From an uncultured Gemmatimonadales bacterium (GTDB lineage: Bacteria; Gemmatimonadota; Gemmatimonadetes; Gemmatimonadales; GWC2-71-9): a stretch of DNA of 64,000 nt. Positions 1 to 64,000 of the stretch are shown piece after piece. The stretch spans positions 747,771 to 811,770 of the forward strand of contig CAVUOO010000003.1 in NCBI GenBank assembly GCA_963743195.1, in the 5' to 3' direction. Position numbers and translations under genes: made by a program. The notes below the pieces were generated by a model, which had not been told where the DNA came from, made no database searches, and was given only the letters and a program-made list of their open reading frames with translations. The stretch's first letter is position 1; every line of letters starts with the position of its first letter.

Positions 1-67
1 TCCGGACCGATCGCGCCAACCTCTACCGCCGCATGCGGCGGCTCGGACTCGACAAACGTGACGAGTG
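1..67 (+). CDS. 3' end of a transcriptional regulator (Fis-type HTH C-terminus, NtrC/sigma54-activator-like); 5' part outside window
   Basis: Frame 2 reads RTDRANLYRRMRRLGLDKRDE* with TGA at 65-67. The ANLYRRMRRLGL string is the typical recognition-helix pattern of Fis-family HTH domains that end NtrC-type activators. Confidence 0.5.
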
Positions 68-96
68 AACGGTTGCACTCCCGCCTCGAGAGCAGC

Positions 97-1824
97 ATGC
101 GCCTCTTTCTCGTCGGACTCGCGCTTTACCTCGTGCCCGCTGTTCGCGCTCAGGACAGTGTGATCGTCATCGACCCCGACGCGCCACCCGGCGATTCGAC
201 GGTGGTCCGTGGCGGCCCACCACCCGAGGTGATCACCGATCTCATCGCCGCATTCAATGACTCTGCAGCCACGCGGACCCAGGGGGACGTCACTTTCCCA
301 GAGGGAAGCAGCTTCAGCGGCCGGCTTGCCCATTTCCGAGGGTCGCTCAGGCTCGCCGGGCGAGTCGAAGGCCCTGTGACGGTCGTGAACGCCACCCTCT
401 ATCTCCTGCCGGGCGCCGAGGTGTACGGCGACATCCTGGTGGTCGGCGGCCGACTGATTCGGAGCGCCGGGGCGCGACACGAGGGGAACGAGCGCGTCTT
501 CTGGGATGCGGCGCCGGTCCTCCGCAGTGAGGACGGAACGCTGGTGCTTCGCGCCCCGCGCCGGCCCCTGGGCGACCTCGCCACCGCGCGGACGTCGTTT
601 CAAACCGGCCGAGTTCGAACGACGCTCTTTCTCGCGACCGGAGGCACCTACAACCGGATCGAGGGGGTTCCGATCGTCTTCGGGCCGCTGTTCGAGCTGC
701 GGCCCACGAAGAGCACCGTCGCGAGGGTCGACTTGCGCGGGACGCTCCGAACCGCGGGCGGAGGATCACGGCTCACCAGCGATTTCGGATATTCGCTGCG
801 TGGCGAGCTGCGCTCGCCTTTCGCCGGCATCGGGGGAAGGATCTACAGTGAGGTCTCCGCAATCGAGGACCAGCCGCTCTCCGCGGCCGAGAGTGGGTGG
901 TCCGCCTTTCTGCTTCAGCGCGATTACCACGACTATTTCGAGGCCATCGGCGCTGGGGGGTACGGCTGGATCCAACCGACACGGCCATTCCGGCTCGAGG
1001 TGTCGCTGCGACGGGATCACGAGCGCTCGCTGCGTGCCACCGATCCGTGGTCTCTGCTCCGGAACAGCGACCGGTGGCGCCGAAACCCACTCATCGATGA
1101 TGGCCACTACTTCATCACCGATGTCGACCTCTCCTTCGATACGCGCAACCAGCGGGACATGCCGAACACCGGCTGGTTCCTGCAGGCCCGATACGAGCAT
1201 GGCACGAGTGACGACATTACACCGGTGACACTGCCGGACGTCATCCGTCCCCGCGTACTGGTGAACGGGAAATACGCCTTCGACAGGTTGACGCTGGACC
1301 TCCGCCGCTACTCCCGACTCACCCCATCGCTTCGGGTGAATGGCCGCATCCGCGCGGACGGGTGGATCGGGGGCGACCGACTCCCGATTCAACGTCGAGT
1401 CTCACTCGGCGGACCCGATCTCCTTCCGGGATATGACTTCCGCGAGTTTACCTGCGCGCCACGCGGGTTCAACGACTCTTCGCAACCGGCGCTCTGCGAC
1501 CGCACGATCGTGGCGCAAGCGGAGGTGCGGACAAGGCTCGGCCTCGATCTCGGGTACCGCTTGCGAAGCCGCGAGGGAGAGTCGAACGGCCGATTCATCG
1601 GGATCGAAGAAGCCGATCTGGTCTTCCTCGGTGATTTCGGAAAGGGGTGGCTCGCCGGTGACGGCCCGGGGCAGGTGCCGGTCAACAGGATTCCGTCGCT
1701 CGACGAGTGGAAGGCCGACGTCGGAATCGGGCTCGATGCGGGAGAGATCGGCGCCTATCTCGCGAAGAGCTTGTCGGGTGGTGAGCCGGTCAAGTTCCTG
1801 GTCCGTCTTCAACGCCGCTTCTAG
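97..1824 (+). CDS. secreted outer-membrane beta-barrel protein (Omp85/surface-antigen-like C-terminal half) with bactofilin-like N-terminal repeats
   Basis: ORF 58..1824. ATG at 97 gives the signal peptide MRLFLVGLALYLVPAVRA/QD. N-terminal repeats GRVEGPVTVV, GDILVVGGRL. The C-terminal half has alternating beta-strand patterns, GGPDLLPGYDF, and the terminal ...LVRLQRRF aromatic end typical of OM barrels. Confidence 0.55.
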   Translation: MRLFLVGLALYLVPAVRAQDSVIVIDPDAPPGDSTVVRGGPPPEVITDLIAAFNDSAATRTQGDVTFPEGSSFSGRLAHFRGSLRLAGRVEGPVTVVNATLYLLPGAEVYGDILVVGGRLIRSAGARHEGNERVFWDAAPVLRSEDGTLVLRAPRRPLGDLATARTSFQTGRVRTTLFLATGGTYNRIEGVPIVFGPLFELRPTKSTVARVDLRGTLRTAGGGSRLTSDFGYSLRGELRSPFAGIGGRIYSEVSAIEDQPLSAAESGWSAFLLQRDYHDYFEAIGAGGYGWIQPTRPFRLEVSLRRDHERSLRATDPWSLLRNSDRWRRNPLIDDGHYFITDVDLSFDTRNQRDMPNTGWFLQARYEHGTSDDITPVTLPDVIRPRVLVNGKYAFDRLTLDLRRYSRLTPSLRVNGRIRADGWIGGDRLPIQRRVSLGGPDLLPGYDFREFTCAPRGFNDSSQPALCDRTIVAQAEVRTRLGLDLGYRLRSREGESNGRFIGIEEADLVFLGDFGKGWLAGDGPGQVPVNRIPSLDEWKADVGIGLDAGEIGAYLAKSLSGGEPVKFLVRLQRRF

Positions 1825-2504
1825 TGACCCACACCCCGAGTCACGTCCCCGGTGCGCGCCGCGCCTGGGCGGCGCTCGTCGCTCTGTCCCTGGGGGCGGC
1901 GGGTGTCCTCCCCGCGCAGCAACTGCCTCCCGTCCATCTCGAAATCAGGCTCACCTCACCAGCCGCGTCAGGCTCGAGGGCACCGATCGTCCAATCGAGG
2001 AACCTGCTCAGCGACGATCGCTGGGTGTCGGCGTTGCGATCGGGACTACCGGTACGATTGCACTATCGTCTCGAGGTGTGGCGGTCGCGCGAAGGGTGGT
2101 TCGACAACTTCGAGCGGCAGACCCAGTGGGACGTCGTGGTCCGGCATGAGCCACTGCTCGATCAGTACAGCCTGCTCACGATCATTGCCGGACGGGGGCA
2201 GGAGCGGCGCTATGCCACCATCGACGCACTCAGCGCTGCGCTGGGCTTCTCGTTCCAGGTGAACGTGAAGCCGACACAGTCGGGCCGCTACTACTACGCG
2301 ACGACGCTCGAGATCTCCACCCTCTCGGATTCAGATCTGGACGAGTTGCGACGGTTCCTGGAAGGCGATCCGGACGATGCCGGGGGGAAGGACAAGGTGG
2401 GAGACGTATTGGGCCGCGGAGCCACTCGCCTGCTGCTTCGTCTTGCGGGCTTGCCGACGTTGCGGCTGGAAGCAAGGAGCGAGGCGTTCGAGGTCAGGCC
2501 GTGA
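1824..2504 (+). CDS. DUF4390-like exported protein
   Basis: GTG at 1824 overlaps the upstream stop by 1 nt. Signal-like N-terminus AWAALVALSLGAAGVLPAQQ. The pattern LPVRLHYRLEVWRSREGWFDNFE...YYYATTLEISTLSDSDLDEL resembles the DUF4390 family as I recall it. Confidence 0.45.
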   Translation: MTHTPSHVPGARRAWAALVALSLGAAGVLPAQQLPPVHLEIRLTSPAASGSRAPIVQSRNLLSDDRWVSALRSGLPVRLHYRLEVWRSREGWFDNFERQTQWDVVVRHEPLLDQYSLLTIIAGRGQERRYATIDALSAALGFSFQVNVKPTQSGRYYYATTLEISTLSDSDLDELRRFLEGDPDDAGGKDKVGDVLGRGATRLLLRLAGLPTLRLEARSEAFEVRP

Positions 2505-3053
2505 CAGTGCCCCCGAGCGCGCGAAGGGCTTCTTCACCATAAAAAAGGCGAATGTACTTGGCCTGCGCGGCCGATAGGCGACGGACCGCCCAGGAGAGAT
2601 GCACGAAGTGCGGCTCGCGCGGCGCGAGCAGCGGATGCATTCCGCACTCCGTGGGCAAATGGTTCCCTTTTTCGTATTACAGGAGCTGCAGGCCGTCACG
2701 ACATTCGTCCAGTCGTTGTCGCCGCCGCGAGAGAGCGGGACGAGGTGGTCGCGGGTGAGGCATTCGCGGTGGCGCAAATCCGCCTGACCCCGGTGGCAGT
2801 ACTGGCAGCGGTACCCATCGCGGGCGAAGAGGAAGGTGTTGGTGACTTGGCGGCGGAAGCGGCGGGGAACGTGGACGAACTTCACGAGGCGGATGATTGC
2901 CGGTTTGGGAAGCGTCAGGCGTTCGCTGCGGACGCTTTCTCCCGCATCGGACTCGACGATCTCGGCCTTGCCCTCGATGACCAGACGGAGGGCACGACGG
3001 ACCGGCACCATGGTGAGCGGCTCGAAAGAGGCGTTCAACGCCAGGCAGCGCAC
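2494..3053 (-). pseudogene. HNH endonuclease, one frame change as assembled (deletion-like at the A5G3 run, plus-strand CCCTTTTT 2666-2673)
   Basis: GTG at 3053 preceded by GGAG. N-terminus RCLALNASFEPL and HNH core CQYC...DHLVPLSRGGDNDWTNVVTACSSCNTKKG lie in the frame of ORF 2331..3215. The conserved tail GNHLPTECGMHPLLAPREPHFVHLSWAVRRLSAAQAKYIRLFYGEEAL continues in another frame to TGA at 2494-2496. Corrected length is 187 codons. Confidence 0.75.
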
Positions 3054-3239
3054 GCTTTTCTCCGCAACGATCGAACAGTGGATGCACGAATCCCGCCTAG
3101 CCTGGCCTGCCTCGGGTCGGGCCCGACGGGAAGGGGCCGGCGACCACGGATCGTCATGTTCCCGCCGGCCTTCGAATCGTAATGCGGAAGCGTGCCGGAG
3201 GCCATACCCGATCACTTCTTGACCAACCCCTTTATGCGG

Positions 3240-3659
3240 TTACCGATTGCCTCTGCGCATCCGTTGGCTCCGGGTGATTACGAGGACGGTATCGTCACCG
3301 GCGATGGTCCCGATGATCTCCGCCCATCCCGCCTGATCGAGCGCCTCCGTAATCGCACCGGCCGACCCGCTCGCCGTCTTGAGAACGAGGAGCGGTCCGA
3401 CGCCGTCCACACTCACGAGAAGCGTCGGCAGAACCTGTGCCAGATCCGGACGCACTGCCGCCCGATGCGGGTGGGCGTAGTATGCTCCGCCCTGGGGGTC
3501 GGCGAGCTTGGCCAGTCCCAGCTCTCGAATGTCGCGTGACAAAGTGGCCTGCGTGACCACGACTCCCTCCGCCGCGAGCGCCTCGCGCAGCTCATCCTGA
3601 CTCTCGATCCGTCGATCCCGGACGACGCGCAAGATCACGGCGTGGCGCTGGATCTTCAT
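3240..3659 (-). CDS. argR: arginine repressor ArgR
   Basis: 139 aa. Winged-helix part QDELREALAAEGVVVTQATLSRDIRELGL and C-terminal oligomerisation/arginine-binding part GTIAGDDTVLVI. ATGA overlap with the upstream gene. Confidence 0.85.
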   Translation of the reverse strand: MKIQRHAVILRVVRDRRIESQDELREALAAEGVVVTQATLSRDIRELGLAKLADPQGGAYYAHPHRAAVRPDLAQVLPTLLVSVDGVGPLLVLKTASGSAGAITEALDQAGWAEIIGTIAGDDTVLVITRSQRMRRGNR

Positions 3660-4906
3660 ACCATCCGCTCGACTCGATGCACGTCTTCTCCTCCCACAAA
3701 GGTGGCGACGACATTCTTCGGCCCGCTATCGAGCACACGTGCCGCCGGATCGAGCCCGGCTGTCGAGGGAAGCGGGCGAATGACCGTACAATCACCCCAC
3801 TTTCCAGTCCGGAGACTGCCGACCTCGCCATCCATCCCGAGGGCGCGGGCAGCGGAGATCGTGCACAGCGCCAGCGCACCATCGGCATCGAGATCCGCCA
3901 GCGCTGCCGCGGCACGCGCCTCGGAGAGGAGATCGAGCGTCCCGACGCTGACGACCGAGTCGGTACCGACCCCGACGCGCAGTCCGGCTTCCATCAACGA
4001 CCGAAGGTCGGCGACGCCGTGCTTGTGCGCCCGATTGGACAGCGGACAATGTGCCACCGACGCGCCTGCCCGCACCAGAAGTCCGATGTCCGGCCGACTG
4101 ACCTGCACAAGATGAATGCACAGCGTACGATCGGACAGAACGCCGTGACAATCGAGCCACCCGACCGGTGTGAAACCGAGCGGTGAGGGCAGAGGGATCC
4201 CCCGCTCGAGCCAGGCTCGGGCGAACCCACCGCTGCCGCTGGCGAGCAACTCGGACTCCGCCGACGACTCAGCCACGTGTACGGCGATAGGTAATCCTTC
4301 CTCCCCCGCCAACACTGCCGTCGCCGAGAACAATGGCCCGCTTACGGTATAGGGTGCATGAGGAGACACACCGATCCGTACTCGACCGCCCACGTATGCA
4401 TCGAGAGTCTCCAACCGCCGGCGCAATCCCGCGAGACTCTCCACACATTGCGACGGATGCGGACCAAAGACCTCCTGATAGGCGATACCTGATCCGCCGA
4501 CTTCGTGTAAGGCCTGGATGACCGCCCCGGAATCACCGGTGTCGCCCACGGTCGTGACCCCCGCCGACCAACAATCCCTGATCCCTTGATGGGCCGCCGC
4601 AAGAAACTCCTCGGCGGGACGCTCGGCTTTTCTCCGACGCAGCCGCCGGATCCACGCGGGAAAGTCTTCGTCTGGCGCCCCTTCCGCTAGGCCGGTCAGT
4701 TCGAGGTGGGTATGTGTGTTGATCAGACCAGGGAGCAGAACGGCATCACCGAACGATTCGGCTACGACATCGGGCGGCCGCGGAACGGATCCATCGGGCC
4801 CGAGCGCTGCAATCTTCCCATCGGCTCCGATCAGCAGCGCCGCATGCTCGACTGGCGGGCCGTCGATTGGTAAGAGCCAGCGAGCCGCGAGCCGGCGCGC
4901 CGGCAC
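3656..4906 (-). CDS. amidohydrolase-superfamily deaminase/chlorohydrolase-like protein
   Basis: 416 aa. Metal-binding HxH (GLINTHTHLE), HVAES and GTDS motifs characteristic of the amidohydrolase fold. The substrate cannot be assigned from sequence alone. Confidence 0.7.
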   Translation of the reverse strand: MPARRLAARWLLPIDGPPVEHAALLIGADGKIAALGPDGSVPRPPDVVAESFGDAVLLPGLINTHTHLELTGLAEGAPDEDFPAWIRRLRRRKAERPAEEFLAAAHQGIRDCWSAGVTTVGDTGDSGAVIQALHEVGGSGIAYQEVFGPHPSQCVESLAGLRRRLETLDAYVGGRVRIGVSPHAPYTVSGPLFSATAVLAGEEGLPIAVHVAESSAESELLASGSGGFARAWLERGIPLPSPLGFTPVGWLDCHGVLSDRTLCIHLVQVSRPDIGLLVRAGASVAHCPLSNRAHKHGVADLRSLMEAGLRVGVGTDSVVSVGTLDLLSEARAAAALADLDADGALALCTISAARALGMDGEVGSLRTGKWGDCTVIRPLPSTAGLDPAARVLDSGPKNVVATFVGGEDVHRVERMV

Positions 4907-4908
4907 GG

Positions 4909-7181
4909 CTAGCGCTGAGTATTGGGTGCTGGACCGACCCCGCCCATGACTCCCGAGGTCGTTCCGGCGGCGGCACCCCTCTGGGGAGCAGGTGCACCTT
5001 GCGGCTGGCCCGGTGGGGCCGGTCCAGGCGAGGTCGCCGGCGCCGTACCGGTCATACCTGCCGTTCCCACCGCTCCGAACGGCGAGTGGATGGGACAGAA
5101 ATCCGTCGGCTCGGTGCCTGGGATGAACGATTCGATGTAGTGCACTTCCTTCGGACAGAATGGGGTTGCCTTGTAGCCGGTCGTCTTGTCAATGTCGAGC
5201 GCCGTGAGTCCGTCTGGTCTGGGCCAGGCGGCGGGTGCCGTTCGGCGCTCGTAGACCTCGCTCATCATCGCGGTCCACGCCGGCGCCGCCAGCGCGCCGC
5301 CCTGGGCGTTGGCCTTGATCTTCTGCGGCTGATCGAATCCGATCCAGACCCCGGTGACCAGGTCGGGGGTGAAGCCGATGAACCAGACGTCGAAACCGTC
5401 GTTGGTGGTGCCGGTCTTCCCGCCGGCCGGGAAGTTGATCCGGGCACCAACCGATCCGACGGCGGTCCCGTGGCGCACCACGTCGCGCAGCGCGTCGGTC
5501 ATCAGCCAGGCGTGGACCGTGTCCATCACCGGCACGGATCGGACGGCGGGCTGCCAGATGATGTTGCCGTTGCGGTCCTCGACCCGCAGGATGGCGTTCG
5601 GCAAGGTCCGAGTCCCCAGATTGGCGAACGTCGTGTAGGCCGAGATCATCTCGAGCGGGATGACGTCGGCCGAGCCGATGTGGATGGAGGGATACGGCGG
5701 GATGCGGGTGGTGATGCCGAACTTGGTGGCCTCGCTGATCACCGCGTCTTCGCCGATCTCCATGCCGAGCTTGACGGCGATGATGTTCCGCGACATGTAG
5801 AGCGCGCGGCGCAGCGTCATCGGGCCGTCGAACTTCAGGTCGTAGTTCTGCGGCGTCCAGGGCTCCTGCGTCGGGTCGATCTCGACGCTGAGCGGATCGT
5901 CCACCATCACATGGGAGAGCGGATATCCGGCCTCGATCGCGGCGGAGTAGACGATGGGCTTGAAGGTCGAGCCGGGCTGCCGCAGCGCCTGCGTGGCGCG
6001 GTTGAACTTGCTGTCGTCGAAGTCGCGCCCGCCGACCATCGCTCGAATGGACCCCGTCTTGGCCTCGAGCGTGACGACGAGGCCCTGGAGGTAGGGCGTC
6101 GTGACCTTGTCGCTGTTCTCGGGGGTATCGGCACGCGAATCCATGTACTGGCGATAGGTCTGGTGTGGGAATTTCCCGTCGGCGCCGCCTTCGATTGCCT
6201 CGAGCTCGCCTCCAGCGCCCGCTCGGCCGCCTGCTGCATGTCGAGGTCGAGCGTGGTGTAGATCCGGAATCCGACCCGATAGAGGTCGGAGCCGAAGCGG
6301 GCATCGAGCTGCTGCCGCACGTACTCGACGAAGTACTCCGCCACACCACTGAAGTCGGATCGGGACGAGAGCACCAGCGGATACGCCTTCCAGCGCTCGG
6401 TCTCCTCTGGTGTGAGGATGCCATTGTCGCGCATCAGGTCGAGGACGGTATTGCGGCGCTGGACGCTGAGGTTCGGGTTCCGTCGCGGATTGTAGCGGGA
6501 GGGCGCCTTGGGGATCGCCGCGAGCGTCGCGGCCTCGGCGACGTTCAGATCGCGGACCGATTTGCCGAAGTAGCGCTGCGCGGCCGACTCGACGCCGTAC
6601 GCGCGGTTGCCGAGGTCGATCTGATTGAGATAGAGCTCGAGGATCTTGTCCTTGGAATACTTGGCCTCGATCTCCAGCGCGACCTGGGCCTCGCGCATCT
6701 TCCGCCGCAGCGACTTGTCCCGGCCGCTGATGTCCTCGGGCCAGAGATTGCGCGCCAGCTGCATCGTGATGGTGGAGAAGCCCTCCGCCACCCGAAACTT
6801 GAAGATGTTGTTCTTGATGGCGCCGAAGACGCGGACCCAGTCGATGCCGTGGTGCTCGTAGAAGCGTTTGTCCTCGGTGGTGATGAAGGCCGCCCGAACG
6901 AACGGCGACATCTCCTCGAGCGGGACGACCGTCCGACGCTCGAGACCGAGATCGGTGATCAGCCGGCCGTCGGCGGCGTAGACCTTGGAGGCCTGGTCGG
7001 GATCGTAACCGCCCAGCTCGCCGATGGAGGGGCAGCTGTTGCCGGCACAGGCCCGGGTGTAGGCCGCGACGATGACCGCGACGCCGAACGCCAGAAGCGC
7101 GAGGAATCCGACCAGAATGTTGCGGCGGGCGCGGGGAGAAAATGCAACGCGCATGCGAGGGAGTTGGAGCCGGCGGGGCAT
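4909..7181 (-). pseudogene. mrcA: class A penicillin-binding protein PBP1A (glycosyltransferase + transpeptidase), one frame change as assembled near 6205-6212
   Basis: The N-terminal TM and GT51 motifs ([18 protein letters not shown]) are in ORF 5907..7181. The transpeptidase motifs STFKP, SRN and KTGTT are in the frame of ORF 4909..7209. The two read-throughs join at ...[11 protein letters not shown] / [13 protein letters not shown]. The shift is deletion-like, and the corrected length is 758 codons. Confidence 0.85.
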
Positions 7182-7235
7182 GGAGGCAAACTAGCCGGTT
7201 GCGAGGCACCTTTCCAGCGGGTACGATTTGCGCCT

Positions 7236-8496
7236 ATGACCGATCTTCTCGAGCTGCTCGACGCCCGTGGCTTCATCCAGGACGCCACCCCCGGCCTCGC
7301 CGAGCGACTGCGCCAGGGTCCCGTCACCGCCTACGTCGGCTTCGATCCCACGGCCGATTCGCTGCACGTCGGCAACCTGGTCCCGGTGATGGGGCTGGCC
7401 TGGCTGCAGCGGGACGGGCATACCCCCATCGCCCTGGTGGGCGGCGGCACCGGCATGGTCGGCGATCCGAGCGGAAAGCGCGCCGAACGGCCGGTCATGG
7501 AGCTCGCGCAGATCGACAGCAACGCCCAGAGCATCGGCCGACAGCTCTCGCGGTTCCTGTCGTTCGAAGGAGCCAACGCGGCCCGACTCCTCAACAACGC
7601 CGACTGGCTGCGCCACATCCGGCTGATGGAGTTCCTGCGCGACACCGGCAAGCACTTCACCATCAATTACATGCTGCAGAAGGAGTCGGTGCAAAGCCGC
7701 ATGGAGACCGGGATCTCCTACACCGAGTTCAGCTACATGCTGGTGCAGGCCTACGACTTCTGGCATCTCTTCCGGACCGAGGGCTGCGAGCTGCAGCTGG
7801 GCGGCAGCGATCAGTGGGGGAACATCACCGCAGGCAGTGATCTCGTGGACAAGCGTGAGCGGCGCGACGCGCACGGCCTGGTTTTCCCCCTCCTCACGAC
7901 GGCCACCGGCGCCAAGTTCGGCAAGAGCGGAGGCGGGCAACGTCTGGCTCGACCCGGAGAAGACGCGCCCGTACCACTTCTACCAGTTCTGGCTGAACAC
8001 CGACGACCGGGACGTCGAGCGGTACCTCAAGCTCTTCACGTTTCTCAGGCTCGACCGCATCGGGACGACGATGGAGCGGCACGTGCGCGACCCCGGAAAG
8101 CGCCTCGCGCAGAAGCTGCTGGCTCGCGAAGTCACCTCGATGGTCCATGGCGAGTCGATGGCGGAGCAGGCGAAGCAGACGAGCGAGGCGCTGTTCGCCG
8201 GCAAGGCGGGCACCGGCGAGGACGTGGTCGCGGAGATGCCGGAGCGGCGCGTCTCGCGCGCCCAAATGCCCGCCGGGCTCCACGTCGTCGACGTGTTGCT
8301 GGCGAGCGGCCTCGCCAGCTCCAAGGCCGACGCCAGGCGTGGGATCCAGGGGAAGGGGTTCTACCTCAACGGCCAGCCGATCGAGAGCGCCGACTTCGTC
8401 ATCGACGACTCTGCGCTGCAGGGGCCGGCCGACGCTCCCTTCATGATCCTCCGCAAGGGTAAGCGGAACTACGTCAGAGTGGTGGTCGAGCCCTAG
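7236..8496 (+). pseudogene. tyrS: tyrosine--tRNA ligase, one frame change as assembled (extra G in GGG 7935-7937)
   Basis: [13 protein letters not shown]..., HIGH-type motif DSLHVGNL and KMSKS-type motif KFGKSGGG are in the frame of ORF 6165..8462. [18 protein letters not shown] and the C-terminal S4 domain are in ORF 7837..8496. Removing one nt gives 420 codons. Confidence 0.9.
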
Positions 8497-8500
8497 GCGA

Positions 8501-10069
8501 TCACCACCGCGATCGCGACGTTCCCCGGGACGGCTTCCCGCCGAGCATCCCGAAGATCCCGCGAACCACCTCGCGCCCCACCGTCCGTCCAATGGTCGAC
8601 GACAACGCACCGATGATCGCGGCGCCGGCCACCTGGGCGACGGTCTTGCCGGCTCGGCCCGCTCCCGCTGGCACGGGGGCCTGCGCTGGCGCATTCGCCG
8701 TCTGCCCTGCGGGAGCCTGCGTGCGGGCCATGCGCGACGCCAGAATCTCGCGAGCGCTCTCCCGATCGACCGGCTGGCCGTACTCCTTCAGGAGATCACT
8801 CTGCCGAATGTCTGCTTGCAGCTCGTCCGGCGTCAGCGGGGCCATGCGCGAAGCGGGCGGGATGAGCCGGGTCGCCACGACAGGTGTCGGTGAACCATGA
8901 CCGTCGAGCACCGTCACGACCGCCTCTCCGATGCCGAGTGAGGTGAGCGTCTCCTCGAGATCGTAGAACTCTGTTTTCGGGAACGTGCGAATGGTGGCCT
9001 TGAGGGCCGCGTCATCGTCCGGAGTGTGGGCCCGGAGCGCATGCTGGATCCGGTTGCTGAGCTGCGCCAGCACATCCGTCGGAACATCTTTCGGCGTCTG
9101 TGTCACCATGTAGACACCGACGCCCTTGGAGCGAATCAGCCGCACGACTTGCTGAATCTGGTCGAGGAAAGCCTTGGGCGCGCCGTCGAAGAGGAGGTGT
9201 GCCTCGTCGAAGAAGAAGACGAGCTTGGGCTTCGGCAGGTCTCCCGCCTCGGGCAGGTTGTGGTACAGCTCGGCCAGCATCCACATCATGAAGGTCGAGA
9301 ACAGCATCGGCTTGTCCTGCACGTCCGGAAGCTCGAGACACGTCACGACGCCGCGGCCGTCCGAGGTGACGTGGAGCATGTCCTTCACGTCGAATTCCGG
9401 TTCGCCGAAGAATTTCTCCGCCCCCTGCGACTCCAGCTCCACGATGTTGCGAAGGAGCACGCCCACGGACGCTGTCGAAAGCCCGCCATACTGCGTGAGC
9501 TGGGTCTTCCCGGCATCCGAAGTCAGGTACTGGAGCACGGCACGCAGATCGGCAAGGTCGAGCAAGGGAAGCTGGTTGTCGTCGCAGTACTTGAAGACCA
9601 TCGTGAGAACGCTGGTCTGCGTCTCGTTCAACGCCAGCACCTTGCCGAGGAGGAGCGGGCCGAACGAGCTCACCGTCGCGCGGAGCTGCACGCCGAGTTC
9701 GCCCGTAAGGCTGACGAATTCGACCGGTGCACCCGCAGGCTTCCACGTCCAGCCGACCTCGGTGGCACGTCCGGTCACACGATCGTTCGCCTCGCCCGGC
9801 ATGGCGAGGCCGCTGAGGTCGCCTTTCATGTCGCCGACGAAGACGGGAATGCCCTGCGCCGAGAGCTGCTCCGTCAGCAACTGGAGCGTCTTCGTCTTCC
9901 CGGTCCCGGTCGCGCCGGCGATGAGCCCATGGCGATTCATCATGGCGAGTGGAATGCGGATCTTGGGTTCCTGATGCATTCCTTTGCCTTCCATGGCCGC
10001 GCCCAGCGTGACGGACGGGTCCGTGAAGCCATAGCCTGCAGCGAGCATCCCCTCGAAAGAACTTGGCAT
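8501..10069 (-). CDS. HerA-like P-loop ATPase, DUF853 (YjgR) family
   Basis: 522 aa. Walker A GATGTGKTKT, Walker B LVFFFDEAHLLF, and overall similarity to the E. coli YjgR-type layout. Confidence 0.75.
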   Translation of the reverse strand: MPSSFEGMLAAGYGFTDPSVTLGAAMEGKGMHQEPKIRIPLAMMNRHGLIAGATGTGKTKTLQLLTEQLSAQGIPVFVGDMKGDLSGLAMPGEANDRVTGRATEVGWTWKPAGAPVEFVSLTGELGVQLRATVSSFGPLLLGKVLALNETQTSVLTMVFKYCDDNQLPLLDLADLRAVLQYLTSDAGKTQLTQYGGLSTASVGVLLRNIVELESQGAEKFFGEPEFDVKDMLHVTSDGRGVVTCLELPDVQDKPMLFSTFMMWMLAELYHNLPEAGDLPKPKLVFFFDEAHLLFDGAPKAFLDQIQQVVRLIRSKGVGVYMVTQTPKDVPTDVLAQLSNRIQHALRAHTPDDDAALKATIRTFPKTEFYDLEETLTSLGIGEAVVTVLDGHGSPTPVVATRLIPPASRMAPLTPDELQADIRQSDLLKEYGQPVDRESAREILASRMARTQAPAGQTANAPAQAPVPAGAGRAGKTVAQVAGAAIIGALSSTIGRTVGREVVRGIFGMLGGKPSRGTSRSRW

Positions 10070-10070
10070 G

Positions 10071-11243
10071 TCAGGTCTCCTGTAATACGTCGACCACCCG
10101 TTCCATTTCGGCGACCGTGTTGTACGCGTGCGGGCTCAACCGGATTGAGCCCTCGCGCACGGTGCAGATCACTCGCGCGGCCTTGAGGGCCCGATACGCC
10201 AGATCCACGCGCTCCGGCGCCACACACACAATCCCTGAGCCTCGCGGACCCCGCGGCGACGAGACTCGTACCCCGGTCCGATCGGCCCAGTCGAGCACGG
10301 GGGCGTGCAAGGCTCGAAGGTGCTCGGCGATCCGGTGGACGCCCAGCTCGTGTATCAGACCGAGAGATGCGTTCATCCCCGCGAAATCCTGATAGGGGAG
10401 CGTAATCAACTCGAACCGTCGCGCGTCTCCGCGAAGGGTGTCGTGGTAGCTGGTCAGCCGAGTGAAATCATCGGTTCCCTCGAACGCCATCCACCCCGTC
10501 ACCGGTGGACTGAGCCGGGGAATGAGCTCGCGGCGCACGTAGATGAAACCGGATCCCCAGGGCGAGAGGAGCCATTTCTGGCCGCCGCAGGCGAGCACAT
10601 CCACCTCGACGCGGCTGAGGTCGAGGGGAACCTGGCCCACGCCCTGGATTCCATCGACGACGAGATAGGCGCCGGTTCGCCGAGTCGCCGCCGACAGCGC
10701 GTTCAGATCCGCCAGGTAGCCGTTGCTGAATTGGACGAGTGAGATCGCGAGCACACGGACTCGCGGATCGGACAGGCGCTCGAGCAGTCTTGGTTCGTCC
10801 GGCCAGCCGTCCGGCGTGGTCGGCACCAGCTCCATCTCTATCCCGAGCTCGCTGAGGCGCATCCACGGATAGACGTTGGCGGGGAACTCCTTGTCGCTCA
10901 CCAGGACGCGGTCGCCGCGCTCGAGCGGAAGCGCCCGCGCGATGACTGAGAGACCGAACCCGGTGTTCACCGAGAGACCGATCTCCTCGGGGCTGACGGA
11001 GAGCAGATCCGAGATGAGTCGACGCGAGGTGGTCATCAACGCGAAGAGATCCCGATCCGGCAGGTTAAAGGGCATCGAGCGCCTGCGATTGAAGGCATCC
11101 AGCGCCAGGCGCGTCCGCTCGGGCAAAGGGCCGATGCTGGCGTGGTTGAGATAGGTCGTCTCGCCCGTCCAGGGGAACTCGGTAGCGCGAAGCGTCTCGC
11201 AGTCGATGGGCTGGGCCTCGAAATGGACAGCCTCCGCGCTCAT
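10071..11243 (-). CDS. class V aminotransferase-fold PLP-dependent enzyme
   Basis: 390 aa. YLNHASIGPLP N-terminal motif and a CGGQKWLLSPWGSG PLP-lysine region. Separated by 1 nt from the downstream ATPase gene. Confidence 0.7.
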   Translation of the reverse strand: MSAEAVHFEAQPIDCETLRATEFPWTGETTYLNHASIGPLPERTRLALDAFNRRRSMPFNLPDRDLFALMTTSRRLISDLLSVSPEEIGLSVNTGFGLSVIARALPLERGDRVLVSDKEFPANVYPWMRLSELGIEMELVPTTPDGWPDEPRLLERLSDPRVRVLAISLVQFSNGYLADLNALSAATRRTGAYLVVDGIQGVGQVPLDLSRVEVDVLACGGQKWLLSPWGSGFIYVRRELIPRLSPPVTGWMAFEGTDDFTRLTSYHDTLRGDARRFELITLPYQDFAGMNASLGLIHELGVHRIAEHLRALHAPVLDWADRTGVRVSSPRGPRGSGIVCVAPERVDLAYRALKAARVICTVREGSIRLSPHAYNTVAEMERVVDVLQET

Positions 11244-11506
11244 TCCAGAGCCTCACAGCGCTCAGGGAGGCAGGCACTCCGCGGGCATTCCGCGACTGTC
11301 CTGACGAGGACCAAATCCTGCTGCGGAAACAGGTTCCACCGCGGATGGTCGTCCAAGACGCTACCAGGCATGTGGATCCCACAAAAAGGGTCGGCTGCGT
11401 CACCGCGCAGGTGGTTGCACTTATACATCTTAGCTAGGGCGGCGCACGATTCTTGCAATTTTGTCTCGATCCTAGAGTACGCCCCCAACTGGAGACGGGG
11501 CAAGAC

Positions 11507-12568
11507 GTGAACAAAGAACGTCCGTTTACCCTGGTTTTGAGCGGTGGCGGCCTCAAAGGGCTCGCCCACATCGGCGTCTTCCGCGCATTGGAAGAGCGCG
11601 GGTTGGCTCCGTCGCTCGTCGTAGGGTCGAGCATCGGCTCGCTCATCGGAGCCGCCTGGACCTCAGGCACCTCTGTGCGTCAAATGGTGGCGCGGGCCCT
11701 CACAGTCCGGCGCCGGGATGTCTTTCAAGTCGCGCACGTCGATATGGCGTTTCGACGCATGCAGGCTCCCGCACTGTATCGCCGAGAGCCACTCGAAACG
11801 CTCATCCACAGCCTCGTCGGCGACGTTACTTTCCGCGACCTCTCGACCCGTCTGCTCGTCAACACAACCGACCTGCTGTCCGGCATGCAGGTCATGTGGG
11901 GATTGCCCGGTCTTCTCGATGCCCGCGTCGCCGATGCGGTCGCTGCCTCGTGCGCGCTCCCCGGGCTGTTCCCGCCGCAGACGATTCAGGGTCGGGCCTA
12001 TGTCGACGGGGCCGTCGTGGAAAACCTTCCCGTGCGGCTCGCCGCATCCCTTTCGCCCAATCCCATCATCGCGGTCAACGTCGCTGCCACGAGCGTGCGT
12101 CGGGCCGCCCACGAAACGGAGGGCTTTGCCGCCACCTACATTCGCGGCCTCGAGATCGTGATGCAGACCCAGATCGAGGGACAACTGCGCGACTGGAAGG
12201 GACCGCCGCTCGTGCTGGTGCAGCCCCGGGTGGAGCACATCTCGATGTTCGCCTTCGACAAGACCGAAGAACTGATCGAGGCGGGCTACCGGGCCACGGC
12301 GGCGACGCTCGACCAGGTCGGAATTCATCTGCACAGAATTCCAAAGGGAATGCATCCGATGCGTCAGCTTCGCGTCTTGGTGGACGACGCGCGCTGCGTG
12401 GGGTGCGGCGCCTGTGTGATCCAGGCGCCGACTGTATTCGGGCTCAATGCGCTGGGGAAAGCCGAAGTGCTCATTCCGATCCAGAGCTGGTCGCCGATGG
12501 ATGGGTCCTACGTCCTGAACTGTCCGACGGATGCGATCAGCGTGAGGCCGGTGGAGTCAGCGGCGTAA
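11507..12568 (+). CDS. patatin-like phospholipase fused to a C-terminal single-cluster ferredoxin domain
   Basis: GTG at 11507 with GGAG 12 nt upstream. Patatin motifs GGGLKG (oxyanion), GSSIG (GxSxG nucleophile) and YVDGAV (DGA). The C-terminal 60 aa read RCVGCGACVIQAPTVFGL...VLNCPTDAI (CxxCxxC...CP). Confidence 0.75.
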   Translation: MNKERPFTLVLSGGGLKGLAHIGVFRALEERGLAPSLVVGSSIGSLIGAAWTSGTSVRQMVARALTVRRRDVFQVAHVDMAFRRMQAPALYRREPLETLIHSLVGDVTFRDLSTRLLVNTTDLLSGMQVMWGLPGLLDARVADAVAASCALPGLFPPQTIQGRAYVDGAVVENLPVRLAASLSPNPIIAVNVAATSVRRAAHETEGFAATYIRGLEIVMQTQIEGQLRDWKGPPLVLVQPRVEHISMFAFDKTEELIEAGYRATAATLDQVGIHLHRIPKGMHPMRQLRVLVDDARCVGCGACVIQAPTVFGLNALGKAEVLIPIQSWSPMDGSYVLNCPTDAISVRPVESAA

Positions 12569-13190
12569 CCTGAAAGATGAACACGCTGGCGCCCTGCTGG
12601 CGGATCATGGGGATGAGATTGCGGAATGGGCTGCGATAGTAGCGATGCAACCGCACCCTGCCCCATGGTGAAAGCGCCCGCTTGAGGAGCACCTCATCGT
12701 ACGACCGCTTGTGATCGGGGTCGCCGAAGTAGTCGCCCACCGGTGTCGTTCCGACGACCGAGCCTCCTGAGGCGAGATATCCCACCAGCTCCCCGATAAG
12801 GGCGGAATCGTCGGCGACGTGCTCGATCACCTCGTTGCAATAGATGATGTCGAACTGACCGGGGCCGGGTGGTACGGTGGTGAAGACAGGACGCGCCGCG
12901 GACCCCCGAAACGTCTTCGCCTGAGTGATCGCGGCCGGGGAGATGTCATAGCCCACCGCCTCACCACCCAGTTCCTGAAGACAGATCGTGAAGATCCCAT
13001 CCATACAACCGAAATCGAGCACCCGCTTCCCCTCCGGCGGGTAGCGCCGGAGCAGCGCTCGCTGTCGCCAGAGGATGTGGGTGAGGCGCCAGTCACGGTC
13101 GAGCGCGCGTGCCCCTTGCCTCTCGAGCCAGACCCGGTACTGGCGGTCGTACTCGTCCGCTGCGGCCGAGGAGGTGGCCGTGAACGACAT
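12537..13190 (-). CDS. class I SAM-dependent methyltransferase
   Basis: 217 aa starting MSFTATSS. Motif I VLDFGCMDG and a later DIIYCNEVIEHV. The start overlaps the upstream GT stop by 1 nt. Confidence 0.75.
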   Translation of the reverse strand: MSFTATSSAAADEYDRQYRVWLERQGARALDRDWRLTHILWRQRALLRRYPPEGKRVLDFGCMDGIFTICLQELGGEAVGYDISPAAITQAKTFRGSAARPVFTTVPPGPGQFDIIYCNEVIEHVADDSALIGELVGYLASGGSVVGTTPVGDYFGDPDHKRSYDEVLLKRALSPWGRVRLHRYYRSPFRNLIPMIRQQGASVFIFQVTPLTPPASR

Positions 13191-14386
13191 CAGGAGGCCG
13201 CTTCCCGCGCGCCGACTGCGGCGTGCTTCTGCCCGATCGCCACCAGATGGGAGATGACGCGGTCCCAGTTGTAGTACCGCTCCACGGCACGCCGGCCGGC
13301 TTGACCCATTCGCTCTCGAAGCCCCGGATCGTCGAGGAGACGGCGCAGCGCCTGTGCGACAGCCTCGGGGTTCTCCGCCTCGACCAGGATACCGGTCTCT
13401 CCGTCGCGCACCGCCTCCGGGATGCCTCCGCTGTGCCCCGCGATGATGGGAACTCCACAGGCCGAGGCCTCGCAGAGGGAAATGCCGAATCCTTCCACGC
13501 GCTGCTCGAGCAGCCGAGACACGCCGAGGTAGATCTCGGCGCAGTTGTAGAGTGCGGGCAGGTCTTTGTCCGGCACGCCGGTGAGGAATCGGACTCGATT
13601 GTGCACTCCGAGCTCTTTCGCCTGGATCTCCAGCGCGGGCTGATACTCCCCTTCCCCGACCACGGCGTATCGGAGATCGGGGTATCGGTCGCGGATCCGG
13701 GCAAACGCGTGAAGTACGGTGTCGATGCCCTTGTGCCGCGTGAGTCGAGCCACCGAGAGGAGCCATCTTCCTCCATCCAGCTCGTAGCGCATCCGCACAT
13801 CGCGGGTATCGATACCCGGTCGAAAGAACTCCCGATCGGCACCGAGAGGGACCACCTGGACTCGCTCGGGTGAGGTATCGAGATCGAGCTCGCCCAGGAG
13901 AGTCAGGCAGCGATCTCGGGTCCACGCGCTGTTCGCGACGAGGACGGCGGCGGAGCCGAGAAGGCCACGGGCGGTCCGACGCTTGATGGCGGACTGGTGG
14001 ATCTGGTGCTGCAGGATGAGGACGTCCCCTCCATGGAGGAGCACGCCGAACGGCGTCCCGATCCGCTCCCGCGTCCACTTGGCGGGATACGCCGCAGGCT
14101 TGATGTTCCCGCACCAGATGAATTCGGCGTCCGTGCTCCGCGCAAGCATGGCGCTGCGCCGAGCCCACAGCATCAACCCCTGAATAGTGCGAAGGCGACG
14201 GGGCGTAACAGGGAGTCGGTCCACCCGATTCGGGAAGGTTGCGTCTACCTCGGATGCATCGGGATGACTGCCGGTGGAAACGACGAGGGATCCGGCGGGA
14301 TAACGTTTGGCGAGCTCCGCCATCCACCTGGCGATTCCGCCGCCGATCGGCGGAAAGTCGTACGTCAGGAGCAGGTGAGTCCGCAT
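13190..14386 (-). CDS. glycosyltransferase family 4
   Basis: 398 aa from MRTHLLLTYDFPPIGGGIA. C-terminal EGFGISLCEASACGVP...GGIPE (E-x7-E type GT-B signature). Confidence 0.8.
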   Translation of the reverse strand: MRTHLLLTYDFPPIGGGIARWMAELAKRYPAGSLVVSTGSHPDASEVDATFPNRVDRLPVTPRRLRTIQGLMLWARRSAMLARSTDAEFIWCGNIKPAAYPAKWTRERIGTPFGVLLHGGDVLILQHQIHQSAIKRRTARGLLGSAAVLVANSAWTRDRCLTLLGELDLDTSPERVQVVPLGADREFFRPGIDTRDVRMRYELDGGRWLLSVARLTRHKGIDTVLHAFARIRDRYPDLRYAVVGEGEYQPALEIQAKELGVHNRVRFLTGVPDKDLPALYNCAEIYLGVSRLLEQRVEGFGISLCEASACGVPIIAGHSGGIPEAVRDGETGILVEAENPEAVAQALRRLLDDPGLRERMGQAGRRAVERYYNWDRVISHLVAIGQKHAAVGAREAAS

Positions 14387-14396
14387 CCCCGATAAT

Positions 14397-15404
14397 CTAG
14401 CGAAGCATGGCCGTGAGCCTAGCCATGAGGCGGCTGGCGGCTGCGGGAATCGTGAGCTGGTCCACCGCGGAGGGGTCGGGCGCCTGGCCTGCGAGGGCGC
14501 GAGAAACCGCCTCGGCAATGGCTGCGGGATCGTCCGGCGGCACCAGGTGGGCCGCCCGACTGATGAACTCCCGATGAGGGGGGATGTCTGAGGCAACGAC
14601 CGGCGTTCCCGACGCCAGTGCCTCGATCGGGCCGAGCCCGAATCCCTCGAATCGGCTGGGAAACACGGCCACGCTCGCCTGCCGATACGCGTGCTCGACG
14701 GTCGGATCGTCGGCACCGGTCTCGACGGAAGAGCGAACGCCCAGCCGTGCTCCCAAGCGCCGCAGCCGCTCCTCTTCCGGGCCGCGGCCGATCAGGCGGA
14801 CCTGAACTCTATCGCCGATCAAAGCGGCCGCGCGCAAGACCGCTTCCTGATTCTTGTGGATCTCGAGCCGCGAGACCGTGAGCAGGACCGGCGGCAGATC
14901 GCGCGAGGCGGAGCTGAATCGGAACCGCGACGAGTCGTAGCAATAGGGGACGGGTGTCCCACTCACCCCGAAACGGTCGCGCACGATGCCGGCGGTGAAC
15001 TCACTCGCCGTCCAGAGCTGGTCGGCCCGCGTCGCGATGTATCGGAGCCGGCTGTAGTACCCTGGCCTTTGCCGGTAGCCGCCGACCATCCGTGGAAGCC
15101 GAAGAAACCGACGTCCGAACCACCAGATCGGATCGGGCTTTCCGATCGACGTCCCCTTGGGTGGAAGATCCCAGAGGTACAGGATCAGCGAGGCCCGCCT
15201 CGCCTGCGCGTATCGCCAGGCTGGCTCGGCCACGCGCCCGCTCATGGCGAAGGCGACTCGCGCCGGCGAATCGCCTTCGAGGGCTATTCGGAGACCGGAA
15301 CGGCGAAGCTCGGGAACGACGAGGGTTGTATATGGATTCGAGGCGAACCACCGAACGTCATCCACGCCCGTCCACCACTCGGGCGAGCCCGGATTCGTAC
15401 CCAT
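14397..15404 (-). CDS. glycosyltransferase (GT-B, family 1/4-like)
   Basis: EGFGLGPIEALASGTPVV signature and the KNQ linker region. The start is uncertain: ATG 15404 overlaps the upstream gene by 47 nt, and the alternative GTG 15365 overlaps by 8 nt. Confidence 0.7.
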   Translation of the reverse strand: MGTNPGSPEWWTGVDDVRWFASNPYTTLVVPELRRSGLRIALEGDSPARVAFAMSGRVAEPAWRYAQARRASLILYLWDLPPKGTSIGKPDPIWWFGRRFLRLPRMVGGYRQRPGYYSRLRYIATRADQLWTASEFTAGIVRDRFGVSGTPVPYCYDSSRFRFSSASRDLPPVLLTVSRLEIHKNQEAVLRAAALIGDRVQVRLIGRGPEEERLRRLGARLGVRSSVETGADDPTVEHAYRQASVAVFPSRFEGFGLGPIEALASGTPVVASDIPPHREFISRAAHLVPPDDPAAIAEAVSRALAGQAPDPSAVDQLTIPAAASRLMARLTAMLR

Positions 15405-16458
15405 CGATCATGCGACTCAAGGGGAACTCTTCCTCTATTCGACGCCGCGCCGCAGCCCCTATCTCCTGCCGGAGCTCCCGGTCTGCCAAGAGGAGTTGCA
15501 CGGCGTCTGCGAGCGCGGGGGGATCGCCGGGGGGGACCAGAACTCCAGTGCGTCCATCGATGCCGAGGAGCTCGCCGGTACCGCCTGCGTCGGCAGCGAC
15601 CACCGCGCAGGCGCAGGACATCGCCTCGCCGACCGCGTTGGGAAAAATCTCCTTCAGCGACGGGTGAACGACGACGTCCGCCGCCGAGAGGGCCGCCACC
15701 ATTTCCGGGAGGTCGAGGAGACCCGTGAAGATGGTCGGAAAGGACTGGTCTGCCGCGAGCCCCCGCAGTTCGGCTTCCCGGGAACCGTCGCCGCAGACGA
15801 CGTACACCAGGTCGATGCCCTCCCGACGCACCAGGTCGAGCGCCTCGATCGCCACGTCGTGTCCCTTGTTCCGGGTGAGTTTCGCCGAGGTGAGCACGAC
15901 CGCGCTGGCGGAGGGGATGCCGTAGCGCGCGCGGAACGCGAGTCCCGCAGCCTCGTCGCGGACGAAGGCCGTCGTGTCGTACCCATTCGGGATCCGCCGC
16001 GAGGTGAGTCGTCGGAGCCGCGGGGCATGGGAATACGCCTCTTTCCGGATGTAGCGCGACTGGTAGAAACAAGCCGCAACCCGGCTCAGGTAGACCCGGT
16101 CCATGAGGTGCGATCGCGGTCGCCGATAGTTCAGGTTGTAGCGGTAGATGATTCGCGCGCCGTGGAGCAGGGTGGCATAGGCGGAAAGACGAACGTCACG
16201 GGGTGTGTCGGCGACGATAGCCTGGGCGCCAATTTGTCGAAGAATTCGTAGCAGAGCCCATACCTCTCGCGGCCCGGTGTCGCGCCCGGGCAGCTGGCTC
16301 ACAGGCAGACCCTGAGCCTCGAGCCGCTCGGTCAGACGGGGCACGGCGGTCACGAGGCGAACGTCATGCCCACGGTCCAGGAGTCCCCGGGCGATTTTCG
16401 CGTAGCTCACGCCCGAGCCCCGCCAACCATTGGCCGAAGTGAGGAGGACGATCTTCAT
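15358..16458 (-). CDS. glycosyltransferase family 4
   Basis: Start MKIVLLTSANGWRGSGVS (ATG 16458). RNKGHDV and EIFPNAVGEAMSCACAVV...GGTGE GT-B signature. Confidence 0.75.
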   Translation of the reverse strand: MKIVLLTSANGWRGSGVSYAKIARGLLDRGHDVRLVTAVPRLTERLEAQGLPVSQLPGRDTGPREVWALLRILRQIGAQAIVADTPRDVRLSAYATLLHGARIIYRYNLNYRRPRSHLMDRVYLSRVAACFYQSRYIRKEAYSHAPRLRRLTSRRIPNGYDTTAFVRDEAAGLAFRARYGIPSASAVVLTSAKLTRNKGHDVAIEALDLVRREGIDLVYVVCGDGSREAELRGLAADQSFPTIFTGLLDLPEMVAALSAADVVVHPSLKEIFPNAVGEAMSCACAVVAADAGGTGELLGIDGRTGVLVPPGDPPALADAVQLLLADRELRQEIGAAARRRIEEEFPLSRMIDGYESGLARVVDGRG

Positions 16459-16478
16459 CTCGACGCTATACTTCCCCC

Positions 16479-17462
16479 ATGCGAGTGCTCGTTCTCGGCG
16501 CCGGCGGAGCACGGCGGACGGAAGCGTCGATCGTCCGCGCGGTCCGATCGCTCGACCATCACTGCCGCTTCATCGACGTCGTCGGCTGGTGCCGGCGCCT
16601 GGGACGGCTCGCCCCGCCGTTGGTCCGTCGGCTGGGCGAAGCGTTCCGGCCCGAAGCCGTGATCCTGACCCGGCACTCCCGCCGGCTCGGCGATCGCATA
16701 TTGGCAAGTATCACGCAAGGCCGCGCCGGGGGGCTCTGGTATTTCGACCTCAGCGTGCCACCGCTGCCGGAAGTGATCAGGCTCGCGAGAATCGTGGGAC
16801 GCATCTTTGTCACGTGCCACTCCCAGATGGCCGCCTATCGGCATGCCGGCGTGCCCCAAGTGCTCTACCTCCCGCAAGGCCTCGATCCGTCGATCGACCG
16901 TCCCGTTACGAGCGCCCCTGAGCGATTCAGCTGCGACCTCTCGTTCGTCGGATCGGGACAGTATCCCGACCGCTACGATCTGCTGCGCCGCATGGCCCAA
17001 GTCGGCCGGTTGCAGGTGCGGGGGCCCGGTTGGGACGGAGCGCCGCCCGACATTCCCGTGGCGGGTGGCCCGGTATTCGGCAAAGCATTCGCGCGGGTCG
17101 TCCACGGTGCGGCCATCTCACTCGGCGCTAACGCGACCCGTGCGCAGGACTCCCAGGTTGCCTGCACTTCCAATCGGCTCTGGAAGGTCCTCGGCTGCGG
17201 CGGTTTCTTCCTCGGGCCCTGGCAGACCGGCCTCGATCACTTTGCTCGAGATGGAGAGCACTGCGTCTGGTATCGTAGCCTGGACGACGCAGTGGATCTC
17301 GCCCGCCGCTACCTCGCCGATACCACGCGCCGCCAGGAGATAGCCGCCGCGGGCCGGGAGTACGCGCTCGGCAGGCATACCTATGCTCATCGTGTCGCGC
17401 TGCTCCTCAGCGGGAAAGGGTACGAGATCGAGGACCCCGTAGGGGCTCAGACGATCTTGTAG
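16479..17462 (+). CDS. CgeB/DUF3880-like glycosyltransferase-family protein
   Basis: 327 aa. FVGSGQYPDRYDLL, NRLWKVLGCGGFFL and a C-terminal ...GREYALGRHTYAHRV pattern typical of CgeB-family proteins. Paralogous in layout to 20439..21398. Confidence 0.6.
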   Translation: MRVLVLGAGGARRTEASIVRAVRSLDHHCRFIDVVGWCRRLGRLAPPLVRRLGEAFRPEAVILTRHSRRLGDRILASITQGRAGGLWYFDLSVPPLPEVIRLARIVGRIFVTCHSQMAAYRHAGVPQVLYLPQGLDPSIDRPVTSAPERFSCDLSFVGSGQYPDRYDLLRRMAQVGRLQVRGPGWDGAPPDIPVAGGPVFGKAFARVVHGAAISLGANATRAQDSQVACTSNRLWKVLGCGGFFLGPWQTGLDHFARDGEHCVWYRSLDDAVDLARRYLADTTRRQEIAAAGREYALGRHTYAHRVALLLSGKGYEIEDPVGAQTIL

Positions 17463-18310
17463 TTGCGGAACTCGAAAACCCGCACCCCGGTCAAGCGCTC
17501 GATCGCACCGGAGATGTAATACCGCAGGAAGCGCCAACGGAAGCGCGGCGGGGCGATGACCCGCTCTGGATCTGTCCGCCGGTCGTCGATCCAACGCCTG
17601 GCGACGGCCGGATGCGTTCCCGTGAACGGGCGAATCCCCGGCACCCAGGCGAGGAGCGGCAGCGCGGCGTCGGCGTCGCGCCACGGATACATCGTCTTCC
17701 CCAGCTCGCGTTTCTCGCGGAGCGCGTGCGCGGGACGGGCCCAGCCGTAGTGAAACATTTCCGACTCTGTCAGTCGCGCCCGGATCTTCCGATGCTCGGG
17801 ACCGACCCGAAACCCCTGAGCGCCTTGATAGGGCCGGATGTCGAGCGCCGGATCGAGCCGCACCGCCCGAACTTCCCGCCGGTACCACCGCCGATGCGTC
17901 GCCACGGTCTCGAAACCACCGTAGAAGTGGAGGTATCGTACCAGCAGACCTTCTACCCTCGGATCGTCATCGTGTCGTTCGATCGCAGCCGCGAGCTCTG
18001 CCGCGCCACGCTCGTGGAGTACCTCGTCGGCCTGGATGTAGACCCCCCAGGCGTGGCTGCACGCTCGCATGGCCCGCAGAGTCTCGACTCCCAGGACGGT
18101 ATTCCGACGGGTCATGTCCCAGTCCGCCTCGAGTATGCGGATCTTGGGATCGTCGATCGATCTCACGAGCTCGAGCGTGGCGTCTTCCGAGCGCCCGACG
18201 TTGACGACGACCTCGTCGCATACCGGCAAGATGGAACGGATGCTGGCCTCGATCGGAAAGTCCAGCTTGATCGCGTTCCTGACGATGGTGAAGCCCGAAA
18301 CCTTGACCAA
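17447..18310 (-). CDS. glycosyltransferase family 2-like protein
   Basis: 287 aa. N-terminal FTIVRNAIKLDFPIEASIRSILPVCDEVVVNVGRSEDAT resembles the GT-A DxD-type N-terminal fold region. The functional call is weak. Confidence 0.45.
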   Translation of the reverse strand: MVKVSGFTIVRNAIKLDFPIEASIRSILPVCDEVVVNVGRSEDATLELVRSIDDPKIRILEADWDMTRRNTVLGVETLRAMRACSHAWGVYIQADEVLHERGAAELAAAIERHDDDPRVEGLLVRYLHFYGGFETVATHRRWYRREVRAVRLDPALDIRPYQGAQGFRVGPEHRKIRARLTESEMFHYGWARPAHALREKRELGKTMYPWRDADAALPLLAWVPGIRPFTGTHPAVARRWIDDRRTDPERVIAPPRFRWRFLRYYISGAIERLTGVRVFEFRNYKIV

Positions 18311-18346
18311 GACCCGCCCCCTCAGCTCGAAATCGGCGACCCAATC

Positions 18347-19459
18347 TCACTCGACTGGCGCTGAGGGAGCAAGCGCGGGTCGGCTCAGGAGGGACTCATA
18401 GAGCCATCGGGTTCGCTCGACCGTCCGGTCGAGCGAGAACGTCTCGCGAGCGGTCCGGCGGCCGGCGGCACCCAGCCGCAGAGCAAGCGGCCGGTCCTGG
18501 AGCACGCGCTCGATCGCCGCGGCCCACTCGTGCGCGGCGAGGGGTGGGACCAGGAGACCGCTCACCTCGGTCGCGATCAGGTCGAGATTTCCGGCCGCGG
18601 CGGAAGCTATGACCGGCTTGCCCAGCGCCATCGCCTCCAGGAGTGCCTGCGAGAGGCCCTCGATGCGGGAGGGAAGGAGAACCAGCTCGAGCAGGTCATA
18701 GAGCGGGCGGACGTCGCTCACGAAAGGAATGCAGACTACGGCGTGTCGCGAAGGCACGCGGTCTGCGGCGTGACCGAGGGGGCCCGACGGGTCCACGCCG
18801 GCGAGCACCAGGCGGACGGGCGTGTTCACGAACTCGAGTGCGTCGAGCACGACCAGCTGATCCTTGGGGCGTGCCACGATGCCGATCGTTCGCCGATCAT
18901 TGCTCCAGCCGATCCGGTGTCGCCAGGCCTCGAGCGCCATGGGTTCGACCGGCACGTCCACTCGTTCGGTGATGAGCCCGTTGGGAATCACGACCAGCTT
19001 GCCCGCAGGTGTTCCCTTGCGACGGAGCGCATCGGCAACGGGCCGACTCACCGCAACGACACACGATGCGGCGCGGGACGCCAGCCAATTCTCGAGGACG
19101 AAGGTGCGCGGCATCTGCCGACGCGTGATCACGAGGGGTACCCGCAGTCGGCGGCGCAGAGCGAGCCAGGTGAGCGCTTCTCGGTCTCGCGCGCTCTGGG
19201 AGTTGACCAGGTCGACCGGAACTCGTTCGAGGAGCCGCGCGAGGGCTCGGGCGTTGACCCGTCGGCTCCCGGCCGGCAGCGCAAGCGCGTGGACGTCGAG
19301 GCCCTGCGCACGTGCGATGGCTTCCACCTCTGAATCGGGGGGACAGACAAAGCTGACAGCGATACCCGAGCGCTGGAGACCGACGGAGAGATACAGGGCG
19401 GATGTAACGGATCCGGCGCCACCGCCTTGATGCAAGACCTGCAGGACGCGGAGCGTCAT
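18347..19459 (-). CDS. glycosyltransferase family 4
   Basis: Start MTLRVLQVLHQGGGAGS (ATG 19459). EGLSQALLEAMALGKPVI signature. Confidence 0.75.
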   Translation of the reverse strand: MTLRVLQVLHQGGGAGSVTSALYLSVGLQRSGIAVSFVCPPDSEVEAIARAQGLDVHALALPAGSRRVNARALARLLERVPVDLVNSQSARDREALTWLALRRRLRVPLVITRRQMPRTFVLENWLASRAASCVVAVSRPVADALRRKGTPAGKLVVIPNGLITERVDVPVEPMALEAWRHRIGWSNDRRTIGIVARPKDQLVVLDALEFVNTPVRLVLAGVDPSGPLGHAADRVPSRHAVVCIPFVSDVRPLYDLLELVLLPSRIEGLSQALLEAMALGKPVIASAAAGNLDLIATEVSGLLVPPLAAHEWAAAIERVLQDRPLALRLGAAGRRTARETFSLDRTVERTRWLYESLLSRPALAPSAPVE

Positions 19460-19502
19460 CGGCGCGGGCGATGGTCGGGGTCGAAGATAGATTGGTAGGC
19501 CA

Positions 19503-20442
19503 ATGAACATCGCCCTCTTCTTCTGGGACCGACTCCCCGCCCCGACCTATGGCGGCACCCAGCGCATGGTGCTCTATCTGGCCCGGGGCCTTGCCGCCGC
19601 CGGGCATCGTGTCACGCTCGTGGCGGGCGAGGGCTCCAATGTCCCCGAGACTACACTCGTCCCCGTCGATCTCAAGGTGGCACGGAGTCCCGAATTCGAC
19701 ATTCGCCGCTATCTCCCCTCGGGACTGGAGATTCTCCTGTCATACGCGCCGCTGCGAACGCCTCCCGACCTTCCCTGGGTGAGAGGGCTTCCCGGCAACT
19801 GGAAATCCGGGACGGTCGGTCCACCGAATACGCTCTACCTGAGCGAGGATCACGCGCGACGCCACGGCGGCAGTGCGTTCGTGTACAATGGCATCGACCC
19901 GGCAGACTTTCATTTTCGTCCAACCAAGGACGACTACGATCTCTTCCTCGGACGGTTGCACAGCATCAAGGGATACCGCTGGGCGATCGAAGGCGCCAAA
20001 CGGACGAAACGCAGACTCCTGCTCGCGGGAGGATGGCGACCGAGCCTTCAGTCGGTACGTTCGGTTCGTGGGAAGCGTCGGCGGAGAAAAGAAAGCGGCG
20101 CTCCTCGCAGGGGCGGGATGCCTCTGGATGCCGGCACTCTGGGACGAGCCGTTCGGCATCACGCTGATCGAGGCCATGGTGAGCGGCACCCCGATACTGG
20201 GAACGCGGCGCGGCTCCCTGCCCGAAATTGTCTCGCCCGCCGTCGGCGCTCTTGGCGATTCGGTCGATGAGCTGGTGGCGCTGCGTCCCGGGCTCGCCGG
20301 GACCGATCCCGACGCGTGTCGCGCTCGCGTCGAGCGCTACTTCACCCATCACCGGATGGCGGAAGGATATGTGCGGATGTTTCGCCACTTTCTCTCGCAC
20401 GGGGTCCTTCCGCCGGGAGAGCGGGCGAGCGCGGCCGCTTAG
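19503..20442 (+). pseudogene. glycosyltransferase (GT-B), one insertion-like frame change as assembled between ~20030 and 20062
   Basis: The N-terminal half MNIALFFWDRLPAPTYGGTQRMV...LLLAGG is in ORF 19503..20270. The rest, YVRFVGSVGGEKKAALLAGAGCLWMPALWDEPFGITLIEAMVSGTPILG, is in ORF 19873..20442. Confidence 0.7.
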
Positions 20443-21398
20443 ACCGCCACGTGCGTGAGATGCAAGAGCTCGATCATCCGGTGCATGTAGGTGTGCTCGG
20501 ACAGCGCCCGGTGCCGTCCGCCTGCGGCCACCTCTTCTGCCCACGCCCGATCCTGCAGCGCCTCGGCCGTGAGCGTGCGGAGATCGGTCGCGGTCCGTGA
20601 GACCAGGATTTCCGACCCTTCATTGAAGTGGAGGTGGAGATCGGGGCTGTCCTCGACGACCTGGGGGACACCAATCGCCGCCAGCTCGAAGAGGCGCCGA
20701 TTACATCCTGGTCCCTCCTGCTCCTCGGCGTCACCCCCGCAGGACAGGTTGATGGCCACGGACGCCCCGGCATATGCTCGAACGTAGTCCTCGTGAGCGA
20801 GCAACTCGCCCCGGCAATAGTCGCGTAGCTTCGTTCTCCGCCACCCCGGTCCCCACACCGCCAGTCCATACTCGACCAGCTCGGACAGGATCCGTTCGCG
20901 ATGCGGCGTGGCCGTTCCGGCGAACACCACGTTGGCGCGGAATCGATCGCGCGAGCGCATGGGCCGGTGAACCGAAGGGTCGCACCCCGGCGGGAGGTAG
21001 CGTACCGGGGGGCTTCCCGACTCGGCGAGAGTCGTCGCCGTTCCACTGTCGGCGATGAGGACGAGATCGAACGCCGAGGAGAGGGAGCGCACGACCGAAG
21101 GAGCACGGCAGGAGTCGCAGAACCACCCGGCCCACATCGCCTGGCTTCCACGCTTGAGCCAATCAACGAGTCCCGGCTCGAGACGACAGTCCTCGAGCAC
21201 GACCACCACGGTCGGAGCGGTGTCGGCGATGATCCGCGCGAGCCGATCCTCCAATCCCCGTCGACGAAACCGACTGAGCCATCCCTCCCCGCCGTGAGGG
21301 TCGAAGAGCGAGACCCTGCATCCCAACCGCTCCAGCGCTCTCCTCCGGAGCCCGGTGTGGGCATGGAGCGTCTCGTCGGCGGGCCCGACGAGCAGCAC
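20439..21398 (-). CDS. CgeB/DUF3880-like glycosyltransferase-family protein (second copy)
   Basis: FAGTATPHRERILSEL, NRRLFELAAIGVPQV and the C-terminal ...GGRHRALSEHTYMHRM pattern. I prefer GTG 21398 as the start because the ORF-track start 21521 would run through the upstream ABC gene end at 21406. Confidence 0.55.
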   Translation of the reverse strand: MLLVGPADETLHAHTGLRRRALERLGCRVSLFDPHGGEGWLSRFRRRGLEDRLARIIADTAPTVVVVLEDCRLEPGLVDWLKRGSQAMWAGWFCDSCRAPSVVRSLSSAFDLVLIADSGTATTLAESGSPPVRYLPPGCDPSVHRPMRSRDRFRANVVFAGTATPHRERILSELVEYGLAVWGPGWRRTKLRDYCRGELLAHEDYVRAYAGASVAINLSCGGDAEEQEGPGCNRRLFELAAIGVPQVVEDSPDLHLHFNEGSEILVSRTATDLRTLTAEALQDRAWAEEVAAGGRHRALSEHTYMHRMIELLHLTHVAV

Positions 21399-21405
21399 GG
21401 AAGTG

Positions 21406-23241
21406 TCAGAGAAGTTGGCCGACAGTGGTCGTCTCCTCGTCGCGGAACTGCATGTCGTACAACCGGCGGTAGAGACCGCCGGCACGGAACAGCTCCTCGT
21501 GAGTGCCTCGCTGAATGACACGCCCCGCGTCGAGCACCACGATCTCGTCGGCGTCGCGCACGGTCGCCAGCCGATGGGCGATCACCAGAACCGTGCGGCG
21601 GCGCATCAATCGGTCGATGGCCTGCTGAACCAGCCGTTCCGATTCGGTATCGAGGGCGCTCGTGGCCTCGTCGAGGATGAGAATCGGAGGATCACGGAGC
21701 AAGGCCCGCGCGATGGCGATGCGTTGGCGTTGTCCACCAGAGAGTCGCGTGCCGCGCTCGCCGAGGACGGTATCGTAGCCCTGAGGGAGTGCATCGATGA
21801 AGCCGTCGGCGTTCGCCGCGCGGGCCGCCGCCGCCACCCGCTCGCGCTCCGCGCCCGGGCTGCCGTAGGCGATGTTGGCGTACACGGTGTCATTGAGCAG
21901 AACCGTGTCCTGACTGACGACGCCCATGAGGCTGCGGAGCGATCGCCGAGTGAGACCGGTCAGCGGCACTCCATCCATCAATATCCGACCGCCGGTCGGA
22001 TCGTGAAACCTGGGCAGGAGATCGGCGAGCGTCGTCTTCCCGGCGCCCGATGGCCCGACGAGCGCGACGACCCGACCCTTCGGCAGAGTGAAGGACACTT
22101 CGCTGAGAACCGGATCGCCTCCGTGGTAGCTGAACGACACGTGGTCGTAGACGACCTCCCGATCGAACCGCGCCGCTACCTCGCCGGGACGATCGACTTC
22201 GGTCGGCGGCTCGTCGAGAATCTCGAAGACTCGCTCCGCGCTCCCCAGGGTCACGGCCATGACCGCCGGGTATGACGAGATGGTCTTGAGCGGGGAGGTC
22301 AGCTTGAGGGCGGCCATCAGAAACACGATGATCGCTTCCGGCGCCAACGGCGTCGAAAGCCCGATGAGACCCGGTCTGCTGCCGGCCCAGATGATCGCGA
22401 TCACCAGCAGGCCGGAGAAGATCTCGGTCAGCGGGCTCGTGAGCGACGAGTAGCGCTGCGTGCGAATGACCTGCTTCCGGTAGCGATTGGTTTGCGCGGC
22501 GAAGCGCGATCCCTCGCGCTCCTCCTCGCCGAAAGCGCGAATGAGCCGCATCGCGCCGATGCGCTCCGTAATCAGCGACGTCACTTCCGCACGCTCTCGC
22601 ATCCGGGCGCGCGAATGACCGCGCAGCCGCTTCAACAACGTCTGGAGGAAGTAGACCATCAGCGGCACGAAGGCGAGAGTGAAGATCGTGAGGCGGAGCG
22701 AGATCTGGCTCAGCACGACAAGCGTGGTGGCCACGATGACGAGGTTCTGGAACAGCGAGAGCAGCGAGGCGGTGACGACGGTCTTCGTCTGGTCGACCTC
22801 CGTAATGATGCCGGAGATCAGCGCACCGGCGCGGGTCCGTTGAAAGTAGCCGAGATCGAGGGTCAGCAGATGATTGAAGATGCGGGCGCGGAGGTCACTG
22901 ACCAGCCCTTCCTGTACCCGCACCGAGATCTGGGTCGACGCGTAGGACAGCACGTTCTTGAGCAGGAGACCGATCACCAGAACCACGACGAGCCGCCCTG
23001 CCGCCGCTCCCGGCGAGAGGCCGGCCACGAGCGGCTCCGTCAGGCGGTGAACGATCGCCTCGAGCTGCGACGATCCGGGGCGTAGGGCGCCGGCTGTGCC
23101 GAACAGATGTTTCAAGAGGGGAATGAGAATGACGAGCGTGAAGCCATCCAGCAGGGAGGCGAAAAACGTGCTGAGCAGACCAAAGGTCAGCAACCCCCGG
23201 TACGGCTTCGCGAGCTGCAGGAGTCGGAGCTCGGTCCGCAC
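21406..23241 (-). CDS. ABC transporter, fused permease/ATPase of the MsbA/lipid-exporter type
   Basis: 611 aa. Six-TM N-terminal half, Walker A GPSGAGKTT, signature LSGGQRQR, Walker B ILILDEATSALD. Confidence 0.85.
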   Translation of the reverse strand: MRTELRLLQLAKPYRGLLTFGLLSTFFASLLDGFTLVILIPLLKHLFGTAGALRPGSSQLEAIVHRLTEPLVAGLSPGAAAGRLVVVLVIGLLLKNVLSYASTQISVRVQEGLVSDLRARIFNHLLTLDLGYFQRTRAGALISGIITEVDQTKTVVTASLLSLFQNLVIVATTLVVLSQISLRLTIFTLAFVPLMVYFLQTLLKRLRGHSRARMRERAEVTSLITERIGAMRLIRAFGEEEREGSRFAAQTNRYRKQVIRTQRYSSLTSPLTEIFSGLLVIAIIWAGSRPGLIGLSTPLAPEAIIVFLMAALKLTSPLKTISSYPAVMAVTLGSAERVFEILDEPPTEVDRPGEVAARFDREVVYDHVSFSYHGGDPVLSEVSFTLPKGRVVALVGPSGAGKTTLADLLPRFHDPTGGRILMDGVPLTGLTRRSLRSLMGVVSQDTVLLNDTVYANIAYGSPGAERERVAAAARAANADGFIDALPQGYDTVLGERGTRLSGGQRQRIAIARALLRDPPILILDEATSALDTESERLVQQAIDRLMRRRTVLVIAHRLATVRDADEIVVLDAGRVIQRGTHEELFRAGGLYRRLYDMQFRDEETTTVGQLL

Positions 23242-23243
23242 GG

Positions 23244-24809
23244 TCAGCCCCGGCGCGGTGTCAGCAGCGCGATGGGAAGAATCACCTCCTCCGGAGACAC
23301 GCCACCGTGCAGAAACGCTCCCCGGTACCGAGCCTGATATTCACGCAGCTTCGTGGGGTAGACGAAGAACCGGTCGCCGGTCGCGAGCAGCAGCCGCGTG
23401 CCCGGGGTGCGAGCCGGCAGCCCGAAGCTCGGCAGGTCGTCCACGACCAGTGCCGCATCGGCGTCCTGCGCCCGCAGGTCGTCACCGAACTTGTATCGCA
23501 GGTTTGCCGTGGTATCGCGTTTGGCGAAGACCGTGGCCGGCGTGTGACAATGGATCGAGCCGTGATCGGTGGTGAGAAGAACGGGGACGCCGCGACGTTC
23601 CGCCTCCCGCAGTGCGTCCCAGAGCGGAGAGCGCTCGAACCAGGTGCGCGTGAGATTGCGGAGCGCGGATGTGTCGCGGGCCACCTCGAAGAGCGTGGAG
23701 TTCTCGGTGCGGCCGTGGGTCAGCTGGTCGATGAAGTTGAAGACGAGCGCGGTGACTCCGTCCTGAGCGAGATGGGCCGGCAGCCGCTTGAGCAGTCCCT
23801 CGCCATCCGCGGCGGTGAAGACCTTCTCGTAGTGCACCGGAACCGGCTTGCCGGTCAGCTCCTTGAGCTGCTCTATGAGGAGTTCCGCCTCGTGCGCGTT
23901 GAGACTCGCCTCCTCGTTGTCGGTCCACCACCGCGGATACCGGGCCTTGATCTCAGCGGGAAAGAGGCCGCTGAAGATCGCGTTCCGCGCGAACGGAGTC
24001 GCCGTCGGAAGAATCGAGAAGTAGTGGGCCGTCTCGATGTCGAACCGGGAGCCGATCAGCGGCCGAATCATCGCCCACTGATCGAGCCGCAGGCAGTCCA
24101 CCACGACCAGCAGGACTCGCCGATGCGACTCGAGGACCGGACGCAGAAACTCCGCGCCGATGTCCACTGAGAGCGGGGGACGATCGCTGTCGCTGTCGTG
24201 CAGCCAACCGGCGTAATTGCGCTGGAGGTATCGCGCGAAGTCCTGCCGAAGGCTTTCCTGGAGAGTTCGGAGTGCGTCCTGGAGTCCAGGCTCGTCCGCC
24301 TGGCCGAGCCGGACTTCCCATTCGGCGAGCTCGGCGACCAGCTCCACCCACTCGCGCCAGGCCAAAGGACCGCCGCGGCGCGCCTCCAGATCGCGGAATC
24401 GGGTGGCGAAGTCTCGAGACAGTCGCTGCTGGCGAATGCGATCGCCGTCGAGAAGACGGGTGACCACTGAAAGAATCTGCCGTGGGTTGACCGGTTTGAT
24501 CAGGTAGTCCGAGATGTCGGCCCCAATGGCGTCCTTGAGCGTCTCGGTCTCCTCGCTCTTGGTCACCATGACCACCGGCATGCCATGGTCGATGGACCGG
24601 ATGGCGCGGAAGAGCTCCAGGCCACGCCTGCCCGGCATCTGTTCGTCGAGCAATACGACACCGTAGGGTTGGCGCTGGAGCAGCACGAGCGCATCGTCGC
24701 CGTGCGGAGTCGTTTCCACCGCAAAGCCTTGCTCCTCGAGGAACAGTACGTGCGAGGTGAGGCTCTCGACCTCGTCGTCGACCCACAGAATGCTCTTTGG
24801 CCTGGGCAT
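23244..24809 (-). CDS. response regulator with receiver + PglZ (alkaline-phosphatase-like) domains, PorX-like
   Basis: 521 aa. REC motifs ILWVDDE, VLLDEQMPG, IKP. The C-terminal domain with VVDCLRLDQW...TTDHGS matches the PglZ layout. Confidence 0.75.
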   Translation of the reverse strand: MPRPKSILWVDDEVESLTSHVLFLEEQGFAVETTPHGDDALVLLQRQPYGVVLLDEQMPGRRGLELFRAIRSIDHGMPVVMVTKSEETETLKDAIGADISDYLIKPVNPRQILSVVTRLLDGDRIRQQRLSRDFATRFRDLEARRGGPLAWREWVELVAELAEWEVRLGQADEPGLQDALRTLQESLRQDFARYLQRNYAGWLHDSDSDRPPLSVDIGAEFLRPVLESHRRVLLVVVDCLRLDQWAMIRPLIGSRFDIETAHYFSILPTATPFARNAIFSGLFPAEIKARYPRWWTDNEEASLNAHEAELLIEQLKELTGKPVPVHYEKVFTAADGEGLLKRLPAHLAQDGVTALVFNFIDQLTHGRTENSTLFEVARDTSALRNLTRTWFERSPLWDALREAERRGVPVLLTTDHGSIHCHTPATVFAKRDTTANLRYKFGDDLRAQDADAALVVDDLPSFGLPARTPGTRLLLATGDRFFVYPTKLREYQARYRGAFLHGGVSPEEVILPIALLTPRRG

Positions 24810-24835
24810 AAGGGAAGATTAAGCCCGGGGACGAG

Positions 24836-24885
24836 ACGGAGAAAGGCGAAGGGAGAAGCGAGAGGGCCCGTTCTCCTTTCTCCGT
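24836..24885. promoter_or_regulatory. 11-bp perfect inverted repeat (ACGGAGAAAGG / CCTTTCTCCGT) forming an extended purine/pyrimidine hairpin in the divergent spacer
   Basis: Arms at 24836-24846 and 24875-24885. Further pairs inside (24848-50/24871-73, 24852-53/24868-69). Confidence 0.4.
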
Positions 24886-24897
24886 TCTCCTTTCTCC
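24870..24897. repeat. perfect tandem duplication of a 14-nt unit GTTCTCCTTTCTCC
   Basis: Copies at 24870-24883 and 24884-24897, read directly from the sequence. Confidence 0.9.
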
Positions 24898-24911
24898 TTC
24901 ATAATTCCCCT

Positions 24912-25935
24912 GTGCCTTCCACCCTTCCCACCCCCAACATCCTCGTCGTTCGCTTCAGCTCGATCGGCGACGTGCTCCTGATGACTCCGCTCCTCCGAGC
25001 CCTCCGGCGCCGCCATCCCGGCAGCCGGATTACGGTGTTGACGAAGAGAATTCATGCCCCGCTGATCGATGACAACCCGAATGCGAATGAGATCATCGCC
25101 CTCGAACCTGGCGACTCCCTGCCGTCCGTCGCCTCGCGGATCCGGTCCGCGGGGTACACTCATCTCCTCGACCTCCATGACAATCTGCGAAGTCGCGTCC
25201 TCCGGGCGCTCGCCCCAGGCCCTTGGCGCAGGTATCCCATGTACCGCGCCGCTCGCGCCCTTCTGATCCATGCGAAGCGCGATCGTTACCCGGTGCAACG
25301 ACCTGTCGCCGAACGCTACTTCGCTGCCGCACGAGGTCTCGACGTGCACCCCGACGGCGAGCCACCAGAATTCTTCCTTGGTCCACAGGCAGTGAATGAG
25401 GCGGCAACCTGGGAGCACGAGACCGGACTCGGCACGAGTCGTCCACTCGTAGCGGTGGCGCCGGGTGCGGCGCACGCCACGAAACGCTGGCCGACGGAGC
25501 ATTGGCGTATGTTGGTAGACCGCATCGTCGATTCGGGCATGCGACGTCGCCGTGGTCGGCGGACCGGCCGATCAGGCGGTCGCGGAGGCGGTCGCGGCGG
25601 GACGGGGCGAACGGAGCCGCAGCGCCGCGGGACTCTTCGGCCTTCAGGCCACCGGTGCGATACTCCGGCGAGCCAAGGCGCTCGTCTCAGGGGACACCGG
25701 CGTCATGCACATGGCCACCGGGGTGGGTACGCCAGTCGTCGCCCTGTTCGGGCCCACGGTCGAAGCCTTCGGGTTCTTCCCATACACTCGGCGAGCGGAA
25801 GTCGTTCAGCTCGACCTCGCCTGCCGTCCGTGCAGCAGTCATGGAGGGCCCGTGTGTCCGCTGGGTCACCACCATTGCCTCACGTTGGTCGAACCGGAGA
25901 TGGTGTACGCGGCGCTGTGCCGGAGCGTAGGATGA
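24912..25935 (+). pseudogene. glycosyltransferase family 9 (LPS heptosyltransferase-like), one insertion-like frame change as assembled near 25538-25543
   Basis: ILVVRFSSIGDVLLMTPLLRAL ... ATKRWPTEHW is in the frame of ORF 24585..26324. DVAVVGGPADQ...SGDTGVMHMATGVGTPVVALFGPT is in ORF 25552..25935. The GTG 24912 start is a guess. Corrected length is 341 codons. Confidence 0.75.
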
Positions 25936-26324
25936 GCGATTGGGACCCGGCTGCCACGGCACTGCTCAGTGTCCTCACGGTCACCGGCCGGGGGCCCCGT
26001 CGCGAGGGCATCTTCGCACTCTGGCTCACCGTCAGAGTCGCACAGGACCTGCTCCGCGACCCGCCCCCATCCGAGCGGGCGCATCGCAAGAGACTTCAGG
26101 CCCTGGAGCATCGGCTATCGAGCCTCACGATTCCCCCGCCCCTCCGACGCGCGTTGGTCGCGGCAATCAGTCAGCTACGGGAGGCTCGCTCGGAGACGGC
26201 GGCGCAGGTGTTGAGCCAGCTCGTCGCGCCAGCACGCGACACCGGGGGGGCGGAAGCCGGTGAGGCGCTGGCGCAAGCGGCGCGAAGCGCCCGGCTCTCA
26301 TTGCACGCAGGACGAGGCACGTGA
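25932..26324 (+). CDS. hypothetical helical protein (130 aa)
   Basis: ATG 25932 in an ATGA overlap with the GT9 stop. Ala/Leu/Arg-rich helical composition, with no motif I recognise. Confidence 0.4.
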   Translation: MSDWDPAATALLSVLTVTGRGPRREGIFALWLTVRVAQDLLRDPPPSERAHRKRLQALEHRLSSLTIPPPLRRALVAAISQLREARSETAAQVLSQLVAPARDTGGAEAGEALAQAARSARLSLHAGRGT

Positions 26325-26367
26325 TCGGGCACGCGCGAAGACCGTGACCATACAGGGGAGGGTCCGC

Positions 26368-27723
26368 ATGACGCGCGACAGTCGTGACGCCAAGGGCCCG
26401 CCAGGGCTGCCCCTCCTCGGCCATCTGACCGCCTTCCTGCCGGACAAGCTGGGATTCCTCATGCGATGCGCCGAACAGTACGGCGAGATCGTCAAGCTGA
26501 ACATCGGCGGCCCCACCTACCTGCTCAACAATGCGGACGACATCCATTACGTCCTGGTGACCAATCAGGCCAACTACACGAAAACGGATCGATTGACCAG
26601 CGGGCGGGGGCGATGGTTGTCGGGCAACGGGCTGCTGACCAGTTCGGGGCCGAGGCACCGCGAGCAGCGGCTGCTGATGCAGCCGCTCTTTCTCCAGCAG
26701 CCGATGGCCGCCTTCGAGGACCAGATCATCCTCAGCATCGAAGGAATGCTGCGGCGCTGGAAGGACGGCGCTCGAATGGATATTGCCGCCGAGATGTCCG
26801 CCCTGGCCCACGAGGTGATCGGTCGGATCCTGTTCAGCGTGGATCTTGCCGGCGAAGCCGCCGAGCTGGGCGAGGCCATTCAGGTCCGCCGCCGGTACAT
26901 CGAGTACTGGTATGGATCCCTGATCCCACGTCCGGAGCTGGTGCCGAATCGTATCAACCGGGACTATCGCAGGGCCATGCGGACTTTCGACGCGGCGGTG
27001 TACCAAATGATCCGGGCACGCCGGAAGGAGACTGCGCCGAGGGTGGATCTCCTCACACTCTTACTGCAGGCGAGATATAAAGACGGGACGGGAATGGACG
27101 ACCAGCAGGTTCGGGACGAGCTGATGATGCTTTCGATTACGGGGGCGGAGACGATCGGCGAGGCTCTAACATGGACCTGCTACCTGCTGGCCCAGCACCC
27201 GGAAGTGCAAGGACGTCTCGCGGCGGAGGTCCGTGGGGAGGTGGGAGACCGAATGCCGAAAGTCGAAGATCTCCCCCGGCTTCGGTATTGCGAAATGGTG
27301 CTGTTAGAGTCGCTCCGATTGTATCCGCCGACGTGGATCTATGTCCGCATGGCACAGGAGGACGACATCCTGCCGAGCGGTTTCGGGATTCCGCGTGGAG
27401 CCAAGCTCTACCTCTGCCAGTATGTCGTTCATCGCAACCGACGATACTTCCCCGACCCCGAACGGTTCGATCCCTCGCGTTTTACGGATGAGGCACGCCG
27501 GCCCCGGCCGAAATACGCCTACTTCCCTTTCGGCGGCGGCCCTCGTGTGTGCATCGGGCAAAGTCTGGCGATGATGGAGGGCGTGCTCGCGATCGCCGGC
27601 ATCGCAAACCGCTTTCGGATGGCGCTGCTCCCGGGTCAAACCATCATGCCGGTGCCCGGAATGACACTTCATCCGGCGGGCGAAGTACTGATGCAGCTCA
27701 GCCGGCGTTCGGACCAGACCTGA
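26368..27723 (+). CDS. cytochrome P450
   Basis: ATG 26368 preceded by GGGGAGGG. Heme-thiolate loop [16 protein letters not shown], ExxR (ESLR), I-helix-like [11 protein letters not shown]. Confidence 0.85.
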
Positions 27724-27747
27724 GCGCGAGGCTGGTGGATTTCGGAA

Positions 27748-28179
27748 TCAGGACGTGGGCTTGGCCGGAGGAGGCGCAGCCTTCGTCGAGTCATCGAGCG
27801 TGAGGCGCGCCCCCGCCAGATCCACCAGTGTGCCCTGGCCGTCGTCGGCGCTTCTGATTCGTACCCAGAGGGGCGGCCCCTTCTGCTCGGCGAAGAGGAC
27901 GACCGCACCGTCGGCATCCTTGGCGTCGTTGATGAGTCGCCACTCTTTGGTCGCGAACAGATGCCGGTAGTACTCCTCCACCACCTTGACCTGGAACGGG
28001 GAGCGAACGGTGATCTGCAGCGCGTCGACCCCGCCCGACTTTGATACGAGCGTGGCGTTCGGAGGGAGAGGGACGTTCGGCATTACCTCGGAGAACTTGG
28101 GAGGCTTGGGCTGAGCATCCTCCCCGCACGCCGCCATGGCGAGGGCGAGCGTAAGCACTAAAATGGACTGGCGGATCAT
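27748..28179 (-). CDS. lipoprotein of unknown function
   Basis: MIRQSILVLTLALAMAAC lipobox (LAMAAC), 143 aa. Confidence 0.6.
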   Translation of the reverse strand: MIRQSILVLTLALAMAACGEDAQPKPPKFSEVMPNVPLPPNATLVSKSGGVDALQITVRSPFQVKVVEEYYRHLFATKEWRLINDAKDADGAVVLFAEQKGPPLWVRIRSADDGQGTLVDLAGARLTLDDSTKAAPPPAKPTS

Positions 28180-28328
28180 AGGCGTGAGAGACTAGCGGCC
28201 GGCCCCAATCGGGTCAAGTGTCGCGTTGCCGCAAGCGTGTGTCGGACTTATGTTTCCGCGTGCCCCCAGGGCGCCCGCAGTGGCCGTCCGCGTCTCCTCC
28301 AACCTCCTGAACGTCAAGGAGTTCGGCC

Positions 28329-29072
28329 ATGGCCGGACACAGCAAATGGAAGCAGATCAAGCGCAAGAAGGCTGTTACCGACGCCAAGCGGGCTTCCTCT
28401 TGGACCAAGGTGATCCGCGAGATCACCGTTGCGGCCAAGGCCGGTGGTGGCGATCCGGGCGGGAATCCCCGTCTCCGCACCGCGATCGACGCGGCGAAGG
28501 CGGTCAACATGCCGAACGAGAACATCGACCGCGCCATCAAGAAGGGGACCGGTGAGCTCGAGGGTAGCGTGTACGAGGAGCTGACCTACGAAGGCTACGG
28601 GCCGGGGGGCGCCGCGATCTTCATCGAGGCCACTACCGACAACGCGAATCGCACCGTCGCCGAGATTCGCCACGCCTTCAGCCGGAACGGCGGCAATCTT
28701 GGCGCGACCAACTCGGTGGCCTGGATGTTCGACCGAAAGGGTCAGATCTACCTCGACGCCACCACGCACGACGAAGACAGCACACTCGAATCGGCTCTCG
28801 AGGCCGGTGCCGAGGACTTCGCGCGCGAGGGCGATCAGTACATCGTGACCACGACTCCCGCTGCGTTCCACGCCGTGCAGGACGCGCTCCGGGCCCGAAG
28901 GCTCGAGATCGAATCGGCCGAGTTGACCATGGTGCCGAAGAACACGGTCAAGGTCGAAGGAGCCGACGCGGAACGAATCCTCCGGCTCATGGAAGTGCTC
29001 GAAGAGCTGGACGACGTCTCGAAGGTCTTATCCAACTTCGATATCGACGCGGCCGCGCTGGCCGAGGCCTGA
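28329..29072 (+). CDS. YebC/PmpR family DNA-binding transcriptional regulator
   Basis: MAGHSKWKQIKRKKA... N-terminus is diagnostic, 247 aa. The usual neighbour of ruvC. Confidence 0.9.
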   Translation: MAGHSKWKQIKRKKAVTDAKRASSWTKVIREITVAAKAGGGDPGGNPRLRTAIDAAKAVNMPNENIDRAIKKGTGELEGSVYEELTYEGYGPGGAAIFIEATTDNANRTVAEIRHAFSRNGGNLGATNSVAWMFDRKGQIYLDATTHDEDSTLESALEAGAEDFAREGDQYIVTTTPAAFHAVQDALRARRLEIESAELTMVPKNTVKVEGADAERILRLMEVLEELDDVSKVLSNFDIDAAALAEA

Positions 29073-29082
29073 GAGCGCGCCG

Positions 29083-29597
29083 GTGAAGGTGCTCGGGATC
29101 GACCCGGGGACCGCCGTGCTCGGCTACGGGGTGGTAGAGGGTGGCGCCGGGGGTCACCTCGCGTCTCGTCGAGTGCGGAACCCTCACCACGACGCCCCGG
29201 GATTCCCTGCCTGCGCGGCTCCGGGTCATCCATGATGGAATGGCGGCGCTGATCGCCCGTCACATACCGGACGCCCTTGCGGTCGAGAGCGCCTTCCACG
29301 GGAAAAACGTCCGCACAACGATCGCCTTGAGCCACGCCCGCGGCGTCATCCTGCTTGCCGCCGAAGAGGCCGGCGTCCTCATCGCTGAGTATTCGCCGGC
29401 GCAGGTGAAGAAGACGGTCGTCGGTCGCGGAGCGGCGATCAAACCGCAGGTGGGCTACATGGTCAGTCGCACTCTTGCGCCTGAGATCGGCGCCGTCGCC
29501 GAGCGATGCGGCCGACGGGGTCGCGGTCGCACTCACCCATCTGTTGGTGGCCTGTCGCCGCGAGACGTTGCTCCGGCGAACGGCGATGGCGCGATGA
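29083..29597 (+). pseudogene. ruvC: crossover junction endodeoxyribonuclease RuvC, two insertion-like frame changes as assembled (G5 run 29149-29153; ~29468-29473)
   Basis: VKVLGIDPGTAVLGYGVVEGGAGG (frame from 29083). SRLVECGTLTT...AEYSPAQVKKTVVGRGAAIKPQVGYMVSR (ORF 29141 frame). LLRLRSAPSPSDAADGVAVALTHLL...* ends at TGA 29595-29597. Corrected length is 171 codons. Confidence 0.85.
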
Positions 29598-30195
29598 TCG
29601 CGTGCATCAGCGGAGTCCTGGCAGAGCGCGAGGGCGACACGATCGTCGTGCAGACCGACGGGGGCGTCGGCTACAGTAGTCACCGTGCCCGCGGGCGTCG
29701 CGGAGCGACTGCCGCCGACCGGGGGACGGATGCAGCCTTCACACCGAGCTCGTCGTCAAGGAGGACGGTTGGTCGCTGTTCGGCTTCGACCGACCAGCGG
29801 AGCGGTTCGTGTTCCAGCGGCTGTTGGGCGCGAGCGGGTTCGGCCCCAAGCTCGCCCTCGCGCTGCTCTCGGCGCTTGGACCCGAACGCACGGTGCGGAG
29901 CATCCTGTCTCGCGATCTGGCTGCCCTGAGCTCGGTCGGGGGCATCGGTCGCAAGAAAGCCGAGCGTCTCGTGCTCGAGTTGCAGGACCGCTTTGGCGGG
30001 TTGACCTTCGAGTCTCCCGCTCCTCGAGCCGGTGGAACCGAGGATGCCGTGCGGGCGCTCGTCGGGCTCGGGTACGGACCAGTCGTGGCGGAAGATGCCG
30101 TCCGGGCGGTCCTCGACGACGGCGCGGAGCCCGAGACTCCGCAACTCATCCGGCGGGCGTTGCAGCAGCTCGCCTCCGTCCGGGGAGGACACTGA
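29594..30195 (+). pseudogene. ruvA: Holliday junction DNA helicase subunit RuvA, two insertion-like frame changes as assembled (~29674-29678; G5 run 29721-29725)
   Basis: MIACISGVLAEREGDTIVVQTDGGVGY (frame 1). VVTVPAGVAERLPPTGG (frame 2). SLHTELVVKEDGWSLFGFDRPAERFVFQRLLGASGFGPKLALALLS...GIGRKKAERL (frame 3, ORF 29809..30195). Confidence 0.85.
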
Positions 30196-30202
30196 GCCCG
30201 TG

Positions 30203-30382
30203 ATGACGAGTGTGCCTGCAGTAACGGCCGAGTGGAACTGCACCCGATGCGGAAGCACCAATCGCAAGTTGATTCCGGCGACGACCACCGAGACGCGTGA
30301 CCGGTGCAACCACTGCCGCGCGTGGCATATCATCTCGATTGGCCGGACCCCGGTGCGGTGGGATGCTCGCTTGGAGGAATAG
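30203..30382 (+). CDS. small zinc-ribbon protein (59 aa) between ruvA and ruvB
   Basis: [59 protein letters not shown]. Two CxxC pairs, GGAGG about 15 nt upstream, mostly G/C third positions. It fills the ruvA-ruvB gap exactly and stops 8 nt before the ruvB ATG. Confidence 0.45.
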
Positions 30383-30389
30383 AGAAACC

Positions 30390-31409
30390 ATGACGCGGCT
30401 CCAGGTGACCACTCCCGACGCCCTGCCCGAGGAATCGAGCGCGGATGCCGCGCTGCGCCCTTCGCGCCTCGACGAGTTCGTCGGCCAGGATCAGGTGAAG
30501 GCGTCGCTGCAGATCGCCATCGACGCAGCCAAACGCCGGCGGCGAGATCACTCGACCACACCCTCTTCTTCGGCCCGCCCGGACTCGGCAAGACGACGCT
30601 CGCCATGCTCATGGCGCGCGAGATGGGTGTCCAGTTCCGAACGACTTCCGGACCGGTGCTCGAGAAGCCCGGCGATCTCGTCGGTCTCCTCACCTCACTC
30701 GGGCCCCGGCGACATTCTCTTCATCGACGAGATCCACCGGCTGCGCCCGACGCTGGAAGAGTTCCTCTACCCCGCGATGGAAGACTTCCGGGTGGACGTG
30801 CGCATCAGCGACGGGCCGAATGCGCAGACCATCCCGATGACGCTGGAGCGGTTCACGCTGGTCGGCGCCACCACACGCTTCGGACTCCTCACACCGCCGA
30901 TGCGCGCGCGCTTCGGCCTGGTAGAACGGCTCGGCTTCTATCCGGCCGACGAGCTGGAGCAGATCGTCGACTCGGTCCGCGGCGATTCTCCGTGTGCCGA
31001 TCGAGGGCGAAGGGCGCGCGCGAGATTGCCCGTCGCAGCCGCGGGACACCGCGGGTCGCGAATCGACTGCTGCGACGAGTCCGCGACTACGCGCAGGTGA
31101 AGGCGGATGGGCGCATCACGCTTACCGTCGCCGATGCCGCCCTGTCACGATTGAATGTGGACGAGTTCGGCCTCGACGACATGGACACCCGCATCCTCAG
31201 CACCATCATCGAGAAGTTCGGCGGGGGTCCGGTCGGACTCGGGACCGTCGCGGTCGCGGTCGGTGAAGATGCCGGAACCCTGCAGGAGGTCTACGAGCCG
31301 TTTCTCATTCAGCAGGGATTTCTCGAACGCACCCCTCGCGGCCGTTGCGCCACGGCGCTCGCGTATCGCCGCTTCGGCCTGACTCCTTCCGCCGGGCAGA
31401 CCACGATCT

Positions 31410-31420
<11 letters not shown>
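30390..31420 (+). pseudogene. ruvB: Holliday junction branch migration helicase RuvB, four frame changes as assembled (~30535-30550 deletion-like; C4 run 30704-30707; ~30972; ~31015-31021)
   Basis: Pieces, each in a different frame of the ORF track (30297, 30605, 30994 frames): [16 protein letters not shown]; [26 protein letters not shown] (Walker A); [14 protein letters not shown] (Walker B); [14 protein letters not shown]; [26 protein letters not shown]. Corrected length is 343 codons. Confidence 0.9.
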
Positions 31421-34040
<2,620 letters not shown>

Positions 34041-34044
<4 letters not shown>

Positions 34045-34577
34045 GCCTCTTGCCCATTCACCTGCTGGGCTCGCCGGTGCTCCGCCAGCGGAGCGCCGAG
34101 GTGACAACGGTGGACGACGAGGTGCGCCGCTTCGTCGACGACATGTTCGAGACGATGGACGCGGCCAAGGGCGTCGGCCTCGCGGCCAACCAGGTCGGGC
34201 TTGCCCGGCGGGTCGCCGTGGTCGATGCCGAAGGCGACCGCTTCGTCATGATCGACCCGCTGATCGTCGAGACCGCCGGTTCGTCGACCGCCGAGGAGGG
34301 ATGCCTCTCCATACCGGAGATCTACGGCGACGTCACCCGCCCCGAGCGGGTCGTGATCGAGGCGCTCGACGAACAGGGCACCCATTACCGTCGCGAAGCG
34401 ATCGGCCTCAAGGCTCGCGCCATCCAGCACGAGATCGATCACCTCGACGGCATCCTCTTTCTCGATCACCTGAGTCTGATCAAGCGCCAGATGCTGCTTG
34501 CCCGCTGGCGGCGCGAGCGGAAGGACGAGACCGGGTACCTCAGGGAAGTGGTGGCGGAGACGGCCCGACCGGAGTGA
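34041..34577 (+). CDS. def: peptide deformylase
   Basis: Motifs GVGLAANQVG, EGCLS, QHEIDHLDG. Confidence 0.92.
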
Positions 34578-35500
34578 TGCGGATCGTCTTCTTCGGCACG
34601 CCGGAGTTCGCGGTGGCCTCCCTCGAAAGATTGCTCCACGAGCGGTACGATGTCGCCGCCGTCGTCACCCAACCCGACAAACCGCACGGCCGCTCTCGCT
34701 CTACCCTCGTCGAGCCGCCGGTCAAACTGGCTGCCGCGAAGGCGGGGCTGCATGTGCTTCAGCCGGAGCGACCGACGGGAGATGTCTTTCTCACCAGTCT
34801 CCGGCGCCTCGACGCTGAGCTCGGCGTTGTCGTCGCCTATGGACACATTCTCCGGCGCGAGTTGCTGAATCTCCCACCCCGCGGAATGATCAATGTCCAC
34901 GCATCTTTACTGCCACGACTTCGCGGCGCTGCGCCGATCCAGCACGCCATCCTCGAGGGGCACACCGTCACCGGCGTGAGCATCATGCGGATGGAAGAGG
35001 GACTCGACAGCGGACCGGTGCTGCTCAGGATGGACACTCCCATCGCTGAGGGTGAGACCGCCGGAGAGCTCTCCACGCGCCTCGCCGACCTCGGGGCCAC
35101 GGCCCTCATTGCCGCACTCTCGCGGCTGGAGGACGGTACGGCCCGCGAGGAGCCTCAGGATTCCGCTTCCGCGACCTACGCGCCAAAGGTAGATCGCGAG
35201 AGCGCTCGGCTCGACTGGACTCGCCAGCCTGCGGTCCTTGCGCGGCAGGTTCGGGCGTTCGATCCCGCACCAGGCGCCTGGACCACCTACCAGGGAACGC
35301 CGCTCAAGTTGTTCGGCGCGACGGCCCGCGACGATCGGGGTCAGCCCGGCACCGTGCTCGCCGTCGGGGAGGATCTCGTGGTGGCTGCGGACGGCGGAGC
35401 GCTGGCCGTGCGCGAGGTACAGCCCGCAGGGAAGACCCGCTTGCCGGTGGCGGACTGGGTTCGAGGACGCCGTATTTCGCCGGGTGAACGGTTGGCATGA
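34577..35500 (+). CDS. fmt: methionyl-tRNA formyltransferase
   Basis: MRIVFFGTPEFAV, NVHASLLPRLRGAAPIQ. The start overlaps the def stop (TGATG). Confidence 0.9.
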   Translation: MRIVFFGTPEFAVASLERLLHERYDVAAVVTQPDKPHGRSRSTLVEPPVKLAAAKAGLHVLQPERPTGDVFLTSLRRLDAELGVVVAYGHILRRELLNLPPRGMINVHASLLPRLRGAAPIQHAILEGHTVTGVSIMRMEEGLDSGPVLLRMDTPIAEGETAGELSTRLADLGATALIAALSRLEDGTAREEPQDSASATYAPKVDRESARLDWTRQPAVLARQVRAFDPAPGAWTTYQGTPLKLFGATARDDRGQPGTVLAVGEDLVVAADGGALAVREVQPAGKTRLPVADWVRGRRISPGERLA

Positions 35501-36120
35501 GACCGTTGCCCAGACTGCACGCCGTCACCGACGCCGCCGTGCTGGCACACTCCGATCTTGGCATCCAGGCCGCGGCGATCGCGGCGGCCGGCTCCGCCGT
35601 CGCGCTCCATGTGAGAGATCGTACCGCGACCGCCGCGGCGCTCGCCGCCGTGGCGCTCCGGTTTCTCGCACTCGCCCGGCCGCCCGAAGCCTCGGTATTC
35701 GTCAACGGGCGCCCGGATCTCGCGGCAGCGGTCGCCGCCGACGGCATTCAGCTCTCCGCCACCGATCTCACGCCGGCGGATGCGCGACGAGTCTTCTCAC
35801 GAGGTTGGATCGGTCGGTCCGTTCATAGCGAGAAGGAGGCCGAAGCGGGCGTGGCCGAAGGAGCGGACTACCTCCTCGTCGGCAGCGTGTACCCGAGCGC
35901 ATCGCATCCGGGACAACCCGTTGTCGGCCTCCATCTGGTCCGATTTGCCGTGAGTCTCGGCAAGCCGGTGATCGCGATCGGGGGAATGGACCCGGACCGC
36001 GCCGCCGAGGCTCAGGCAGCAGGAGCGTATGGCGTGGCAGCGATCTCTGCGCTCTGGAAGGCCGCCGATCCCGCGGCGGCGGCTCTCGCCCTTCTGGAGC
36101 CATGGCTGGCAGGCGTATGA
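35497..36120 (+). CDS. thiE: thiamine-phosphate synthase ThiE
   Basis: 207 aa. TIM-barrel ThiE pattern (LHAVTD..., VNGRPDLA, GRSVHS, YLLVGSVYPSASH, IAIGG). ATGA overlap with fmt. Confidence 0.75.
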   Translation: MRPLPRLHAVTDAAVLAHSDLGIQAAAIAAAGSAVALHVRDRTATAAALAAVALRFLALARPPEASVFVNGRPDLAAAVAADGIQLSATDLTPADARRVFSRGWIGRSVHSEKEAEAGVAEGADYLLVGSVYPSASHPGQPVVGLHLVRFAVSLGKPVIAIGGMDPDRAAEAQAAGAYGVAAISALWKAADPAAAALALLEPWLAGV

Positions 36121-36326
36121 CTGACCTCACCATTACCGTGAACGGCGAGACTCGGCAGCTTCGCGCACCGGCCACCCTGCTCGATCTCCTCGCCAACCTC
36201 GAGCTCGACGCGCGGCAGGTCGTCGTGGAGCTCAACCGCGAGATCATCCGGCGACCCCGGCTCGGCGACACCACGCTCTCGACGGGCGATCAGGTCGAGT
36301 TGGTGCATTTCGTGGGCGGAGGCTGA
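36117..36326 (+). CDS. thiS: sulfur carrier protein ThiS
   Basis: 69 aa ending ...VELVHFVGGG (C-terminal GG). ATGA overlap with thiE. Confidence 0.8.
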   Translation: MTDLTITVNGETRQLRAPATLLDLLANLELDARQVVVELNREIIRRPRLGDTTLSTGDQVELVHFVGGG

Positions 36327-36347
36327 GCCCGCCATTATCTTTCCCGC

Positions 36348-37154
36348 ATGACGAACACACTGCAGACACTGGCCCCGGCCGGCGACACAGCCCTCGCCAT
36401 CGGCGGCCGAAGCTTCCGCTCCCGGCTCATGGTCGGTACCGGGAAATATCGCGACAACAGCGAGATGGTGCGGACAATCGCCGCGAGCGGTGCCGAGATC
36501 GTGACCGTGGCGGTGCGACGGGTCGATCTCGACCGCCGCAAGGAGGAGAGCCTTCTCCATCACCTGAGCCCCGACCGCTACTTCCTTCTCGCCAATACCG
36601 CCGGCTGCTATACCGCCGACGAGGCGATCCGTTACGCCCGTCTGGCGCGCGAAGCAGGCTTCAACGACTTCGTCAAGCTCGAGGTGATTGGAGACAAGGA
36701 AACCCTGCTCCCCGACACGAAGGGGCTGCTCGAAGCGACCGTGCAGCTGGTGAGCGAAGGATTCACCGTCCTCGCGTACACCAACGACGATCTGGTCACC
36801 GCGCTCCGACTCGAGGATGCGGGATGCGCCGCGGTGATGCCGCTCGCCTCGCCGATCGGAAGCGGACTCGGGCTCTTGAATCCCATGGGCATTCGGACCA
36901 TCAAGCGCCGCCTGACGGTCCCGGTGATCGTCGACGCCGGAGTCGGCACGGCTTCGGACGCCTGCATTACGATGGAGCAAGGGGTGGACGGGATCCTGAT
37001 GAATACGGCGTTGGCCGAGGCGGCCGATCCCGTGGCGATGGGTCGTGCGATGCGGCTCGCGGTCGAGGCCGGTCGCACGGCGTACCTGGCGGGCCGGATG
37101 CCGCGACGCGAAGTGGCAGTGCCGTCGAGCCCCGAACGAGGGATGCTCGAGTAG
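36348..37154 (+). CDS. thiG: thiazole synthase ThiG
   Basis: SRLMVGTGKY, KLEVIGD, PIGSGLG, VDAGVGTASDA. Confidence 0.9.
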   Translation: MTNTLQTLAPAGDTALAIGGRSFRSRLMVGTGKYRDNSEMVRTIAASGAEIVTVAVRRVDLDRRKEESLLHHLSPDRYFLLANTAGCYTADEAIRYARLAREAGFNDFVKLEVIGDKETLLPDTKGLLEATVQLVSEGFTVLAYTNDDLVTALRLEDAGCAAVMPLASPIGSGLGLLNPMGIRTIKRRLTVPVIVDAGVGTASDACITMEQGVDGILMNTALAEAADPVAMGRAMRLAVEAGRTAYLAGRMPRREVAVPSSPERGMLE

Positions 37155-37163
37155 ACACCGGGG

Positions 37164-38471
37164 ATGAAGCCTGATGGGCTGGCTGCTCGCAGAGCCGCGC
37201 TGCGAATCCTCGGCGACGTGCGGCACGGCAGCCCGTTCGACGCCGCGCTCGAGCGCGCGGTCCGGTCTCTCGACGGGGCCGATCGCCGATTGGCCCATGA
37301 AATGGCCGCCGGCGTGCTTCGCCGTCAGACCGAGCTGGACGTCCGTCTCTCTTCGCTCATCGCGCGCGGGTGGGGAAGCGTGGCTCCGGACCTCCGCGAG
37401 GTGCTCCGGCTCGGCGCGTTTCAGCTCACCGCCCTCGACCGGATCCCAGCGCACGCGGCCGTCGATACGAGCGTCTCACTCGCCAGAGCCATCGGCGGCG
37501 TGCGCGCCGGAGGGTTCGTCAATGCCGTGCTTCGTCGCCTCACCCGATCGCCGGGCGAGCCGGCGACCGCGTGGGAGGATGGCGATGCAGTCGGGCGACT
37601 CACTGGTCACTACTCTCATCCTGCGTGGTTGGTCGAGCGCTGGTTGACGAGATGGGGTGAGGCTGAAACAGAGGAGCTCCTGCGCTGGAACAACACGCGT
37701 CCACGACTCGTGCTGCAGCCCGCGCGGGAGAGCTTGGAGCAACTCGAGCAACGATGGAGGACTGCGGGGATCGCCGTAGAGCCCGCCCCGTTCGGGGCCG
37801 GCCTGATAGTCGATCGCATTCGCCCCGCCGATCTTCCAGGGTATGCGGCCGGCGCGTTCATTGTGCAGGATCCCGCGCAGGCACTCTTGGCCTGGTTTGC
37901 CGATCTGGCCCCGGACGCCTTGCTCTACGACGCGTGCGCCGCTCCCGGGGGCAAGAGCATCACACTCGGGAGGGAGATCAAAGGCGTCATCGCCGGAGAC
38001 CTCGTTCGGGCTCGGGTGGAGCGGTTGGCGGGCAATCTCCGCCGTGCCGGGAGTGGACGGGAACACGCCATCGTCGCCGATGCGAGACGACCACCGCTTC
38101 GGCAAATCCATGCGGTGCTCCTCGATGCACCATGCCTCGGGACCGGAACCTTCCGGCGCCATCCCGACGCCCGGTTGCGGGTCACCCTGGCGGCACTGGA
38201 GTCCCTGGTGCAAAGGCAGGCGGAGCTCCTGGCTCGGACCGCGGACATCGTCGCACCCGGGGGACTCCTGATCTACTCCACGTGCTCGCTGGAGCCGGAG
38301 GAAAACGAGCAGCAGGTGAACCAGTTCCTCGAGGCCCATTCTCAGTTTCGGCGAGAGAGCAGCGACACCTTTCCGGCGGCGCTGACCTCGACCGAGGGAG
38401 ATCTCATGATCATCCCGCAACGCGATCGGATGGACGGCGCCTACGCGGCCCGTCTTCGCCGCGTCGCATGA
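37164..38471 (+). CDS. rsmB: 16S rRNA (cytosine967-C5)-methyltransferase RsmB (NusB-like N-terminus + SAM MTase)
   Basis: 435 aa. HPAWLVERW, DACAAPGGKS, DAPCLGTG, YSTCSLEPEENE. Confidence 0.85.
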   Translation: MKPDGLAARRAALRILGDVRHGSPFDAALERAVRSLDGADRRLAHEMAAGVLRRQTELDVRLSSLIARGWGSVAPDLREVLRLGAFQLTALDRIPAHAAVDTSVSLARAIGGVRAGGFVNAVLRRLTRSPGEPATAWEDGDAVGRLTGHYSHPAWLVERWLTRWGEAETEELLRWNNTRPRLVLQPARESLEQLEQRWRTAGIAVEPAPFGAGLIVDRIRPADLPGYAAGAFIVQDPAQALLAWFADLAPDALLYDACAAPGGKSITLGREIKGVIAGDLVRARVERLAGNLRRAGSGREHAIVADARRPPLRQIHAVLLDAPCLGTGTFRRHPDARLRVTLAALESLVQRQAELLARTADIVAPGGLLIYSTCSLEPEENEQQVNQFLEAHSQFRRESSDTFPAALTSTEGDLMIIPQRDRMDGAYAARLRRVA

Positions 38472-39049
38472 GGACCCGACGGCACATGGGCGGAGGGACT
38501 TCGTTCCCGGCCCTCCCGGCGCTTACTCCATCGGGCCGTCTCGTGCGTGACGCGGGACTCGTTCTCCTCACATTCGCGGTCGGCTATGGACTCTCCGCGT
38601 TCTGGGTCTCGCCCGGCTCGATGCTGACTCGAGACCACCCGATTCCCCGCGTGCTTGGATTGCCGGAGGCGGAGGCGCGCGCCAGGCTCGTTCGCCAGGG
38701 ATTCCGCATGCATGTCGAGGGCGACCGCCCGAGCCCTGCGATCCCACGAGGCGGCGTCATCTGGCAGGATCCTCCACCCGGCATGGTCCTGACGCCGAAC
38801 ACCACCGTCCAGATCGTGCTGAGCGCCGGCCCGGCGCCGATCTCCGTCCCCGACGTGGTTGGCTTGGCGCTCTCCTCCGCCGAGAGGGTTCTCGTCGCCG
38901 CGGGAGTCAAGGTCGGTACCATCGACACCATTCGCGCCACCGGAGAGCTCGGTGTAGTCATCGCCACGCGTCCGGGCGCCGGCAACGGCCGACCGCGCGG
39001 ATCGACCGTCGACCTCGTCGTGAGCGGCGGTGGCGAGGGTGGACTGTGA
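38468..39049 (+). CDS. membrane-anchored PASTA-domain protein (no kinase or PBP domain)
   Basis: ATGA overlap with rsmB. One TM (LVLLTFAVGYGLSAFWV), then two PASTA-like units (IPRVLGLPEAEARARL..., VPDVVGLALSSAERVL...). Confidence 0.65.
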   Translation: MRTRRHMGGGTSFPALPALTPSGRLVRDAGLVLLTFAVGYGLSAFWVSPGSMLTRDHPIPRVLGLPEAEARARLVRQGFRMHVEGDRPSPAIPRGGVIWQDPPPGMVLTPNTTVQIVLSAGPAPISVPDVVGLALSSAERVLVAAGVKVGTIDTIRATGELGVVIATRPGAGNGRPRGSTVDLVVSGGGEGGL

Positions 39050-39711
39050 GCGCTCGGATCGCACCGAGTGTCTTGAGCGCCGACCTCGATCAGCTACGCG
39101 AGCAGGTCGGGAGGGCCATCGCGGGCGGCGCAGAATGGATTCACGTGGATGTGATGGACGGCGACTTCGTTCCGAATCTCACGTTCGGAAGCCCACTGAT
39201 CCGGGCGCTCCGGCGCATCACCGACCGGCCGCTCGACGTCCATCTCATGGTGCAACATCCTGAGCAATACATCGCCGAATTCGCGGACGCGGGAGCCAAC
39301 GTTTTCACATTCCACCCCGAGGCGACCGTTCACGTGCAGCGTCACCTCGCCACTGTCCGCGAGCACGGCATGATGGCGGGCCTCGCGCTCAACCCCTCGA
39401 CGCCGCTCGCGCACGCCGAAGAGGTCCTCGACGATGTGGACGTACTCCTCGTCATGTCCGTGAACCCCGGGTTCGGCGGGCAGTCGTATCTGCCGGGGTC
39501 CACGGACAAGCTGCGGCGGGCGCGAGCGCTTCTCGACCGCCGACGCTCTCGCGCCGCGCTCGAGGTGGACGGAGGGATTACCGAAGAGACCATCGGCGAG
39601 GCCTGGGGCGCCGGGGCCGACACTTTTGTCGCGGGAACCGCCGTCTTCGGCACCGACGATCCAGCACAGGCGGTGCGCAACCTCTTGCGTCGGTGCGCCG
39701 CAAGCGCGTGA
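39046..39711 (+). CDS. rpe: ribulose-phosphate 3-epimerase
   Basis: IAPSVLSADL, HVDVMDG.FVPN, DVHLMV, MSVNPGFGGQ, VDGGI. Confidence 0.9.
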   Translation: MSARIAPSVLSADLDQLREQVGRAIAGGAEWIHVDVMDGDFVPNLTFGSPLIRALRRITDRPLDVHLMVQHPEQYIAEFADAGANVFTFHPEATVHVQRHLATVREHGMMAGLALNPSTPLAHAEEVLDDVDVLLVMSVNPGFGGQSYLPGSTDKLRRARALLDRRRSRAALEVDGGITEETIGEAWGAGADTFVAGTAVFGTDDPAQAVRNLLRRCAASA

Positions 39712-39719
39712 GGTCACCT

Positions 39720-40259
39720 ATGTCACGACAGTGGGCGTTCGTCGGAGTCATTCTGGCGGGACTCGGTACCGGTGCCGCCGTGCTCACTCGCGTGGGCCGC
39801 GAGGTCGCCCCCGTGGCCGTTGGTGCGTCGGCGCCTGACTTTCGGGCCATCGACTTGGCGACGGGCGATTCGGTCCGCCTTCGAGACAAGTACAAGGGAA
39901 AGGTCACCCTGGTGAATATCTGGGCCACCTGGTGTGTCCCGTGCAGAGTCGAGATGCCCGCCATGGAGCGCGCCTACCACGATCTCGCGCCGCGGGGATT
40001 CGCGATCGCGGCAGTGAGCGTCGACGAAGGCTCGCCCGACGACGTGCGAAAGTTCGGTCGCGATCTCGATCTCAGCTTCGATATCCTGCAGGATAAGAGC
40101 GGGGCGATTCAGCAGATGTACCAGACGACCGGCGTACCCGAGAGCTTCCTCCTCAACCGCGATGGAGTCATCGTCAAGCGCGTCATCGGCGCGCACGAAT
40201 GGGACTCCGAGGCCAACCGCGCGCTGATCGGCCGTCTGCTCGACGAGCCAGGAAAGTAG
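39720..40259 (+). CDS. TlpA/ResA-family thiol:disulfide oxidoreductase
   Basis: N-terminal TM, thioredoxin-fold motif NIWATWCVPCRVEMP. Confidence 0.8.
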   Translation: MSRQWAFVGVILAGLGTGAAVLTRVGREVAPVAVGASAPDFRAIDLATGDSVRLRDKYKGKVTLVNIWATWCVPCRVEMPAMERAYHDLAPRGFAIAAVSVDEGSPDDVRKFGRDLDLSFDILQDKSGAIQQMYQTTGVPESFLLNRDGVIVKRVIGAHEWDSEANRALIGRLLDEPGK

Positions 40260-40260
40260 G

Positions 40261-41181
40261 GTGAGCCTCAAAAGCGCCTTCACCGCAAATCTTCCGGTCA
40301 AGATCACCTCGGTCGTGCTCTCCATCTTTCTCTGGTTTCTCGCCGCGGGAGAGGAGAACGCCTCGACACTTCTGCCGGTCGACGTCGCGATCCGGGCGCC
40401 GGCCGGCCGCAGCCTCCTCAAGCCCGCAGGCCCCCTCCATGCGCTGGTCGTCGGACCTCGGCGCGAGCTTCTCAAGCTCTCCGCCACTCCGCTTCGGTTG
40501 TCCCGCATCCTCCCCGATACCACCCTGGCCGACGAAGTCCGGCTCGATCTCGATCCGGGTGACCTCGAGGTTCCTCAGGGAATCAGTGTTCGCGTGCAGG
40601 ACGTGCAGCCCCGAGCGCTTGTTGTGAGACTGGACTCCACGTTCCAACGCGTGGTGCCGGTCCGAGCGGTCGTTCGGCTCCGTCCTGAAACGGGATTCGC
40701 ACTCGGCGCCATTTCGGTCGTGCCGGGCACGATTCGGCTCATGGGGTCCCGCGAGCAGATTCAGTCCATCGATTCGGCGCGCACCGAACCCCTCGAGATC
40801 GCCGAAGCGGACGGCCCGGTAGAAGACGTGGTGAACCTGGATACATCGGGATTCGGCACCGTACGAGCCCTGCCCCAGGAAGTCACCGTGCGGGTGGATG
40901 TCGAGACGGTGAGATCACGGACCTTCGCGGGAGTACCGATTCGTCTCTCCAGCGCCACCGCCGGGCTGCTTCGGCCGGCGCGTGAGACGGTACGCGTCCG
41001 GGTGAGTGGAGCCGCCGGCCGGCTGGCCACCCTCACCGCCGATAGCCTCGTCATCGTCGTGGACGGCGGCGACACGGGGCAACCGAGGAGAGTCGGGCTG
41101 AAGGTAATCGGCCCCGCGGGCGTGGCCGCACGCACCGAGCCGGACAGCGTCGACCTGGTGCCGCGGAGCGGTCATGGCTGA
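40261..41181 (+). CDS. YbbR-like domain protein
   Basis: GTG start. N-terminal LPVKITSVVLSIFLWF TM, then repeated beta-rich units ending in ...V.V.V; the layout of CdaR/YbbR proteins. Moderate confidence. Confidence 0.5.
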   Translation: MSLKSAFTANLPVKITSVVLSIFLWFLAAGEENASTLLPVDVAIRAPAGRSLLKPAGPLHALVVGPRRELLKLSATPLRLSRILPDTTLADEVRLDLDPGDLEVPQGISVRVQDVQPRALVVRLDSTFQRVVPVRAVVRLRPETGFALGAISVVPGTIRLMGSREQIQSIDSARTEPLEIAEADGPVEDVVNLDTSGFGTVRALPQEVTVRVDVETVRSRTFAGVPIRLSSATAGLLRPARETVRVRVSGAAGRLATLTADSLVIVVDGGDTGQPRRVGLKVIGPAGVAARTEPDSVDLVPRSGHG

Positions 41182-42235
41182 GTGGACGCTCGGCATCGAG
41201 ACGTCGTGCGACGAGACCTCGGCCGCCCTTCTTCGAACCGAGAATTCCCACGCGACTCTCGGCGGGTTGGTGATCCTGTCCCAGGACATTCACCGCGTGT
41301 TCGGCGGCGTCGTCCCCGAGCTGGCCAGTCGCGCGCACGTAAAGGCAATCGGTTCCGTCGTGGACCGCGCGCTCGCCGACTCCGGTATCGGGCTCAGTCA
41401 GGTCGACCGTATCGCCGTCACCGCGGGACCCGGTCTGGTTGGAGCGCTGCTCGTCGGAGTCATGTACGCGAAGACGCTCGCCTTGAGCCTCGATCGACCG
41501 TTCATCGGGGTGAATCATCTCGAGGGTCACCTCTTCGCCCCTAGCCTGGAAGACAAGGAGCTGAGGCCCCCCTTTGTGGCCCTACTTGTGAGCGGGGGTC
41601 ACACGATGCTGCTCGACGTCCCGGAGTGGGGGGAATATCGATTGCTCGGACAGACGCTCGACGACGCCGCCGGCGAGGCCTTTGACAAGGTCTCCATGCT
41701 CCTCGGCCTCGGCTATCCCGGCGGACCGGCGATCGAACGGATGGCCCGCGATGGCAACCCGGAGCGCTATCGCTTCCCTCGCCCGATGCTTCAGGAGCTC
41801 GAGCGAGACGGGCCCGGGCGGTATGCGTTTTCCTTCAGCGGCCTCAAGACCGCAGTGCTCCGCGCGGTTGGTTCGGCGACGCCCGACGACCTGCCGGTCG
41901 CCGATCTCGCCCGAGGTTTTCAGGACGCCGCGATCGACGTGCTTGCGGCCAAGACCGCACGGGCCAGTGAGGAGCTCGGGTACGGAACCGTCATGATCGG
42001 GGGCGGCGTCGCGTGCAATCGTGCCCTGGTCGCGGCCGTGCGCGAACGGGTGGCGGGAGAGGCACGCGTGAGCGTAGCTTCTCCTCGCCTGAACACCGAC
42101 AATGCGGCAATGATCGCCGCGGCCGGGGCGTGGCGTCTCGCGCGTGGCGAGCACAGCGACTTCGACCTCGAGCCGCGGGACGACCTGCCGCTGCCCGGCC
42201 TCATCATCCCTTCACCAGCTGGCGGACGCGCCTAA
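41174..42235 (+). CDS. tsaD: tRNA N6-adenosine threonylcarbamoyltransferase TsaD
   Basis: LGIETSCDETSAAL, GVNHLEGHLF, GGVACN. Confidence 0.9.
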   Translation: MAEWTLGIETSCDETSAALLRTENSHATLGGLVILSQDIHRVFGGVVPELASRAHVKAIGSVVDRALADSGIGLSQVDRIAVTAGPGLVGALLVGVMYAKTLALSLDRPFIGVNHLEGHLFAPSLEDKELRPPFVALLVSGGHTMLLDVPEWGEYRLLGQTLDDAAGEAFDKVSMLLGLGYPGGPAIERMARDGNPERYRFPRPMLQELERDGPGRYAFSFSGLKTAVLRAVGSATPDDLPVADLARGFQDAAIDVLAAKTARASEELGYGTVMIGGGVACNRALVAAVRERVAGEARVSVASPRLNTDNAAMIAAAGAWRLARGEHSDFDLEPRDDLPLPGLIIPSPAGGRA

Positions 42236-43086
42236 TGCCCATCTACCCTCTCGTCTTTCACCTCGGGCCGCTCGAGATCACCGGTTACGGGATCATGATG
42301 ATGGTAGCGTTCCTGATGGGGGGGTGGCTCATCGCGCTGGAGCTCCGGCGTCGCCAACTGGCCGAGGACTATGCCGCCGATCTGGTCGCGGCGGCCGTGG
42401 TAGGCGGGATCATCGGCGCCAAGTTGTGGTACGTTGCGCTCACCCGAGATCCAGGCGCGCTCTTCTCCCGCGGGGGACTCGTGTGGTACGGGGGGTTCAT
42501 CGGGGGAACGGCCGCCGTCGTTCTCAACGGGTGGCGGCTTCGCGTGCCCCTCCGCTGGACCATGCAGTTGGTCGCGCCGGCTCTCGCGGCCGCCTACGCT
42601 CTAGGGCGAGTGGGATGCTTCCTCGTCAACGATGATTACGGCCGCCCCTCCAACCTGCCCTGGGCGGTCAAGTTCCCACGCGGACTGCCTCCTTCCACCG
42701 CCGGCAACATGGAGCACTTGTTTGGCGTCGCCGTGCCCCCCGGTACCGACCCCACCACGGTGCTTGCCGTTCACCCCACGCAGCTCTACGAAACCGGGAT
42801 CATGCTCGTGGTCTTCGCCGTTCTCTGGCGACTCCGGCTCGGTTCACGGCCCGTGGGATGGTTGTTCGGGCTGTATCTGGTTCTTGCCGGGGCCGAACGG
42901 TTCGTAATCGAGATTCTCCGGGCCAAGGATGATCGGTTTCTTGGCGCCTTTACGCTGGCACAGCTCACATCCGTGATTCTGATTCTGATTGGAAGCGGAC
43001 TCATGGTTTCGTGGAAGAGTGGGACGAGCCCTGCCCCAGGAGATTATCTGACCCGTGGCAAGACCGACCGGGCGGCTAAGAAATAG
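42235..43086 (+). CDS. lgt: prolipoprotein diacylglyceryl transferase
   Basis: GYGIMMMVAFL, GRVGCFLNDD-like GRVGCFLVNDDYG, HPTQLYE. 1-nt overlap with the tsaD stop. Confidence 0.88.
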   Translation: MPIYPLVFHLGPLEITGYGIMMMVAFLMGGWLIALELRRRQLAEDYAADLVAAAVVGGIIGAKLWYVALTRDPGALFSRGGLVWYGGFIGGTAAVVLNGWRLRVPLRWTMQLVAPALAAAYALGRVGCFLVNDDYGRPSNLPWAVKFPRGLPPSTAGNMEHLFGVAVPPGTDPTTVLAVHPTQLYETGIMLVVFAVLWRLRLGSRPVGWLFGLYLVLAGAERFVIEILRAKDDRFLGAFTLAQLTSVILILIGSGLMVSWKSGTSPAPGDYLTRGKTDRAAKK

Positions 43087-43230
43087 ACAGTCTCATAAGT
43101 TGCACAGGCTCCGGGACTTATCACCTCGACTCCGACAACTGTCAAATCTATGAACAGATCCTAGGGTCTACCGAGTCCCGTCCACCACTGTAAACCTATG
43201 CACTGCTTGATGATGCGATGATACCGTGCG

Positions 43231-43246
43231 TGGCATTGCACTTGCA
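43231..43246 (+). promoter_or_regulatory. candidate sigma54 (-24/-12) promoter TGGCAT-N5-TTGCA
   Basis: TGGCAT at 43231-36, spacer TGCAC, TTGCA at 43242-46. This matches the TGGCAC-N5-TTGCW consensus at 10 of 11 specified positions, with canonical GG/GC spacing. It lies in a non-coding spacer. The expected start is near 43257. Confidence 0.5.
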
Positions 43247-43256
43247 CTACACGGGC

Positions 43257-43372
43257 ACGTGGTAGGTCGAAGAAGGGTGGAAGCGAGCACTTCGGCTCGT
43301 TCCGTATACTCAGGGGGCGATCTACCACTTGTTGATACTCGAACGGCCCTCCGGATTCCGGTGGGCCGTTCG
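43257..43372 (+). ncRNA. candidate small RNA (about 115 nt) downstream of the sigma54-like promoter; family unknown
   Basis: An 11-bp stem (43259-69 / 43318-28, one G-U) encloses a 9-bp bulged hairpin (43279-88 / 43295-303, loop ACUUCG). This is followed by the U-rich linker UUGUUGAUACUC and a GC-rich 9+4 bp hairpin at 43341-71. No plausible ORF. The region is lower in GC than the flanks. Confidence 0.4.
43341..43371. terminator. GC-rich hairpin between convergent lgt and rraA (possible bidirectional terminator / 3' end of the candidate sRNA)
   Basis: GAACGGCCC-u-CCGG-auu-CCGG-u-GGGCCGUUC. No clear U-tract on either strand. Confidence 0.5.
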
Positions 43373-43382
43373 TGCGCTGTCG

Positions 43383-43874
43383 TCAGTCGGCTGGCAGCTC
43401 GCCGTCGGCCACCACGATGCCGTCCGCATCGGCATAGAGCCACTCACCGGGTGTGAAGGTCACACCGGCGAACGTCACCGGTACGCCGCGCTCTCCTTCC
43501 CCAGTCCGTCCACTCCTCATCGGCGACGATGCGAGGGCGCGCACGCCGACCGCCGTGGCCCCGATCTCGACTGCATCCCTGATGCAGCCATGCACCAGCA
43601 TTCCGGTCCAGCCATGGTCGCGCGCGAGTGCGGCCAGTCTGCCTCCGACCAGCGCGGTGCGCAACGAGCCACCGCCGTCCACGACGAGCACTCGGCCGTG
43701 TCCCTCACCCTCCAGCACTTGCCGAACGAGCGCATTGTCCTCGAATACTTGAATCGTCTCGATCGGCCCTGAGAAGCTCGAGATGCCGCCCCAGTCGCGA
43801 AACAATGGCGCGACGACTCTCACGCGGCCCGGAAATGCATCGCAGAGATCGGCGGTGGCCCGAGCGATGTTCAC
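43383..43874 (-). CDS. rraA: RraA family protein (RNase E regulator / HMG-CHA aldolase-like)
   Basis: GTG 43874 (VNIARATADLCDAF...). VLVVDGGGSLRTALVGGRLAALARDHGWTGMLVHGCIRD. GTGA overlap with the upstream permease stop. Confidence 0.8.
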   Translation of the reverse strand: MNIARATADLCDAFPGRVRVVAPLFRDWGGISSFSGPIETIQVFEDNALVRQVLEGEGHGRVLVVDGGGSLRTALVGGRLAALARDHGWTGMLVHGCIRDAVEIGATAVGVRALASSPMRSGRTGEGERGVPVTFAGVTFTPGEWLYADADGIVVADGELPAD

Positions 43875-45872
43875 CGGTGCGGAGTGGGAACGGGAAGATC
43901 GGCCTGAGCGGAAGGAGTGCGCGCGGACGTGTCGGGTTGGGCAGCCACCCGACGGCGGGGCGCCATGACGAAGGTCCAGGCTACGGCGGCAAGCGCCAGC
44001 ACCACGAGAAGGGCCTGCGCGGCCAGGGACTCGACCGTCGGGATAAATGCCGATCGCCGGAATTCGCGGCGCCCATGGGGCGACCGTCGTCCCGATGGTC
44101 CCGCCTTCCTGCAGCTCGGCGATGCCCTTCCCCGCAAAGACGAACGCCATGTAGTAGAGAAACGCGCTCGTCACGCCGAAGAACGGCTTGAGCGGAAGCC
44201 GCACGCCAAACCGGTTGATCGCGACGTACACCACGACCAGTACGAGCCCGCCGGCGATGATGCCGACCGCAACCGGCATGGCACCGGCTGCCGTCGCCGG
44301 CAACGAAGAGCGCCTTGTAGAACAGCACCGTCTCGAAGCCCTCACGATAGACGGCGAGAAAGGCGACGGACGCCAGCGCGAGCGCGGAGCCGCCGCTGAG
44401 AGCGTCCTGCACCTTGCTCTTCACGAAGCGGTTCCACTTGGCCACTTCCATCTTCGAGAGCAGCCAGTAGCTCACGTAGAACAGCACGCCCGTGGCGACC
44501 AGCATCGTCGCGCCCTCGAGCACCTTCCCGCCGAACCGGGCTCAGCACGAAGATCGTCTCGAGCGCGAACGCCGTCAGGATGCTGGCGGCAACCGCCGCT
44601 CCGACGCCGACGATGGATGTCGCGCTTGCGGTGAGCCGCACCGATCTTCGACAGAAACGTCATCAGGGCCCCGACGATCAGGATCGCCTCGAGCCCTTCG
44701 CGCAGCAGAATCACGAATGATTGGACGAAGAGATTCACCGGTGACAGATCGTCGCCGAGCACTCGCTCCGCTTTCTCGAGCGACACGGCCAGCTGGCTCT
44801 CGATCGGTTTGAGCTCCGCCGGCGTCGCGGACCCTGAGCCCGCGCTCATCCGCAGCGCGGCGAAAGCGGCCTCGACTTCGGCCGCGACGTCGGGATTCTT
44901 TGCCCGAACAGTGGACTCGACCTGCTCGAAGGTCATGTAGGCGTCGAGGGCACGCGTCCCCGCCGAGGGATCCCCCGTGCGCGCCATGGCGAAGGCCGAC
45001 TCGGCCTGGGCACGAATCAGATCGAACAGTCCGGCGGTCACCGGCCTGCCGCTGTCGCTCGCGAACGCACGCACCGCCGCGACCCTTGCCAGAGAGCCGG
45101 GATCGGAGCGTCCGCGCAACCCGAGCGCGGCGAGAATCGAATCGTCGCTCAGCTTGCCGGTCGTCGGAAACGCGCGGAGGGATGCGGGCACGTCGCCCGC
45201 GGGACGGGGCAGCCGGAACGTGGACGCGTAGAGGGCGACGGCCCACCGGTCCGCCGGCGGCAGTTGCTCCTCGAACGCCGGCATCGCCGTCGCCACCGTG
45301 CCGATGCCGATTCGGCGGAAATAATCGAGCGGTGTTTGATCTTTGAGGGCTGCCCAATCGGCGAGGCTCGCTGGAGGTGGATCGAGATTCGCCGCCAGAG
45401 ACCCGTCTCCATGACCGGCGTCCCCGTGGCACCCGGAGCATTTCGCGCGAAAGATGTCGGCTCCGCGCGCGAGCGAAGGCGTCACGACTGGCGGCTCGTC
45501 GAGCGTCACACCCGTGGTCGAAGACAGCTCGCTCGTGAAGACGCGAACGCGGGAATCCAGCGTGTCAGGCGACGCGGTATCGGCAACGAGGGAGATGAGG
45601 GAATCGATCCGTGCGGCGGCGAGCGGGGCCGTCTTCGAACCAAGGCCCCCGGCAGCCCGTCTGGCCTCCTTCAGGAAGAGGGCGGCCTCCGCCACCTCCT
45701 GTGGTGCCACGACCCGACCATTCGAGAGGCCGAGGCGGTATTCCTGTGCCGCGAGTTGCGCGGTGGACGCCACTCTCCTGACAGTGGCGGCCAAGTTACC
45801 CGACGTATCGCTGGGCGAGACGCTTAAGAGCGAGGCGACTAGGGGGATCGCGCCGATGAGAAGCATTTTCAA
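43871..45872 (-). pseudogene. cytochrome c-FTR1 fusion iron permease, four consecutive insertion-like frame changes in the permease half as assembled (~44612, ~44536-44540, ~44290-44300, GGG 44040-44042)
   Basis: The N-terminal exported domain with heme site CSGCHG and the first FTR1 helix (REGLEAILIV) are in ORF 44472..45872. IVGVGAAVAASILTAFALETIF is in the 44342..44641 frame. KVLEGATMLVATGVLFYVSYWLLSKM...YREGFETVLFY is in the 43981..44523 frame. AMPVAVGIIAGG...FAGKGIAELQEGG is in the 43383..44345 frame. TVESLAAQALLVVLALAAVAW...* is in the 43871..44137 frame. Confidence 0.8.
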
Positions 45873-45937
45873 CCGATTCTTGATGGCATTCGGGAAACTA
45901 GAGTCCGGCAGTCGGATTTGGAAGAGGGCGGTGCGAT

Positions 45938-46336
45938 TCAGGCAGGATGGATGACGGCGACTGCTCCGGCAGTGTTCTCGGAATGTGTCAGCGAAATCTC
46001 GATTCGAAGTCCACCGGCCTCAGCCGCCAGGCGTGCCGCCAGTCCATGGAGGACGATCGCGGGTCGACCATCGCCATCCCGCGTGACCTCGATCTCTCGC
46101 CAGCCGACGCCACGCGCGCCTGGAAGCGACTGAAGCGCCTTATAGACCGCCTCCTTGGCGGCGATCCGGGCGCCGGCATGACCGGTGGGGTCCGGTCGAG
46201 TGCCGAGGTAGTCGCGCTCCGCCTCGGTAAAGAACCGCGTCAGTGCCTGGTTACCCTTGGAGACGAGCAGACGTGAGACGCGAGAAAGGTCCACCAGGTC
46301 GATTCCGACACCGATGACGGTCAGAAGCGACTCCAC
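45938..46336 (-). CDS. acpS: holo-[acyl-carrier-protein] synthase
   Basis: IGVGIDLVDLSRV, FTEAERDY, AAKEAVYKAL, ISLTHSE. The GTG 46336 start is a guess and overlaps the upstream stop. Confidence 0.8.
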   Translation of the reverse strand: MESLLTVIGVGIDLVDLSRVSRLLVSKGNQALTRFFTEAERDYLGTRPDPTGHAGARIAAKEAVYKALQSLPGARGVGWREIEVTRDGDGRPAIVLHGLAARLAAEAGGLRIEISLTHSENTAGAVAVIHPA

Positions 46337-47064
46337 CAGAACTCGGTGACCGCCGCGAGCGGCGGTGGGACCGGTAGATAGCCTCCCACGACGAGCCCGA
46401 GATATCCGGCCGCCGCGATGACCACGAGCGTGATCGACCATATCGGCCAACGTGGCCTCCGCCACGTCCGGATGCGTTCCGCCTCGCCGCGCCAATGTTC
46501 CTCCTCCATGCCGGCGGCGGAGATCACAGCCAACCATGCGGTCTCGAGTCGTCGAGCTCCTGCCTCGAGCGCTGCCCGCCACTCGTCGGTCGAGCCGCCG
46601 GCGCGCGCCGGCGTGCCGCTGGCCGATCGCAGGGTTCGCTCGAGTTCATCGAGGGCAGAGACGAATGGCGCTCCACTGCTGCCCAGCCTGGCCCCGATAG
46701 CGCGAAGGTCACTCGGTCCCAGCAGGATTCGCTGCAAGCGTCGCTTGGGAAAGCGCGACTCCGCGGCAGCGGCGCGAAGCTTGGTGTTTGCCGCGGCTCC
46801 GATGCGAGCCGCCACCGAGCCGACCGCGCGCTCCCACAGTCCGATCCACGCGACCCGGCCGAGCGATGCCATCGCCCCATCCCGATCGCCGGCTGCTGCA
46901 AACCCACGCCCGGCCCCGGCCAGGTCGAAGATTCCGGTTACCAAATCCAGCCGGATGTCATCGAAGGTCAAACCCAGAGGAGAGCGGGGACCGGGTGACG
47001 GAGGATCCGTGAGGGAGCCGAGCGAGGGACCGAGCTCGGGTACCGTCCACTGCTCGGTCAGCAC
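46321..47064 (-). CDS. hypothetical protein with C-terminal transmembrane helix
   Basis: 247 aa. GTG start overlapping the HAD stop (GTGCTGA). WPIWSITLVVIAAAGYLGLVVGGYL TM near the C-terminus. No recognisable motif. Hidden frame changes cannot be excluded. Confidence 0.4.
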   Translation of the reverse strand: MLTEQWTVPELGPSLGSLTDPPSPGPRSPLGLTFDDIRLDLVTGIFDLAGAGRGFAAAGDRDGAMASLGRVAWIGLWERAVGSVAARIGAAANTKLRAAAAESRFPKRRLQRILLGPSDLRAIGARLGSSGAPFVSALDELERTLRSASGTPARAGGSTDEWRAALEAGARRLETAWLAVISAAGMEEEHWRGEAERIRTWRRPRWPIWSITLVVIAAAGYLGLVVGGYLPVPPPLAAVTEFWWSRF

Positions 47065-47763
47065 AGGATCGCCTCGAGCACTCGCTCGGTGTCGCGGAAG
47101 TTTTCGAAGACGGCGTGAGGAGCGCAGGCCGCGAGATCCGCCACCGAGTACGACCCCGTCGCCACTGCGACGGCCCGGGCGTTGATGCCATGAGCCGCAG
47201 CGTGATGTCGGCGGGCGTGTCGCCGATGATCACCACCTCGGCGCCGGCCGGCTCACGGCCGAAGAACGGCATCGGCACGGCGCGCGGCGATCGGAGGAAG
47301 CTCGGGACGATGGCCGGCATCGGAGCCGTACGCGCCGACCCGGAATCGGTCCGGATCGATGCCGCCCGAGCGAAGCTTGAGCGCCGCGCCGTCGGCCACG
47401 TTGCCGGTGAGCAGGCCGAGCACGACGCCCTGTTCCGCCTCGAGGCGGTCGAGCAGCTCCGGGATGCCGGGCATCAGCGTGGTCTGCGACGCGGGGCGCT
47501 CCAGCTCCCGCGCCAGGTAGCCGACGTAGCGCACGACAGAGACGCCTGCACTCGCGCCGACTCCCTCGGCTTCCGGGTTGCCCGGCCAACTCGAGCATTT
47601 CGGCGCACGATCTGCGGATCGGTCTTCCCGTCGAATCGGATCGTCGCCAGGCGCGACGTCGGGCACTTCCTCAGCCATCGCGGCCATGATCGCCCGACGA
47701 CCAGCACCGGCGGTGAGAAGGATGCGTGCCGTCGATGTCGAAGAGCACCAGCTTCCGGTTCAC
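47058..47763 (-). pseudogene. HAD-superfamily hydrolase, about six frame changes as assembled
   Basis: Motif I VLFDIDGT (47671..47934 frame). LLTAGAGRRAIMAAMAEEV (47253..47687 frame). FDGKTDPQIV (47474..47707 frame). MLELAGQPG (47230..47598 frame). YVGYLARELE...LLTGNVADGAALKL (47253..47687 frame again). EVVIIGDTPADI, motif III (46958..47320 frame). HGINARAVAVATGSYS...VLEAILC* is the last frame. Five steps are insertion-like and one is deletion-like. Confidence 0.7.
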
Positions 47764-48556
47764 TGCTTCTGCTCCAACCGTCGCACCGCTACGAGCCGCT
47801 CGCGCAGCGGAGCCGCCCGTCGTCCCGGCCAGCCAGGACTCGGCGACGACGCCACCGCAGGCCACGGTCGAGTGCACGAGGGCATCGCCCATCGTCGGCG
47901 AAGGCGACGTGAGTGATCTTCGGCGTCGTCTCACCGCGGAAGAAGAGAAGATCGCCGGGTTGCGGGGGCCCGCCCGAGACTTCTACGCCGCACCCAATCT
48001 GTTGCGAGGAGTCGCGCGGCAGCCTGATGCCGCGTGCCGCGAAGGTCGTCTGCACCAGCCCCGAGCAGTCCACGCCCCATGGCGTCACGCCTCCCCATTC
48101 GTACGACGCACCCGAGAAATGCTGCGAGTGCCCACCGCTCGGGCGCCGTGCCGCGCGCCGAAGCGCGCGCCTCGCTCTCGGTCGGTACCGAACCTTCGAC
48201 GAGTTGCCCGCGCCCTCCGCCCGGCAGCCGAACGGTCGCTCCTTCGATGGCGACACGCGCGCGAAGCGGAATCCGCATGGGGTTCTCACCCATCCGGACG
48301 ACTGCGCCAAGGCTCCATCCGGTGGCCTCGGACCGCCACCGGTCGGCGGAACCCTCATCGACCTCCAGCAGGTAGCCGGCGTGTGCCCACCCCTCGTATC
48401 CGTCGAGACGAACAGCACAGACGCCGCCACTCCGCGTTGCTCTCGAGCACGCTCGCTGTCTCGCCCGAGGACGAGCTGGCTCACTTGCTCGGCGCGGAGG
48501 CTCGGCTCGGCGAACAGCGGAACGATCGGGGATCGGGCGATGGCGGCAGAGAACAT
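47760..48556 (-). pseudogene. NlpC/P60 (C40) cell-wall peptidase with SH3-like N-terminal domains, five insertion-like frame changes as assembled (~48465, ~48423, ~48110, ~47888, ~47825)
   Basis: [31 protein letters not shown] / ETASVLESNAEWR / VCAVRLDGYEGWAHAGYLLEV...AAFLG / ASYEWGGVTPWGVDCSGLVQ...GDLLFF...ITHVAFADDG / DALVHSTVACGGVVAES / PLRERLVAVRRLEQKQ*. Each segment is in the next frame. Catalytic Cys (DCSG) and His (THVA) are present. Confidence 0.75.
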
Positions 48557-48738
48557 CAGGTACCGGATGGAGACCTGGCGGCCTTTGCGGCACAGTCCCG
48601 GCAGAGCGTGACGCCGCGGAAGGTGCAGATCAGGCAGATGAAGGTCCCGCAGTTCGTGCAGGGATAGCCCTCGGAGGCGCGCTCCTCGCGCCCGCAGGCG
48701 CGGCAGGCCATGGCATCGTGCTCGCGGTTTTCCGTCAT
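48556..48738 (-). CDS. cysteine-rich zinc-ribbon/B-box-like miniprotein (60 aa, four CxxC pairs)
   Basis: [64 protein letters not shown] overlap with the upstream activator stop and TGATG overlap with the downstream peptidase start. Confidence 0.55.
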
Positions 48739-50097
48739 GGACGCCTCAGGCCGAGATGTTGTACGCGCTTGATCTTGTTGATCAGCGTCGCGCGCGAGAT
48801 GCCGAGCTCGATCGCGGCGCGGGTGCGATTGCCGGTGTGGTGCTTGAGCGTCCGCTCGATGTGCTGGCGCTCCAGGTCTTCGAGGCTGAGCGGCGTGTGC
48901 CGCCGGTCGCCGATGCCGGGCCGCGCGCGGAATTCGCCCGGCAGGTGCTCCACGCTCACCGCCACGGCGCCGCGGCCGAGGATCAGCGCGCGCTCGAGGA
49001 CGTTGCGCATCTCGCGCACGTTGCCGGGCCAGGCATAGCGCCAGCAGCCGCTCGAGCACTTCGCTCGAGAGCGTCGCCGGCCCGTCCGGCAGCTCGGCGC
49101 GAAGATCGGACATGAGCCGAGTGATGAGCGCGAGGCGGTCCTCCCGCGAGCGGTCCCGCACCGCCGGGAGCATGAGCGGCATCACGCTGAGCCGGTAGTA
49201 CAGGTCTTCGCGGAAGCGTCCGTTCTCGACCTCGGCCTGCAGCTCCTTGTTCGTCGCCGCGACCAGCCGCACGTCCACCGTGATTTCTCGGGTGCCGCCC
49301 AGCCGGCGGAAGGTCTTGGTCTCGAGCACCTTGAGGAGCTTGGGCTGCAGCTCGGGCGCGAGGTCGCCGATCTCGTCGAGGAAGATCGTGCCGTGGTCGG
49401 CGATCTCGAAGAGACCCTGCTTCCGGTCCTTCGCGTCGGTGAACGCACCCTTCTCGTGACCGAACAGCTCGGAGTCGAGAAAGGTGGCGTTGAGCCCGGC
49501 GCAGTTGACCTCGACGAAGGGCGCCTTGGACCGCGGGACTCAGGTCATGGATCATCCGCGCGACCCAGCCCTTTGCCCGTTCCGCTCTCTCCCGTGAGCA
49601 GCACGGTGGTCCGCTCGCTCTGCGCCAGCAGCGCGACCTGGTGGGCGAAGTCCTGCATGCCGGAGGAGGTGCCGAGCGAATCGAGGCCGTGATCGGGTGC
49701 GCTCTGAACCAGGAGGGCTTCGTTCACGCGGCGGAGCCGCGCCTTGTCGGCGACCCGGGCGGTGGCGGCGGCGAGGTGCTCCATGTCCACCGGCTTGGTG
49801 AGGAAGTTCTCGGCGCCGAGCTGCATGGCGCGCACCGCGGTGGAGACGTCCGCTTCGCCCGTGAGCAGGATGACGCGCGGCGTCGCGCTGCCGGAGGTGC
49901 TCCAGCACCTCCAGGCCGTCCATCCCGGGCAGGCGGAGGTCGAGCATCACCACCTCCGGCCGGAGTCGGTCGAAGGTGGCCAGGCCGGCCTCGCCGCTCA
50001 GCTCGCGCGTGACCTCGTAGCCCAGCCGCTCGAAATAGTTCCCGATGCTGCGCAGAACGTCGACATCGTCGTCGATCAGCAGAACCGAAGCAGGCAT
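48735..50097 (-). pseudogene. NtrC-family sigma54-dependent response regulator (REC-AAA+-Fis HTH), four insertion-like frame changes as assembled (~49881, CCC 49569-71, GGG 49535-37, ~49037-44)
   Basis: REC: VLLIDDD...MLDLRLPGMDG...LTKP. AAA+: LLTGESGTGKG (Walker A), GAFTDA (GAFTGA-type sigma54 contact loop), [21 protein letters not shown]: [21 protein letters not shown]. The segments lie in five successive frames of the ORF track. Corrected length is 453 codons. Confidence 0.85.
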
Positions 50098-50183
50098 CGG
50101 AAGGACCTAGGGCAGAGGGCAGCGATCACACTGCGGTAGCGCACCCCCCAGAAACTAAACACTCCCGTCCCGGGCGCCATGCC

Positions 50184-51089
50184 TCAGGTGGTGGTGGGGA
50201 CCATGATGCGGATGGCGGCGGGAACGACAGTAGCCGTAAAGGGAGTGACGCCGCCGGGCTCCCCGTCGAGCTGGACCGGTTCGACGGGCGTCGATTCCAC
50301 CCGAATTTCCCGTCCCCTGGCGTATCCCACATAGGCCTCTTCGGTGTCACCTGGCTGGGCGACCCGGAGCAGGTCCCACACCGCCCGGACGCTCTGTCCG
50401 AAACTGTTGGCCCGCACGACGACCACGTCGAGGAGCCCGTCGTCAGGCCGGATCCCGCTGCCAAGCCGGATGAACGGCGGAATCACTTCGCCGCAGTTGG
50501 CGACGAGTACCATGGCGGCGTTGGCGTCCCATTCGGCGCCGTCGATGGTGATGATGTGGGCACTGCTGCGGACTTCGCTGATGAGGCGAAACGTCGTGGC
50601 GACGTAGGCGGCCATGCCCCACCGTCGCTTGTGCTTCGACAACGTCGCGCCCATGACTCTCGCGTCGTACCCCGCACCACACGCCACCGCGAAGTACTGG
50701 GTCCCGGATGCCCGGTCCATACGGCCGAGATCGAAGGGCCTCGGCTCCGCGTTCACCAGGGCTCGTGCGGCGCGGGCAGGCGGTCCGTGAATCCGGAGAT
50801 TCCCGGCGAGGAGATTCCCCGTGCCTCCGGGAATCACCCCGAGCGCCACGTCGGTGCCCACGAGAGCTGCCGCCGCCTGCATGGTGGTGCCGTCTCCCCC
50901 GAACACGGCGACGATATCGACTCGCTCAGCGACGCCGTACTCCGCGAGGCGTCGCGCGTCGCCGGGGCCACCGGTCGCCAGTACCTCGGCATTCCATCCA
51001 GCGCCCTGTAGCGTCCGCATGATCTCCGAGACCGCGTCGTGACGAGTGCGGGCGGCAGCCGGATTCGTGATCACCAGGACACGGGGCAT
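50184..51089 (-). CDS. diacylglycerol/lipid kinase family protein (YegS/BmrU-like)
   Basis: MPRVLVITNPAAA..., VFGGDGTT, GVIPGGTGN. The ATG overlaps the tamB stop by 1 nt (TGATG). Confidence 0.8.
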   Translation of the reverse strand: MPRVLVITNPAAARTRHDAVSEIMRTLQGAGWNAEVLATGGPGDARRLAEYGVAERVDIVAVFGGDGTTMQAAAALVGTDVALGVIPGGTGNLLAGNLRIHGPPARAARALVNAEPRPFDLGRMDRASGTQYFAVACGAGYDARVMGATLSKHKRRWGMAAYVATTFRLISEVRSSAHIITIDGAEWDANAAMVLVANCGEVIPPFIRLGSGIRPDDGLLDVVVVRANSFGQSVRAVWDLLRVAQPGDTEEAYVGYARGREIRVESTPVEPVQLDGEPGGVTPFTATVVPAAIRIMVPTTT

Positions 51090-54000
51090 CAGAACTCGCG
51101 TTCCCAGAGAATGTCGAGACCGATCTGGTAGGGGTTGGTGCTGGTGAAGCGCGTGGCGTTGGCGCTCAACGTGCCGCAGCTCTGCACGGTCGGCTCCACC
51201 GAGCTCTGCAGCTTCCATTCGCGGCTGAACCGGAACTCGAGGCTTGCGCCGAGTGTGCGTCCCCGAAGCTGGCTGAAATCGGGACAGAAGCCGGCACTGA
51301 ACGTGAGAAAGGTCTTCTTGCCGATCTGCCAGCCCGCGGCGAGTTGGGTGAGCGTGCCGGCGGTTCCCGCGCTCGAGGAGACCCCCGGCCGGATCTCGAT
51401 CAGGTCAATCGGCACGCCGAAGTCCTGAATGAGTGCGCGCTCCAATTCACTCGAGAGTGCGCTCGAGAAGTAGGACAGCCCGGTCTGCAGGGCGCTTCCC
51501 TGCCCGACCTGCGCAGCTTCACTCGCCGGGTATCCGGTGATGAGGTACGACACCAGGTCCGTCTCCGAAATCGGCGGACGGAACGTGCTTTCGAGGGAGA
51601 CCTTGGGGGCGTAGAGCGTACCCGTAATGTTGGCGATGACGGGAATCTCATCGCCGCTCCGCACCGTCCGCACGACGTGTTGCGCCTGAATGTCGAGCCC
51701 CGCGTTGAGGTCGCCGATGTAGCTCACCTGACCCCTGCTCACGGTAAAGTCACGCGTCACCGGACCAATCTTGAGTGTGTAGCTCCCTCGAGCGGCGTTC
51801 AGGGTACCGGTAGGCGAGTAGTCCTGCCCGGTCTTGCTCACCCGAACGCTGCCATCCAGCTGGATGTTCGCCTCGGCGGAGCGAAGCCATACATCCGAGC
51901 CCATCGAGAGACGAAGGTCGGAGATCCTGAGCGAGTCGAGAAACCGGTTCTGGAATTTGGCGCCGAGGTTCTCGCGTCGGATCAGTGTCGTATCGACCAG
52001 GTCCGCATACGTCGGATCCTCGAGATCGATGATCCGCTTGTTGACGAGATCGGCGAAATAGAGCACACCACTATTCGCGACGAGATTGCCGGTGAGAGTC
52101 GCGCCGAAGACGGGGCCCTGCAGCTGAAGGCTGCCGGTACCCACCAGCGTGAGAAAATTGCGCACATCGATGGCGCGGAATTGATCGGCCCGAAGGTCGA
52201 GCCCGAGGATGGGGCGCGAAAGGTCCTCGAGGCGAAGTCCACCCGTGATCTCGAGGCGACCTCCTCCGCTCGTCACCAGCACATCGTGCAGGACCACAGA
52301 ATCTCCCTGCAGGACTGCTCCCCCTTTGACCGTGCCGAAACGAACGCCGAGACCCGGAATGCTCATACTGCCGCCCGTCACGTCGACCTTGCCGGCGAGT
52401 CGCGGCTCGGCCCACGTGCCCTCGACCTGGACGTCGGCCCCGAGGGTGCCGTGCACTTGCGTGACGGCTGGTGTCAACGCCTCCAGGATTCCGAGGTCCA
52501 CGCTGTCGGTGTGGGCGCGAACCGAGATCGGTCCATCGAGCCGGCGCTCCTTTGCCCCCTTGAACGCGAGGTCGAGGGGAAGGTGCGCTTCGACCTGCAG
52601 GATGTCTTCTCCGGTCCGCCAGAGATCGAGATTCGCGTCGAACCGCCGATCGGCATACTTGACGACGCCCTCGACGAGCGGAGCGTGGAAATCGCCAAAC
52701 CGGCCGTCGGCCAGACGGGCGACGCCGCGGACCGTCGGCGCCGTCGAAGTGCCGCCGACCTGCATCGCGAGTCCCACGTCGCCGGCGACGCCGAGCGTGT
52801 CCCGCCCAAGCATGGCGTACAGGTCGTGGAGGTCGAGGCCCATCACCTCGACCGTCAGCGCTCCGGGTGCCCCGGCCGGGATTCTCCCCTCGGTGCGAAC
52901 GGTCCCGGACCCGTCGGTCGCCAGGAGCGTGAGCGCCCCGACCGTCGTGGCCGAATCGGCGAACGAGATCGTCACCGAGTCGCGAAGTCGATACCGATGA
53001 AGCGCCAGAATGCCCTGCAGCGTATCGAGTCTGACGAATCGTTCCTTCTCCTTCTGATACCACTCGCCGGCGCCGTCGAACCGGGAGGTCTCGCCAATCG
53101 ACACGCCCGCGTTCCACGCCAGCGAGTCGGCATAGCCATCCGCCTCTGCCGAGGCTTTCCGGAACGCGAGCTTCGCGGCTCCGATCGAGTCGCTGGCGAT
53201 GGCCATCGTTACTCGCGGTCGCGTCCCGCCAAGCCAGCCGAATCTCCCGGTGATCTTGGGCGAGCGGAACCGCTGCCACTCGAAGCGCTGAATCTCGAGG
53301 TCGCCCGACGCCTGTAACGAGTCGAGGCTGCCGGCGAGCTTCACCGTGCCGACCGCCGTGCCGCCGAGTGGCCGCGCGTCCTTGGACGTGTCCCGGGTCT
53401 GGCCGGTGCTGGCGAGGAGAAGCGAGTCGAAGCCGATCAAGCTGTCGGCGAGCAGCGCGAACGCCATCGCTCCAGTGTGCGGAGCACGCCAGCCGAGGGT
53501 CCCGCTGCCCGTCGCGTGCGCACCCTTCCAGGTGACATACGCGGTGTCCACCCGGATGACGCTGTCGTGAATCGCTCCGCGACCGAACACGCTGTCGAAC
53601 TCCCATTCCCGAATTCGTCCGCGCCCGAGCGCGAGCTCCAGGTCCGCCTCAGGCGCCCGCGTGGTGTCGATACTGCCCGTGACCCGAAGCTGACCGGCAA
53701 GCGTGGTCGGGAGCGGCCGGTTGCTCAGGGCCGCGAGATCCAGGCGTGAGAAGCGGAGCAGCAGGTTCTCCGCCCCCCACTTCGGGGGCAGCACCGTCAT
53801 AGTTCCGATCGCATCGATGCTACCGATCTCACCGGTGAGCGACGCGTCTACCTGAAGGTGCTCGAGGGTTCCCTTGCTTCGGAACGTGCCACGAACGTCA
53901 CCGCGCGAGACGAGAGAGGGGAACGCCGGGCGGATCCCGTCGAACGACAGGGGATCGAGGGTGACGTCGGTCGCCAGGCTGAGGGTATCGAACCGCGTGT

Positions 54001-55492
54001 CGAGATGAACGCTGCCGGTGGCCTGGCTCACCGGGAGTCCGGCGTCCTGGTGACGCGCCGTACCGCGGAAGGTGATGTTGCGAAGCGGTCCGTCGAGGGT
54101 CCCGGAGGCCGCCATCCGTCCATGCAGGATGATCGCCGGGGCCACCAGACGCGCGGTACGAAGGTCGATGTTGGATCGGCGCAGGTTGAAGTCGGAGAAC
54201 GTGAGCCCACTGTCCGGCGACGCGCCGACGACACCGTCTCCCGCCACGAGGGTCACCGGGTTCCCGGGAACTCGGGCGTCCGCAAAGGCCCAGTCGAGCG
54301 TGAGGTCGATGGCGTCGAGGTAGCCCGACCCGGCCACCGAACCGGAAATCGTCCCGTAAAACGGGAGCGTGTCGACATACGGTCGAACCGCATCGAGGTC
54401 GAGATCCTTCAGCGTGAGACGCATGTTCCGGAAGCCCAGCCCCCGTTTCCGGTCGGTGAGCGCAACGAGCTCGCCATCGATCCGCTGGGCACCCTGACGG
54501 AGGTGCAGGTCGCGGACGTCGTAGGCAGTGAGGGCGCCCGTCTCCGAGCGGGCGACGAGCACTCCGCTTCCTGTCATCGAGGGAAAGTCGGGAGAGACCC
54601 ACCGCAAATCCTCGAGGCTGACCTGCGGTGAGTTCACCTGAAAGTCGAAGAGCACCGTGTCATGCGGCCACGTAACGGCGCCGCCCCCGGAGAATCGGGT
54701 GCCGGGGAGTGCGCCTCGGGACAGACTGAACACCGCGCTGTCCCCGTGGAGTCGGACTCGTCCCACGGCATCGCGGAGCGTCACCGCCGGATCGCTGACT
54801 CGCGTGGCGAGCGAGTCGAGATCGATCGTGAACGGCTTGTGGTCCGGTGTCGTGATGCGCATTCGGGACATCCGCGTCGTGAGATCCGACAGAAGAATCA
54901 CCTTGCGAAGTCCCTCGGGTGCCTCTTCGATCAGCCGTCCCGGCTTCGCCCGCTCGGCGTTGAGGGCGGAGTCACGCTGCGCCTTCGTCTTGAGTGAGCT
55001 CGAGGGATTCCAGGGGAGCGCGATCCGGAGCGCACCGCCATTGACCTTCAGATCGTGGAACTCGATGAGCGGCGACGTTCCACCTCCCTTTCCCTTGCCG
55101 AGCCCCAATACCTCCTCGTAATTCATGCGACCGTTGCGGTGCTTGATGAGTTGGATCGTGGGGTGGTCGAGCTGAAGGTCGCTCAAGATCACCTGACGGG
55201 CGAGAAAGTTCGGCAGCCGGTAGTTGAGGCGCACGCGCGGCAGATCCGCCAGGAGCGCGCCGCTGGTGTCGCGAACGACGAGATCTTCGAGTGTCAGGTC
55301 GTAGAGGAACGAGCCCGAGATGGCCCCGACCTTGACCTGGCCAATGATGATCTCGTCGAGCATGCGCGAGACGGTCCGCGCGAGGAGCGCCCGTCCCGGT
55401 GGGGTGAGCGTCATCGACGTCACTACGCCGAGAATCATCGCCACGGTGCCGACGATGAATACGAAGAAGAACCTGGCCACCAGGCGTCGCAT
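51089..55492 (-). CDS. tamB: translocation and assembly module subunit TamB (AsmA-like giant beta-rich protein)
   Basis: 1467 aa from MRRLVARFFFVFIVGTVAMILGVV (N-terminal anchor). A long repetitive beta-rich body and a C-terminal DUF490-like end. Sits directly after an Omp85 gene with a 1-nt overlap. Confidence 0.8.
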   Translation of the reverse strand: MRRLVARFFFVFIVGTVAMILGVVTSMTLTPPGRALLARTVSRMLDEIIIGQVKVGAISGSFLYDLTLEDLVVRDTSGALLADLPRVRLNYRLPNFLARQVILSDLQLDHPTIQLIKHRNGRMNYEEVLGLGKGKGGGTSPLIEFHDLKVNGGALRIALPWNPSSSLKTKAQRDSALNAERAKPGRLIEEAPEGLRKVILLSDLTTRMSRMRITTPDHKPFTIDLDSLATRVSDPAVTLRDAVGRVRLHGDSAVFSLSRGALPGTRFSGGGAVTWPHDTVLFDFQVNSPQVSLEDLRWVSPDFPSMTGSGVLVARSETGALTAYDVRDLHLRQGAQRIDGELVALTDRKRGLGFRNMRLTLKDLDLDAVRPYVDTLPFYGTISGSVAGSGYLDAIDLTLDWAFADARVPGNPVTLVAGDGVVGASPDSGLTFSDFNLRRSNIDLRTARLVAPAIILHGRMAASGTLDGPLRNITFRGTARHQDAGLPVSQATGSVHLDTRFDTLSLATDVTLDPLSFDGIRPAFPSLVSRGDVRGTFRSKGTLEHLQVDASLTGEIGSIDAIGTMTVLPPKWGAENLLLRFSRLDLAALSNRPLPTTLAGQLRVTGSIDTTRAPEADLELALGRGRIREWEFDSVFGRGAIHDSVIRVDTAYVTWKGAHATGSGTLGWRAPHTGAMAFALLADSLIGFDSLLLASTGQTRDTSKDARPLGGTAVGTVKLAGSLDSLQASGDLEIQRFEWQRFRSPKITGRFGWLGGTRPRVTMAIASDSIGAAKLAFRKASAEADGYADSLAWNAGVSIGETSRFDGAGEWYQKEKERFVRLDTLQGILALHRYRLRDSVTISFADSATTVGALTLLATDGSGTVRTEGRIPAGAPGALTVEVMGLDLHDLYAMLGRDTLGVAGDVGLAMQVGGTSTAPTVRGVARLADGRFGDFHAPLVEGVVKYADRRFDANLDLWRTGEDILQVEAHLPLDLAFKGAKERRLDGPISVRAHTDSVDLGILEALTPAVTQVHGTLGADVQVEGTWAEPRLAGKVDVTGGSMSIPGLGVRFGTVKGGAVLQGDSVVLHDVLVTSGGGRLEITGGLRLEDLSRPILGLDLRADQFRAIDVRNFLTLVGTGSLQLQGPVFGATLTGNLVANSGVLYFADLVNKRIIDLEDPTYADLVDTTLIRRENLGAKFQNRFLDSLRISDLRLSMGSDVWLRSAEANIQLDGSVRVSKTGQDYSPTGTLNAARGSYTLKIGPVTRDFTVSRGQVSYIGDLNAGLDIQAQHVVRTVRSGDEIPVIANITGTLYAPKVSLESTFRPPISETDLVSYLITGYPASEAAQVGQGSALQTGLSYFSSALSSELERALIQDFGVPIDLIEIRPGVSSSAGTAGTLTQLAAGWQIGKKTFLTFSAGFCPDFSQLRGRTLGASLEFRFSREWKLQSSVEPTVQSCGTLSANATRFTSTNPYQIGLDILWEREF

Positions 55493-57615
55493 CAGAAGGC
55501 CTGACCGACCGCGATGTGGTAGGTGACGTGGCTCTTCCGACCGAGCACGAACGACTCCTGGCCCGGAACCGCCGTCAGCGTACCCTGCGAGTCGAACTGG
55601 AAGAGCGTCCCCGGCGGAAGCCGATAGGGATTGTATGCCACGTCGAGACGGGCCGGACCGAGCGGGGTGCTGATCCGAAGCCCGAAGCCCGGCGTCACCC
55701 GCAGGGCGGCGGTGGAATTGGCGGCACCCCGTTCCCACACGCTTCCTGCATCCACGAAGGCTGCGAGCCGCATCCGCGAGCTGAAGACCGGCGACGGAAC
55801 CCGCAGCTCGAGATTTCCGACCGCCAAGGTGTTGCCGCCGGTCGCCGCGACCGTGACCGAATCGGGATTGAGTGGTAACCCGCGCGAGGAGGTCGAGTCG
55901 AGGTGTTCCTTGGAGACGACATAGACGACCGGTCCCAGCTCGTTCCGCTGGTACCCGCGCACGTCGTTGGGGCCGCCACCGTAGAACCGCTGTTCGGGGG
56001 GAATGAAGTTGCCCGATTGCGTGGCGACGTCCACCGTCGGCGCGAAGATCGCGCCGCCGCGCACCCGCCAGCTCAGCACCACGTCGCGAGCCAGCGGGTA
56101 GTACCAGGCGTAGTTGCCCACGACGCGAGTGAACTGCTGGAACGAGGAGGATCCGATGAATCTCGAGCTGAGCGTCGCTTCCACCGACGCCACGGATCCG
56201 CGACTCGGGTCGAGCGGGTTGTTCACTCGCGGCACGGTCCCGGTCGCCGTGAGCGTGGCGAGCACGCGGTTCTGTCGCAACAGCGTCACCAGATCCGGCG
56301 TACAGGCATTGAACGAGGCACAGAAGCTGACGGCGGTCGCTTCCGTGCGCCCGTAGGACAGCGTGTAGGCCAGGGAAAGCGGAATCCGCTTCTTCGGCGT
56401 CTCGCGCCGCAGCAGCAGTGTCGTTCCCGTCTCCTGACGCAGATAAACCTTGAACTCGGAGCGCCGCTCCGCGAACACCGAAACCGAAATCGTATTGTTC
56501 GGTGAAAGGAATGCCGGCCGCCGTATCGAGGCGCCGAGGTAGAAATTCACCTTGGCCGAGCCGACGGTGTCCTCCTTGGATGGACTGCAGATGCTATTCG
56601 CCAGTCCCCAATCGAAGGGGCTACCCACTCCGACCTTCGAGACCCGGCTCGTCAGGTCGAGAATCCGACCACTGCCCCCGAGAAAGTTGCGCGTAGTCCA
56701 CGCGGCTGATCCGCGGAAGCAATCGTCCGTTCCGTACCCGATCCCGCTCCGAATACGGTGCCGCTTGGCCTCGTTTACCTGAACCAAAATGGGAACCGAA
56801 TCCGCGCCCGGTTGGAAGGCGGTGGAATCGACGTTCACCGTGGCGAACCGGAACAGGTCCGAGCTGTAGAGATTCCGTTGACTCTGAAACAGCTCGTCCT
56901 GCGAGTAGAGGCGCCCGGGACGGCTCACGAGAAGCTTGCGCACGAGGTTAGGATCGATGCGGACCGTACCGTCGACGGTGACCGTGCTGATGACCGCGGT
57001 TCGTCCCGGCTCGACATCCATCGCCACCTTGGCGGTGTTCGCGTCCTTGTTGGTCTCGAAGCTCGAGAAGACCCGCGCGGTGGGGTAGCCGCGATCACGG
57101 AGCCGGCGCGTGATGGTGTCGGCGGTGACCTGCATGACGTAGCGGTTGAACGGATCGCCCTGCCGGAGCGGTAGGTCCACCAGTGTTTCTTCCCTGATTT
57201 CTTCAGGGAGCGTATCGATTCCCGTCACCTTGAGGTCGGTGACCCGAGTCGGTTCTCCTTCTGCGATCTTGAACGTGATGTAGACGTTTTGCGGGGTGCG
57301 CCGGACGATGGTGTCGATCTGGACGTGAGGATAGCCACTTCGACGATAGAAGACGTCGAGCCGGACGACGTCACGCCGGAATTCCTGCTCGTCGAAGGTT
57401 CGCTTCTCGCCGAGACCGAGCCAGCGGAAAAGGAAGGCCCGTGCAAACCAACTCGAGTTGGTGGTCGCGATCGCGGTGGCCAGGAGCTCGTCCGCGATCG
57501 CCTTGTTGCCCTCGAAGTCGAGCTTCCGGATCACCCGATCGCCATTCTGTGCGGCGGCCGTCGAGACCCCGGTCGCGAGCACCAATGCGAGCGCCGCCGC
57601 CACGGCTCCCCTCAC
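55492..57615 (-). CDS. tamA: Omp85-family outer membrane protein (TamA/BamA-like) with POTRA repeats
   Basis: I prefer GTG 57615 (GGAG 5 nt upstream), which gives the signal peptide MRGAVAAALALVLATGVSTAAA/Q. The ORF-track start is 57699. POTRA-like units (IRKLDFEGNKAI..., VTDLKVTGI...), and a C-terminal barrel ending ...HIAVGQAF. Confidence 0.8.
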   Translation of the reverse strand: MRGAVAAALALVLATGVSTAAAQNGDRVIRKLDFEGNKAIADELLATAIATTNSSWFARAFLFRWLGLGEKRTFDEQEFRRDVVRLDVFYRRSGYPHVQIDTIVRRTPQNVYITFKIAEGEPTRVTDLKVTGIDTLPEEIREETLVDLPLRQGDPFNRYVMQVTADTITRRLRDRGYPTARVFSSFETNKDANTAKVAMDVEPGRTAVISTVTVDGTVRIDPNLVRKLLVSRPGRLYSQDELFQSQRNLYSSDLFRFATVNVDSTAFQPGADSVPILVQVNEAKRHRIRSGIGYGTDDCFRGSAAWTTRNFLGGSGRILDLTSRVSKVGVGSPFDWGLANSICSPSKEDTVGSAKVNFYLGASIRRPAFLSPNNTISVSVFAERRSEFKVYLRQETGTTLLLRRETPKKRIPLSLAYTLSYGRTEATAVSFCASFNACTPDLVTLLRQNRVLATLTATGTVPRVNNPLDPSRGSVASVEATLSSRFIGSSSFQQFTRVVGNYAWYYPLARDVVLSWRVRGGAIFAPTVDVATQSGNFIPPEQRFYGGGPNDVRGYQRNELGPVVYVVSKEHLDSTSSRGLPLNPDSVTVAATGGNTLAVGNLELRVPSPVFSSRMRLAAFVDAGSVWERGAANSTAALRVTPGFGLRISTPLGPARLDVAYNPYRLPPGTLFQFDSQGTLTAVPGQESFVLGRKSHVTYHIAVGQAF

Positions 57616-57718
57616 TGGAGCTCCAAGGCTGCACGGCGAGGCGCGGATGGCGACGAGCTGGCGATTGACGACATGCTGTAAGCCATGTATTTTGACCACG
57701 TTACGTCTTCAAGTCAAC

Positions 57719-57735
57719 GATGGCACGCCATCCGC
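57719..57735 (+). promoter_or_regulatory. 14-bp perfect palindrome GATGGCACGCCATC overlapping a weak sigma54-like motif TGGCACG-N4-CCGC
   Basis: Palindrome at 57719-57732 in the divergent tamA/dacB spacer. The -24 half is perfect, and the -12 half keeps only the GC. Confidence 0.2.
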
Positions 57736-57881
57736 GAACCCGCGTTCGATCATATCTCGACGCCAATCGCCCAGGCTCTCTCTCCCCGCCATCACCTCGG
57801 CTGCTCTCGTGTTTCCCGAGACCATGGACGCACGGTGCGGGCCAAAGGTCTGCGCGACAAACCTCCTCGCGGATCCGATCT

Positions 57882-59384
57882 ATGCATCGCAGGACTCGAG
57901 TAGTCCTCCTCCGTACCATGCTCTTGGCGCTGATCGGAGCGCCAGCGGGACTTCGCGCCCAATCGCTCACGAAGCGACTCGATGCCAGGCTGGACACGCC
58001 GCCGTTCAATCGCCAGCTCTGGGGCGTGGCGGTGGTAGACGACAAGGGACGCCTGCTCTACGGACGAAACCCCGAGCGTCTGTTCATTCCGGCGAGCAAC
58101 ACCAAGCTCGTCGTCACTGTCGTCGCCTCCGCTCTCCTTCGACCGGACTGGACGGTCCGGACCAGCGTGTACGCCGGTGGGCCCGTGGTCAACGGAGTCG
58201 TTCAGGGCGACCTCATTCTGTACGGAAGGGGTGACCCGACGATGGGGCACCGCTGCTATGCGACTGATTCCACCGCGGCTGGCGTCTGCGATACGGACTC
58301 GTTCGCGCGGCTGCGTCAATTGGCGGACACCTTGCGAGCCCGCGGCATCCGGGAGATACAGGGGGACCTGGTAGGGGACGGGAGTTACTTCGAGCCGCTG
58401 ACCGTCAACCCGAACTGGGAGGGGTTCGACCTCAATTGGTGGTACGCTGCGCCGGTATCGGGCCTCGGATTCAACGACAACAGTGTGGACTTCGCGTGGG
58501 GCCCCGGTCCCGACGTCGGTGCCCCGGCGTCGATCACGATGAGCCCCAATCTGGGCGACATCGCCTTCGAGAACCGCACGGTCACGGTCGCCCCGGGTGG
58601 CGACTCGGACATCGGCGATCGCTTCTTTCGGGCGCCGGGCACGCTGCAGATCTGGGCAGAGGGCACGGTCGCACGCGACCACCCGATCAAGCGTGAGTCC
58701 TTCGCCATCCCGGATCCGAATCTCTTCACCGCGAGAGCACTGCGCCAGATGCTCGGCGAAGCGGGGATCTCGGTCACCGGGACGACGCGCGCGACCACCG
58801 ATTCGATGCTCTATCTCACCGCTCGCCGCAGCGCTCCGCTCGCGGAGGTGCAGTCACGGCCGCTCAAGGACTGGGTCTTCCCGATCCTCAACACCAGTCA
58901 GAACTGGTTCGCCGAAATGCTTCTCAAGCAGCTCGGCCGCCAGTTCGGCAAATCGGGCTCGTGGGAGGAAGGACTCCGCGTGGAGCGCCGATTCCTCATC
59001 GATTCGGTACGCGTCGATTCTACCGAGTTTTCACTCCTGGATGGCTCCGGACTCTCGAGCGGAAACCTGATCACTCCGCTCGCTTTCACTCAGATGCTGC
59101 GCTTTATCCGCGGCCATCCGAGATACCCGACCTTCATCGCCGGGCTTCCGCGGTCGGGAGACACTGGCTCACTCCACACCAGGTTCCTGGACACCCCGCT
59201 CGCGGGACTGGTGCGCGCGAAAACCGGCGGCATCGGCGGCGTGAACACCCTGACGGGCTACATCGATTTACCGAACGGGCATCCGCTCACGTTTTCGGTC
59301 CAGGCCAATCACCACACACTCGACTCCCGCACCATCCTTCACGCGATCGACGACGTGGTGGTGGAGATGGCCAAGGGGCGGTAA
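57882..59384 (+). CDS. dacB: D-alanyl-D-alanine carboxypeptidase/endopeptidase PBP4 (peptidase S13)
   Basis: ATG 57882 gives the signal peptide MHRRTRVVLLRTMLLALIGAPAGLRAQ. SxxK (PASNTKLV), SGLS (SxN-like) and KTGG motifs. Confidence 0.85.
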   Translation: MHRRTRVVLLRTMLLALIGAPAGLRAQSLTKRLDARLDTPPFNRQLWGVAVVDDKGRLLYGRNPERLFIPASNTKLVVTVVASALLRPDWTVRTSVYAGGPVVNGVVQGDLILYGRGDPTMGHRCYATDSTAAGVCDTDSFARLRQLADTLRARGIREIQGDLVGDGSYFEPLTVNPNWEGFDLNWWYAAPVSGLGFNDNSVDFAWGPGPDVGAPASITMSPNLGDIAFENRTVTVAPGGDSDIGDRFFRAPGTLQIWAEGTVARDHPIKRESFAIPDPNLFTARALRQMLGEAGISVTGTTRATTDSMLYLTARRSAPLAEVQSRPLKDWVFPILNTSQNWFAEMLLKQLGRQFGKSGSWEEGLRVERRFLIDSVRVDSTEFSLLDGSGLSSGNLITPLAFTQMLRFIRGHPRYPTFIAGLPRSGDTGSLHTRFLDTPLAGLVRAKTGGIGGVNTLTGYIDLPNGHPLTFSVQANHHTLDSRTILHAIDDVVVEMAKGR

Positions 59385-59393
59385 TTTGGCGCC

Positions 59394-59888
59394 ATGCTCC
59401 TCCTCCTCGTTCGCCACGCCAATGCCGGTGACCACGACCCCGCCCGCTGGCCGGACGACCGCGAGCGGCCCCTGACCGACAAGGGGCGAAAGACGCAGCG
59501 CAGGATGGGCCGGTTACTCGGCAGACTGGAATACATCCCATCGTTGGTGCTGACGAGTCCCTGGCTACGCGCGGCTCAGACCGCGGAGATCCTCGTCGAA
59601 ACGCTCGAGCTCGTTCATCCACCGGTGCCGTGCGACGCGTTGGCCGCGGACCCAGATGCGGCCCGATTAGCCGAGTGTGTCGGCGATCCAGGGGCAGACG
59701 CAACCGTCGCGATGGTGGGGCACTCCCCATGGATGGAAGAGCTGGCCGCGCTCCTGCTCGGGGGAAGCGTGTCGGGTCTTCGGGTCACCTTCCCCAAGAG
59801 CGGGGTAATGGGGATCGATCTGGAGAAGATCGAGCCGGGGGCGGGGGAGCTGCAGTTCTTTCTGAGACCGAAGATGGCAGATAAATGA
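59394..59888 (+). CDS. sixA: histidine phosphatase family protein (SixA-like phosphohistidine phosphatase)
   Basis: LLLVRHANAG (RHA motif), MVGHSPWM. 164 aa. Confidence 0.7.
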   Translation: MLLLLVRHANAGDHDPARWPDDRERPLTDKGRKTQRRMGRLLGRLEYIPSLVLTSPWLRAAQTAEILVETLELVHPPVPCDALAADPDAARLAECVGDPGADATVAMVGHSPWMEELAALLLGGSVSGLRVTFPKSGVMGIDLEKIEPGAGELQFFLRPKMADK

Positions 59889-59890
59889 GC

Positions 59891-60922
59891 TTATTCGCTC
59901 TGCCCGAAGATCGCCATGTTCGATGAATGACCGGGATTCACCTTGGCCTTGGGATTGATGTAGTGCACGGCATTGTTCACGGCGATGCACGCCTCCCCCG
60001 CTCCGGTCGCGATGAGCTTGAGCTTCCCGGGATAGCTCGCGACGTCACCCGCGGCATAGATACCCGGGACGTTCGTGGCCATCACGCGATCCACCTTGAT
60101 GTCGGCTTTCTCGGTGTCGAGACCCCACTCCTTGATGGCGCCAAGATCGGAATGGAAACCGAGGAGCGGAATCACCGCATCGATCGGTAGGCGCTCCTCC
60201 TCCTTGGTCTTGTTGTTGAAGATGGTGACCCCCTCCAGCCTGCCATTCCCGTGTAGAGCCTTTACCTCCCAGAACGTCCGCAGCTCGCACCGGTTGTCCC
60301 GATGCAGCTCCTGCACCTGATTGATCGTCGCCGCATGGGCACGGAACCCATCGCGACGGTGAATCAGCATCACCGACTTGGCGATTCCCTGGAGATTGAC
60401 CGCCCAGTCGAAGGCGGAGTCGCCGCCGCCGACGAGAAGCACACGCTGACCCTGGAATTGCCTCGGATCGAGGACCTTGAAGTAGAGCCCCCGCTCCTCG
60501 TACTCCTCCTCACCGTCTACCCCGAGCTTCCGAGCCTCGAAGGCCCCGATACCGGCCGCGATGACGATGGTCCGCGTCGGGTAGACATCGTCACTCGTTT
60601 CGAGAAGGAAGTGACTCGTGTCGCCGTTCTCGACCCGCCGAAGCCCGGTGACCACCTCGCCCAGATGGGTGGTGGCGCCGAACTGCAATCCTTGCGTGGC
60701 CATCTCCCGAATGAGGTCCTTCGCCAGAATCTTCGGGAAGCCGGCGACATCGAAGATGTATTTCTCGGGATACAGCGCCATCAACTGTCCACCGAGCGCG
60801 GGCAGGGCATCGATGATGCGCGCGGAGGCGCCGCGCATCCCGGCGTAGAAAGCGGCAAAGAGGCCCGTAGGGCCTCCTCCGATGATCGAGATGTCCTTGA
60901 GTTCCTGCTCGGCCACGTCCAC
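59891..60922 (-). CDS. thioredoxin-reductase-type ferredoxin--NADP(+) reductase
   Basis: IIGGGPTGLFAAFYAG (FAD), VGGGDSAFDWA (NADP), GDVASYPGKLKLIATG, and a C-terminal extension typical of YumC-type FNR. Confidence 0.8.
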   Translation of the reverse strand: MDVAEQELKDISIIGGGPTGLFAAFYAGMRGASARIIDALPALGGQLMALYPEKYIFDVAGFPKILAKDLIREMATQGLQFGATTHLGEVVTGLRRVENGDTSHFLLETSDDVYPTRTIVIAAGIGAFEARKLGVDGEEEYEERGLYFKVLDPRQFQGQRVLLVGGGDSAFDWAVNLQGIAKSVMLIHRRDGFRAHAATINQVQELHRDNRCELRTFWEVKALHGNGRLEGVTIFNNKTKEEERLPIDAVIPLLGFHSDLGAIKEWGLDTEKADIKVDRVMATNVPGIYAAGDVASYPGKLKLIATGAGEACIAVNNAVHYINPKAKVNPGHSSNMAIFGQSE

Positions 60923-61078
60923 TCCTGCGTGCGGTAGAGGTCGCTTGTTCCGTTTTGGTGCATAAATATAACGGCCGGGTCTGGCTCAATGCGACCCGAC
61001 GCGGACCGCCAATCCGGGGCGTATCTTACGCCGACGACGGCCACACAATACATCGATGCGGCGGGAGGTGGGCGAAGG

Positions 61079-61630
61079 ATGCCGATCCGGATCTATACCA
61101 AGACCGGCGATCAGGGCGAGACCGGGCTCTTCGGAGGCGGACGGGTCCCCAAGGACCACCCGCGCACAACCGCGTATGGCGAGATCGACGAGCTCAATTC
61201 GACTCTTGGCGTGGCACGGGCGACCCCTCCGGTCGATTTCCACGACGCGTTGCTCGAATCGATCCAACGCGACCTTTTTTCGATCGGCGGGCATCTTGCC
61301 ACCCCCGATCCGGTCAAGGTCGCCAAGGCGCTTGAGAAGGCCGACCTTTCCGAGGAACGGGTCGCCTTGTTCGAGCGGGTCATGGACGACGCGGATAGCG
61401 AGCTGCCGCCCCTCCGATCGTTCGTGCTCCCGGCAGGCACCGAGAAGGCAGCGGCGCTGCATCTGGCGCGCACCGTGTGCCGTCGCGCGGAACGGAGCGT
61501 CGTGAGCCTGTCCCGCGAGAGCGGCGTCCCCCCGCTCTTCCTCGTGTATCTCAACCGGCTTTCCGATCTCCTGTTCACCCTGGCTCGCCTCGCGAACCAC
61601 CGGTCAGGCACCGGGGACGTCACCTGGTGA
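61079..61630 (+). CDS. PduO-type ATP:cob(I)alamin adenosyltransferase
   Basis: MPIRIYTKTGDQGETGLFGGGRV, LHLARTVCRRAER, NRLSDLLF. Confidence 0.85.
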   Translation: MPIRIYTKTGDQGETGLFGGGRVPKDHPRTTAYGEIDELNSTLGVARATPPVDFHDALLESIQRDLFSIGGHLATPDPVKVAKALEKADLSEERVALFERVMDDADSELPPLRSFVLPAGTEKAAALHLARTVCRRAERSVVSLSRESGVPPLFLVYLNRLSDLLFTLARLANHRSGTGDVTW

Positions 61631-62718
61631 GCAGATCACCGCTGATCGTCACCCATGCGCTCGGCCAATACCCCGTCTACGTGGAACCGGGCGTGCTGGG
61701 TCGCCTCGAGTCGTTGAGCGAGACGCATCTCGGGACAGGGCACGTCACGATGATCGCCGATGCGTCGGTGTATGAGCTCCTGCAGACGGGTCGCCTCTCA
61801 CGCGCCCAGTGGAATGGGGATGCGATCACCTTCCCGGCCGGCGAAGAGTCGAAGAATCGCAAGGAGTGGGCACGCATCACCGATCTCCTCCTCGACCGTG
61901 GCGTTGGGCGCGACGGCGGGATCATTGCCCTCGGCGGCGGTGTCGCGGGCGATCTCGCCGGCTTCGTGGCAGCCACCTACCTGCGCGGGATCCCCTTCCT
62001 CCAGGCACCGACGTCGCTGCTCGCCATGGTGGACGCGTCGGTCGGAGGAAAGACCGGGGTGGACACGAGACACGGGAAGAATCTGGTCGGCGCGTTTCAT
62101 TCACCCGTGGCGGTGGTCGCCGATCCTCGCGTGCTCCGAACACTGCCCGATCGGGACTATCGGGGCGGCCTGGCCGAGGCGGTGAAGCATGGACTGATCG
62201 CAGACCGAGAGTACTTCGAGTGGATCGAGCGTGAGGTCGACGCCGTGCTGCGACGAGACGAGACGACCCTGACGCGATTGGTTCATCGCAGCGTCGAGAT
62301 CAAGGCCGCCGTCGTGAGCGCTGACGAGCGAGAGTCCGGACGGAGGGCGATCCTCAATGCGGGGCACACGGTCGCTCATGCACTGGAGCAGGCGACCGCC
62401 TATCAACTCCCCCATGGCGAGGCCGTCGCGCTGGGGCTGGTCGCCGAGTGTGCCTTGGGGGAGGAGCTGGGCACGGCGGAGCGCGGGACACGGCAGCGGG
62501 TCGCGTCGCTTCTCGCACGAATGGCGCTCCCGGTGCGACTGTCCCACGACGTGTCGATCGAGCGGGTTTTGGAGGCGATGAGACGCGACAAGAAGAACCG
62601 TATGACGCTGATCCGGTTCGCGTTACCGACCAGTATCGGCTGCATGGATGATTTCGGCGGTTGGACGAGACCGGCGGAGGAATCGGCGATCGCGTCGGCT
62701 TTGCAGAGCATATCGTAA
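61627..62718 (+). CDS. aroB: 3-dehydroquinate synthase
   Basis: GTGA overlap start. ALGGGVAGDLAGFVAATYLRGIPFLQAPTSLLAMVDASVGGKTG, LNAGHTVAHALE. Confidence 0.9.
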   Translation: MSRSPLIVTHALGQYPVYVEPGVLGRLESLSETHLGTGHVTMIADASVYELLQTGRLSRAQWNGDAITFPAGEESKNRKEWARITDLLLDRGVGRDGGIIALGGGVAGDLAGFVAATYLRGIPFLQAPTSLLAMVDASVGGKTGVDTRHGKNLVGAFHSPVAVVADPRVLRTLPDRDYRGGLAEAVKHGLIADREYFEWIEREVDAVLRRDETTLTRLVHRSVEIKAAVVSADERESGRRAILNAGHTVAHALEQATAYQLPHGEAVALGLVAECALGEELGTAERGTRQRVASLLARMALPVRLSHDVSIERVLEAMRRDKKNRMTLIRFALPTSIGCMDDFGGWTRPAEESAIASALQSIS

Positions 62719-62844
62719 CATCAAGCCCATTCGTCTGTTATACAATTAATCAACAGCCATCAACACTCCAATTTGTGTGCGCGGTGGAGAAAGAAGCGAA
62801 GCATTTGCTTGGAAATGATTTGTGATGTGGAAAGATTTTTTTCC

Positions 62845-62873
62845 TTGACCGCACCCCCGTGAAATCCTATATT
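62845..62873 (+). promoter_or_regulatory. sigma70-type promoter TTGACC-17 nt-TATATT with an A/T-rich upstream tract
   Basis: -35 at 62845-62850 and -10 at 62868-62873, with a spacer of exactly 17 nt. AAAGATTTTTTT lies immediately upstream. It sits 82 nt before the sigma factor ATG, in an unusually AT-rich spacer. Confidence 0.55.
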
Positions 62874-62954
62874 CGCACCCTCCTCTCACCATCTGTTCTG
62901 GTCGCCGTCCCAACAAATAGTGCAGTCCTTGTTCAACCATCTTTGGGGTTGACT

Positions 62955-63854
62955 ATGGCCCATGTCCGTGTTCGCACCGGGAAAGCTCGCGCCTTGCTGC
63001 GTTCTGCCCCGTCCGGCTCCTTCGACCAGTACCTCCTCGACATCCAGAAGCTCCCCATGATCTCCGACCCGGAGGAGGAGAAGCGTCTGGCGCGTCGCGC
63101 GCTGGCAGGAGACGAGGTGGCCGCGGAGCGACTGGTGACGGCGAACCTCCGGTTCGTGATCTCCTACGTGAAGAAGTACCAGGGACACGGGCTGGATCTC
63201 TCGGAGTTGGTCGCGATCGGCAACGAGGGCCTTCTCAAAGCGGTCAAGAAGTTCGATCCGGATCACGGAGTGAAGTTCATCTCCTACGCCGTCTGGTGGG
63301 TGCGCCAGGCGGTGTTGAAGGCGCTCGCCGAACAGACCCGCAGCGTCCGGATCCCCCTCAACCAGAATTCCGCTCTCGTGCGAATGTCGCGGGCCCAGAG
63401 CTTCCTCGCGCAGGAGCTCGGACGGGAGCCCACCGACGCCGAAATCGCCACCGCATTGAACGACACCATCGAGAACATCCGCTCCGCCCGCCGCATGACC
63501 TCGACCGAGGTCTCCCTGGACGCGCCCGTCGAGCGACAGGATCGCGGCGCCAGCACGTTCGGTGAGCGCGTCGCCGGCACCGGTGGCGGCGAGATCGAAG
63601 ACATGACCGACACCCGCCTGCAGCGGGAGTTCATCGATCGGATCTTCCAGCGCCATCTCACCCCGCGCGAGCGCAAGATCCTGTCGCTGTACTACGGGCT
63701 CGAGGAAGGGTCCGAGGCCTTGACCCTCGAAAAGATCGGCGCGCTCCTCGGTGTCACCCGTGAGCGCATCCGTCAGATTCGCGAGCGCGCGTTCGAGAAG
63801 CTTCGCGACAGTCCGGATGTCCGCGCCCTCCGGGGATTCTGGGGAGCAGCGTAA
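62955..63854 (+). CDS. sigma-70 family RNA polymerase sigma factor (RpoD/RpoS-like, regions 1.2-4.2, no long region 1.1)
   Basis: 299 aa. Region 2 LRFVISYVKKYQGHGLDLSELVAIGNEGLLKAVKKFDP..FISYAVWWVRQA. Region 3 IPLNQNS. Region 4.2 TLEKIGALLGVTRERIRQIRERA. Confidence 0.88.
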   Translation: MAHVRVRTGKARALLRSAPSGSFDQYLLDIQKLPMISDPEEEKRLARRALAGDEVAAERLVTANLRFVISYVKKYQGHGLDLSELVAIGNEGLLKAVKKFDPDHGVKFISYAVWWVRQAVLKALAEQTRSVRIPLNQNSALVRMSRAQSFLAQELGREPTDAEIATALNDTIENIRSARRMTSTEVSLDAPVERQDRGASTFGERVAGTGGGEIEDMTDTRLQREFIDRIFQRHLTPRERKILSLYYGLEEGSEALTLEKIGALLGVTRERIRQIRERAFEKLRDSPDVRALRGFWGAA

Positions 63855-63913
63855 GCGGCGACTGGAGGCCACCGGCATCTGCTATCGGCTGTCAGTACCA
63901 GTTCGCTAAACGG

Positions 63914-63938
63914 CCCTTCTCGCTCGCCGCGAGGAGGG
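63914..63938 (+). terminator. hairpin downstream of the sigma factor gene (possible intrinsic terminator)
   Basis: CCCUUCUCGC-ucgcc-GCGAGGAGGG: 10 bp with one G-U and a 5-nt loop, followed by a moderately U-rich stretch. Confidence 0.35.
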
Positions 63939-63960
63939 TCGACTGCTGTATCTTACGATC

Positions 63961-64000
63961 ATGCTTCCCCAGCTGCCGATCTTCCCTCTCTCCGTCGTTC
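63961..64000 (+). CDS. 5' end of a gene, possibly a LON substrate-binding (N-terminal) domain protein; truncated by the window edge
   Basis: ATG 63961 then MLPQLPIFPLSVV, which resembles the LP(L/I)FPL..V(V/L) start of Lon N-terminal domains. Only 13 codons are visible. Confidence 0.25.
   Translation, partial: MLPQLPIFPLSVV

Follow-up and report, generated by a model that had tools for sequence, protein, structure and literature searches.

The question raised by this locus is what occupies the 296-nt spacer between two convergent genes of an uncultured Gemmatimonadales bacterium, lgt on the plus strand and rraA on the minus strand, in a neighborhood that also holds other cell envelope genes (TamA/TamB and NlpC/P60 in addition to lgt). 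The initial annotation of the 64,000-nt stretch of DNA analyzed here (the window) had singled out the spacer for its low GC content, and both its length and its composition were as described, with 51–56% GC over 43025–43324 versus 65–72% in the flanks. Our answer, to which we attach a probability of about 0.85, is that the spacer is a gene for a stand-alone small structured RNA, a member of a new family that is confined to Gemmatimonadales as sampled. This supports the candidate sigma-54-dependent sRNA of the initial annotation, and each computational check suggested there had a favorable outcome. No sigma-70 promoter was found in 42800–43700, and a tRNA or tmRNA identity was rejected, as ARAGORN found none. 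The features of the locus to which the argument refers are the following:

42235–43086, plus strand: lgt (Pfam LGT, 8.9e-53)
43074–43088, no strand assigned: degenerate distal copy of GTC-N9-GAC (GGC-N9-GAC in the window), overlapping the lgt stop codon
43096–43120, no strand assigned: site A, the distal 25-bp palindrome TAAG-N17-CTTA, a candidate architectural (IHF-like) or regulator site
43141–43155, no strand assigned: candidate enhancer with putative function, GTC-N9-AAC in the window and GTC-N9-GAC in the family
43191–43215, no strand assigned: site B, the position of the proximal 25-bp palindrome, degenerate in the window with only the left TAA kept
43231–43246, plus strand: predicted sigma-54 promoter (−24 TGGCAT, −12 TTGCA), with the −24/−12 box conserved in homologues
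43257, plus strand: predicted start of transcription, placed 12 nt downstream of the C in the −12 GC by the usual geometry of sigma-54 promoters
43259–43328, plus strand: conserved RNA body, 70 nt (identity, covariation, covariance model and fold)
43259–69/43318–28, plus strand: P1, 11-bp closing stem (fold)
43270–74/43312–17, plus strand: invariant internal loop, AAGAA opposite AGGGGG (alignment)
43275–78/43308–11, plus strand: P2, 4-bp helix GGGU/ACUC (RNAalifold and fold)
43279–82/43300–03, plus strand: P3 (fold)
43284–88/43295–99, plus strand: P4 (fold)
43289–94, plus strand: apical loop ACUUCG (fold)
43329–43339, plus strand: single-stranded linker, variable across the family
43340–43372, plus strand: GC-rich terminator hairpin (covariation), with a weak U-tract in the window
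43383–43871, minus strand: RraA-like gene, rraA (RraA-like, 2.2e-42)

The near-consensus sigma-54 promoter that had been proposed from the sequence, TGGCAT-tgcac-TTGCA, has its GG at 43232–43233 and its GC at 43244–43245, 12 nt apart, and it does agree with TGGCAC-N5-TTGCW at 10 of 11 positions. The match by itself, however, did not rise above chance, as the window contains one match to the motif at no more than one mismatch where 1.04 would be expected, and its significance therefore comes from conservation only. Folding of 43257–43378 gave −61.4 kcal/mol (z = −4.7), and this fold and RNAalifold recovered the 11-bp stem, the bulged hairpin with the ACUUCG loop and the GC-rich terminal hairpin that had previously been picked out, along with an extra helix, P2, that had not. 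Both strands of the spacer fold well. With a promoter match at chance level and two strands that both fold, a decision had to come from related genomes.

An Lgt protein scan, with one genome kept per species, supplied 80 loci with Lgt identities of 70–87%, nearly all of them titled Gemmatimonadales or Gemmatimonadota MAGs. The RNA body was present in 68 of these 80 genome loci, in every case on the lgt strand and some 200 nt beyond the lgt stop codon. Its median nucleotide identity to the window was 91.5% (range 80–97%), compared with 74% for the flanking genes lgt and tsaD (coding DNA) and 68.5% for rraA. Nearly constant among soil Gemmatimonadales, the body changes far less than neighboring housekeeping genes, which points to a molecular interaction under constraint. 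Blastn gave no alignment to relatives for the spacer’s first 144 nt. A pattern drawn from two invariant blocks of the body matched at least 120 stretches in a scan of metagenomes; TCGAAGAAGGGT-N26-42-CTCAGGGGGCG can serve as a search pattern for family members as an alternative to a covariance model. Among the matches listed, 119 of 120 were the same element, located just downstream of lgt on the same strand, and one, L146, was set aside as a chance match. A covariance model made from the genome copies scored the window copy at 109 bits (E = 8e-25), typical copies having 125–143 bits, and it found just one copy in the 64-kb window, as in each of the loci; no paralogues were detected by the model, and its opposite-strand matches were the palindromic terminator only.

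The same loci bear on whether the RNA serves a gene beside it. That no gene follows on the strand of the RNA had been noted for the window, and this proved general, as every locus examined had its next downstream gene on the opposite strand. A cis-acting leader or riboswitch was rejected on account of this lack of a same-strand downstream gene; no anti-terminator pairing was seen either. Most loci have rraA as the convergent gene; in the rest its place is taken by a 160-aa ORF or a gene for an FTR1/cytochrome c permease, and the RNA element persists where rraA is absent. In three loci among the closest relatives by Lgt (L001, L002 and L004) the whole RNA locus is missing, with a gap of just 16–50 bp between lgt and rraA, and another (L060) retains a decayed remnant, i.e., the RNA locus is dispensable in some close relatives.

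It was in these comparisons that the promoter gained its weight. T-GGCA-Y and TTGC were invariant or nearly so in 69 of 69 genome copies, and the T-GGCA and CTTGC columns were at least 90% conserved, versus 30–50% for neighboring columns of the alignment. Of the 80 genome loci, 64 contained a single exact TGGCAY-N5-TTGC, which in each case immediately preceded the RNA, and no further exact occurrence was found in 1.12 Mb (the window plus 200 loci, both strands). Among the matches listed, every one of the 170 copies with sufficient upstream sequence carried the motif, in 155 as a perfect TGGCAY-N5-TTGC and in the remainder off by one or two positions. Conservation of the box in related spacers had been suggested as a check by the initial annotation, and the −24/−12 elements were indeed invariant in surroundings that cannot be aligned. 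This combination of conservation and site specificity is very strong evidence, of a comparative kind, for a functional sigma-54 promoter at 43231–43246. With the C of the GC set at −12, the start of transcription is predicted at about 43257.

Covariation was assessed with RNAalifold on 66 genome copies aligned by MAFFT, with controls in which pairing partners were slid by 1–3 columns and with 500 shuffles. Standard pairs filled 98.7% of base-pair cells, compared with 32–48% in the slid controls, double-sided changes were seen at 17 pairs (159 cells across the 66 copies), RNAalifold reported 20 pairs with compensatory change, and none of the 500 shuffles reached any of the observed structure measures. 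Most of the covariation is carried by the inner hairpin and the terminator, with double changes at five of the nine pairs of P3/P4, at 10 of 14 in the terminator and at two of 11 in P1. Compensatory changes, which had also been put forward as a check on the stems, were thus found in both the body and the terminator; P2 is invariant and hence uninformative, and as P2 and most of P1 never vary, there is little or no covariation support for them. A pseudoknot joining the apical loop to the stem junction, by pairing of ACUUCG with CGAAG (43268–43272), was considered as well and found no support, since CGAAG is fixed and the loop is not (ACAUCG, ACUUAG and others).

Two features of the alignment indicate the strand. 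Two G-U pairs, kept in 57 and 65 of the 66 sequences, would read as C-A mismatches if the other strand were transcribed, and at least three T residues in the 8 nt after the terminator stem were found in 55 of 66 homologues on the plus strand and in five of 66 at the equivalent position on the minus strand (an alignment-based count). Together these argue that the RNA is read on the plus strand, and the placement of the T-tract on that strand argues that the hairpin is the RNA’s own terminator and not that of rraA. The window had been credited with the terminal hairpin of a stand-alone RNA, and the hairpin is there, but it is followed by only a weak tract and no real U-tract (TGCGCTGT), whereas most homologues have one.

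The window copy looks like an atypical, 5'-shortened member of its family, and it appears eroded. In most members the −12 element and the body are 31–63 nt apart (mode 40), and among the matches listed 145 of the 150 distinct long leaders contained a covarying 5' hairpin (GAAGYC...GRCUUC), which is followed by GAAAAG; the 5' hairpin is found in about 95% of members, again among the matches listed. In the window the gap is 13 nt and the 5' hairpin is absent, and the RNA would therefore start directly at P1. Seven other copies among the matches listed are similarly short. One of the seven, L178, is on an independent contig and has a 98% identical Lgt, which makes the deletion in the window a real one and no artefact of assembly. 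The window copy has diverged in other respects, with one mismatch in the candidate enhancer, a degenerate site B, the weak U-tract and a covariance model score among the lowest.

Further upstream, three to four conserved islands were found, each at a constant spacing from the −24 GG. The palindrome GTC-N9-GAC, an island within otherwise unalignable sequence, has a constant place in most loci, −92 to −95 relative to the GG, and its counterpart in the window is centered about 109 nt before the predicted start; a second GTC-N9-GAC peak about 160 nt upstream of the GG was seen in roughly one-third of 150 distinct upstream regions among the matches listed. The other islands are TAA-N19-TTA peaks, which across loci fall between −136 and −139 relative to the GG for site A and, in the family, between −40 and −42 for site B, whose sequence in the window, GTAAACC...GATGATGCG, is missing its right arm. 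The TAAG-N17-CTTA palindromes A and B are roughly nine helical turns apart, and their arms match the IHF core CAAnnnnTTR / YAAnnnnTTG (IHF consensus WATCARXXXXTTR; PMC3045617). The GTC-N9-GAC and TAAG-N17-CTTA palindromes look like an enhancer, of which the GTC-N9-GAC copies look like the activator-binding sites.

Sigma-54 activators had been reported near the RNA, and the window does contain two NtrC-type genes, one with its GAFTDA loop at about 49449 and a second whose HTH_8 C-terminus ends at window positions 1–67; rpoN was not seen in the window. The nearest of the two encodes an NtrC-family response regulator (REC, sigma-54 AAA+ and HTH_8, with the GAFTDA loop), 5–6.8 kb from the RNA and on the other strand, which reached no NCBIfam equivalog cut-off. 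It is part of a co-directional cluster, TamA(Omp85)-TamB-YegS-activator-Zn-ribbon-NlpC/P60-HAD-ACPS-FTR1/cyt c-RraA, and was syntenic in 10 of the 12 loci that reach far enough, with 91–95% protein identity. Apparent frameshifts interrupt the activator, FTR1 and NlpC/P60 genes between 43.9 and 50.1 kb of the window. This regulator may be the activator of the RNA promoter, but it is also retained in genomes without the RNA, and the link between the two therefore stays a guess.

From these elements a plausible course of events can be proposed. Sigma-54 RNA polymerase would bind TGGCAT-N5-TTGCA (43231–43246) and stay closed, and an NtrC-type activator on GTC-N9-GAC, about 110 nt (and about 175 nt) upstream, would remodel it, with the 25-bp TAAG-N17-CTTA palindromes probably bending or otherwise organizing the DNA. 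Transcription would then run from about 43257 to the hairpin at 43340–43372, with a predicted end at about 43372–43380, to give an RNA of about 115 nt. In most relatives the RNA would be about 150 nt, owing to the extra 5' hairpin and GAAAAG linker that were lost in the window’s lineage. We infer both the dependence of transcription on an activator and the identity of that activator from sequence features.

As to what the RNA would do, the reading to which we give somewhat less than half of our belief is that it acts in trans as a protein-recognized riboregulator, which would be either a decoy or a scaffold, with recognition occurring through the invariant purine-rich loops of its rod-shaped body. 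These loops (AAGAA opposite AGGGGG, GUAWA and the apical CACUUCGG) are unpaired and invariant across about 190 copies among the matches listed, while the freely single-stranded linkers are variable or missing, a pattern that favors recognition of the folded rod by a protein or, less probably, by a ligand. The same gene and promoter could, with a lower but still considerable chance, belong to an Hfq-type base-pairing sRNA, whose seed, either the C/U-rich linker or the G-rich strand of the loop, would pair with the ribosome-binding sites of mRNAs and repress or activate their translation. The order of body, single-stranded pyrimidine-rich linker and terminator with U-tail is that of an Hfq module, and the best-known sigma-54 sRNAs, Qrr, act in this way (PMC13501541). 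The linker is 67% pyrimidine, with CUCU, CUCC or CCUC in 68% of 187 copies among the matches listed, and its CCUCUnUA form, which resembles the 16S anti-Shine-Dalgarno, is found in about two-thirds of members among those matches; AAGAAG and GAAAAG are, moreover, purine repeats of the ARN type. Against base pairing, no part of the RNA is less conserved than the linker, which in the window and in about one-third of members lacks the C/U richness, and the invariant nucleotides are within the internal loops of a long helix and not in free single strands. A search of 1.12 Mb, with too few genes to be informative, for 9–10-mers complementary to the RNA yielded only coincidences in conserved coding sequence or on the wrong strand. 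A fuller version of the protein-recognition reading, which we hold tentatively and consider less likely than not as a whole, is that this is a new structured RNA class that does not base-pair, that its purine loop binds a protein or ligand and that it forms part of a Gemmatimonadota-specific sigma-54 circuit in cell-envelope biogenesis, the tie to the envelope being drawn from the neighbors lgt, TamA/TamB and NlpC/P60.

Accounts that dispense with a stand-alone RNA fared much worse. A cis-antisense regulator in place of a trans-acting RNA is improbable; in that account the sigma-54 promoter would transcribe the convergent gene (rraA in the window) in antisense, with the body and hairpin as a leader or attenuator. 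The RNA gene does always face a convergent gene, and read-through is conceivable in the window because its terminator is without a U-tract, but the identity of that gene varies by locus (rraA, the 160-aa ORF or FTR1/cytochrome c), most copies end in a canonical terminator that includes a T-tract, and alternative pairing between body and terminator was not seen on inspection of the sequence. More improbable again is that the spacer is only the 3' UTR or shared terminator of lgt and/or rraA, with a sigma-54-like motif that is there by chance or is non-productive, a possibility that the initial annotation had itself raised. The hairpin at 43340–43372 ends only 11 nt from the rraA stop codon, and the window alone, with its non-significant motif and two well-folding strands, would be consistent with such a view. 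It is opposed by the presence of the motif in all 170 homologues with sufficient upstream sequence among the matches listed and its uniqueness to this position, by a body far more conserved than either flanking gene, by the persistence of the element where other genes replace rraA, by relatives that manage with a 16–50-bp lgt–rraA spacer and no element, and by the restriction of the T-tract to the plus strand. Finally, that the conserved block encodes a small protein can be set aside, for although the body can be read through in a frame that opens with GTG, and mechanical ORFs of 55–91 aa do cross a spacer that had been said to hold no credible ORF, the thrust of that claim stood, as 1- and 2-nt indels within the body (in the window and in L011, L050, L067, L070, L073 and L009) break the frame and exclude coding, the substitutions are compensating pairs across helices, and there is no conserved start codon or ribosome-binding site.

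The family is new, but the kind is already known, namely sRNA genes under the control of sigma-54 and an enhancer-binding protein. Rfam 15 (4227 models, including Qrr, GlmY and GlmZ) gave no match at the gathering threshold over the whole window, only chance matches at E ≤ 10 (mir-341 and M23), and no match at E ≤ 1 on six full-length homologous loci, in agreement with the earlier failure to recognize any known RNA family. Nothing was found in the literature on Gemmatimonadota sigma-54 sRNAs or on an RNA in the lgt–rraA spacer; the literature on sigma-54-dependent sRNAs led to Qrr and GlmY/GlmZ, in Proteobacteria. GlmY and GlmZ of the Enterobacteriaceae (RF00128 and RF00083) are, like the present RNA, products of stand-alone sigma-54 sRNA genes with palindromic sites upstream. 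Their promoters have three GlrR sites, TGTCN10GACA, and flanking IHF sites, WATCARXXXXTTR (PMC3045617), whereas the layout here is one or two copies of GTC-N9-GAC flanked by palindromes bearing CAAnnnnTTR. GlmY is described as a protein decoy for RapZ in cell-envelope control (PMC7073468), which has a likeness in the envelope gene neighbors of the present RNA (lgt, TamA/TamB and NlpC/P60). The differences are that there is no sequence or structure match by cmscan, that the phylum is another, that the palindrome spacing is N9 here and N10 there, and that the shape here is a single rod, an internal three-helix stack plus terminator, and that of GlmY/GlmZ a three-stem layout.

Qrr of the Vibrionaceae (RF00378) offers a second parallel as a short sigma-54 sRNA with its own terminator, activated by sigma-54 and the phosphorylated NtrC-family regulator LuxO (PMC13501541). 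Qrr RNAs, however, have multiple paralogues, a conserved single-stranded seed and Hfq-mediated mRNA pairing, whereas here there is one copy per locus, the invariant nucleotides are in internal loops, and there is no Rfam match. CrcZ and CrcY of Pseudomonas have sigma-54 promoters activated by CbrB and contain repeated A-rich motifs, and the purine repeats GAAG, GAAAAG and AAGAAG of the present RNA recall them. CrcZ is unlike it in having about 400 nt and six A-rich motifs, against 115–150 nt here and purine tracts that are mostly within structure, and no Rfam match connects the present RNA with CrcZ/CrcY, which are described as sRNAs that antagonize Hfq and Crc (PMC5113210).

Gemmatimonadota are among the commonest bacteria in soil. 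No characterized regulatory RNA of the phylum was found in the searchable literature, and this locus, with its conserved RNA, textbook promoter and compact candidate enhancer, offers an entry point to both sigma-54 signaling and RNA regulation in these organisms. The natural deletions and the 5'-truncated variant in the window are built-in comparisons, and the covariance model could be used to annotate the RNA in hundreds of metagenome-assembled genomes. If the reading of the RNA as a non-pairing class tied to the cell envelope is true, it would be a functional analogue of GlmY–RapZ that had evolved independently.

Upstream of the predicted sigma-54-driven small RNA gene in the lgt-rraA spacer lies a 25-bp palindrome, TAAG-N17-CTTA, present twice and at the same positions in about 150 loci:

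43096-43120, window, first copy
43191-43215, window, second copy

The two copies are spaced about 96 bp apart, which corresponds to nine helical turns, with the candidate enhancer (a GTC-N9-GAC palindrome) between them. Their arms bear a likeness to inverted IHF cores, and the palindrome matches no transcription-factor site known to us. Closer to the RNA, the -12 element reads GGTGC rather than CTTGC in one sub-group of the metagenome copies (homologous loci L093, L112, L128, L129, L131, L173 and L192). Their promoter motif is TGGCAC-N5-GGTGC, with the GC retained and the preceding TT altered.

The RNA locus has been naturally lost from some lineages, as at the lgt-rraA junctions of L001, L002 and L004, in L201 (16720-16737) and in L060. 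In L001, L002 and L004, which are among the closest relatives, the deletion is clean, and the remaining spacer is 16-50 bp. L060 keeps a decayed remnant, lacking both inner hairpin and promoter:

3839-3936, L060, UCAGGGGGCGAC plus terminator

Orthologues of the NtrC-family response regulator encoded near the RNA were found in other loci:

5408-6754, L091
10001-11347, L201 and L202

Its conservation is unusually high (91-95% protein identity vs about 75% for Lgt and TsaD). No histidine kinase gene adjoins it, and it is part of a long co-directional cluster running from TamA/TamB to RraA. In the window, this gene and two others are each split across two to five frames, whereas their L091 orthologues are whole:

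43943-45959, minus, FTR1/cytochrome c permease
47766-48547, minus, NlpC/P60
48765-50097, minus, NtrC-family activator

The neighbouring TamB (4.2 kb), YegS, HAD, ACPS, RraA, Lgt and TsaD genes are intact. The three split genes represent either a local pseudogene cluster or local assembly indels. Directly 3' of the activator gene is a small ORF, and at the equivalent position in L201 and L202 a 60-61-aa gene is called:

48556-48738, minus, 60-aa Zn-ribbon-like ORF with four CxxC-type cysteine pairs

The initial annotation had also placed the 3' end of a second activator at the window start, and this was borne out:

1-67, plus, C-terminus (...RANLYRRMRRLGLDKRDE*) of a further enhancer-binding protein of the HTH_8 type
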